A DNA stretch of 32,000 bases from Nitrosomonadaceae bacterium. Its GTDB lineage: Bacteria; Pseudomonadota; Gammaproteobacteria; Burkholderiales; Nitrosomonadaceae. The stretch covers positions 1,349,899 through 1,381,898 of the forward strand of contig OZ242188.1 in assembly GCA_965205785.1 (NCBI GenBank), in the 5' to 3' direction. Under the pieces are notes generated by a model. It saw only the letters and a program-made list of their open reading frames with translations, was not told the DNA's origin and did no database searches. Both the position numbers and the translations under genes were made by a program. Within the stretch, counting starts at the first letter, position 1. The number at the start of each line of letters is the position of its first letter. Of this stretch, positions 1-32,000 are shown piece by piece.

Positions 1-597
1 TTCTCTTTTAACTTTTAAGGCTGCTTGGTTAATTATTAGCCTTGCTGAAACAGGCATAATTTCTTCAACTGCTTTCAAATTATTTGCTTTTAGTGTGTTG
101 CCACTTGAAACTAGATCTACAATTACATCTGCCAGTCCTACCAGTGGAGCAAGCTCCATAGATCCATATAATTTAATAAGGTCAACATGCATACTTTTTT
201 CAGCAAAGTGTTCCTGAGCTGTACGTAGATATTTAGTTGCAACTCGTAAGCGTGCTCCCTGACGAACAGCAGCTTCATAATCAAAATCATTCCTCACTGC
301 TACCATCATACGACAGCGGGCAATATTTAAATCTAATGGTTGATAAAGCCCTGCTCCATCATGCTCAAGTAACACATCTTTTCCTGCTATACCTATGTCT
401 GCCGCACCATATTGCACATAAGTTGGCACATCAGAAGCACGTACAATAATAAGCGACACATTAGAGTTATTCGTTTTAAGTATTAGTTTGCGGGATTTTT
501 CAGGGTTATCAAGTGAGATAACACCGGCAGCCTTCAAAAGTGGGGCTGTTTCATCAAAAATACGGCCCTTTGAAAGGGCAATAGTTATAGCTGTCAT
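1..597 (-). CDS. hisG: ATP phosphoribosyltransferase (short-form HisG), C-terminus cut by window edge
   Basis: Absent from the ORF track because it runs off the window. Reverse-strand ATG at 597 (plus cat 595-597), open for all 199 codons down to position 1. Translation [26 protein letters not shown]...[25 protein letters not shown]...[24 protein letters not shown] is HisG-like. It lies directly downstream of murA on the same strand. Confidence 0.85.
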
Positions 598-659
598 AAT
601 ATAGCCTGTTAAAAGCATATTTTACCGCATAGAGAGAATATCTTCTGTAATAAATAATC

Positions 660-1916
<1,257 letters not shown>

Positions 1917-2126
1917 TTAGGAATATTATATTTAAAAATTTATATCAATCATTCCGAGTATATAGGTAGTGATAAATAATATCGGCATTAATTTTATTGG
2001 TTGAAATGTATCAAGGTTACCTTCATCATATCGCAATGGGTAATAGTATAAATATATGTTTTTAGGATTCTGCTTTGTGTATATAGTACAGTGGCATGCA
2101 GGTATCCGTACACCTTAGGAGATGAA

Positions 2127-2510
2127 ATGAAGAAACAAATTATTCAGACCGACGATGCACCTCAAGCTATAGGAACTTATTCTCAGGCAGTTCGTGTTGG
2201 TACAGGGGATACGGTTTACATATCAGGTCAGATTGGGCTAGATCCAAGTACCATGCAGATGGTAAGTGGGATTGAGGCTCAAATCCAGCAGGTATTTTTG
2301 AATTTGAAGGCAGTAACAGCGGCTAGTGGTGGCACCTTTGGAGACATTGTTAAGTTAAATATTTTTCTGACTGACCTTGATGACTTTGCCATGGTAAACA
2401 AAATTATGGCAAGCTATTTTGATAAACCATATCCAGCGCGGGCAGCAATCGGAGTGGTGGCACTCCCACGAGGAGCATTAGTGGAGATGGATGCGGTAAT
2501 GGTATTGTAG
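2127..2510 (+). CDS. ridA: RidA/YjgF/UK114 family reactive-intermediate (enamine/imine) deaminase
   Basis: Translation [36 protein letters not shown]...[22 protein letters not shown] is typical of the family. The ATG at 2127 is preferred over the track's GTG at 2091 because AGGAGA sits 6 nt upstream. Confidence 0.85.
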
Positions 2511-2512
2511 GT

Positions 2513-4609
2513 GTGAAGGGTAACGCCAAAAATAATTCTGTTATCCCTGATACTGGATGTTTTACAAGTAAGGTTGTACAGGAAAAATTTGCCAAACTTG
2601 GGGTACATAATGAAATTGGTTTAATATTACATTTACCTCTTCGCTATGAAGATGAGACACATCTTTGTCAGATTAGTGAGTTATCTGAGGGAGAGAAAGT
2701 ACAAGTCGAAGGTCTTATTATTTCTAGTGAAGTTATGTATCGACCAAGACGTCAGTTAGTTTTTCAGGTAGAGGATAGCAGTGGCATTCTCTTCATACGC
2801 CTTCTTAACTTTTATAGTAGCCAGTTAAAAACGTATTCAGTAGGTGCAAGAGTGCGTTTGCTAGGCGAACCTCGGCTTGGTTTCTTTGGTACCGAAATGG
2901 TACACCCAAAATGTCATATTGTGCGTGAAGGCGCACCATTACCAGACGCTTTAACGCCAGTTTATCCAACTACAGCGGGACTATCACAGGTAATGATTCG
3001 TAAGCTAGTTAAACAAGTGCTAACTGATGAATCTAAAGTCAGTAATCTGTCAGAAACTATTCCTATTCAAACTTTGAAGGATTATCGGTTAGATGGTTTT
3101 AGGGATAGTATTATGTTTTTACATCAACCGACATCAATGGTGTCATCTCATTTATTAGAAGAGCGTATTCATCCTGCTTGGTCGAGAATTAAGTTTGATG
3201 AGCTATTAGCTCAGCAATTATCCATGCGTTTACATTATAAGCAACGACATAGTCACCTTGCTCCCATGTTGCTGGATAAAAAAGAACTGACAGGAAAACT
3301 GCGTAAATTACTTTCTTTTAACCTTACTAGTGCACAAGAAAGAACTTTTTCAGAAATTAGCCTAGATCTTTCCAAAGCCTATCCTATGCAACGTCTATTG
3401 CAGGGAGATGTAGGAAGTGGAAAAACAGTAGTTGCAGCACTAGCAGCATTACAGGCTATAGAGAATGGCTTTCAGGTAGCTATCATGGCACCAACTGAAA
3501 TATTGGCTGAACAGCATTACCAGAAACTCTCAAATTGGTTTAAACCAATATTTAATTCTTTAGGAATATCAATTGCTTGGCTCTCTGGTAGCCAAAAAAA
3601 AATTCAGCGTAAGGAATCACTTTCTACAATTGCTACAGGTAACGCTATGCTTGCAATTGGGACACATGCACTATTTCAGGAGCAGGTGGAATTTAACAAA
3701 TTAGGGCTTGCAATTATAGATGAGCAACATCGTTTTGGTGTACACCAGCGACTGGCACTACGTATGAAATGTACTAAAGAAGGTATGGTACCTCATCAAT
3801 TAATGATGAGTGCAACGCCTATCCCGCGTACTCTTTCAATGAGTTACTATGCAGATCTTGATGTGTCAGTATTAAATGAACTGCCACCAGGAAGAATTCA
3901 TATAGTAACTAAATTATTTACTGATACTCGTCGTAAAGAAGTAGTTGTACGTATCAAAGAGGCATGTCGTGCAGGGAAACAGGCTTACTGGGTATGCCCT
4001 CTTATAGAAGAGTCAGAAGCTTTGCAGCTAAAGACTGCGTTAGAGACTTATGAAAAATTAAGTCAAATTTTTCCAGATCTGCAAGTTGGTCTGTTGCATG
4101 GAAGGCTTCCTCCGGATGAGAAATTATCAGTAATGGAGTTATTCAAGCAGGGTGAAATTCAGTTATTAGTTGCAACTACAGTAATTGAGGTGGGCGTTGA
4201 TGTTACTAATGCTTCATTAATGGTAATCGAGCATGCTGAGCGCATGGGGTTGTCACAGTTGCACCAGCTTCGAGGGCGTATAGGACGTGGTGCAGATGCT
4301 AGTGTATGTATCCTACTCTATCAGGAACCATTATCTGAAATTGCTCGTAAAAGGCTTCGAATAATTTTTGAAAATACCGATGGTTTTGAAATTTCCCGTC
4401 AAGATTTACTTTTACGTGGGCCTGGTGAATTCTTTGGTATACGCCAGAGTGGTGTTCCTATGTTGCGTTTTGCAGATCCTGTGCGAGATGAGAGCTTACT
4501 TAAAGATGCGCGTGATGTTGCTGAAGAAATGTTGAGTGGTCATCCTAAATTAGCTCAACGTCATCTTCAGCGATGGCTGGGAAAGAAAAGTGATTATATT
4601 AAGGTATAA
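2513..4609 (+). CDS. recG: ATP-dependent DNA helicase RecG
   Basis: 698-aa ORF with an N-terminal wedge/OB region, Walker A GDVGSGKT, DEQHRFG (motif II), SATPIPRT and QLHQLRGRIGRG. GTG start 3 nt after the ridA stop. Confidence 0.93.
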   Translation: MKGNAKNNSVIPDTGCFTSKVVQEKFAKLGVHNEIGLILHLPLRYEDETHLCQISELSEGEKVQVEGLIISSEVMYRPRRQLVFQVEDSSGILFIRLLNFYSSQLKTYSVGARVRLLGEPRLGFFGTEMVHPKCHIVREGAPLPDALTPVYPTTAGLSQVMIRKLVKQVLTDESKVSNLSETIPIQTLKDYRLDGFRDSIMFLHQPTSMVSSHLLEERIHPAWSRIKFDELLAQQLSMRLHYKQRHSHLAPMLLDKKELTGKLRKLLSFNLTSAQERTFSEISLDLSKAYPMQRLLQGDVGSGKTVVAALAALQAIENGFQVAIMAPTEILAEQHYQKLSNWFKPIFNSLGISIAWLSGSQKKIQRKESLSTIATGNAMLAIGTHALFQEQVEFNKLGLAIIDEQHRFGVHQRLALRMKCTKEGMVPHQLMMSATPIPRTLSMSYYADLDVSVLNELPPGRIHIVTKLFTDTRRKEVVVRIKEACRAGKQAYWVCPLIEESEALQLKTALETYEKLSQIFPDLQVGLLHGRLPPDEKLSVMELFKQGEIQLLVATTVIEVGVDVTNASLMVIEHAERMGLSQLHQLRGRIGRGADASVCILLYQEPLSEIARKRLRIIFENTDGFEISRQDLLLRGPGEFFGIRQSGVPMLRFADPVRDESLLKDARDVAEEMLSGHPKLAQRHLQRWLGKKSDYIKV

Positions 4610-4751
4610 ATATGAAAGATTCACGGGTTATTAGGTTGAAGGAATTTTTAAATCTATTTTAGATGAGCTTGATTAGAAAGTTCTGAGTATTCCCGTATCA
4701 GATATACTGCCAGGTGTATAATCTACGACTTAGTGTTTCCAATATTTAGTA

Positions 4752-6149
4752 ATGATCCATAAATCTTTACACCGAATTTTTAGCCAAGATTCCTCTACTT
4801 TTTCTTCAGAATCTATAACTACTGAGCTACGAATTATTCCACGTAAGCAACATGGTCTCATTCGCAATAGTATAAGTTCTTGTGCAACTAAAATTACCTT
4901 AGATTTACAGAGAGCAGGATATTTTGCTTTTATAGTGGGAGGCGCAGTACGTGACTTACTGTTGGGGCTAAAGCCAAAAGATTTTGACATTGCTACAAAT
5001 GCCAAACCTGATGAAATACGTGTTCTTTTTCGTCGTTCACGCATTATTGGGCGCCGTTTTCGTTTAGTACATGTTATGTGTGGATCCGAGACTGTAGAGG
5101 TATCTACATTTCGTGGTGATTCATTTACTAATAAGAATAATGAGCTCATGCCACACCTTCAGGCTGACGAGCATGGAAGAATCTTGAGAGATAACGTATT
5201 TGGTAGTCAAGAAGAAGATGTAAAGCGCCGTGATTTTACTGTTAACGCATTATTCTATGATCCAAATAAAGAAGAAATCTGGGATTATCTAAGTGGATAC
5301 AGTGATATTAAGTCAAGGCAGTTACGTATTATTGGTATGCCACTACAGCGTTACCGTGAGGATCCGGTACGTATGTTGCGGGCAGTGCGGCTTGCAGCTA
5401 AGCTTGACATGAAAATAGATACTGCTACTGCTAAGCCCATAGGCGATCTTGCTCCATTATTGCAAAATGTACCACCATCAAGACTATTTGATGAAATTTT
5501 AAAGATATTATTATGTGGCCATGCTCAAACTTGTGTGGCAGATTTACAGACACGTGGGTTGTATCATGGTTTGTTGCCAGTATTAGATGTGGTGCTTACT
5601 GAATCGGTAGATGAGCGTTTCATTTCACTTGTATTAAAGAATACTGATAAGCGTGTATACGAGGAGAAATCTGTATCTCCTGGTTTCCTATTTGCCGCAT
5701 TAATGTGGCACGAGGTATTGGCAATATGGAATAAACGTAAGGCAGATGGAGAGAAATCTATCTCTGCTCTGTACATGGCAATAAAAGATGTGATGGCAAG
5801 TCAAGACAAGAAACTAATAATCCCACGTAGATATGATGCAATTATGCAAGAGATCTGGGTAATGCAACCACGTTTCCTTGGCAGAGCTGGACGTAAGCCA
5901 TTCCGTTTGCTGGAGCATCCACGCTTCAGGGCAGCCTATGATTTTATGTTGTTACGTTGTGAGAGTGGTGAGATAGATATGGAGTTGGGAAATTGGTGGG
6001 AAACATTTCAGCATGCTAAAGCCAGTGATCGAGAAGATATGCTATTTAGAAATGAAGCTCCAAAAAAACGAAGAAGAAGGCGAAAGAAAAATGAAACTGT
6101 GACTGAAAGTACACAAAGTATAAATTCAGTTTCAGGATCTGCAAAATAA
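4752..6149 (+). CDS. pcnB: poly(A) polymerase I
   Basis: 465 aa. Nucleotidyltransferase motif FIVGGAVRDLLLG..PKDFDIAT, RDFT(V)NALFYD and a basic C-terminal tail KKRRRRRKK. The pcnB-folK adjacency is conserved. Confidence 0.9.
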   Translation: MIHKSLHRIFSQDSSTFSSESITTELRIIPRKQHGLIRNSISSCATKITLDLQRAGYFAFIVGGAVRDLLLGLKPKDFDIATNAKPDEIRVLFRRSRIIGRRFRLVHVMCGSETVEVSTFRGDSFTNKNNELMPHLQADEHGRILRDNVFGSQEEDVKRRDFTVNALFYDPNKEEIWDYLSGYSDIKSRQLRIIGMPLQRYREDPVRMLRAVRLAAKLDMKIDTATAKPIGDLAPLLQNVPPSRLFDEILKILLCGHAQTCVADLQTRGLYHGLLPVLDVVLTESVDERFISLVLKNTDKRVYEEKSVSPGFLFAALMWHEVLAIWNKRKADGEKSISALYMAIKDVMASQDKKLIIPRRYDAIMQEIWVMQPRFLGRAGRKPFRLLEHPRFRAAYDFMLLRCESGEIDMELGNWWETFQHAKASDREDMLFRNEAPKKRRRRRKKNETVTESTQSINSVSGSAK

Positions 6150-6167
6150 TTAATATTAGGTGCTATA

Positions 6168-6659
6168 TTGGGTCCTATTTTCCAAGTATTCATTGCTTTA
6201 GGTAGTAATTTGGAGGATCCAGTATTTCAGGTTCGGAAAGCACTTGATGAAATTGCAATACTTCCTGAAAGTAATTTGTTAGCTTGTTCCTCTCTTTATC
6301 GGAGTGCACCAATTAGGAAGTGTGATCAGCCTGATTTTATTAATGCTGTAGTACAGATTGAAACTACTCTTTCTCCACATAACTTACTCAAAGCACTTCT
6401 ACAAATTGAGCAAAATCATGGTCGTGTACGAAGGTTGCCAAATGATCCTCGTACACTGGATCTGGATATACTGATGTATGATAAATTAGAATGTAATATG
6501 CACAACCTGATTCTTCCACATCCGAGAATGCATCAACGCGCTTTCGTATTAATGCCTCTAATGGAAATTTCGAAAGATTGTTTTATTCCTGGCCGTGGTA
6601 CTGTAGCTGAATTACTGTCAGCCTGTGCTGAACAACGACTTGAGAGAGAGCAAAATTAG
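6168..6659 (+). CDS. folK: 2-amino-4-hydroxy-6-hydroxymethyldihydropteridine diphosphokinase (HPPK)
   Basis: 163 aa. IALGSNL...Y.S.P....DQPDF.NAVV...T..P..LL..L..IE...GR.R...N.PRTLDLDIL is the HPPK pattern. TTG start at 6168 is preceded by AGGTG. Confidence 0.9.
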   Translation: MGPIFQVFIALGSNLEDPVFQVRKALDEIAILPESNLLACSSLYRSAPIRKCDQPDFINAVVQIETTLSPHNLLKALLQIEQNHGRVRRLPNDPRTLDLDILMYDKLECNMHNLILPHPRMHQRAFVLMPLMEISKDCFIPGRGTVAELLSACAEQRLEREQN

Positions 6660-7300
6660 TGAAGCTGGAAAAATATCGTTATATTGTGATTGAGGGACCA
6701 ATAGGTGTAGGTAAGACCAGTCTAGCCAGACGTATTGCGGATTACCTAGGCAGCGCATTATTATTGGAAGAGCCAGCAGAAAATCCATTTCTTGAAAAAT
6801 TTTATAGTGATATATCTAGGTACGCTTTACCAACACAATTATTTTTTCTTTTTCAGCGCAATAATCAAGTACAAAGTCTGGCACAAATGGATATGTTTAC
6901 TCGAGTGATAGTAAGTGATTTTTTACTTGAGAAAGATCAATTATTTGCTAAGCTTACATTAAGTGATGCTGAGCATAATCTCTATCAGAGTATCTACAGT
7001 CATTTGCAGCCCAAGGCTATACTGCCTGACTTAGTGATTTACTTACAGGCATCGCCTAGTACGCTTATTGATAGAGTAAAGCAGCGTGGTAGCGCTTTTG
7101 AGAGAAATATTTCTGAAGATTATCTATGGCGATTATCTGAGGCCTATACACGATTCTTTTATCAATATGAAGGTGCTCCAGTCATGATTGTAAATAGCGA
7201 GAATTTAAATTTTGTTGAGAACCAGCCGGATTTTGATTTATTACTACAAAGGTTAGAACAAATGCGTGGCCCACGCGAATATTTTAACTGGGGAAGATAG
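6659..7300 (+). CDS. deoxynucleoside kinase family protein
   Basis: 213 aa. P-loop IEGPIGVGKTSLA, ENPFLEKFY and the ...DR...R.R..E....YL..L tail are typical of dAK/dCK/dGK-type kinases. The GTG start overlaps the folK stop by 1 nt. Confidence 0.8.
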   Translation: MKLEKYRYIVIEGPIGVGKTSLARRIADYLGSALLLEEPAENPFLEKFYSDISRYALPTQLFFLFQRNNQVQSLAQMDMFTRVIVSDFLLEKDQLFAKLTLSDAEHNLYQSIYSHLQPKAILPDLVIYLQASPSTLIDRVKQRGSAFERNISEDYLWRLSEAYTRFFYQYEGAPVMIVNSENLNFVENQPDFDLLLQRLEQMRGPREYFNWGR

Positions 7301-7309
7301 GACTTAAAC

Positions 7310-8101
7310 ATGCGCACTACACAAAAGACTTTACAAAAAATGTGTGATAGTGGGGAAAAGATTGCCGCACTTACATGTTATGACGCAAGTTTTGCTTCGT
7401 TATTAGAAGATTCAGGTGTTGATATTCTATTGGTGGGAGACTCATTAGGTAATGTATTACAAGGAGAGAAGACAACATTATCTGTGAAACTGGATGATAT
7501 GGTTTATCACACACGATGTGTAGCTCGAGGTTCAAGTAAGTCATTTATCATGACTGATATGCCCTTTGGTACATCTCAGGTATCGCCGGAGAATACGTTT
7601 GAAAATGCAGCTAAACTAATGTCTGCAGGTGCAAGCATGGTAAAAATTGAGGGAGGGAGTGTGATGGCTGAGACTATTAGATTCTTGTCTCATCGTGGCA
7701 TACCAGTATGTGCGCATATTGGCCTAATGCCTCAATCTATACATGTGTTAGGAGGGTATAAAGTACAAGGTAAATCTAAAAATCAAGCAAATCAACTGTT
7801 GGAGGATGCAGTTATCCTGGAAGAGGCCGGTGCAGGTATGCTACTAATGGAAGCTGTTCCAGCTACTCTAGCAAAGAAAATAACTAAGAAGCTAAATATA
7901 CCCACGATAGGTATTGGTGCAGGAGTTGATTGTGATGCACAAGTGCTGGTGTTGTATGACATACTCGGGATTTATTCTGGAAAAAAATCAAGATTCATTA
8001 AAAATTTTATGGATGATGTAGGTAATGTCAATGAAGCAGTGGAGAATTACGTTAAAGAAGTTAAATCTAAAAAATTCCCTAAGTTAGAACATGGATTCTA
8101 G
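7310..8101 (+). CDS. panB: 3-methyl-2-oxobutanoate hydroxymethyltransferase
   Basis: 263 aa. LTCYDASFA....GVD.LLVGDSLG.V.QG, KIEGG and IGIGAG..CDAQVLV are PanB motifs. Confidence 0.95.
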   Translation: MRTTQKTLQKMCDSGEKIAALTCYDASFASLLEDSGVDILLVGDSLGNVLQGEKTTLSVKLDDMVYHTRCVARGSSKSFIMTDMPFGTSQVSPENTFENAAKLMSAGASMVKIEGGSVMAETIRFLSHRGIPVCAHIGLMPQSIHVLGGYKVQGKSKNQANQLLEDAVILEEAGAGMLLMEAVPATLAKKITKKLNIPTIGIGAGVDCDAQVLVLYDILGIYSGKKSRFIKNFMDDVGNVNEAVENYVKEVKSKKFPKLEHGF

Positions 8102-8114
8102 TATATAAATTAGT

Positions 8115-8951
8115 GTGGAGATAATTACTGATATTTCATCCCTGCGCTTGCGACTTAAGTCCGAGCATTATGTTGTATTTGTTCCGACTATGGGTAACTT
8201 GCATGAAGGCCATTTATCATTATTACAAATTGCGAAACAAAAGTCTGGTTGTTTAGTAGCCAGTATTTTTGTAAATCGTTTGCAATTTGGACGGACTAGT
8301 GATTTTGATCGATACCCACGCACTCCAATAGATGATTTCAAATTATTAGAGAATTATGGAGTTGATGTAGTATTTTCTCCCACAGAGAAGGATATTTATC
8401 CAGTGCAGCAGGAGTTCCTTATAGAGCCTCCGCCTCTGGCAAATATTTTAGAAGGAAAATTTAGGCCCGGATTTTTTTGTGGCGTAGCTACGTTAGTCTT
8501 AAAACTTTTTAATCTTGTACAGCCACAACTAGCCATTTTTGGAAAAAAAGACTACCAACAGTTATGTATTTTACGTGCAATGGTGCAACAGCTGAATCTA
8601 TCTATTGAAATTGATGCAGGCGAAACTATACGTACATCTGATGGGCTAGCTCTGAGTTCCCGTAACCGTTATCTCAATAGTGAAGAACGTACGGAGGCCG
8701 CACGTCTGTTTCAAGTTTTATCTAAAATAAAACAGGAAATAGAAGCTGGAAATAGAAACTTCAAGAAGTTACAAGATATCGCAAAAGAAACACTCGTAAA
8801 TTATGGCTGGAAAGTTGATTACATAGCATTACGACAAAGTGACACCCTTGCTCCGGTTCAGATAAGTGACCGTGGTTTAATAGTGCTAGGGGCGGCAAAA
8901 TTAGGTTCAACTCGATTAATAGATAACCTTGAGATATCTACAGAAATTTAG
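8115..8951 (+). CDS. panC: pantoate--beta-alanine ligase (pantothenate synthetase)
   Basis: 278 aa. VPTMGNLHEGHLSL, SIFVNRLQF, FGKKDYQQL and ALSSRN are PanC motifs. GTG start. Confidence 0.93.
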   Translation: MEIITDISSLRLRLKSEHYVVFVPTMGNLHEGHLSLLQIAKQKSGCLVASIFVNRLQFGRTSDFDRYPRTPIDDFKLLENYGVDVVFSPTEKDIYPVQQEFLIEPPPLANILEGKFRPGFFCGVATLVLKLFNLVQPQLAIFGKKDYQQLCILRAMVQQLNLSIEIDAGETIRTSDGLALSSRNRYLNSEERTEAARLFQVLSKIKQEIEAGNRNFKKLQDIAKETLVNYGWKVDYIALRQSDTLAPVQISDRGLIVLGAAKLGSTRLIDNLEISTEI

Positions 8952-9003
8952 ACTACTTTATTGGATTGTTTCTGCTGTTTTTAAAAACTACTGATTCACC
9001 TGA

Positions 9004-9027
9004 CCCTGCTCTCCGATGAGAGCAGGG
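9004..9027. terminator. GC-rich hairpin between convergent panC and amoC (possible terminator or RNA 3'-end stabiliser)
   Basis: CCCTGCTCT (9004-9012) pairs perfectly with AGAGCAGGG (9019-9027) around a 6-nt loop. No immediate U-tract follows on either strand, so it is not a textbook intrinsic terminator. Confidence 0.35.
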
Positions 9028-9053
9028 GGGTGTAGTAGGAGGACAGTTAAAGA

Positions 9054-9866
9054 TTAGAGCCGGTTGTTTAGAATGACCTTGCTTTGGTTATTCCAGATCA
9101 CATCTGTCAGATTGGAGTAGCGCGTGATGATTTGTGCTGCAACTCCGCCAGCAAACAGGCCAGACCAACCCAGAATCACGAATCCCCAATGCAATGGAGC
9201 ACTGAAGAGTTCTTCCATGAACCAGAAGGCATGTCCCCATTCGTTAAGACCAACGTTTGGCAGAATCATCAGCGGACCGGCAATCGCAAATACCAAAGGA
9301 AACGATGTGCCTCTGCTGTATTGCGGCAAACGGGTCATAGCATACAGATAACTGGCAATCCCGCAGACAATGTACATTGGGAAGGAACCATAGAATACGA
9401 CGACATGACTAGGAGTAAAACTAGTGTCGCGTATGATCACCTGGTGCCATGAAGCATCTTGCTCGGTGAAGAAGCTGCCACCCCAGTACACACCAAAGAG
9501 GTAAACGCCCAGCCACATCATCCAGTAGAAATAACGCTTGATTTCCAGCTTCGGATCCAGGTTATCCAGTTGTTCTTTAGTATCCCGTGTTTTCCAGAGC
9601 CAGCCCCAGGTCACTAATGCAAATGTTGGCCATACAACCATGTGTACACGCCACAGACCCATCCAGACTTTCTCGAATTCTGGTTCCATTGAGTCCATTC
9701 CATGTGAGTAGGCAAAGGTACGCTGATACCAAATCCAGAATATTGCCACTGCCAGCATGAGTGCCATGCCAAATTTATAGTACTTTGAGTCATACCACTG
9801 TGACTGATCCCAGGAGCCCGAAGACGCTGTGGCTGCCGTTCCAGTCGTTCCGTATGTTGTTGCCAT
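9054..9866 (-). CDS. amoC: ammonia monooxygenase subunit C, singleton copy (no amoA/amoB adjacent)
   Basis: Translation MATTYGTTG...YYKFG...[12 protein letters not shown]...WMGLWRV...[23 protein letters not shown]...[28 protein letters not shown] is clearly betaproteobacterial AmoC/PmoC family. The ATG at 9866 is preferred over the track's TTG at 9884 because AGGAGA lies 6 nt upstream of it. Confidence 0.93.
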
Positions 9867-9955
9867 GTTGTTTCTCCTATTCAAATAAATATAAAAAACT
9901 ATTTACACCATTAACTATCTGTATTGATAAATAGCTCTCGATGATCTAATTAACG

Positions 9956-9990
9956 GAGGCTTTGACTCTTTTATTGAGGCTTTTACTCTT
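9956..9990. repeat. tandem imperfect 15-bp direct repeat upstream of amoC
   Basis: gaggctttgactctt (9956-9970) and gaggcttttactctt (9976-9990) match at 14/15 with a 20-bp period. They lie 90-124 nt upstream of the amoC ATG. Confidence 0.6.
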
Positions 9991-10014
9991 CTCGCAGATG
10001 ATCAGCTCGTTCAG

Positions 10015-10042
10015 ATTAGCCGACAGAAGTGCCTCAAGTCAA
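10015..10042 (-). promoter_or_regulatory. candidate sigma70-type promoter for amoC
   Basis: On the reverse strand: TTGACT (plus 10037-10042), a 16-nt spacer, then GCTAAT (plus 10015-10020). This would give a roughly 140-nt leader containing the tandem repeat. Pattern match only. Confidence 0.25.
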
Positions 10043-10214
10043 GCAATTTGTTACATAAATTGAGTAATATATCTGTTCTGAAGAGAACGAAATAAGTAGT
10101 CTTTTTGAGGGTAAATTTATATATTTTCTACTGGAAGGATAATCAATCTTAGAATTTCATGGATAATGTATTTAAATCCATATAAAAGAATTGTTTTGAG
10201 AATAAAATTTTAGT

Positions 10215-12392
10215 ATGCCTATTATTCGTGTCGCCCTTGATGTTCCAGTAAATACTTTATTTGACTATATTGCACCAAGTGCAACAACTCAACATATTGG
10301 GGTTCGGGTACAAGTTCCATTTGGGAAGAAAATGTTAATCGGAGTCATTATTGAGGTGACCAATAGCTCATCTTTTTCAAAGGGGAAACTTAGATCTGCC
10401 AAATATATTTTTAACGATATGCCTCCCTTACCGAGAGCATTATTGGATCTTTTTAAATTTTGTAGTGAATACTATCATTATCCTCTCGGAGAGGTAGTGA
10501 TGAGTGGGATGCCCACTAGATTACGGAGTTCTAGGCCATTTGTAGATAAGCCGCAGGTTAAATCTCAGTTTCATATTACAAAGAAAGGGAAACTAGCTGA
10601 TACAGCTTTGATCTCTAAGAGAAGTACTCTTAAACGTCGTCTCTTGGCTTTATTTAGAGAGTCTAAGGTTGTTAATTTAGTCGAAATAAAACAACTCTCA
10701 CCAGGGGCAGTTAAAGTATTAAAAGAACTGATTGAACTAGGATGGGTAGAAGAAGCTGCTTCTTTATTTAAACAAAAAAATTCTATAGAGCCCATTTTAA
10801 ATAAAGAGCAGATGAATGTTGTCAAAAATATTGCTGCTGAAACTAATCAATTCAACGTATGGTTGTTGCATGGCATTACGGGTAGTGGAAAAACTGAAGT
10901 TTATTTGCGATTAGTCGCATTACAATTGCTTCAAGGGCGACAAACATTGGTGTTAATACCAGAGATTAGCCTGACTCCTCAGTTGGAGACAGTTTTTCGT
11001 ACTCGCTTCCCAACTACTTCAATCATTAGTCTTCATAGTGGTTTAAATGCTTCAGAGCGTGCAAAGGGATGGTTGCAAGCTCTTAATGGCACAGCCCAAA
11101 TAATACTGGGAACACGCCTTTCGGTATTTACACCAATTTCAAATCTAGGACTGATAATCGTAGATGAGGAACAGGATAGCTCATTCAAGCAGCAAAGTGG
11201 GTTGTGCTATTCAGCACGTGATATCGCTATCTTCCGCGCTAAATATATGAATATACCAATAATACTGGGTTCTGCGACACCATCACTGGAAAGTTATTAC
11301 AATGCAATTAATCATCGGTACCGTATGTTACGTTTATCTTCACGAGCTGCCGATAACTCTTCTCTTCCAAGTGTTCGATGTATTGATATCAGAGTAGTAA
11401 AGTCTAGAGAAGGTTTATCTGAACCACTAATTACAGCTCTGAGAAAAAAAATTGAATTAAAGCAGCAGAGTTTAATATTCATTAATCGACGTGGTTTTGC
11501 GCCAGTATTAATGTGTAAATCTTGTACATGGATAGCTACTTGTTCTCGTTGTACGAGTCGTTTGGTAGTGCATTTGCAAGATAAAAATTTACGTTGTCAT
11601 TATTGTGGGTATAAAGAGCGTATTCTATCTTCTTGTCCAGAGTGTGGTGACCAGGATATTGCACCATTTGGTCATGGTACACAGAGAGTAGAAGCTGCGC
11701 TAAAAGAGCAATTTCCTAATGCGAGAATATTACGAATAGATCGGGATAGTATACGCCGTAAAGAAGCGTGGGAGAAAATACTAGAAGAGATTCATGGACA
11801 GCGTGTAGATATTCTTGTTGGCACACAGATTCTCGCAAAAGGGCATAATTTTGTAAATCTAGGGTTGGTTGGAGTTTTAAATCCAGATGCTTCACTTTAC
11901 AGTACTGACTTTCGTGCAGCAGAGCATCTATTCTCACAACTTATGCAGGTCGCGGGACGAGCAGGGCGTGCCAGCACTACTGGACAAGTGTTGATTCAAA
12001 CTAAATTTCCTAATCATCCATTATATCATGCTTTGCAAAAACACAATTACGAGGAAATTGCAAAGATGCTGTTGACTGAAAGAAAGGTAGCAAGTTTCCC
12101 TCCATATGTTTATCAGGCATTATTGCGGGCAGAAGCGCCCAAGCTTTCTACTGCGTTAGATTTTCTTTCACATGTAATATCAATAGTATATCCGGGCAAA
12201 GAAGTAGAAGTGTTTGATCCTGTTCCTGCACAAATGGCAAAGCTTAAAGGTATGGAGCGGGCACACTTACTAGTGCAGTCTAGCTCACGTAAAGAACTAC
12301 AAAAGTTTCTTACTGCATGGCGAGTAAAATTAGATAAGATTTCTGCTCGTAAGATACGTTGGACGCTTGATGTAGATCCAATCGAATTTTAA
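10215..12392 (+). CDS. priA: primosomal protein N' (replication restart helicase PriA)
   Basis: 725 aa. Walker A GITGSGKTEVY, DEEQD (DExx box), Cys-rich zinc region CKSC...CSRC...CHYCG...CPECG, and GTQ..AKGH.F motifs. Confidence 0.93.
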   Translation: MPIIRVALDVPVNTLFDYIAPSATTQHIGVRVQVPFGKKMLIGVIIEVTNSSSFSKGKLRSAKYIFNDMPPLPRALLDLFKFCSEYYHYPLGEVVMSGMPTRLRSSRPFVDKPQVKSQFHITKKGKLADTALISKRSTLKRRLLALFRESKVVNLVEIKQLSPGAVKVLKELIELGWVEEAASLFKQKNSIEPILNKEQMNVVKNIAAETNQFNVWLLHGITGSGKTEVYLRLVALQLLQGRQTLVLIPEISLTPQLETVFRTRFPTTSIISLHSGLNASERAKGWLQALNGTAQIILGTRLSVFTPISNLGLIIVDEEQDSSFKQQSGLCYSARDIAIFRAKYMNIPIILGSATPSLESYYNAINHRYRMLRLSSRAADNSSLPSVRCIDIRVVKSREGLSEPLITALRKKIELKQQSLIFINRRGFAPVLMCKSCTWIATCSRCTSRLVVHLQDKNLRCHYCGYKERILSSCPECGDQDIAPFGHGTQRVEAALKEQFPNARILRIDRDSIRRKEAWEKILEEIHGQRVDILVGTQILAKGHNFVNLGLVGVLNPDASLYSTDFRAAEHLFSQLMQVAGRAGRASTTGQVLIQTKFPNHPLYHALQKHNYEEIAKMLLTERKVASFPPYVYQALLRAEAPKLSTALDFLSHVISIVYPGKEVEVFDPVPAQMAKLKGMERAHLLVQSSSRKELQKFLTAWRVKLDKISARKIRWTLDVDPIEF

Positions 12393-12505
12393 AAAGAATA
12401 ATATTTCATCAACTAGTTTTTCTAAGGACAGACTACATATGAAACTTTTTAGCAAAATTTGTTTTTCAGTAGTCGTAAATTGATTTTTACTGGCTTATGG
12501 TTAGC

Positions 12506-13390
12506 CTAGTGAATTTCAGTAAGCAGTTTCTCCAACATGTGCTCTGCCTGATGAAGATAGCTTCCTCCAAATAGATTTAGGTGGTTGAGAATGTGGTAAA
12601 GATTATAGAGTGTCTTGCGAGTTTTGTAGCAGGGGTCAAGTGGGTAAGCTTCGCTGTAAGCTGCATAGAAGGTTGTGGAAAAACCACCAAAAAGTTCAGT
12701 CATAGCAATATCTGTTTCACGATCACCATAATACACAGCTGGATCATACAATACAGGATATCCCGCAAGATCATAACTGTAGTTTCCACTCCATAGATCT
12801 CCATGTAATAAAGATGCAGCCTGTGGTGTTTCTGGAAAGAAAGTATCTAGTTCTTCCATTAAAAGGTTACCTAGACTCAGTAGTTTTCCTGTATACCCGT
12901 TGGTTTCAGCAAGCTGCAATTGATATCCAAGGCGGTATTTGCGCCAGAACTGTGTCCAATCAAGGGAGAATTTATTAATTTGTGGCGTAGAACCAATAGT
13001 ATTGTTCCGAACCCAACCAAATTTTTTAATAGATATTCGGTGCATTTCTGCTAGTCCTATTCCTAGGGCCGCACTCCCGCTCTTGGAGGTATTATCCATT
13101 TCAATGTACTCTAGTACGAGCCATGCATTATTCTCATTATTTCCCCAACAAACTGGAGTAGGAACTTGCAGAGTATGTGAATCTTTAATTTCTTGTAAAC
13201 CTGTAGCCTCTGCTTCAAACATTTGTAAGTTTTTCATTTCATTTAGCTTGACAAAAAAGCTATGTTTCTTGTCTTTAATACAATAAGTTTGGTTAATGCA
13301 TCCTCCGTTAATTGAAGAGATTTTATCTGCACTAAAGGAGGTATTGATAGAAGTTGAGATTTGTGCAGCAATATCTAGCCAAGGAGACAT
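12506..13390 (-). CDS. fructosamine/ketosamine kinase family protein
   Basis: 294 aa. ...FFVKLN...F.AEA.GL.EI...FGW...N.IGSTPQ.N....W..F... and LLHGDLWSGN are typical of the fructosamine kinase (YniA-like) family. Confidence 0.85.
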   Translation of the reverse strand: MSPWLDIAAQISTSINTSFSADKISSINGGCINQTYCIKDKKHSFFVKLNEMKNLQMFEAEATGLQEIKDSHTLQVPTPVCWGNNENNAWLVLEYIEMDNTSKSGSAALGIGLAEMHRISIKKFGWVRNNTIGSTPQINKFSLDWTQFWRKYRLGYQLQLAETNGYTGKLLSLGNLLMEELDTFFPETPQAASLLHGDLWSGNYSYDLAGYPVLYDPAVYYGDRETDIAMTELFGGFSTTFYAAYSEAYPLDPCYKTRKTLYNLYHILNHLNLFGGSYLHQAEHMLEKLLTEIH

Positions 13391-13419
13391 AATTTAATAA
13401 GTCTTCAAACTAAGCTTGA

Positions 13420-14832
13420 CTATGATAGCTCTTTTCTAGCTGATTTAATTGCTTTACGTACTTGAGATGGTGCTGTGCCACCAGTATGGTTTCGGCTCTT
13501 TACTGAACCATCCAAGGTTAATATGCTGAAGATATCTTTTTCAACTAACTGGGAGAATTTTTGTAACTCAGATAGAGTGAGTTCACTCAAATCGCAGTTT
13601 TTCTTCTCAGCAGCTCGCACAGCCTTTGCTACCGCTTCATGCGCGTCACGAAACGGGACTCCCTTTTTTGTAAGATAGTCCGCAAAGTCAGTTGCTGTTG
13701 AGTAGCCACTCATTGCAGTACTACGCATAGTATTTTTATCCACCTGAACTCCTTTAAGCATATCAGCGTAAATACGTAGTGATTCGCTTAGTGTATCTAC
13801 CGTATCAAAAAGAGGCTCTTTGTCTTCCTGGTTATCTTTATTATAAGCCAGTGGTTGTGCTTTCATCAGTGTTAGTAAGGCGATAAGATGACCATTTACA
13901 CGTCCTGTCTTTCCCCGAACTAATTCGGGAACGTCTGGGTTCTTTTTTTGCGGCATAATAGACGATCCAGTACAAAAACGGTCATTTAGTTGGATAAATC
14001 CAAATGATGGACTCATCCATAAAATTAATTCTTCAGATAATCGTGATAAATGAGTCATGATCAGTGCCGCACAGGAGCAGAACTCTATAGCAAAGTCTCG
14101 GTCAGAAACTGCATCAAGCGAATTTTTACAAATACCTTCAAAACCTAATTTCTTCGCCACCATGTCTCGGTTGATAGGATAGCTGGTTCCTGCTAGTGCC
14201 GCCGCTCCTAATGGGAGGTTATTTACTCGTTTTCTACAGTCAGATAATCGGTCCTTATCACGTCTTAGCATCTCAAAATATGCCATGAGATGATGGCCAA
14301 AAGAGATAGGCTGGGCTATCTGTAAATGTGTTAAGCCAGGCATTAAAGTATCTGTATGCTCTTCAGCAAGATCCAATATTGCAAGTTGCATTTTTTTGAT
14401 AAGCTTAATTATGTCGTCGATAGAAGCACGTATATATAGTCGTATATCAGTTGCTATCTGATCATTACGTGAACGTGCCGTATGAAGTCGTTTGCCGGCA
14501 TCACCAACTAATGTAGTGAGACGGTTTTCAATATTGAGATGTACATCTTCTAATTCAAGTTGCCAATCAAATGTACCGTTATAAATTTCATCGCGAATTT
14601 GATGCAACCCCTTCCCGATCGCGACTAGATCTTTTGTGCTGATGATTCCTGAAGCAGCGAGCATTTGGGCATGAGCGAATGAACCTTGGATATCATATTC
14701 TGCTAGTCGTTGATCAAATTCTACTGATGCAGTGTAACGCTGCACGAGTTTAGAAACAGGCTCTTCAAATCGACCTGACCAGATTCTTCTATTTTTTTTA
14801 GTTAATTGAGTCTTCTTTTTTGGAGTTCTCAT
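13420..14832 (-). CDS. argH: argininosuccinate lyase
   Basis: 470 aa. WSGRF, SVEFD..L...[17 protein letters not shown] and the fumarate-lyase signature [12 protein letters not shown]. Confidence 0.95.
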
Positions 14833-14901
14833 AATACCTTGTCAAAAATGAAAGTATGTGCAACCCTTTCTTAACCTTTGTTTATTATTTAAACTTTTAA
14901 A

Positions 14902-15915
14902 GTGGCAAGTATAAATCAAAAATCATATCCAGACTCACTACCAGATTTTCGTAACCTTGGAGTGATACTACGTATTTTGATTATTGTAAACGTTATTGGC
15001 TTTATGGCAGCGTTACTTAGGGCTCCCAATTGGTCAGGGGTTATACCAGAATTTACAGAGATCGCAGTTGTTATCCAGCCAATATTGTTGATGAATTTGC
15101 TACTATTGTACGGCTTATACAAACCACTTTCACGTTTATCATACACTGCTGGGGTTTGTATGGTGTTAGCAGTGGAACTTATCTTGGCAACAGCAATGTA
15201 TTGGTTTGGCGGAATGATGTTAGAGGCCCCGGAAGTGGGAGAAATCTTTCGTTACTGGGTATTATGTCTTGCTGTTACAGGAGTATTGTTGGCATATTTT
15301 AATTTACGTAGTCGTGCGCTATCTCCTGCCTTTACTGAGGCTCGTTTACAAGCATTACAGTCACGTATTCGGCCTCATTTTTTATTCAACTGTATTAATG
15401 CTGTTTTGTCATTAATTCGTGCTGATCCTAAACGTGCTGAGCATGCATTGGAAGATATGGCTGATTTGTTTCGCGTATTGATGGCTGATAATCGTCAATT
15501 GTCCCCTTTACAGCGGGAAATTGAATTATGTCAGCAGTATTTACAATTAGAACAGTTACGTTTGGGAGAGCGACTTAAAGTAGAGTGGCATATTGATAAT
15601 CTACCATCTGATGCGTTAATTCCACCACTGGTATTACAGCCATTACTTGAAAATGCCGTTTATCATGGTATTGAACCTATAGCTGATACCGGCATTATAA
15701 ATATTAATATCTATAAAAGTCGCAATGAGGTTCATATGGTTTTACGTAATCCTTATCAGACAGAAGGTAAACACCATAGTGGCAATAAAATGGCACTAAA
15801 TAACATTCGTGAGCGACTGGCATTACACTTTGATGCTGAAAGCAGGCTAGAAAGTAAGGTTAACGACAATGTCTATCAAGTTCACATTATCATCCCATTC
15901 GTAACTAAGGTATAA
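14902..15915 (+). CDS. algZ: LytS/AlgZ(FimS)-type sensor histidine kinase
   Basis: 337 aa. Hydrophobic N-terminal half with several predicted TM segments, then the His_kinase (LytS-YehU) box RIRPHFLFNCINAVLSLIR and LQPLLENAVYHGI. It is paired with a LytTR regulator and divergent from argH, as in the Pseudomonas algZ-algR locus. The GTG start is uncertain. Confidence 0.8.
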   Translation: MASINQKSYPDSLPDFRNLGVILRILIIVNVIGFMAALLRAPNWSGVIPEFTEIAVVIQPILLMNLLLLYGLYKPLSRLSYTAGVCMVLAVELILATAMYWFGGMMLEAPEVGEIFRYWVLCLAVTGVLLAYFNLRSRALSPAFTEARLQALQSRIRPHFLFNCINAVLSLIRADPKRAEHALEDMADLFRVLMADNRQLSPLQREIELCQQYLQLEQLRLGERLKVEWHIDNLPSDALIPPLVLQPLLENAVYHGIEPIADTGIININIYKSRNEVHMVLRNPYQTEGKHHSGNKMALNNIRERLALHFDAESRLESKVNDNVYQVHIIIPFVTKV

Positions 15916-15936
15916 ACTACTTGGGAACAATATGAA

Positions 15937-16692
15937 ATGAGTACTCTTCCGTTAAGCGTTATGGTGGTAGATGACGAAGCCCCGGCTCGTAATCGGCTCA
16001 TAGATTTATTACATGACAGCGCGGAGAAAATTCCAGTGCAATTAGTGGGAGAAGCATCAAACGGATTAGAGGCGTTGGAACTATTGCAGGCCGGACACGC
16101 AGACGTAGTTTTGCTTGATATTCGTATGCCTGAAATGGATGGGATCGAGCTTGCACAGCATTTATTTAAATTAACTGTGCCACCCGCTCTTATTTTTACT
16201 ACTGCCTATGATGTTTATGCTATCAAGGCGTTCGAACTACATGCAGTAGATTATTTACTTAAGCCAATACGTCTAACACGATTACAGGAAGCACTAATGC
16301 GTGTTGGTACAGCAAAGCCTATTCAACAGGAAGTGCTGAAGAAGATTCGACCCAAGCCAAGGACACATCTTAGTGTACATGAGCGCGACAAAATTCATTT
16401 AGTTCCTTTAAGTGATGTGGTGTATTTCCGTGCGGAGCTGAAATACGTGACAATTCGTACTTGTGGGAAAGAGTATTTGTTGGAAGAGTCGCTGACTCGT
16501 CTGGAAGATGAATTTCAAGAATATTTTGTACGTATTCACCGTAATTGTCTTGTATCTAAAGACTATATTGCAGGATTTGAGAAAACTGAGGGGATAAGTG
16601 GAGAACCATCTTGGATGTTATTACTAAGAGGTTTGGAAGAGAAGCTTTCGGTAAGTCGCCGACAACAACATATCATGCGGGAATTAGGATAA
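15937..16692 (+). CDS. algR: LytTR-family response regulator (AlgR-like)
   Basis: 251 aa. Receiver domain (VVDDE...LLDIRMPEMDG...KP) plus a LytTR domain (YVTIRT...LEDEF...FVRIHRNCLV...VSRR). This closely parallels the AlgR architecture. Confidence 0.82.
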   Translation: MSTLPLSVMVVDDEAPARNRLIDLLHDSAEKIPVQLVGEASNGLEALELLQAGHADVVLLDIRMPEMDGIELAQHLFKLTVPPALIFTTAYDVYAIKAFELHAVDYLLKPIRLTRLQEALMRVGTAKPIQQEVLKKIRPKPRTHLSVHERDKIHLVPLSDVVYFRAELKYVTIRTCGKEYLLEESLTRLEDEFQEYFVRIHRNCLVSKDYIAGFEKTEGISGEPSWMLLLRGLEEKLSVSRRQQHIMRELG

Positions 16693-16738
16693 GTATACCG
16701 GAGTTGTTTTTATTTGTTGTGTAGCAGTTTCTTCATTC

Positions 16739-17299
16739 TTATACTGCTACAACTTGAATATCAGTTTCAATTGATCTAAGTAGATTCTCAATACCTCGAA
16801 GTGTACCCGAGATCGAGCTCGGGCAGGTTCCACATGCGCCCTGATAATGTACGCTGAGTACATTATCTTTAAGTCCGACTACGTAGAGGTCTCCACCATC
16901 GCCTTGCAGGTAAGGCCGTATTTCCTCGTCTAATAAGTTATTGATTCTATCAAGGCGCAGTTGGTCTTTAGAACTTAAATCTGAGATAGTATTAGTTGCT
17001 GTTGCTAAGGTGTCTGTGGATTGTGCATCTGCTGCAGGGGCTGCACGGATCGGGTCAGCAACCTCTCGTGCTAGATCCGGCCAGTTTGCGTTCCCATCCT
17101 GTGTGACAGTGATCCAGCGATCCACATAAAATACATTAGTCACATGATCAATTTCAAATAACTCAGTGGCAAGAGGATCATCTTTTGCCTGCTCAGCATT
17201 GTCATATGAGCGCGTAATCCCCCAAGTTAATGGTTCCTTTAGGACAAATTTAAGTGCATTTGGATTAGGTGTACCCTCAATTTCGGAAATTTTTGGCAT
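16739..17299 (-). CDS. NifU-family Fe-S cluster protein (Nfu_N + NifU C-terminal domains)
   Basis: Nfu_N-like GTPNPNALKFVL and a C-terminal ...YLQGDGGDL....L.D..L.V...GACGTCPSS..TL. The ATG at 17299 (AAGGA upstream) is preferred. The track's TTG at 17314, overlapping the sufU stop, cannot be excluded. Confidence 0.85.
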   Translation of the reverse strand: MPKISEIEGTPNPNALKFVLKEPLTWGITRSYDNAEQAKDDPLATELFEIDHVTNVFYVDRWITVTQDGNANWPDLAREVADPIRAAPAADAQSTDTLATATNTISDLSSKDQLRLDRINNLLDEEIRPYLQGDGGDLYVVGLKDNVLSVHYQGACGTCPSSISGTLRGIENLLRSIETDIQVVAV

Positions 17300-17310
17300 A
17301 TTAATATCCT

Positions 17311-17799
17311 TCAAGCATTACCGATAGAGACATGCATTGGGTCATCATCGGCTTCGGTCGAGATCGTGGCGACAGAGTTTAGTGCTGCCTGTAGTGTATG
17401 CCATGGGAGAATTGCACATTTCACTCGTGTAGGTAGGTCGCGTACTCCAACAAATACGGTTAAGCGTCCAAGATGGTGATTGTCGTCATTAGGCTCAAGT
17501 TTACCAATAGTCATTTCTCTGAATTCCCTAATCATTGTTTCTGCATCAGCTTGTGTTTTTCCCTTAACATTAGCAGTCATCATTGAAGCTGATGCTTTAC
17601 AAATTGCACATGACTCACCTTGAAACGTAATGTCATTAATAATAAGATTTTCATTAAGATTAATTTTAATATTCAGATGATCACCACATAGTGGATTATG
17701 TCCTTCAGCTGACCGATTTGCATTATCGAGTGAGCCATAATTTCGGGGGTTTCTATTGTGATCAAGAATTACTTCTTGATAGAGTGATTTTGTATTCAT
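17311..17799 (-). CDS. sufU: SUF-system NifU-family scaffold/sulfur acceptor SufU
   Basis: 162 aa. LYQEVILDHNRNPRN.G......EGHNPLCGD......F.GE.CAI..ASASMMT...G......R.KCA.LPW matches Bacillus-type SufU. Confidence 0.85.
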   Translation of the reverse strand: MNTKSLYQEVILDHNRNPRNYGSLDNANRSAEGHNPLCGDHLNIKINLNENLIINDITFQGESCAICKASASMMTANVKGKTQADAETMIREFREMTIGKLEPNDDNHHLGRLTVFVGVRDLPTRVKCAILPWHTLQAALNSVATISTEADDDPMHVSIGNA

Positions 17800-19058
17800 T
17801 ATAAAAAAACCTTCTGAACTTTCTGAATACCTAGGATTAAAGAATCGATCTCATCTACACTATTGTAAAAAGCAAAAGAGGCGCGCGTAGTTGCCGGCAC
17901 TTTAAAGTGTTGCATTACTGGTTGTGCGCAATGATGGCCAGTACGAACCGCGATTCCTTCCTGATTTAAGAGTGTACCTATGTCGTGTGGGTGCACTCCA
18001 TCAACAGAGAAAGAGAGGACTGCAACTTTTTCTGCGGCAGAACCAATTATGCGTATTCCCGGTATATTGCTAATCTGTACAGTTGCGTAGTTTATTAAGT
18101 TTTGTTCGTATGCCTCAATCATAGATAAATCGACAGAAGACAGATAGTCTATTGCAGCACCAAATCCAATCGCAGCAGCAATTGGTGGTGTGCCAGCTTC
18201 AAACTTATGTGGGATTGTATTATAGGTGGTCTTTTCAAATGTAACAGAAGCTATCATGTCCCCTCCACCTTTGAATGGTTTCATTCGCTTTAGCTGAGTA
18301 GCTTTGCCATAGAGAATGCCAATTCCTGTCGGGCCACATAATTTGTGAGCTGAGAATGTATAAAAATCACAATCAAGCTCCTGCATATCAATTTTCATGT
18401 GTGGAGCAGCTTGCGCCCCATCCACTAGTACTGGTACATCATGAGCATGTGCAAAATCTATCATCTGTTTAATCGGATTTATAGTACCAAGCGCATTTGA
18501 TACGTGCGTTACACCGACAAATTTCGTATGCTTGTTAAAGAGTTTCTTATACTCATCGATCAAGAGTTCTCCCGCATCGTTGATTGGCACAACACGGATC
18601 TTTGCCCCACTTTCTTCTGCTAGCATTTGCCATGGTACGATATTCGAATGGTGCTCAAGGACAGTAAGGATAATTTCATCTCCTGAGCCAATAAATTTAC
18701 GACCATAGCCATGAGCTACTAAATTTATTGAATCAGTTGTCCCACTGGTAAAGATTACCTCCTGGTCTTCATTTGCGTTTATAAAGTTCTTTAGTTTATG
18801 ACGTGATTTTTCATATTCTGCAGTAGCTGTTTCTGATAAATAATGGACTGCACGATTAATGTTGGCGTGCTCCATAGTCTGATATCTGAGCAGACGGTCC
18901 ATCACTACTTTTGGCATCTGGCTAGAAGCAGCATTATCAAAATAGACTAACTGTTTATCATCAATCTTAAGTTTAAGAATAGGAAAATCAGCGCGGATCT
19001 GTTCGACATTGAACATTGAAGTGCCGGATGCTCTCAAAGAAGATTCAACGGGTGTCAT
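17799..19058 (-). CDS. sufS: cysteine desulfurase SufS (group II)
   Basis: 419 aa. IRADFPIL...VYFDNAASSQ, the PLP lysine context FSAHKLCGPTGIG and the catalytic RTGHHCAQP. An alternative start is M15 at 19016. Confidence 0.93.
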   Translation of the reverse strand: MTPVESSLRASGTSMFNVEQIRADFPILKLKIDDKQLVYFDNAASSQMPKVVMDRLLRYQTMEHANINRAVHYLSETATAEYEKSRHKLKNFINANEDQEVIFTSGTTDSINLVAHGYGRKFIGSGDEIILTVLEHHSNIVPWQMLAEESGAKIRVVPINDAGELLIDEYKKLFNKHTKFVGVTHVSNALGTINPIKQMIDFAHAHDVPVLVDGAQAAPHMKIDMQELDCDFYTFSAHKLCGPTGIGILYGKATQLKRMKPFKGGGDMIASVTFEKTTYNTIPHKFEAGTPPIAAAIGFGAAIDYLSSVDLSMIEAYEQNLINYATVQISNIPGIRIIGSAAEKVAVLSFSVDGVHPHDIGTLLNQEGIAVRTGHHCAQPVMQHFKVPATTRASFAFYNSVDEIDSLILGIQKVQKVFL

Positions 19059-19061
19059 AGT

Positions 19062-20375
19062 CTAGTCTCTTTGAGTCTGTTCAAGCACTGCTTGTTCCAG
19101 CCGAAATTTGAGCGACGCTATAGGTATACGTTCAATAACTTCAGCACCAAATGCGTATGTCAGCAGGTTACGAGCTGTAATATCCGATAGTCCACGGCTT
19201 TTAAGATAAAAAATCTCTTCATTATCTAATTGACCAACAGTTGCCCCATGAGCACATTTCACATCGTCTGCAAAAATTTCAAGTTGTGGCTTAGTATCAA
19301 TTCGAGCTTTGGAAGTTAGCAGAAGATTACGGTTAGACTGAGTAGAATTTGTAAGCTGTGCATCCGGTCTTACGATAATCTTGCCATTAAATACTGCATG
19401 TGCAGCATCATCGATAATACACTTGTGTAGTTGGTGGCTTATGCAGTGTGGTTTTATATGATCAATACAGGTATGCGTATCAGCAAGTTGACGATTAGAT
19501 ATCAGTGCAAGTCCATCAGCTGTACATTCTGCACCCTCATCTTTTAGCAACACATTGAGGTTATAACGTGAAATGCGCGCACCAAATGCAACGTTAACTG
19601 ACTGGTAGCGGCTTTCTCGTGCAAGTGACACAGAACAATTTGCTATATGGAACGCCTCCTTATTATCACGCTGTATCCGTATATGGTTAACATGTGCGTT
19701 ATCGGCAACTACAAATTCTGCTACTGTATTGGTAATATAAGTTTCTTCCTGCAATGTGACATAGTCCTCAATAACTGTCACAGTACTACTTGGTTTAGCA
19801 ATCAATAGGCACCGTGGGTGGTTTGATACCTCTTTCTGAGTAGCAATGAACAAAAGGTGTATTGGTAATTCAGCTGAGGTATTCCGTGGCACGATGATAA
19901 GTGCTCCCTCATGAAGAAAGGCAGTATTAAGTGCTGCAAAAATATCGTCCTGAAACTCCGCGTGATGACCCAGATGAGATTCTATAGCTGCCAGATCTTC
20001 AGGGGATGCTGCTGCCAAACTTGAAATTACTACGCCAGAATTTTTAGATGTTTCTGTTATCTCTGTAGATAAATAAGGTGTATATATACCGTCAATAAAT
20101 ACGAGTCGAGTTACCGCTTCCGTAAGATAAAAATGTTCTATATCTGAACTTTGTAATGTAGGTGCCACGCGTGCTGGCTGGAAAGATATCTTTGTTAACG
20201 GAGAAATATCAGTAAAGCGCCATTCTTCGTCATTTTTAGTTGGGAATTTCAGCGTATTTACTTGGTTAACTGCATTGGATCGCAATTGATTAAGTCTCTT
20301 AAACGGACTTGCTGTTAGTTGTGACTGTCCCTTTAGCAGATTATTAAGATATCTGTCATCTGCAGCTACACTCAT
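19062..20375 (-). CDS. sufD: Fe-S cluster assembly protein SufD
   Basis: 437 aa, positioned between sufC and sufS. The C-terminal ...P.LEI.ADDVKC.HGATVG.LD.E..FYL.SRG is a SufBD-family motif. Confidence 0.9.
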   Translation of the reverse strand: MSVAADDRYLNNLLKGQSQLTASPFKRLNQLRSNAVNQVNTLKFPTKNDEEWRFTDISPLTKISFQPARVAPTLQSSDIEHFYLTEAVTRLVFIDGIYTPYLSTEITETSKNSGVVISSLAAASPEDLAAIESHLGHHAEFQDDIFAALNTAFLHEGALIIVPRNTSAELPIHLLFIATQKEVSNHPRCLLIAKPSSTVTVIEDYVTLQEETYITNTVAEFVVADNAHVNHIRIQRDNKEAFHIANCSVSLARESRYQSVNVAFGARISRYNLNVLLKDEGAECTADGLALISNRQLADTHTCIDHIKPHCISHQLHKCIIDDAAHAVFNGKIIVRPDAQLTNSTQSNRNLLLTSKARIDTKPQLEIFADDVKCAHGATVGQLDNEEIFYLKSRGLSDITARNLLTYAFGAEVIERIPIASLKFRLEQAVLEQTQRD

Positions 20376-20377
20376 AT

Positions 20378-21166
20378 TTATGTCCCTACTACAGCAGTTT
20401 TTTCGGTATTGACCCAGTCGTAGCCATGTTTTTCAAGGTTTAGTGCTAGCTCCTTGCCGCCAGTCTTAACTATACGTCCCGATTCCATTACATGTACATA
20501 ATCCGGTACGATATAGTTCAGCATGCGTTGGTAATGCGTAACCAATATAGTTGCATTATCTTTGTTTGCGAGTTGGTTAACACCGTTAGATACGATCCTC
20601 AGTGCATCAATGTCGAGACCGGAATCTGTTTCATCAAGAATTGCTATCTTGGGATCAAGTAGTGACATTTGTAGTATTTCATTACGTTTCTTTTCTCCAC
20701 CGGAGAAATTTTCATTAACGCTACGATCCAGAAAATCTGGGTTCATTTCAAGTAGCTTCATTTTTTCCCTGACGAGATCATCAAATTCAAGCGGGTCAAG
20801 CTCATCTTTATTTTGTTGAACTTGTGCTGTGTTATATGCAAGGCGTAAAAATTGATTATTAGCCACACCTGGAATTTCTATAGGGTATTGGAAGCCAAGA
20901 AAAATTCCAGCTCTTGCACGTTCTTCTGGCGCTAACTCAAGCAGATTTTTGTCTTCAAAGTCTACAGTACCATCCGTGATTTCATAATCAGTATGACCGG
21001 CAAGTACTTTAGCTAAGGTACTTTTGCCAGAACCATTTGTTCCCATGATTGCGTGTATTTCACCACTTTTGACGGTAAGATTTATTCCTTTCAGGATCTC
21101 GTTATTATTAACGGTTGCACACAAACTACTTATCTTAAGTAAAATTTTGCTGTCTTGGTAAATCAT
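20378..21166 (-). CDS. sufC: Fe-S cluster assembly ATPase SufC
   Basis: 262 aa. Walker [13 protein letters not shown] signature [11 protein letters not shown], Walker [12 protein letters not shown]. Overlaps sufB by 4 nt. Confidence 0.95.
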
Positions 21167-22599
21167 CCGACACTTCCTTCAAGTTTCAGACCTAGAAGGT
21201 TAGTCGCTTCAACTGCAAATTCCATCGGTAATTGTTGGAAAACATCTTTGCAAAACCCGTTGATAATCATTGATACTGCTTCCTCACTACCTATACCTCG
21301 TTGAGCAAAGTAGAACAATTGGTCTTCACCGATTTTTGACGTTGATGCTTCATGTTCAACTTTCGCGCTATTATTACGTGTCTGAATGTAAGGAAAAGTA
21401 CTTGCACTAGACATATCACCTATTAGCATCGAATCACACTGTGAAAAATTACGGGCACCTGTAGCAGTTGGTGCCACCCGAACTAATCCACGATAACTGT
21501 TATTGGAGTGTCCAGCCGATATACCTTTGCTAACAATAGTGCTACGTGTATTTTTACCAATGTGTACCATCTTTGTGCCGGTGTCCGCCTGTTGATAATT
21601 ATTGGTGACAGCTACTGAATAAAATTCACCAACTGAGTTATCGCCCTGTAACACACATGAAGGATATTTCCAGGTAATTGCGGAACCAGTCTCAACTTGA
21701 GTCCAGGAAATACGAGAGTTCTTGCCTTTAGCTAGGCCGCGCTTAGTTACAAAATTATAAATACCACCGATACCTTTCTCATCACCTGCGTACCAATTTT
21801 GGACAGTAGAATATTTGATATCCGCGTTATCCATTGCAACCAACTCAACTACAGCTGCGTGTAACTGATTAGTATCGAATCTGGGTGCTGTGCAACCTTC
21901 AAGATAGGAGACAGTGCCTCCTTCCTCAGCAATAATAAGTGTACGTTCGAACTGCCCAGATTCTTCAGTATTGATACGGAAATAGGTTGATAAATCCATC
22001 GGGCATTTGACTCCTTTCGGGATATAGCAAAATGAACCATCGGTAAATACTGCTGAGTTCAGTGCGGCATAGTAGTTATCGCCAACCGGGACTACAGAAC
22101 CGAGATATTTCTTTATAAGCTCAGGATGCGAATGAACGGCTTCAGAAATGGAGCCGAAAATGATGCCGACCTCAGCAAGTTTCTCTTTATAGGTAGTCGC
22201 TACCGACACACTGTCGAAAATTACGTCAACTGCAACACCAGCAAGTGCTGCACGCTCGTGCATTGGTACACCAAGTTTTTCGAATGTACGTAGCAGTTCG
22301 GGATCAACTTCATCCATACTGGCTAATTTTTTCTTGGGCTTTGGCGCAGAAAAATAACTGATTGCCTGGAAATCAATCTTTGGGTACTTAACATTTGACC
22401 ACTTCGGTTCTTCCATTTTGAGCCATTGCTGATAGGCTTTGAGGCGAAACTCTAGTAACCATTCAGGTTCATTTTTCTTGGTAGAAATTAACCGTATGGT
22501 GTCTTCATTTAGTCCTTTTGGTGCAATATCAGACTCAATTTCTGTGACGAAACCATGTTTATAGGGTTTATTGACAACATTTTGTAACACTGCACTCAT
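21163..22599 (-). CDS. sufB: Fe-S cluster assembly scaffold SufB
   Basis: 478 aa. ...KGL.E..I..IS..K.EP.W....R...Y... and the C-terminal HEA..SKI.EDQLFY...RG......MI..GF are typical SufB. Confidence 0.95.
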
Positions 22600-22636
22600 T
22601 CTATTAACTCCAATATCATTTTTGTATGTTTCTCAG

Positions 22637-22978
22637 CTAGGCTTTAATTGGTTCTTTCAGGCTGAAGCTTTCACCACAGCCACACGTGTTATCTACGTTG
22701 GGGTTGTCAAATTTAAAAGTATCGTTGAGTCCCTCCCGGACGAAATCAACGCACGAGCCATCCAGAAACTGCAGACTACTGGCATCAGCCACTACATTAG
22801 CGTTATGCGACTCGAACAATTGGTCATCAGCATGTATTTCGTCAGCGTAGTCAAATGTGTAAGCGAAACCGGAACAGCCAACTTTTTTTACACCAACACG
22901 CAAGGCTACTCCCTTTCCCCTTTGTGCAAGTTTTTTCAGAATTTGTTTTGCTGCATTTTCAGTTAATGTAATAGCCAT
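22637..22978 (-). CDS. sufA: A-type (HesB/IscA/SufA) Fe-S cluster insertion protein
   Basis: 113 aa. ..ITLT..A...I.......G..LR.GV...GCSGF.Y.F and the C-terminal CGCGESF motif. Confidence 0.88.
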   Translation of the reverse strand: MAITLTENAAKQILKKLAQRGKGVALRVGVKKVGCSGFAYTFDYADEIHADDQLFESHNANVVADASSLQFLDGSCVDFVREGLNDTFKFDNPNVDNTCGCGESFSLKEPIKA

Positions 22979-23043
22979 TGCTATCCCTATCTATTCTCAA
23001 AATTGTAAAAAAGAAAAATAGCCCGTTTTCACTGTAGAATTAA

Positions 23044-23526
23044 TTAAGCTGAGGACACAGCGTGTTTTTGATCAGAAGTAAGTTCACGCATATCCACCAT
23101 TTCTATAACACTGTCCTTGTTTATTTGTTGTTCATCAACTAATTGTTTCAGACTTACTGACCCTAAATGGTCAAATATAAGTTCATTAAGTTTTTTCCAT
23201 AGATCGTGTGTCATACATTTCTTATCATTGTGACAATTTTCTTTTCCGCCACATTGTGTCGAATCAATGGGTTCATCAACAGCAAGGATGATATCGGCTA
23301 CTGAGACATGTTCCATTTTTTTGGCAAGGCAATATCCGCCACCTGGGCCGCGCACACTATCAACTAGTTTCCTTTGGCGGAGTTTGGTGAATAATTGTTC
23401 AAGATAAGATAATGAGATCTGCTGCCTTTTACTTATTTCAGCAAGTTTTACTGGCTCACTGGTACGTTGCATTGCAAGATCTAAGAGTGCGGTAACTGCA
23501 AATCTTCCTTTGGTTGTTAGCCTCAT
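23044..23526 (-). CDS. iscR: Rrf2-family Fe-S transcriptional regulator IscR
   Basis: 160 aa. MRLTTKGRFAVTALLDLA...ISLSYLEQLF.KLR...LV.SVRGPGGGY.L aligns closely with E. coli IscR as I remember it. The cluster ligand spacing C-x5-C-x5-C-x2-H (CGGKENCHNDKKCMTH) is retained. Confidence 0.88.
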   Translation of the reverse strand: MRLTTKGRFAVTALLDLAMQRTSEPVKLAEISKRQQISLSYLEQLFTKLRQRKLVDSVRGPGGGYCLAKKMEHVSVADIILAVDEPIDSTQCGGKENCHNDKKCMTHDLWKKLNELIFDHLGSVSLKQLVDEQQINKDSVIEMVDMRELTSDQKHAVSSA

Positions 23527-23574
23527 AAAATTGCCTCTTAATTTAGATTAAGCTATATGTAACTAATGTTGCTA

Positions 23575-23627
23575 ATACACGATTAATTTAGTCAACTATA
23601 AAATACTTGATTGATTTAGTCAACTAT
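23575..23627 (-). promoter_or_regulatory. two tandem IscR type-1-like boxes with an embedded sigma70-type promoter for iscR-suf
   Basis: Reverse-strand 25-mers ATAGTTGACTAAATCAATCAAGTAT (plus 23603-23627) and ATAGTTGACTAAATTAATCGTGTAT (plus 23575-23599). They match the type-1 consensus ATASYYGACTRWWWYAGTCRRSTAT (recalled from the E. coli literature) at 24/25 and 23/25. TTGACT (plus 23618-23623), a 17-nt spacer and TATAGT (plus 23595-23600) lie inside the boxes. Confidence 0.55.
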
Positions 23628-23749
23628 ATATTATATTTTTTATTAAGCTGAATGGATATCTATCAAATAATTGAAATATATAAGAATTATATAGTTAATA
23701 GGAATATTAGGGGTATGAATCAGGTTAATCGTTTAGAAGAGGACGATTT

Positions 23750-24367
23750 TTAACGAATGAGGAGATTCATGTGAGCTTTAATTAGCTTAATTGCTCTATT
23801 TCGGAAATGATTGCCATCTGAATCTTTTACCCACATATGTAGCAAGCCAATAAAAAATAACTGTGTATCAATAGCTAATTGGGCTGGTTCATGTGAAGGG
23901 TGTAATAACCCTTGTTCCCCTGCTTTCTCATAAGTAAGACGTAATTTCTCTTCTATACCAGAACATGTTTGCAGGATTTCCTGTAAAACCACAGAAAATT
24001 CATTCACATATTCACATTTAATCATCATGATTTCGTAAATCTGTCTGGTTTCGACGCTATTACTGAGGAGCTGGATTGTTCCACATAAAAAATTTTCGAT
24101 TCGTACTAGAGGATTAATATTACTTTCAACTAGTAGTGTATCGTCCATGCGATCTATTAGAGGTAGAAATACTTGTTCACGCATAGCCTGAAATACTTCA
24201 GTCTTATTTTTGAAATGCCAGTAGATTGCTCCGCGTGTGACCCCGGCCTGTGTCGCTATATGCTCCATGGTTGTACGGCTAACCCCGCGAGCTAAAAATA
24301 CTTCACGCGCTGCGATAATGATGCTTTTTCGCGTCTATTCGGCATCTTCTTTAGTTTTTCTAGCCAT
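23750..24367 (-). pseudogene. AcrR-like TetR-family efflux repressor interrupted by an in-frame amber codon at codon 11
   Basis: Reverse-strand ATG at 24367 reads [57 protein letters not shown]..., in frame with the track ORF 23750..24268. TAG is at plus 24335-24337. E. coli AcrR begins MARKTKQEAQETRQHILD. A restart at M34 would lack helix 1 of the HTH domain. Confidence 0.8.
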
Positions 24368-24410
24368 ATTTTCAGATATTTGTTTACATACGAGGATGTT
24401 TGTATATAAC

Positions 24411-24435
24411 TACATACATACATACATACATACAT
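24411..24435. repeat. tetranucleotide microsatellite (TACA)6 plus T
   Basis: tacatacatacatacatacatacat read directly from the sequence. It lies 44 nt upstream of the acrR-like start codon, in the former divergent promoter region. Confidence 0.95.
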
Positions 24436-24442
24436 GAATGTA
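24431..24442. promoter_or_regulatory. operator-like palindrome TACATgaATGTA (AcrR-operator-like half-sites)
   Basis: The 5-bp arms TACAT and ATGTA are separated by GA, and the left arm continues into the TACA repeat. It resembles the E. coli AcrR operator as I recall it (TACATACATTTGTGAATGTATGTA). Similarity only. Confidence 0.3.
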
Positions 24443-24447
24443 AGCAA

Positions 24448-24455
24448 GTTATTTT
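24448..24455. repeat. left copy of the 8-bp target-site duplication GTTATTTT
   Basis: Identical octamer at 27186-27193, immediately outside the two inverted-repeat termini. Confidence 0.8.
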
Positions 24456-24490
24456 GGTAAGTATCCCTTCGCAACAAGTGAAAGATAATG
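24456..24490. repeat. left terminal inverted repeat (IRL)
   Basis: ggtaagtatcccttcgcaacaagtgaaagataatg, compared with the reverse complement of IRR ggtaaatatcccttgacaacaagtagagcataatg. Confidence 0.75.
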
Positions 24491-24712
24491 GATAATAATA
24501 CCAACCTTGGCAAGGTAACGCCAATCGCACTTAGACGGATGGCAAAATCAATTGCATCAAATTATGGTGATGATGGAGCAATAATAATTACGGTAGGGAA
24601 AGAAGGCGCCCGTGTAGGTGTTGAAGGTTTAACGCCTCAACAAATTCAGGATGCCCTCTGTGTTGCTATTAACTACAACTTCTATTTCTCAGAACAAGAG
24701 TCTACTTCTTAA
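24488..24712 (+). CDS. hypothetical small protein (IS cargo), 74 aa (or 57 aa from M18 at 24539)
   Basis: ORF-track ORF with a protein-like sequence (GDDGAIIITVGKEGARVGVEGLTPQQIQDALCVAINY) and no family I recognise. Its ATG lies inside IRL, within the spacer of an IRL promoter-like motif, so the start is uncertain. The 3' end overlaps the HNH gene by 11 nt. Confidence 0.45.
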   Translation: MDNNTNLGKVTPIALRRMAKSIASNYGDDGAIIITVGKEGARVGVEGLTPQQIQDALCVAINYNFYFSEQESTS

Positions 24713-24953
24713 CTTTGTCTGATTTTTCTCGGTTCTCTTCCCAGTGTAATGGTTGGAGGTTACTTGGATTATCAGAACCACCTTTAGACTCTGGATGCTT
24801 ATGGTCTATTTCCCATCCATATTCACCCGTAGTCCCATAAGATGGCTTCCTAATCTTATTGTCCTCGCCATCTTTTCACCATACATCTGGGTTTTTACCT
24901 CTAATGGGCTTAGCCTTATCCCATACTTGCTCTATTGTTTTCTTGCTTGCCAT
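24702..24953 (-). pseudogene. small HNH endonuclease gene with an in-frame TGA at codon 26
   Basis: Reverse strand reads MASKKTIEQVWDKAKPIRGKNPDVW-TGA-KDGEDNKIRKPSYGTTGEYGWEIDHKHPESKGGSDNPSNLQPLHWEENREKSDKVKK-TAG. The GWEIDH...GG.D...NLQPL....N..K.D pattern is the small HNH family signature. TGA is at plus 24876-24878 and there is no downstream Met for a restart. Confidence 0.75.
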
Positions 24954-25040
24954 GTTAAAAATACTCCATAAAACACGCTTTATTCAAACTTGACATACTA
25001 TATATATGTATGCTCAACTATAAAGCGAAGTTGAAAGAAA

Positions 25041-25107
25041 TGGAGCGGAAGGGAATTGAACCCTCGGCATGAAGTTTAGGAGACCACAGTCGTACCTAAC
25101 CCGCCCC
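25041..25107 (-). ncRNA. 67-nt tRNA-like element resembling a tmRNA tRNA-like domain; lacks an anticodon arm
   Basis: Reverse strand: GGGGCGG-GUUAGGUACGACUGUGGUCUCCUAAACUUCAUGCC-GAGGG-UUCAAUU-CCCUU-CCGCUCC-A. It has a 7-bp acceptor stem including G3:U70 and a discriminator A. The 5-bp T-stem ends in G53:C61 and carries a canonical 7-nt T-loop, UUCAAUU. The central 35 nt form only a UUAGG/CCUAA hairpin. GGUACGAC resembles the GGnUUCGAC motif at the tmRNA 5' end. No CCA is encoded. Confidence 0.45.
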
Positions 25108-25128
25108 AATGTTTATTAGTGCCTCACC

Positions 25129-25182
25129 ACCCGTATTAAGTTTGTCCGACAAGACTGAGACTTAATACGGGTTTTTCTATTT
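25129..25182 (+). terminator. plus-sense intrinsic terminator-like hairpin
   Basis: 13-bp perfect stem acccgtattaagt (25129-25141) with acttaatacgggt (25160-25172) and an 18-nt loop, followed by TTTTTCTATTT on the plus strand. On the minus strand it sits 21 nt 5' of the tRNA-like element with no U-tract after it. Confidence 0.55.
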
Positions 25183-25231
25183 GGGTCGCGAGCAACGAAG
25201 GCATAGTACGCTCGGCCTCTGCTTTAGAGCC

Positions 25232-25780
25232 TCATAATTCACCTTCCTCTTGTGATTGGTTAGAATCTTCATCGTCATTCTCTGTGCTATCAGTTTGACT
25301 AATGGGAGTGGTTGTGTAAACGCTTCTTTTGTTTGGTTCCTTGTAAATTTGCTCATTCTGAACCATGCGATATAGCTTAGCCGTTAGTAACGGACGCTTT
25401 ACAATTTCCTTGGTTTTATAATAAATTCCTATCAAAATTCTATCTAAAGAAAGCTTGCCACCAGCAGCGTCTATCAACTCGGTTATTAAAATTTCTTGTG
25501 GGTCTTTATTTTTGATACTTAACTGTTCAATTACTTCCTTTGGTAAGCCAGCTAGTTCTTTTTGAAACAATATTCCGGCTGGATCAACATCATGTGACGG
25601 CAGATTTTTGTCTCTGTCTATCCAGGTTTTTTCAAGGAATGTGAGTAGGGAGCGAAAGTGTTCTGCACTTTCACAATGGAAATTTAATTTTTTCGGATTA
25701 CTACGTGTAGCGGTTGCTCTACGGTCTTGATACTCTATTTGGGACTTTACAAAGTCGATGTGATCTGCTATATTGTTCAT
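25232..25780 (-). CDS. hypothetical protein (IS cargo), 182 aa, possible C-terminal winged-helix region and acidic tail
   Basis: The only long ORF in this interval. AAGAGGA lies 9 nt upstream of the ATG. The segment GGKLSLDRILIGIYYKTKEIVKRPLLTAKLYRMVQNEQIYKEPNKRSVYT resembles a winged-helix fold by pattern only. The tail is TENDDEDSNQSQEEGEL. No family recognised. Confidence 0.7.
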   Translation of the reverse strand: MNNIADHIDFVKSQIEYQDRRATATRSNPKKLNFHCESAEHFRSLLTFLEKTWIDRDKNLPSHDVDPAGILFQKELAGLPKEVIEQLSIKNKDPQEILITELIDAAGGKLSLDRILIGIYYKTKEIVKRPLLTAKLYRMVQNEQIYKEPNKRSVYTTTPISQTDSTENDDEDSNQSQEEGEL

Positions 25781-25869
25781 TGCTAACTGTCCTCTTTTCT
25801 GTCGATGGTTTAAGCTCTAAACTTGGTTTCCCTCAATAGAGGGGTAAAAACCCCAAGATTTGATTCAGA

Positions 25870-25898
25870 AAGCCGAGGTCTAACCACCTCGGCTTTTT
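25870..25898 (+). terminator. plus-sense intrinsic terminator-like hairpin in the leader region of the 182-aa gene
   Basis: AAGCCGAGGT (25870-25879) pairs with ACCTCGGCTT (25886-25895) around a 6-nt loop, and a TTTTT run follows on the plus strand. On the minus strand only CUUUCU follows. Confidence 0.5.
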
Positions 25899-26078
25899 CA
25901 CGTTCTTCCATATTAACATAAGATGCTGAAAATAGCAACGCTATTCCACAATAAACATGATAAGTTACGGATGCTTTAGCCGTGAGTTAACCCCATAAAT
26001 AAACGTGAGAAAATTATACTATATATTTCAATAAGATATAATTTCTTAAAATAGTGTTGTTAAATTCATGAGGAAATA

Positions 26079-26243
26079 ATGGCTATAAAAACGACAAACA
26101 AACAGACTAAATATTCTATATCATTATCACCAAAGGATAAAGAAAGACATAGGGATAACAAACGCGTTGAGACAACCAGCGGTAATAGAGGCCGCTTTAA
26201 TCGTCTTCTTGATGATGCCGTTCTAGGTGTTAAGAAGAAATAG
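26079..26243 (+). CDS. hypothetical small basic protein (IS cargo), 54 aa
   Basis: Below the ORF-track cutoff. ATG at 26079 with GAGGA 5 nt upstream. Translation MAIKTTNKQTKYSISLSPKDKERHRDNKRVETTSGNRGRFNRLLDDAVLGVKKK. The 3' end overlaps the transposase 3' end by 14 nt. Coding status unproven. Confidence 0.4.
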   Translation: MAIKTTNKQTKYSISLSPKDKERHRDNKRVETTSGNRGRFNRLLDDAVLGVKKK

Positions 26244-27123
26244 TAGGTTTGCTGATCTGTGCTAGCATCCTATGAAACATACCAGCTGGTGCTTCACGGT
26301 TGTTATATCTGAATGCAAACTCATTTACATATTTCTGTAAATGCTTACGTGATACTGAGGCATGGGTACTTCGGATACCGCGTTTTAGGTGTGACCAAAA
26401 ACCTTCAATTGTATTTGTGTAGTAGATACCGTTTACCCACTCATCAATATTGTGATTAACCTTACCATGGGTATATCCCATATTTTTTAGTGATGTATAG
26501 GAACGGTGTGTATCAGTTGAAATTGTAGTTCCGGCTTCGATATTATTTTGTACGATTGGTAGTAATGTAGCCCTTTTCTCATTGGGTACAACCTTACCTC
26601 GAAGCGATCCATTACGTTGCACCATTCCAAACACTGTACTCTTATTTTTGAGATATTCTCCTTTACCTTGCTTTTTAACTTTTACCTTGCCACCAATATA
26701 GGTTTCGTCCATTTCAACATGACCGGACAAAGAGCTAGGGTTGTTAGCTTTATCCCTTGCAGCCATGAGTTCACGCAATTGGTGTCCGATGCGCCACGCA
26801 CATTTATAGGTTACTCCTAGCTGACGTTGTAGTTCCTTGGCTGATACACCATTACGGGTTGCGGTCATAAGATACATCGCATAAAACCAATCTGTTAATG
26901 GTGTACAGGATTTCTCAAAAACTGTTCCCGAGCAAGGGTAAATATGACAACCTTCCTGACAGGCAAAAGCACGCCGACCTTCTATCCGAGTTAACTTACC
27001 AACTACACCACAGCTCGGGCATGAATCAATGTTACCATAACGCCTTTGAAGGACAGCTTGTAGGCACGTTTCATCATCAGGGTATTGGGCTTGAAACTGT
27101 TTACGGGTATATTTTTCGGTCAT
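26230..27123 (-). CDS. IS1595-family (ISXO2-like) DDE transposase with an N-terminal zinc ribbon
   Basis: Zinc-ribbon CPSCG...C..GC, then ...TPLTDWFYAMYLM...GVSAKELQRQLGVTYKCAWRIGHQLRELM...VEMDETYIGGK...TDTHRSY...GYTHGKVNH......TNTIEGFWSHLKRGI..THASVS.KHLQKYVNEFAFRYNNR. Start moved to the ATG at 27123 (GGAGA 7 nt upstream), because the track start at 27153 lies inside the promoter spacer. Confidence 0.9.
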   Translation of the reverse strand: MTEKYTRKQFQAQYPDDETCLQAVLQRRYGNIDSCPSCGVVGKLTRIEGRRAFACQEGCHIYPCSGTVFEKSCTPLTDWFYAMYLMTATRNGVSAKELQRQLGVTYKCAWRIGHQLRELMAARDKANNPSSLSGHVEMDETYIGGKVKVKKQGKGEYLKNKSTVFGMVQRNGSLRGKVVPNEKRATLLPIVQNNIEAGTTISTDTHRSYTSLKNMGYTHGKVNHNIDEWVNGIYYTNTIEGFWSHLKRGIRSTHASVSRKHLQKYVNEFAFRYNNREAPAGMFHRMLAQISKPTISS

Positions 27124-27144
27124 ATTTGTATCTCCAATGACTAA

Positions 27145-27173
27145 ACTATACATTATGCTCTACTTGTTGTCAA
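27145..27173 (-). promoter_or_regulatory. inward-facing near-consensus sigma70 promoter inside IRR (transposase promoter)
   Basis: Reverse strand TTGACA (plus 27168-27173), a 17-nt spacer, then TATAGT (plus 27145-27150), followed by GGAGA and the ATG at 27123. Confidence 0.5.
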
Positions 27174-27185
27174 GGGATATTTACC
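27151..27185. repeat. right terminal inverted repeat (IRR)
   Basis: cattatgctctacttgttgtcaagggatatttacc. Its reverse complement matches IRL at 28/35. Confidence 0.75.
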
Positions 27186-27193
27186 GTTATTTT
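27186..27193. repeat. right copy of the 8-bp target-site duplication GTTATTTT
   Basis: Exact copy of 24448-24455, directly abutting IRR. Confidence 0.8.
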
Positions 27194-27215
27194 AGTAAAA
27201 ATATGGGATTAATTT

Positions 27216-28415
27216 ATGTTGTTATCTAATTTTAGCGGGTACTGTCATTGTAATTTGCAGTTTGTAGCCCGCTTAAAGATAGTTGTTGTGTTTGTTACAG
27301 TCGTCATTCTGACGGCATGCAGTAATAACAATCAGGAAGCTCCCGGTAACATTTCTTCACAAATGGCTATGCCAGTCAGCGTGATGTCGGTTGATCCTAC
27401 AAGCGTGCCAATTAGTGCTGAGGCAGTAGCGCAAACTGAAGGTGCTAAGGAAGTTGAAATACGCCCCCGTGTGGGAGGTATTTTGCTGAAACGCTTATAT
27501 GATGAGGGTGCTGCTGTTGAGGAAGGTCAGCCAATGTTTTTAATTGATCCGGTTCCCTATCAAAATGCTCTGGCACAGGCCAAAGCCCAACTCACTGAAC
27601 AAAAAGCTCGAATTGAGCAAACTCGACGTGAAGAAAATCGTCTACAAGAGTTACTCTCCACGAAGTCAATTAGCCAACGTGAATACGATAATGCAGTATC
27701 TGAGAACGCGATTACAAATGCTGCCTTGCAGCAAGCTGAAGTTCGTGTACGGGATGCAAAACTTAATCTTTCATATACAACTGTAACTGCTCCTGTAAAA
27801 GGGATATCAGGTCGGCGCCAACTTTCTGAAGGAGTGTTAGTACAAGCTAACACAAGTTTACTGACAACGATCATTCAATTATCACCAATTTGGGTTCGTT
27901 TTAGCTTATCTGATAATGAATTGACAAAACTCGGAGGATACCTGAGTGAGCAAAATGTAATAAATGTAACGTTAATATTGCCAGATGGTACTGAATATAA
28001 TCAAAGCGGAAAATTAAATTTTGCCGCCAGAGAAATCGATCCTACCTTGGGCACACAACAGTTACGCGCAACATTTGATAACTCGGATCAGCAATTGTTA
28101 CCTGGACAATTTGTTCGTGTTCGAGTTACAACCGGTGAACAAAAAGGGATTTTTCTTGTTCCTCAGACAGCTGTTTTGACATCCGATCTTGGTAAGGCAG
28201 TTTATGTAGTTAATGAAAAGAATGAAGCTGTTATGCGGCCGGTTGTAACCGGAAACTGGGTTGGAAAAGATTGGGTGATTCTTGAGGGACTTAAAGCGGG
28301 TGACAAGGTAATTGTTGATAATCTTATCAAGCTTCGTCCAGGTACTCCGGTATCACCACATTCTAAAGATATGGGTCATGCGGAATCAGTAAAACAAACT
28401 GACTCTGGTGGTTGA
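27216..28415 (+). CDS. RND efflux periplasmic adaptor (membrane fusion protein, AcrA/MexA family) lipoprotein
   Basis: 399 aa. Lipobox VILTAC near the N-terminus, a coiled-coil hairpin region (AQAKAQLTEQKARIEQTRRE...), barrel regions such as ...Y..V.AP..G..G and ...G..V.V..G..VIV. Followed by the RND pump gene. Confidence 0.9.
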   Translation: MLLSNFSGYCHCNLQFVARLKIVVVFVTVVILTACSNNNQEAPGNISSQMAMPVSVMSVDPTSVPISAEAVAQTEGAKEVEIRPRVGGILLKRLYDEGAAVEEGQPMFLIDPVPYQNALAQAKAQLTEQKARIEQTRREENRLQELLSTKSISQREYDNAVSENAITNAALQQAEVRVRDAKLNLSYTTVTAPVKGISGRRQLSEGVLVQANTSLLTTIIQLSPIWVRFSLSDNELTKLGGYLSEQNVINVTLILPDGTEYNQSGKLNFAAREIDPTLGTQQLRATFDNSDQQLLPGQFVRVRVTTGEQKGIFLVPQTAVLTSDLGKAVYVVNEKNEAVMRPVVTGNWVGKDWVILEGLKAGDKVIVDNLIKLRPGTPVSPHSKDMGHAESVKQTDSGG

Positions 28416-28432
28416 AAATAACTGTAATTATC

Positions 28433-31400
28433 ATGACAAGATTCTTCATCACACGACCAATTTTTGCATCTGTATTATCCATTATCATTGTTCTGGCAGG
28501 GTTGGCCTCAGCAATGCAGCTTCCTATCGCTCAATATCCACAAATTGCACCGCCTACCGTATTAGTAACCGCTACTTTCCCTGGGGCAAGTGCAGAAACC
28601 CTGGCAAAAACAGTTGCTGCACCGATTGAAGAAGAGCTAAGTGGCATTGAGAATTTATTATATTTTAGTTCTAGTGCTGATTCCAGCGGCACATTAACAA
28701 TTACTGCAACGTTTGAAGTCGGGACTGATATTGATCAGGCGACATTTAATGTAAGCAATCGCGTGAACATAGCTTTGCCACGTTTACCAGATGATGTGCG
28801 TCGAACTGGTCTTGTAGTACAGAAGCGATCAAATGACATTCTGATAGTTGTTATGCTAATTTCAGACAAGGTTAAGCATGACACGTTGTATTTAAGTAAT
28901 TATGCAACACTTAATGTACTGGATGAATTAAAACGTATTAAAGGTGTTGGTGATGCAACTGTTTTCGGTGGTCAGGATTATTCCATGCGTATCTGGTTAC
29001 GCCCCGATCGCATGGCGCAACTTGGAGTAACTACATCAGATATTGCCAGCGCAATTCGGTCACAGAATGCGCAATATGCTTCTGGAAAGATCGGACAAGA
29101 ACCTGCTCCTGCAGATCAACAGCTAGCATATACCGTTGTTGCCAAAGGCCGTCTGTTGGAACCGGAACAATTTGGCAATATAGTTATTCGTGCCAGTGGT
29201 CCGCGAGGTGTTCTCTACCTTAAAGATGTTGCCCGTATTGAATTAGGTGCGCAAAGTTACAACGTACGCACCACACTTAATGGTCAACCTGGAACAGGCA
29301 TTCCTATTTTTTTACAGAATGGTGCTAATGCTCTCGATACGGCAAACGCTATTAAGGTCAAAATGGATGAGCTTAAGCAACGTTTTCCTGAGGGGATGGA
29401 TTATGTGGTGCCATACGATACCAGTTTGTTTGTTAAGGCATCAATTTGGGAGGTAATTAAAACGCTAGGGGAAGCAATGGTGCTGATTTTGCTCGTTGTA
29501 TTCCTATTTCTGCAAAGTTGGCGCGCTACACTGATTCCAATGATCGCGGTACCTATTTCTTTGGTGGGTACTTTTGCCGGTTTGTGGATGTTCGGGTTTT
29601 CAATAAATACGTTAACACTTTTTGCTATGGTGCTATCCATAGGTACTGTGGTGGACGATGCAATTATAGTATTGGAAAACATTGAGCGTTTAATGGAGGA
29701 AGAAAAATTATCCCCAATTAAAGCGGCTATTAAAGCGATGGAACAAGTATCAGGCGCAGTCGTTGCAATTGTACTGGTGCTATGTGCAGTATTTGTACCT
29801 GTTGCTTTTCTTGGAGGTATTGCTGGTGAGTTATATCGCCAGTTTGCTGTTACCGTAGCTGTTGCTGTGGTTATATCTGGTGTAGTGGCGCTAACCTTAA
29901 CACCTGCGTTATGTGCCATTTTACTGAAGAAAACACACGGAGAATCTGCATTTTTCAAAGCATTCAACCGTGGATTCCGTAAGTTTACTGAATTCTATAC
30001 TCGTACAGTTGACCTTACGATACGCCACAAAATTACTGGTACATTCGTATTTATAGGATTCATCGCAATTGCGATTTATTTACTTAAATTAGTGCCGGGT
30101 AGTTTTGTCCCACCTGAAGACCAGGGGTATGTAGTAACTGCAACAATATTACCCGATGGAGCAACACTTTCACGAACAACTAAAACAGCTGAAGCAGTAC
30201 GAGCTGCTATTGCAGATGATCCGGCAGTATCACATCAATTCGTTGTAAACGGATTTGATCTTATTGGTGGTGGTAATAAAACCAGCTCAGCAACTATGTT
30301 TGTTGCATTCAAAGACTGGTCTGAACGTTCAGCCTCAGCTGAAGATATTGTTAAAAAATTAACTGGTATTGGCATGATGCAACCTGATGGTCTGGCAATT
30401 GCATTTAACCCACCTGCAATTCGTGGTCTAGGAAACTCAGGAGGATTTGAAGTCTATGTGCAAAGTCGAGGTGATTCAAACCCCTTGCGCTTATCCGGTG
30501 TGGTTAACAATTTTATTGGAGAGTTAAAAAAAGAGTCTCGTCTGACCGGTATCAATACTTTTTTTCGCCCTACTGTGCCGCAGTTTTTTGTTGAAGTTGA
30601 TGAAGCCAAGGCAATCTCTCAGGATGTTCCGATTACTGATATTTATGCAACTTTACAAAGTACCATGGGTTCACTCTATGTTAACGATTTTAATCGGTCC
30701 GGACGTACTTATCGTGTACAGATGCAGGCAGAACCACAATATCGTATGAAGCCAGAGGATCTAGGGAGAGTGTATGTGCGGTCACAATCCGGCGCGATGG
30801 TACCTTTATCAGCTTTGAGTAAAGTAAGTGATTTAGTTGGTGCAGAACAGCTAGAGCGATATAACGGTTTGCTATCGGCAAAAATACTTGGGAGTGGGGC
30901 ACCTGGTGTCAGTTCGGGTGATGCTATTCAGTTAGTGGAAGAGATTGCTGCAAGAAATTTACCAGATAACTACCAGATATCCTGGACTGGTAAAGCCTAT
31001 CAGGAGAAACGAACTGGTTCAGCAGCAATCTTTGCTTTTAGTTTTGCAATTATTATGGTGTTTCTGATTTTAGCAGCACAGTTTGAGACTTGGGCTTTAC
31101 CACTAGCCGTGATTATGGCCGTACCTTTTGCACTGACCGGCGCATTACTTGCTGTGTTTTTACGAGGGATGCCTAATGATATTTATTTTCAGGTAGGTCT
31201 GATTGCCTTGATCGGACTGGCAGCAAAAAATGCAATTCTGATCGTGGAATTTGCAAGCCAGAAAATGGAGGAAGGCGTGCCTGTTGCACAAGCAGCTATT
31301 GAAGCTGCACGTATGCGTTTCCGTCCAATTGTTATGACATCAATGACCTTTGTGCTTGGGATTGTTCCGCTAGTAATTGCCACTGGTGCAGGCTCAGCTG

Positions 31401-31546
31401 CACGCCAATCAATGGGGACCGGTGTATTTGGCGGCATGATAGTGGCTACTTTTATTGCTACAGTATTTATTCCATTGTTTTTTGTTTGGCTGTCACGAAA
31501 AAATACAAAGAAAGATGGTGAAGAATCAGTGGGAGAAGCAGAGTGA
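28433..31546 (+). CDS. RND multidrug efflux permease (HAE1, AcrB/MexB family)
   Basis: About 1037 aa from the ATG at 28433 (MTRFFITRPIFA, the canonical AcrB-type N-terminus; the track's TTG at 28412 is rejected). It has 12-TM/two-large-loop organisation, with VVDDAIIVLENIER and GLAAKNAILIVEFA motifs. Confidence 0.95.
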   Translation: MTRFFITRPIFASVLSIIIVLAGLASAMQLPIAQYPQIAPPTVLVTATFPGASAETLAKTVAAPIEEELSGIENLLYFSSSADSSGTLTITATFEVGTDIDQATFNVSNRVNIALPRLPDDVRRTGLVVQKRSNDILIVVMLISDKVKHDTLYLSNYATLNVLDELKRIKGVGDATVFGGQDYSMRIWLRPDRMAQLGVTTSDIASAIRSQNAQYASGKIGQEPAPADQQLAYTVVAKGRLLEPEQFGNIVIRASGPRGVLYLKDVARIELGAQSYNVRTTLNGQPGTGIPIFLQNGANALDTANAIKVKMDELKQRFPEGMDYVVPYDTSLFVKASIWEVIKTLGEAMVLILLVVFLFLQSWRATLIPMIAVPISLVGTFAGLWMFGFSINTLTLFAMVLSIGTVVDDAIIVLENIERLMEEEKLSPIKAAIKAMEQVSGAVVAIVLVLCAVFVPVAFLGGIAGELYRQFAVTVAVAVVISGVVALTLTPALCAILLKKTHGESAFFKAFNRGFRKFTEFYTRTVDLTIRHKITGTFVFIGFIAIAIYLLKLVPGSFVPPEDQGYVVTATILPDGATLSRTTKTAEAVRAAIADDPAVSHQFVVNGFDLIGGGNKTSSATMFVAFKDWSERSASAEDIVKKLTGIGMMQPDGLAIAFNPPAIRGLGNSGGFEVYVQSRGDSNPLRLSGVVNNFIGELKKESRLTGINTFFRPTVPQFFVEVDEAKAISQDVPITDIYATLQSTMGSLYVNDFNRSGRTYRVQMQAEPQYRMKPEDLGRVYVRSQSGAMVPLSALSKVSDLVGAEQLERYNGLLSAKILGSGAPGVSSGDAIQLVEEIAARNLPDNYQISWTGKAYQEKRTGSAAIFAFSFAIIMVFLILAAQFETWALPLAVIMAVPFALTGALLAVFLRGMPNDIYFQVGLIALIGLAAKNAILIVEFASQKMEEGVPVAQAAIEAARMRFRPIVMTSMTFVLGIVPLVIATGAGSAARQSMGTGVFGGMIVATFIATVFIPLFFVWLSRKNTKKDGEESVGEAE

Positions 31547-32000
31547 AATTTCGCTTTAGATTATTTTACTTGCTAATTGGAATGAGCTTGTTAATTCAGG
31601 GCTGTATATCAGTTGGTCCAGATTATAAGCGTCCTGAAAGTAGTGATATTGTGCCAACTGAGTTCTCAGTTGGCAGTAATGTCATAGAGGATCATGATCA
31701 AATTGCTACTCCAATTTCAAGTACCTGGTGGGAACTCTATCAGGATCCAGTTTTAAATGATCTGGTGGCTAAAGCGTTGGAAAATAACACGGATATTAAG
31801 CTCGCTATAGCACGAGTTGAAGAGGCTGATGCATACTTACAAGAGGTGGGCGCTGCACTCTTTCCAACAATCGATTTTAAATCAAATGCAACACGCTCAC
31901 GTATCTCAAGAGTAAGCGTAATTCCAGTTTTTCCTGGATTAAATCCAGTACGCCAGATTTATAGTATCTCTCTTGGTACAGCATTTGAATTAGATTTCTG
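31543..32000 (+). CDS. RND efflux outer-membrane channel lipoprotein (NodT/OprM family), 3' end outside the window
   Basis: Not in the ORF track because it runs off the window. The GTG at 31543 overlaps the pump stop (GTGA). Translation VKFRFRLFYLLIGMSLLIQGCISVGPDYKRPES...WWELYQDPVLNDLV..ALENN.DIK.A.ARVEEA has a lipobox plus the VGPDY.RP signature. Confidence 0.88.
   Translation, partial: MKFRFRLFYLLIGMSLLIQGCISVGPDYKRPESSDIVPTEFSVGSNVIEDHDQIATPISSTWWELYQDPVLNDLVAKALENNTDIKLAIARVEEADAYLQEVGAALFPTIDFKSNATRSRISRVSVIPVFPGLNPVRQIYSISLGTAFELDF

Follow-up and report, generated by a model that had tools for sequence, protein, structure and literature searches.

An IS1595-family transporter insertion sequence whose cargo includes a probable regulator gene and a structured RNA ending in a reduced tRNA, possibly a decoder of AGR codons

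In the window, by which we mean the whole 32-kb stretch of Nitrosomonadaceae DNA analysed here, a mobile element of 2,730 bp (24456-27185) lies in the promoter of an efflux pump, with a TetR (acrR-like) gene on one side and an RND efflux operon on the other (Table 1). That this is a genuine IS1595-family insertion we regard as virtually certain. A preliminary description of the same DNA had reported inverted repeats agreeing at 28 of 35 positions, an octamer duplicated outside them and an IS1595-type transposase with zinc ribbon and DDE domain, and all three are borne out: IRL matches the reverse complement of IRR at 28/35, the pair being lengthened by the repeat search to 39 nt at 79% identity; GTTATTTT stands at both ends; and the transposase matches PF12760 (Zn_ribbon_IS1595, 1.5e-9) and PF12762 (DDE_Tnp_IS1595, 7e-43). 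The 24-nt core of the repeats occurs at two sites only in the 32-kb window, IRL and IRR, with none expected (100 shuffles). Removal of 24456-27193 leaves 110 bp between the starts of the TetR and MFP genes, as had been calculated before, and the empty site for which the preliminary description had suggested looking in related genomes is present, with hardly a letter changed, in a related metagenome contig (L217; ENA ERZ25070530 ctg81686). Both flanks of this contig are 92-94% identical to those of the window, its junction reads ...gtaagcaaGCTATTTTagtaaaaatatggg... with one copy only of the octamer (GCTATTTT), and its intergenic region measures 101 bp. Copies with the same ends and different flanks, likewise suggested as a check, exist too: eight relatives keep the inverted repeat, each with its own, different 8-bp duplication, and the core is common to L001, L002, L081, L089, L215, L218 and L219. 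The element is an intact transporter insertion sequence, with a backbone running in the order IRR and tnp promoter, transposase, small convergent ORF, promoter and leader, orf182, RNA, variable small genes, IRL.

Table 1 Features of the element and its target site (positions in the window)
Feature	Positions	Strand	Basis or remark
Target-site duplication, left copy, 8 bp GTTATTTT	24448-24455	none	directly outside IRL
IRL, terminal inverted repeat	24456-24490	+	read from sequence, repeat search
orf74	24488-24712	+	variable cargo; ORF list
Small HNH endonuclease pseudogene	24702-24953	-	variable cargo; one in-frame TGA
tRNA-like domain without D-arm, T-run after it	25041-25107	-	Rfam, ARAGORN D-armless mode, covariation
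Pseudoknotted two-hairpin domain	25121-25217	-	alignment folding, pair counts
Mini-ORF AUG AGG CUC UAA, own Shine-Dalgarno	25224-25235	-	conserved across copies
orf182	25232-25780	-	homologue search, AlphaFold2, Foldseek
Conserved orf182 5' leader and putative promoter	25781-25938	-	comparison, covariation
orf54, small ORF convergent with tnp, overlaps tnp 3' end	26079-26243	+	conserved backbone
IS1595-family transposase (tnp), 297 aa	26230-27123	-	Pfam
tnp AGG codons 27, 123, 285	27045-27043, 26757-26755, 26271-26269	-	codon analysis
Sigma-70-like promoter TTGACA-17-TATAGT, inside IRR, reads into tnp	27145-27173	-	promoter scan, 11/12 matches
IRR, terminal inverted repeat	27151-27185	-	read from sequence, repeat search
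Target-site duplication, right copy, 8 bp GTTATTTT	27186-27193	none	directly outside IRR

Among the small cargo genes, orf74 yielded no homologue and no Pfam, PHROG or PADLOC match, and is missing from the related elements. The HNH gene, correctly recognised before as a pseudogene, matches PF01844 at 1e-7 once its in-frame TGA is repaired, and relatives hold other small genes at this place. Homologues of orf54 occur in L001, L002, L081, L215 and L219. For orf182, 17 close homologues were found and a profile search led to 841 representatives; its AlphaFold2 model (pLDDT 75.6), whose best Foldseek matches are winged-helix proteins, predicts an N-terminal helical hairpin followed by a C-terminal winged helix; the protein probably is a DNA-binding regulator. 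It has no PADLOC match. The leader of orf182 contains a covarying hairpin and then an invariant CUUGG..CCCCUCUAUUGAGGGAAACCAAG; the putative promoter in front of it (TTGCTA at 25938-25933, TAATAT at 25915-25910, 17 nt spacer) is a reading of the sequence and scores below the threshold of the promoter scan.

On the strand of orf182 and co-oriented with it lies an RNA of ~200 nt, presumably co-transcribed with this gene. This structured RNA, not described before, has a reduced tRNA at its end and is almost certainly conserved and functional. At least part of it is present in 17 distinct loci, the window included (alignment A4 holds 14 full-length and three partial copies; L218 and L219 are additional). 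It consists of a Shine-Dalgarno sequence with a mini-ORF of two to three codons (AUG-AGR-stop), the pseudoknotted two-hairpin domain and the tRNA-like domain. The AUG of the mini-ORF overlaps the orf182 stop codon (AUGA). In the pseudoknotted domain, hairpin H1 (25185-25217) is followed by an A-rich linker and the long hairpin H2 (25130-25172), and the H1 loop (25197-25202) pairs with 25121-25127; this pseudoknot helix is 100% paired and shows two-sided changes in three pairs. Across the MAFFT alignment 95.3% of the cells are paired (slid controls 41-50%), with two-sided changes in 19 pairs; in the 17-row model alignment the values are 93.5% (slid controls ~45%) and 31 pairs, a pairing reached by 0 of 500 shuffles. 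Compensatory changes fall in six helices and the pseudoknot, and G-U pairs fit the minus strand only. It should also be noted that the sequences are related by descent and the independent lineages few. The preliminary description had listed a tRNA-like RNA and two terminators within a loose, uncharacterised cargo. The tRNA-like RNA is indeed there, but as the 3' domain of the longer RNA rather than on its own; the hairpins had been assigned to the opposite strand and are H2 and the orf182 leader hairpin, both on the minus strand; and the core of the cargo is a conserved module of protein and structured RNA, which exists outside IS1595 elements as well.

Within this module the RNA is the constant part and the upstream protein is interchangeable. 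An orf182 homologue followed by the RNA is found in the IS1595 elements L001, L081, L089, L215 and L218. Outside this family the same pair occurs in L090 next to TniQ, and in L085 and L212 it belongs to islands with an integrase and with AlpA/UmuDC, respectively. A different protein of 140 aa takes its place in L104, DUF5343 proteins do so in L002 and L219, and L168 has no upstream partner. The DUF5343 partners match the PADLOC phage-defence candidate family PDC-M34A (6e-9), a hint at another function for the module.

The tRNA-like domain comprises 66 nt with a 12-bp acceptor/T branch and a canonical T arm. Its acceptor, GGGGCGG/CCGCUCC, contains G3 (25105):U70 (25044) and A73 (25041), both kept in 16 of 16 copies (L218 included), and the acceptor pairs 5:68 and 7:66 covary. 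G3:U70 together with A73 is the identity set of alanyl-tRNA synthetase, and G3:U70 suffices for charging by this enzyme, even of minihelices. In every copy the anticodon loop has seven nucleotides (C/U32, U33, NCU or GCG, A37) and the anticodon is one for arginine, CCU, UCU or GCG; here the loop reads CU-CCU-AA, with CCU at 25080-25078. Judged by these residues, the domain combines an alanine-type acceptor with an arginine anticodon, predicted in this element to read AGG. No tRNA is called at this place by ARAGORN in default mode; the D-armless mode reports 'D-loop mtRNA-Arg(cct)' for the window copy and tRNA-Arg (cct/tct/gcg) with exact ends for 14 of 15 copies, or 15 of 15 at a 90% threshold. 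The Rfam tmRNA model (RF00023) matches the domain at its two ends only, with 25 bits (E 2e-7) against a gathering value of 47 bits. The absence of a default-mode call and the low Rfam score count against a decoder, as does an irregular anticodon stem (67.7% paired in helix 7), and we know of no bacterial tRNA lacking the D-arm that functions on the ribosome.

The codons of the element were compared with this anticodon in the transposases of the window and of L001, L002, L010, L081, L089, L215, L218 and L219. In this clade, AGR stands at codons 27 and 123 of all nine transposases and at codon 285 of seven of eight; the remaining invariant Arg columns are CGN, bar two isolated codons, and in six sequences the same third base is kept in none of 52 invariant four-fold columns. 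At positions 27, 123 and 285 Arg is not conserved in 80 loci of the wider family, while the essential arginines are conserved there. Among 7,573 codons of the host background AGG is scarce, with 15 occurrences. Only L215 has AGA at codons 27 and 123, and its tRNA-like anticodon is UCU; exceptions are L001, with AGA at codon 285 and the anticodon CCU, and L002, where a UCU anticodon faces AGG codons and is compatible through wobble only. The mini-ORF is kept in all 16 copies bearing the tRNA-like domain, among them L168 and L104, in which it is free-standing, and its second codon is AGA in UCU-type copies only (3/5, as compared with 0/10 of the CCU type). L213 has lost the tRNA-like domain and has a mini-ORF without AGR; L212, as an exception, pairs the anticodon GCG with an AGG mini-ORF.

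As an overall explanation, which we infer in part, we propose a transporter insertion sequence that may carry its own AGR decoder gating or recoding the translation of its transposase, and we give this proposal an even chance of being right. Trimming would turn the RNA into a small adaptor, to which alanine would most probably be attached and perhaps arginine as well; once charged, this adaptor would read the rare codons AGG and AGA. The element retains AGR codons at three substitution-tolerant tnp positions and in the mini-ORF; since they are kept in both places, transposase synthesis may stand under the element's decoder, being gated and perhaps recoded from Arg to Ala. The winged-helix regulator would set decoder production, and decoder output may receive feedback via ribosomes translating the AGR mini-ORF, which directly adjoins the pseudoknot. 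If the tRNA-like domain is aminoacylated, alanine is probably an accepted amino acid; that the domain serves as an AGR decoder linked to the transposase is a tentative reading which we place slightly below an even chance. Because the module also is found without an IS1595 transposase (L085, L090, L212), transposase control cannot be its sole role.

The same domain could be a true rare-codon tRNA-Arg such as many phages and islands possess, charged by ArgRS and aiding element genes with AGR codons in hosts poor in tRNA-Arg(CCU/UCU), G3:U70 then being incidental or a minor second identity. C35 with U36 or G36 are the main determinants of ArgRS and are common to all copies, every anticodon is one for arginine, AGR codons are conserved in tnp and AGG is rare in the host; we nevertheless consider this unlikely, as G3:U70 and A73 are invariant in 16 of 16 copies while adjacent acceptor pairs covary, no D-loop with an equivalent of A20 can be assigned, and AGR is confined to positions at which the wider family places no constraint on the residue, so that ambiguity or insertion of Ala fits better than a need for Arg. 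Alternatively, the domain would be a mimic or decoy, and the module a defence, anti-defence or addiction cassette on various mobile elements: a look-alike of the tmRNA tRNA-like domain or of a tRNA, titrating SmpB, AlaRS or EF-Tu, or a sacrificial substrate or sensor for anticodon nucleases specific for tRNA-Arg or for tRNA-modifying toxins. The irregular anticodon stem, the match of the Rfam tmRNA model at the two ends only and, in our own reading, the similarity of the D-region GUUUGGUACGGC to the D-loop analogue of tmRNA are consistent with a decoy, as are the occurrence of the module as cargo in the neighbourhood of TniQ/NACHT, integrase and UmuDC genes, its swappable partners, among them DUF5343 proteins with the PDC-M34A match and a weakly AbiEi-like winged helix, and the irregular tRNAs reported near toxin-antitoxin systems and transposons (PMC5389517). 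A decoy, however, leaves unexplained why AGR is upheld at tnp codons 27, 123 and 285 and why codon choice tracks the type of anticodon; a nuclease or toxin gene is never a constant neighbour and orf182 lacks a PADLOC match, and we hold this explanation to be improbable.

Still less probable, to a marked degree, is a role of the RNA in the 3' UTR of the upstream mRNA, where the tRNA-like domain would only offer a site for RNase P, RNase Z or the CCA-adding enzyme and block exonucleases, fixing and stabilising the 3' end, and the pseudoknot would influence the termination or coupling of translation. Plant RNA viruses have 3' tRNA-like structures that define and stabilise the 3' end; the RNA here directly follows an interchangeable ORF, to which an overlapping AUGA couples it translationally, and a T-run comes after it. 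L168, however, has promoter and RNA with the upstream ORF absent, and such a role would leave unexplained why the U33/A37 loop is invariant and limited to Arg anticodons, why G3:U70 never changes and why tnp has its AGR pattern. That the cargo is functionless debris (captured ORFs, a decayed tRNA/tmRNA fragment or att-site remnant, two terminators) we find hardly credible: the HNH gene is broken, orf74 has no homologues and ARAGORN in default mode calls no tRNA, but the covariation counts contradict it; the RNA is kept, whole or in part, at 17 distinct loci, and its six helices and the pseudoknot show compensatory changes. An att remnant would have no use for both acceptor strands, yet both are there, and mobile elements unrelated to one another share the module.

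Copies of IS1595-family elements with passenger genes have been termed transporter IS (Siguier, Gagnevin & Chandler 2009, as cited in PMC3129680). The element described here resembles them in its zinc-ribbon and DDE_Tnp_IS1595 transposase, terminal inverted repeats, 8-bp duplication and passenger genes between the repeats, and differs in that the passenger core is a conserved regulator with a structured RNA containing a tRNA-like domain and that tnp appears codon-coupled to this RNA. To our knowledge, no IS1595 member with an RNA passenger has been described, and our literature search found none. In phages and islands, rare-codon tRNA-Arg genes are carried along, and AGA/AGG codons control lambda int; here, too, a mobile element would be tied to the decoding of rare AGR codons, with AGR in the recombinase gene and short AGR frames. 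Those cases, however, involve canonical tRNA-Arg genes or host tRNA, whereas the element has a structurally reduced putative adaptor with alanine identity, and its AGR codons stand at substitution-tolerant sites.

Irregular tRNAs and allo-tRNAs of soil bacteria lie near transposon-related genes and toxin-antitoxin systems; they include anticodons for AGA/AGG, and some combine G3:U70 with non-alanine anticodons, GCG among them, and are alanylated in E. coli (Mukai et al., NAR 2017, PMC5389517). RNAalifold draws the acceptor/T branch of the element likewise as 8/4. Allo-tRNAs, however, possess a D-arm as well as a long variable arm, in place of both of which the element has a 4-bp helix between D-region and variable region, and its tRNA-like domain is part of a longer RNA with mini-ORF and pseudoknot behind a protein gene. 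Natural mistranslating tRNAPro of Streptomyces, canonical cloverleaves with Ala, Thr or Asn anticodons and a dedicated synthetase (PMC10404621), share with the element that acceptor identity and anticodon name different amino acids; unlike them, the element has no synthetase gene and its tRNA-like RNA is IS-borne and lacks the D-arm. With the tRNA-like domain of tmRNA (RF00023) it shares a GGGG.. acceptor, G3:U70, A73, the T arm, a stemless D-loop analogue and a helix abutting the T arm. Where tmRNA has ~300 nt of pseudoknots and tag reading frame, the element has 21-25 nt forming an anticodon-like stem-loop, and its pseudoknot and mini-ORF precede the whole tRNA-like domain on the 5' side instead of being enclosed by it. 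We know of no specialised EF-Tu for D-armless tRNAs in bacteria. As in the D-armless tRNAs of metazoan mitochondria, a short connector replaces the D-arm, and it is in the mitochondrial mode that ARAGORN recognises the RNA; unlike those tRNAs, it is bacterial, chromosomal and located on a mobile element, and it has a fully canonical T arm together with a GG motif for the elbow contact.

The element in the window is a recently inserted transporter IS of the IS1595 family, and the features examined for membership, i.e. the DDE domain, the zinc ribbon, terminal inverted repeats (IRs) and an 8-bp duplication together with an empty site, were all found. The left end (IRL) and the reverse complement of the right end (IRR) are identical in 28 of 35 positions (seven mismatches); a repeat search reports no longer inverted repeat in the region than this pair (39 nt, 79%), and the pair's degenerate 24-nt core occurs at only two sites in the 32-kb window, both of them element ends, with none expected from 100 shuffles. 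The octamer GTTATTTT lies directly outside both termini as the target-site duplication. The transposase (tnp, 297 aa) matches the ISXO2-like DDE profile PF12762 over positions 2-153 of 153 (E 7.2e-43) and, at residues 25-70 of its N-terminal part, the zinc ribbon PF12760 (1.5e-9); a D...D...E(x7)K motif is readable in its sequence, and a promoter, TTGACA-17-TATAGT, is situated within IRR and oriented toward tnp. The preliminary description had named the family, the repeats with their octamer and an HNH pseudogene in the cargo, all of which could be confirmed, the small HNH gene carrying one in-frame TGA.

Its prediction of an empty site also proved correct: an 8.2-kb metagenome contig (L217; L numbers denote related loci on genome or metagenome contigs), which carries an at least 90% identical relative (same 90% cluster) of the adaptor protein encoded beside the element, aligns to both flanks (91.8% over 4,995 bp and 94.0% over 3,191 bp) with nothing between. 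The junction reads gtaagcaaGCTATTTTagtaaaaatatggg, with a single octamer and 101 bp from an intact 205-aa TetR gene to the adaptor gene. The insertion event is ordinary but cleanly proven, a transporter IS splitting a TetR/RND-efflux control region. Eight related elements share the IR core GGCATGTATCCCTTGACAGCAAGTAA or a near-identical one, each with its own 8-bp duplication. Since the related elements are 2.2-3.7 kb long, cargo is the rule in this IS1595 clade. Three relatives (L001, L081, L215) lie in targets that are nearly palindromic (AACCT-NN-AGGTT), which suggests that such targets are preferred or that a host sequence is repeated, and AT-rich octamers are the insertion sites of the window and L089 copies. 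Common to the clade is also a small ORF of 50-63 aa (orf54 type, C-terminus ..F..LLDDA..G..KK), convergent with the 3' end of tnp and overlapping it, which might regulate transposition or serve as an antisense feature. As to the surroundings of the insertion, the efflux-operon repressor looks inactivated independently of the IS, because codon 11 of the window's acrR-like TetR gene is an in-frame TAG, where the intact L217 orthologue has TTG; a tetranucleotide tract, (ACAT)n, between the TetR and efflux genes is 12 nt longer than that of L217.

Within the cargo, the RNA is more constant than its partner protein. The closest tnp among species-representative genomes, that of a Methylotenera MAG (L001, 68% identity), belongs to an element ordered as in the window: tnp, small convergent ORF, leader, orf182 homologue (55%) and tRNA-like. 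Among 5.8 billion proteins, 17 close relatives of the orf182 product were found; homologues are located inside IS1595 elements (L081, L089, L215) and elsewhere, namely by TniQ (L090), in an integrase island (L085), beside IS21 (L086) and in an AlpA/UmuDC island (L212). Nucleotide-level conservation covers the 200 nt 3' of the orf182 stop codon, the exceptions being the distant homologue of L084 and contigs that end early (L086). An exclusive partnership of orf182 with the RNA was rejected, as distant members of the family (L216) occur without the RNA and three unrelated proteins substitute for orf182. The protein in translational coupling with the RNA is interchangeable: in L104, the RNA follows an unrelated 140-aa protein with a coiled coil, a winged helix and a weak AbiEi match, in L002 and L219 it follows DUF5343 proteins, and in L168 it is preceded by a promoter only. 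No plasmid or phage matched the RNA in BLAST, scans of viral contigs returned one ordinary tRNA and one distant orf182 homologue with a plain terminator behind it and no RNA, and a metagenome scan with a T-arm pattern gave mostly ordinary tRNA-Asp and tRNA-Ala genes among the matches listed. For the orf182 protein, an AlphaFold2 model (17-sequence alignment, pLDDT 75.6) predicts a winged helix at the C-terminus, preceded by two long helices in the N-terminal part, and among PDB structures Foldseek ranks DNA binders of the winged-helix type highest (STIV F93, CopR, ArsR family), with weak E-values; orf182 presumably encodes a regulator. A profile search with orf182 yielded 841 representatives, those sampled belonging to no Pfam or NCBIfam family; orf182, orf74 and orf54 gave nothing against Pfam, PHROGs, NCBIfam and PADLOC, and the PDB sequence profile search gave nothing significant.

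Coordinates of features in the window and in related loci, with the 8-bp duplications
Feature	Locus	Coordinates	Strand	Remark
IRL	window	24456-24490		
IRR	window	27151-27185		
tnp ORF	window	27123->26230	-	
tRNA-like	window	25107->25041	-	
orf182 5' leader	window	25781-25900	-	
acrR-like TetR gene	window	23750-24367	-	
TAG at TetR codon 11	window	24335-24337	+	
(ACAT)n tract	window	24403-24434		
Convergent small ORF	window	26079-26243	+	orf54
Convergent small ORF	L001	6872-7063	-	homologue of window ORF
Convergent small ORF	L002	7689-7847	-	homologue of window ORF
Convergent small ORF	L081	4577-4732	-	homologue of window ORF
Convergent small ORF	L215	966-1121	-	homologue of window ORF
Convergent small ORF	L219	4878-5030	-	homologue of window ORF
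8-bp duplication	L001			CCTAAAGG
8-bp duplication	L002			CACTAATC
8-bp duplication	L003			CAAAATCC
8-bp duplication	L008			CAGTCCTA
8-bp duplication	L081			CCTTAAGG
8-bp duplication	L089			ATTTCTTT
8-bp duplication	L215			CCTGAAGG
8-bp duplication	L219			AGAGGAAT
Near-palindromic target site	L001	5930-5945 / 8488-8500		
Near-palindromic target site	L081	2720-2735		
Near-palindromic target site	L215	22-37		
RNA-coupled partner region	L002	8201-8902		DUF5343
RNA-coupled partner region	L219	5409-6200		DUF5343
RNA-coupled partner region	L104	1378-1800		140-aa protein
RNA-coupled partner region	L168	(rc) 830-1090		no protein
Natural deletion variant	L213	1048-1191		H1, pseudoknot, H2 kept; tRNA-like absent
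Natural deletion variant	L218	5970-6149		without H1
Natural deletion variant	L153	1085-1160		tRNA-like alone behind unrelated hairpin
Natural deletion variant	L177	242-329		tRNA-like alone behind unrelated hairpin
47-54 aa ORF	L001	8032-8196		
47-54 aa ORF	L104	2054-2200		
47-54 aa ORF	L138	1015-1158		
47-54 aa ORF	L168	(rc) 1188-1330		
96-nt serine-type tRNA	L084	4885-4980		

As covariation shows, the strand that encodes orf182 also specifies a structured, conserved RNA, and this RNA ends in a tRNA-like domain with alanine acceptor and arginine anticodon features. A MAFFT alignment of 11 copies folds into hairpin H1, a long hairpin H2, a helix of 4 bp joining D-region and variable region, and the acceptor/T branch, to which we added a pseudoknot between the H1 loop (GCCAC/UGCCU/GCCAU/GUCAC) and a segment after H2 (GUGGC/AGGCA/AUGGC/GUGAC). 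In this alignment, 95.3% of the cells are paired in comparison to 41-50% with slid partners, both partners have changed in 19 pairs, and pairing in the pseudoknot is complete (100%). The covariance model R1 recovered at least 14 full and at least three partial copies (L218 and L219 were added later); in its 17-row alignment, which is fitted to the model and leans toward structure, a bias of which the MAFFT result is free, 93.5% of the cells pair, 31 pairs change on both sides and 0 of 500 shuffles match any of five measures. The G-U pairs of H1, the top of H2 and the pseudoknot are compatible with the minus strand only, that of orf182, and plus-strand intrinsic termination was therefore rejected as the function of the two hairpins. 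The "two terminators" of the preliminary description are in fact H2 with an A-rich linker and the 5'-leader hairpin of orf182, read on the plus strand. H2 itself is entirely Watson-Crick and might additionally act as an antisense terminator. A frameshift or readthrough signal for orf182 was likewise rejected, the pseudoknot being kept without a preceding long ORF in L168 and L104. The orf182 leader contains an invariant CUUGG-N-UUUUACCCCUCUAAGGAGGGAAACCAAG, and its Shine-Dalgarno-like AAGGAGG pairs with CCCCUC; this leader element is without covariation, because nothing in it varies. Rfam 15 contains no family matching the RNA above threshold (at E<=1 there are a sub-threshold tmRNA-ends match and chance miRNA matches from the (ACAT)n tract), and the cargo RNA defines a structured RNA family absent from that release.

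In the window, the tRNA-like reads GGGGCGG GUUAGGUA CGAC UGUGGU CUCCUAA ACUUCAU GCCG AGGGUUCAAUUCCCU UCCGCUCC A. The acceptor pair 3:70 is G-U in 16 of 16 copies and A73 is constant, G3:U70 and A73 being the identity set of alanyl-tRNA synthetase, while the pairs 5:68 and 7:66 change in a compensatory manner (GGGGUGC/GCACUCC in L002, U7-A66 in L212, GGGGUGU/ACACUCC in L218). The T arm is canonical, with a loop reading GGTTCAATTCC (consensus GTTCRANYC), and helices 5 and 8, which form the 12-bp acceptor/T branch, are 99-100% paired with compensatory changes; RNAalifold splits this branch 8 + 4 and ARAGORN 7 + 5, giving 12 bp either way. The D stem is absent. Every copy has a 7-nt anticodon loop, C/U-U-NNN-A-N, with U33 and a purine at 37, and all anticodons are those of arginine (CCU n=11, UCU n=5, GCG n=1); C35 with U/G36 are Arg identity elements. 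The irregular stem under this loop is the weakest point of the decoding model: the two loop-proximal pairs form in 16/16 and 13/16 copies, the next four in about 50-60% of cells, and the helix is paired to 67.7% overall. By default, ARAGORN reports no tRNA or tmRNA gene in the window or in L001, L002, L081, L085 and L090, and its only call in standard mode is the L153 copy, as tRNA-Arg(cct). In D-armless mode, 14 of 15 copies are called "D-loop mtRNA-Arg" with exact G1-A73 ends (15 of 15 at the 90% threshold), the D-replacement loop being drawn in mitochondrial mode only. A remnant of an att site or of the ssrA 3' end was rejected, as the D-region is there together with both strands of the acceptor, and they covary. 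A tiny tmRNA tag frame (GCU AGC GUC UUC UAA) in a 21-nt segment was discarded because L001, L081 and L137 have UAC for UAA, and as an mRNA-like domain the same segment is too short.

With canonical tRNAs the RNA shares the 7-nt anticodon loop, the 12-bp acceptor/T branch and the T-loop, but lacking a D-arm it is not a canonical tRNA. It shares with tmRNA (RF00023) a tRNA-like domain with G3:U70, but between the two halves of that domain, where a tmRNA carries its tag reading frame and pseudoknots, it has 27 nt in place of 328 model positions, and it scores 25 bits, the gathering threshold being 47; ARAGORN found no tmRNA, and without an mRNA-like domain and below the gathering score, the RNA is not a tmRNA. 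Nor is it an allo-tRNA, since both the D-arm and the long variable arm (tRNA-Ser/Sec-like) of that class are absent; the acceptor/T configuration is 8/4 or 9/3 in allo-tRNAs (PMC5389517), and in the RNA it is drawn as 8 + 4 or 7 + 5. Among precedents, the irregular tRNAs reported by Mukai et al. come nearest; some of them combine G3:U70 with GCG or other anticodons, are charged with Ala in E. coli and sit near transposon or toxin-antitoxin genes (PMC5389517). No description of this RNA or of any IS1595 RNA passenger turned up in the literature searched.

Codon comparisons show a coupling of the RNA with the tnp gene at the codon level. Directly upstream of H1, all copies have a Shine-Dalgarno sequence and a mini-ORF, which reads AUG AGG stop, AUG AGG CUC stop, AUG AGG AGA stop or AUG AGA AGA stop (with GUG as start in L081), and which overlaps the upstream gene's stop codon, except in L104 and L168, where it is free-standing. 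Its codon 2 is AGA in three of five copies with the UCU anticodon and in none of ten with CCU; L213, which is devoid of the tRNA-like, has AUG ACA UUA UAA, and L212 is an exception, with a GCG anticodon yet an AGG codon. Nine transposases were compared (the window copy, L001, L002, L010, L081, L089, L215, L218 and L219; 64-89% amino acid identity to the window tnp), and it should be noted that the lineages of this clade are few and related by descent. At Arg codons 27 and 123, eight of the nine have AGG, and AGA stands in L215, the sole IS1595-borne copy having a UCU tRNA-like plus AGA-type codons, and codon 285 is AGR (AGG or AGA) in 7/8. The remaining invariant Arg columns are CGN, two isolated codons excepted. 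Of 52 invariant four-fold-degenerate columns, not one has the same third base throughout six sequences, so that synonymous sites are saturated. In 80 loci of the wider family, residues 27 (Q/L/N/R/V), 123 (gap/D/T/S/A) and 285 (T/S/L/A/R) all vary, essential arginines being conserved in the same loci; what is kept is thus the AGR codon, not the amino acid, and only at substitution-tolerant sites. AGG is rare in the host (15 in 7,573 codons) and absent from all eleven orf182-family genes. Synonymous codon choice in tnp is visibly tied to the RNA.

The RNA may mature to an adaptor reading AGR codons, most simply as alanine, which would gate or recode the synthesis of the transposase; the element would place AGG/AGA at tolerant tnp sites and in the leader mini-ORF, and mini-ORF and pseudoknot would together provide a translation-sensing feedback. 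Read jointly, a D-armless, Ala-charged minimal tRNA would read AGG/AGA, and an element-private code (AGR as Ala or ambiguous) would gate transposition via the pseudoknot, while outside IS1595, the cassette with its interchangeable sensor or regulator proteins could be a codon-specific mistranslation weapon or a defence against AGR-rich invaders. We put this joint reading forward tentatively and regard it, in its entirety, as rather improbable. Rivals of the adaptor reading are a genuine rare-codon tRNA charged by ArgRS, a 3'-UTR element for processing and stability, and a non-decoding mimic or decoy within a defence or addiction cassette; the last is favoured by the DUF5343 partner proteins, which match the PADLOC phage-defence candidate PDC-M34A (6e-9). 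If the adaptor does decode, the element would be the first insertion sequence shown with its own translational adaptor. It would then exemplify, in nature, a codon reassignment private to one element or a mistranslation under regulation, and its minimal tRNA scaffold would be of interest to genetic-code engineering. Both the use of D-armless tRNAs by bacterial ribosomes and the control of transposition via rare-codon supply are testable from here.

Two observations concern the neighbourhood of the RNA and of the orf182 family. An ORF of 47-54 aa (..ETTSQRVAxIASxLLxxPKTPxKVKSVAASALTQ..) is located 3' of the tRNA-like in four loci, and in other loci GIY-YIG-like, zinc-ribbon or HNH genes occupy this position. 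In L084, directly 5' of the distant orf182 homologue (P0016, 41%), there is a 96-nt serine-type tRNA with a long variable arm, G73 and the anticodon AUC, called tRNA-Asp(atc) by ARAGORN; here too, adjoining a member of the orf182 protein family, acceptor identity and anticodon disagree.

Follow-up and report, generated by a model that had tools for sequence, protein, structure and literature searches.

On the usual view, a transposase is nearly all that an insertion sequence encodes. Phages and genomic islands carry tRNA genes for rare codons, and the frameshifting of Ty1 is controlled by tRNA-Arg(CCU). Transfer RNAs mature by an RNase P cut at the 5' end, trimming of the trailer, and addition of CCA. 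Some RNAs of this kind depart from the cloverleaf: the metazoan mitochondrial tRNA-Ser for AGN codons lacks the D-arm, and the tRNA-like domain of tmRNA has a GGGGC acceptor with G3:U70 and A73 and no D-stem. To our knowledge, a D-arm-less tRNA has no precedent in bacterial translation. Irregular tRNAs, often located near toxin–antitoxin or transposon genes, have also been described from metagenomes, and some of them combine G3:U70 with a non-alanine anticodon and insert alanine in E. coli; the irregular tRNAs include the allo-tRNAs, in which an 8/4 or 9/3 arrangement of the acceptor/T stems goes together with a D-arm and a long variable arm (Mukai et al. 2017, PMC5389517).

In this work, we have analysed a 67-base element in the window, i.e., the whole stretch of 32,000 nucleotides introduced above. 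The element proves to be a genuine and conserved gene for a tRNA-like RNA in which the D-arm alone is missing, and it is a fixed component of one clade of the IS1595 family, for whose members we found no description of a tRNA-like RNA in the literature searched. Its features and surroundings are collected in Table 1.

Table 1. Features of the transposon and its RNA, in window coordinates
Feature	Position	Strand	Remarks
Target-site duplication, right copy, GTTATTTT	24448-24455		same 8 bp flanks both inverted repeats directly
Right terminal inverted repeat, GGTAAGTATCCCTTCGCAACAAGT...	24456-24483	+	21/24 identical to left repeat, inverted
74-aa inward-facing passenger ORF, right end	24488-24712	+	no family match
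Small HNH endonuclease gene, in-frame TGA at codon 26	24702-24953	-	pseudogene or passenger; Pfam HNH E=1e-7, stop replaced
U-rich 3' trailer past the discriminator base	25036-25040	-	RNA-block homology between loci stops here
D-arm-less tRNA-like domain	25041-25107	-	7-bp acceptor with G3:U70, D-replacement loop GUUAGGUA, central arm, T-arm, A73
Anticodon-type loop CUCCUAA, 7 nt	25076-25082	-	U33, anticodon CCU, A37; ARAGORN mitochondrial mode
Pseudoknot 3' strand GAGGCA	25120-25125	-	pairs with 25196-25203
Long hairpin H3 (CCCGUAUUAAGU...ACUUAAUACGGG), conserved loop GUCUUGNCGGACAAAC	25130-25171	-	stem complementary though sequence differs in every family member
A-rich tract before H3	25172-25183	-	
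Helix H2 (GGCCGAGC...GCUCGCGACC)	25184-25217	-	manual comparison, 13 sequences; loop holds 5' pseudoknot strand 25196-25203
Leader mini-ORF AUG AGG CUC UAA	25224-25235	-	comparison of family sequences
182-aa passenger ORF	25232-25780	-	no Pfam or NCBIfam match
Purine-rich Shine–Dalgarno-like tract of mini-ORF	25242-25249	-	
54-aa ORF convergent with transposase, C-terminal motif LLDDAVLGVKKK	26079-26243	+	in 5/5 complete elements compared
IS1595-family transposase, 297 aa from MTEKY	26230-27123	-	Zn_ribbon_IS1595 and DDE_Tnp_IS1595
AGG codon 123 of transposase, invariant	26755-26757	-	AGG in 12/12 clade transposases
AGG codon 27 of transposase, invariant	27043-27045	-	12/12 RNA-bearing clade transposases; flanking codons vary
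Left terminal inverted repeat, GGTAAATATCCCTTGACAACAAGT...	27158-27185	-	
Target-site duplication, left copy, GTTATTTT (+ strand reading)	27186-27193		

Structure and conservation of the tRNA-like domain

The first-pass annotation had drawn a 7-bp acceptor stem (GGGGCGG/CCGCUCC) with a G3:U70 pair, an unpaired A73, a T-arm (GAGGG-UUCAAUU-CCCUU), and a spacing of 35 nt between the 5' strand of the acceptor and the T-stem, and all four are present on the strand and at the positions it gave. The canonical tRNA features of the domain comprise the 7-bp acceptor, a 5-bp T-stem, a T-loop of the form UUCRANU, the discriminator base, and an anticodon arm with a 7-nt loop, U33, and a purine at position 37. 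A D-arm, i.e., a stem of 3–4 bp with its loop, was not found in the tRNA-like domain; throughout the family, its place is taken by a connector of 8–13 nt, GUU(U)GGUA. CCA is not encoded in the gene, where UUUCUU comes after A73.

The annotation was right that a D-arm is absent, but its view that no anticodon arm can be drawn is not supported: the central arm that closes the 7-nt loop covaries. Pairs 27:35 and 26:36 both do so, the loop-closing pair occurs as four standard types (UA, CG, AU, and GC), and a mismatch at 25:37 is conserved; the outer helix of the arm carries an A.C mismatch in the window copy. The hairpin proposed for this region (UUAGG/CCUAA with GAC/GUC) is indeed the minimum-free-energy fold of the window copy, but its helices are 74% and 63% paired in relatives, with almost no compensatory change. 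Across the clade, the loop reads CUCCUAA, UUCCUAG, or UUCCUAC (anticodon CCU), or CUUCUAA (anticodon UCU). ARAGORN, run in its D-armless (metazoan mitochondrial) mode, reports the window element as a D-loop tRNA of 69 nt whose anticodon is CCU and assigns CCU or UCU to all clade members.

A chance origin had been judged improbable at first reading, and the comparison agrees: the element recurs in ~20 independent loci compared, and its stems show compensatory changes of the kind that the annotation had proposed to look for. Over 19 tRNA-like domains, 90% of cells are paired (98.5% in the acceptor and 98.9% in the T-stem), with compensatory changes at 14 of the 20 pairs; pairing falls to 48–60% in slid controls, and none of 500 shuffles matches the observed values.

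The alanine-type acceptor end, also recognised in the first reading, is invariant where other acceptor pairs covary. G1, G2, G3:U70, and A73 are fixed in all copies, whereas pairs 4–7 vary, giving 5' strands of GGGGCGG, GGGGCGC, GGGGUGU, GGGGUGC, GGGGGAC, and GGGCUAU. Our pattern search of the genome collection was loose, also returning genuine tRNAs and fragments of class II tRNAs, and it imposed G3:U70, so we argue the conservation of this pair from transposase-ascertained loci only; the fixed G1-G2-G3:U70 and A73 also hold in the seven loci found via the transposase only. Throughout, the identity conferred by G3:U70 is called alanine type, and the CCU anticodon is read as Arg/AGG. A BLAST comparison of the RNA with plasmid and phage collections gave no match.

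The transposon and its ~200-nt RNA

The description of the RNA as IS cargo is confirmed by the inverted repeats and target duplication that enclose it. The element is an IS1595-family transposon of 2,730 bp (24456-27185) with inverted repeats of ~24–28 bp and an 8-bp target duplication, set in a bacterial chromosome between suf, tetR, and efflux genes. The left repeat contains a promoter-like site for the transposase (TTGACA-17-TATAGT), and a promoter scan found an inward promoter-like site (TTCGCA-17-GATAAT) in the right repeat. The transposase matches Pfam DDE_Tnp_IS1595 at E=7e-43 and the N-terminal zinc ribbon at E=1.5e-9, and a search with it returned thousands of metagenomic homologues. 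The 182-aa ORF has 17 homologues at 41–66% identity, whose alignment suggests a winged-helix-like C-terminal half, and sister elements carry DUF5343 or other genes in its place.

Inverted repeats and 8-bp duplications likewise bound the elements at loci L001, L176, L181, and L168. Each of the copies examined that is complete or nearly so has the transposase, the small opposite-strand ORF, and the tRNA-like domain, whereas the cargo genes differ from copy to copy. Among 80 viral loci ascertained by their transposase, the RNA is present in all four at 63% identity or more and in none of the 76 at 52% or less. Because the RNA is conserved with compensatory changes in transposons that differ in host and insertion site, it moves along with the transposon, and the suggestions that it might be a tmRNA with its middle deleted or an attachment site captured by the IS are not upheld.

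The tRNA-like domain is not the stand-alone minihelix first described but the 3' module of a conserved RNA of ~200 nt, which consists, in order, of a Shine–Dalgarno sequence and a mini-ORF (AUG AGG ... stop), a covarying pseudoknot and hairpin, and the tRNA-like domain. It does lie, as annotated, downstream of the 182-aa ORF, and the UGA stop of that ORF overlaps the AUG of the mini-ORF. Leader mini-ORFs start with AUG or GUG after a Shine–Dalgarno-like tract; their second codon is either AGG or AGA in all sequences of alignment A3 and in L176, L181, L182, and L185; and the stop, for which UAA, UGA, and UAG all occur, comes early in most, once one to three more codons have been read. Exceptions are L140 and L155, in which the frame runs on, and L183, which reads AUG GCU GCC UGA. 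AGA codons are paired with a UCU loop in L132 and L151, L068 has an AGA mini-ORF yet a CCU loop, and in L183 a UCU loop occurs together with AGG codons and the Met-Ala-Ala mini-ORF.

The pseudoknot helix is 94.9% paired over 13 sequences, with two-sided changes at five of its six pairs. Support for H3 comes from per-sequence inspection and RNAalifold, MAFFT-based pair counting being out of register; on the opposite strand, H3 is a stem followed by a U run, as seen via a spurious MtlS alignment. Viral loci scanned with the H3 loop motif as an anchor gave no match.

AGG codons and a possible adaptor function

For the codon usage of the transposase, we compared 12 clade transposases that are 63–93% identical. 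In 111 columns, the residue is invariant but could be written with more than one codon; only three of these columns keep a single codon, AGG27 and AGG123 among them, and all 11 columns of CGN arginine vary synonymously. Relatives without the RNA have a non-Arg residue at positions 27 and 123, with one exception (L240, AGG at 27); at position 123 they carry Ala, Gly, Asp, Ser, and others, with GCC or GCA in the closest outgroups. All 12 clade members have 3–6 AGG codons per transposase, and, at similar G+C, relatives without the RNA have 0–2 versus 4 in the RNA-bearing viral loci. Of all arginine codons, AGG is the one least used by the host genes of the window, accounting for 6 of their 253 Arg codons versus 4 of 21 in the transposase. 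Position 285 swaps AGG with CGG/CGT and position 184 with AAG/CGA, so that, when the substitution patterns are read for AGG as Ala, 184 and 285 behave as Arg/Lys, whereas 27 and 123 never vary. The exchanges at 285 and 184 fit ordinary Arg decoding, and the host tRNA may thus read these codons. The invariant codons amount to selection within the transposase gene that needs explaining under any reading. Those other IS1595 clades that have similar RNAs with other loops showed no matching conserved codon; in distant clades, no conserved GGA was found to match the UCC-type loops.

The best explanation we can offer, and one we hold to be evenly balanced between right and wrong, is that the RNA serves as a transposon-encoded, AGG-reading adaptor of the tRNA type that is coupled to its own transposase. 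Starting from the structure, conservation, transposon placement, and codon pattern observed above, we infer its processing, charging, decoding, and feedback loop as follows. The ~200-nt RNA would be transcribed from its own promoter or together with the upstream cargo, beginning with a ribosome-binding site and a mini-ORF of 2–4 codons (codon 2 AGG/AGA), continuing through the pseudoknotted domain, and ending in the tRNA-like domain. An RNase P cut ahead of G1, trimming of the U-rich trailer, and addition of CCA would leave a mature RNA of ~70 nt with an alanine-type acceptor and a CCU loop that may act as an adaptor for AGG on the ribosome. Since AGG is rare in host genes and fixed at two transposase positions, either the synthesis of the transposase or the identity of these two residues would be tied to the element's own RNA. 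The AGG mini-ORF and the pseudoknot may form a translation-sensitive sensor that matches maturation of the RNA to AGG-decoding capacity; the leader domain is absent from L087b and L186, so such a sensor would not be universal. The conflict between an alanine identity and an arginine anticodon speaks against the adaptor reading. So do the mismatches in the central arm, the lack of a bacterial precedent for a D-arm-less tRNA, the Arg-like exchanges at positions 184 and 285, the discordant mini-ORFs and loops of L068 and L183, and the negative codon comparison in other IS1595 clades.

It is conceivable, though unlikely, that the RNA is charged with alanine yet reads AGG, that AGG27 and AGG123 are translated fully or partly as Ala, not Arg, and that the AGG mini-ORF tunes production of the RNA. 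Recoding of this kind would account for AGG 27/123 never being swapped for "synonymous" CGN and for the non-arginine residues, with Ala among the commoner, that relatives without the RNA have at these positions. If true, it would constitute a natural, self-contained reassignment of a sense codon limited to one mobile element.

Should AGG decoding by the adaptor prove true, the RNA would be the first bacterial D-arm-less tRNA and the transposon the first to control or recode its transposase via a private adaptor, a testable route of transposition control, and a natural 67-nt, Ala-accepting, anticodon-bearing scaffold may become a tool for genetic-code engineering. If it is merely a processing or regulatory RNA, the combination of leader mini-ORF, pseudoknot, and tRNA-like domain is still a new RNA family. 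What is new to IS biology is that a whole transposon clade carries a structured RNA that is conserved, yet missed by the standard tools for tRNAs and by those of Rfam.

Alternative readings and comparison with known systems

The alternatives are taken in order of declining probability. A cis-acting module for processing, termination, or stability, modelled on mascRNA at the 3' end of MALAT1 or on tRNA punctuation, is in our view rather improbable. Its fold would draw RNase P and 3' trimming to set and protect the 3' end of a transposon mRNA, and the freed RNA would be functionless. The cargo transcript does have the RNA at its 3' end, a structured domain and an A-rich tract immediately precede the RNA, a U-run comes after the acceptor stem, many related elements elsewhere come after an ORF and a GC-rich hairpin, and mascRNA-menRNA (RF01684) is the second-best Rfam match, at 24.6 bits versus a gathering score of 42.5. 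However, a module of this kind leaves the invariant G3:U70 and A73, the conserved CCU/UCU loop, and the invariant AGG codons of the transposase unexplained, and it would have no upstream cargo ORF to process in L168, L084, and L010, while in L183 and L186 the RNA is convergent with the transposase.

We are more doubtful of a base-pairing regulator, whose loop, UCUCCU, would mimic an anti-Shine–Dalgarno sequence on the leader AGGAGA or on the transposase ribosome-binding site and so repress translation, with the tRNA-like scaffold there for stability only. Transposase ribosome-binding sites contain GGAGA; L132 and L151 combine an AGAAGA leader with a UCUUCU loop where AGGAGA and UCUCCU are found elsewhere, a two-sided change; and UUAGGAG upstream of the L068 mini-ORF is fully complementary to CUCCUAA. 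Yet complementarity between Shine–Dalgarno and anti-Shine–Dalgarno sequences is generic, the window, L001, L181, and L182 have AUG AGG CUC/UUC with three complementary leader bases at most, and neither the fixed AGG 27/123 nor the alanine-type acceptor is explained.

Less probable again is a mimic of the tmRNA tRNA-like domain, i.e., an Ala-charged, SmpB-binding decoy or mini rescue RNA that would hinder or replace trans-translation. The resemblance to tmRNA that the first-pass annotation saw holds for the tRNA-like ends: both RNAs have a GGGGC acceptor start, a 7-bp acceptor with G3:U70, A73, a canonical T-arm, no D-stem, and a predicted role as AlaRS substrate, and tmRNA (RF00023) is the top Rfam match at the E-value threshold (E=4e-8 in an 801-nt search). 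It does not extend to other tmRNA-specific tests. The alignment covers the two ends only, skipping 328 model positions, and its 25 bits fall short of the gathering score, 47; of the programs suggested at the outset, the Rfam scan gave no match at gathering scores and ARAGORN at default settings found 0 genes at the element and no tmRNA. Only 35 nt lie between the 5' strand of the acceptor and the T-stem, and the two tRNA-like halves have no tag reading frame or pseudoknots between them; the element is contiguous over 67 nt, and its structured domain and start-codon mini-ORF precede the tRNA-like domain instead of interrupting it. In addition, it is transposon-encoded, lacks the CCA in its gene, and has a covarying anticodon-type arm that tmRNA does not, and the AGG codon pattern favours codon-dependent over codon-independent action.

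A decayed remnant carried by chance, be it what a deletion left of the host ssrA or of a tRNA-Arg(CCU) gene or an old integrase attachment site, is largely refuted and very improbable: the neighbourhood does contain pseudogenes, and E. coli tRNA-Arg(CCU) likewise has CUCCUAA as its anticodon loop, but compensatory conservation in over 15 copies of the transposon, at different sites and in different hosts, the conserved loss of the D-arm itself, the invariant G3:U70 and A73, and upstream RNA domains that co-evolve with the tRNA-like domain all stand against it.

Set beside known systems, the element shares parts with several:

(i) Mitochondrial tRNAs that lack the D-arm likewise consist of an acceptor stem, a D-replacement loop, an anticodon arm, and a T-arm, and they serve the AGR/AGN codon box, as is proposed for the element, which ARAGORN finds in mitochondrial mode only. 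The element, in contrast, is bacterial and transposon-borne, not organellar, has a full canonical T-loop and an alanine-type acceptor identity, and would derive from a precursor that carries a leader mini-ORF and a pseudoknot.

(ii) Like the allo-tRNAs and other irregular tRNAs, it is of a non-canonical bacterial type, and it shares G3:U70 and a non-alanine anticodon with some of them. It differs from the 8/4 or 9/3 architecture of the allo-tRNAs in having 7/5 stems and no D-arm, and it is fixed in a defined transposon, matched by fixed transposase codons.

(iii) In mascRNA at the MALAT1 3' end and in the tRNA-like structures of plant viruses, a tRNA-like fold and predicted substrate of RNase P or the CCA enzyme also ends a longer RNA with a structured or A-rich region upstream, whereas those RNAs are eukaryotic or viral and have no codon link.

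(iv) The bridge RNA of IS110 and the omega RNA of IS200/IS605 are conserved structured RNAs at a fixed IS site that co-evolve with a transposase clade, as here. We saw no sign in our RNA of guide segments for the element ends or target, and its link is to codons, not DNA sites.

(v) Phage and island tRNAs and Ty1 tie the expression of a mobile element to the decoding of rare AGG/AGA codons, as is proposed here. Phage tRNAs, however, are canonical cloverleaves with cognate identity, and Ty1 depends on a host tRNA, whereas this bacterial DNA transposon would itself encode the adaptor, one of minimal form whose acceptor end is non-cognate (Ala).

The transposon and its constant parts

By comparison with sister loci, a third homology block ~520 nt past the RNA was recognized as the right inverted repeat of a 2,730-bp transposon, whose ends are GGTAAATATCCCTTGACAACAAGT (left) and GGTAAGTATCCCTTCGCAACAAGT (right) and which carries the 8-bp duplication GTTATTTT on both flanks. 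It occupies the short stretch that separates a tetR-like gene from a divergently oriented efflux-pump operon, and four other copies, at unrelated sites, have the same repeats and 8-bp duplications (CCTTAAGG, AAAAGGTT, AAACCGTT, AACGAATT). Between the tetR-like start and the target duplication is a short TACA/ATGT-type microsatellite. In-frame stops in the tetR/acrR-like gene and the HNH gene suggest a genome that is gathering pseudogenes.

Complete elements share an IS1595-type transposase, an opposite-strand ORF of 48-75 aa, and the RNA. The ORF is lysine-rich, convergent with the transposase, and slightly overlaps its 3' end (as also at loci L001, L168, L176, L181, and L010); its C-terminal motif F..LLDDAVLGxKKK is kept in all complete elements, it matches no protein family, and it is a third core component of the transposon. 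Variable genes lie between or after these constants: the 182-aa family, DUF5343, a HigBA-like pair, a 273-aa ORF (298 aa at L010, where by eye it resembles a proteasome/Ntn-hydrolase protein), and small HNH or GIY-YIG-like ORFs. The shortest element, at L168 (2.07 kb), has the RNA and lacks the upstream cargo. The first-pass annotation had described the RNA as IS cargo; it does lie within the transposon, but its constancy across complete elements makes it a core part and not an incidental passenger. A small, apparently nuclease-like ORF recurs directly 3' of the tRNA-like domain, as an HNH gene with a Pfam match in the window and elsewhere as GIY-YIG-like ORFs assigned from sequence motifs only, with no Pfam or NCBIfam match.

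Among 80 viral-contig loci picked by transposase similarity alone, the RNA was present in all four with a transposase at least 63% identical and, by covariance model, in none of the 76 at 52% or below, where a relaxed structural scan gave chance-level matches only. At locus L087, one transposase stands between two tRNA-like domains: the upstream one encodes its CCA, differs in its loop, and stands where the left inverted repeat would be, and the CCU copy downstream has the acceptor GGGCUAU/AUGGUCC, an arrangement that is possibly a nested or recombined insertion.

Coordinates of features in the window and at compared loci
Feature	Locus	Position	Strand	Detail
tetR/acrR-like regulator	window	23750-24367	-	beside insertion; in-frame TAG, codon 11 (24335-24337)
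Microsatellite	window	24403-24434		TACATACATACATACA
Transposon	window	24456-27185
Promoter-like site	window	24468-24496		in right inverted repeat, facing inward
HNH ORF	window	24876-24878		position of in-frame TGA
tRNA-like domain	window	25107-25041	-
Terminator-like H3	window	25127-25183	+	followed by UUUUUCUAUUU
Lysine-rich ORF	window	26079-26243	+
GIY-YIG-like ORF	L001	6661-7074		after RNA
GIY-YIG-like ORF	L084	~7800-8000		after RNA
GIY-YIG-like ORF	L168 element	1548-1874		after RNA
tRNA-like domain, upstream	L087	5492-5560
tRNA-like domain, downstream	L087	6639-6705
RNA	L183	1356-1423	-	convergent with transposase
G3:U70 element	L104	6191-6263

Architecture of the RNA

Homologues of the 182-aa ORF (41-66% identical) occur on metagenome contigs, and downstream of them lies the same ~200 nt, minihelix included. 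The minihelix is thus not stand-alone, as first annotated, and belongs to a larger conserved element, of which we gathered about 20 distinct copies by pattern scans, nhmmer, and a covariance model. The RNA starts with a Shine-Dalgarno-like tract and a mini-ORF that begins with AUG (GUG in one copy), has AGG or AGA as codon 2 in all sequences of alignment A3 and in L176, L181, L182, and L185, and usually stops one to three codons later at UAA, UGA, or UAG. The window copy has AUG AGG CUC UAA, with the AUG overlapping the UGA that ends the 182-aa ORF; in L140 and L155 there is no early stop. At L183, where the loop is UCU and H2 is absent, the mini-ORF is AUG GCU GCC UGA (Met-Ala-Ala, versus Met-Arg-Arg).

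Helix H2, an A-rich tract, and the long hairpin H3 follow, the H3 stem differing in sequence among copies while keeping its complementarity in every one. The H2 loop pairs with the segment immediately 5' of the minihelix in a pseudoknot (for example GCCACC/GGUGUGGC, UGCCUU/GAGGCA, and GAAUCGCC/GGCGAUUC in different copies) that is 94.9% paired, with two-sided changes at five of six pairs. On the opposite strand of the window, H3 reads as an intrinsic terminator facing the promoter-like site at the right end, and from this pair we predict that transcripts from the right end run antisense over both the HNH gene and the tRNA-like domain and end at H3.

The tRNA-like domain of the window reads GGGGCGG-GUUAGGUACGACUGUGGUCUCCUAAACUUCAUGCC-GAGGG-UUCAAUU-CCCUU-CCGCUCC-A, then UUUCUU, and its acceptor pairing with G3:U70, unpaired A73, and T-arm are exactly those first described. 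Default ARAGORN reported neither a tRNA nor a tmRNA for the window, and no Rfam family reached its gathering score; the top permissive local matches were tmRNA (25 bits, gathering score 47, E=4e-8, at the two ends only) and mascRNA (24.6 bits). In a mode permitting D-armless tRNAs, ARAGORN called a 69-nt D-loop tRNA with anticodon CCU, and CCU or UCU for every clade member.

Across 19 sequences, with 500 shuffles and slid controls, 90% of cells were paired (48-60% in slid controls), 14 of 20 pairs showed double changes, and no shuffle matched the observed values. The acceptor (98.5% paired) covaries at pairs 4-7 and the T-stem (98.9%) at both outer pairs. Between them, a central arm with one conserved internal mismatch (25:37) closes a 7-nt loop with a UA, CG, AU, or GC pair, and its three-pair outer helix covaries. 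The loop is CUCCUAA, UUCCUAG, or UUCCUAC (U33, CCU, purine 37) or CUUCUAA (UCU). An anticodon-type arm is therefore present where none had been recognized; the inner hairpin drawn instead, although part of the minimum-free-energy fold of the window copy (unexceptional against shuffles, z = -1.5), is 74% and 63% paired with compensatory change almost absent. The sole missing arm is the D-arm, with the connector GUU(U)GGUA in its place.

G1, G2, G3:U70, and A73 are constant while the acceptor 5' strand varies (GGGGCGG, GGGGCGC, GGGGUGU, GGGGUGC, GGGGGAC, GGGCUAU), and the constancy of G3:U70 is not an ascertainment effect, because several copies were found through the transposase. According to work by Hou and Schimmel and by Francklyn and Schimmel, AlaRS reportedly needs no more than G3:U70 in an acceptor/T helix, and we predict an alanine-type acceptor end.

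AGG codons and the proposed role of the RNA

The RNA-bearing clade is represented by 12 transposases, 63-93% identical, and every one of them has AGG at codons 27 and 123. Among 111 alignment columns whose residue is invariant and degenerately coded, only 3 keep a single codon, two of these being the AGG columns; flanking codons vary, and all 11 columns of CGN-encoded invariant arginines show synonymous variation. In relatives without the RNA, both positions are variable and non-arginine, often alanine (exception L240, AGG at 27). Such relatives of similar G+C have 0-2 AGG per transposase, versus 4 in RNA-bearing viral loci and 3-6 across the clade, and AGG is the rarest arginine codon of the window's host genes (6/253; 4/21 in its transposase). 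AGG swaps with CGG/CGT at position 285, an arginine conserved in the wider family, and with AAG/CGA at 184; at both sites Arg decoding is evidently ordinary.

The AGG-reading loop, AGG selection in the transposase, the AGG/AGA of the mini-ORF, and the selected acceptor end suggest that the RNA may act like a tRNA for AGG, with transposase synthesis coupled to it. By resemblance, the leader and pseudoknot would form a translation-sensitive sensor: because just a few nt separate the mini-ORF stop from H2 downstream (3 nt in the window copy), H2 would be melted by a ribosome that terminates but not by one stalled at AGG. The predicted acceptor points to Ala and the anticodon to Arg; alanine insertion at AGG27 and AGG123 would make them non-synonymous with CGN and would explain their invariance. 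Three rivals, namely a module for processing or termination alone, a regulator acting by anti-Shine-Dalgarno base-pairing, and a mimic of the tmRNA domain, each account for some features, but all three leave the fixed AGG codons unexplained. Covariation and the element's mobility exclude a decayed remnant of ssrA, of a tRNA, or of an att site.

Related elements and precedents

RNA-first scans, whose search pattern itself imposed G3:U70, found similar 64-73-nt elements adjoining more distant IS1595-type transposases (27-47% identity), with UCU, UCC-type, or UGC/UGG loops (the last in an alphaproteobacterial group with the RNA upstream); no matching codon pattern was seen with these transposases. 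At four loci from alphaproteobacterial MAGs (L104, L027, L082, L103), such a transposase is preceded, at a distance of 320-520 nt, by a 70-73-nt G3:U70 element that has a mini D-arm of 3 bp, a similar scaffold, and a loop triplet differing by member (UGC, UGG, others). L100, L078, and L111 have similar RNAs, with no transposase detected within the stretch examined. A highly conserved 71-nt RNA (GGGGCGUGUUGUAAUUGGCAGCC...UUUACCAA...CGCCUCCACCA) in Nanopelagicales/Planktophila MAGs (L012, L025, L026, L043, and about 30 more), called tRNA-Gly(ACC) by ARAGORN, has G3:U70-like ends and an acceptor whose pairing requires a bulge; it has no relation to the transposon family.

A literature search that combined IS1595 with tRNA, tRNA-like, or passenger genes turned up nothing of this sort. 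Of the published precedents found, the nearest are the allo-tRNAs and irregular tRNAs described by Mukai et al. (PMC5389517), of which some combine G3:U70 with non-Ala anticodons and lie near toxin-antitoxin or transposon genes; they differ in architecture and have no defined transposase link. The RNA belongs with tRNA-like RNAs and irregular tRNAs and sits in what appears to be an undescribed transposon-RNA-codon system.
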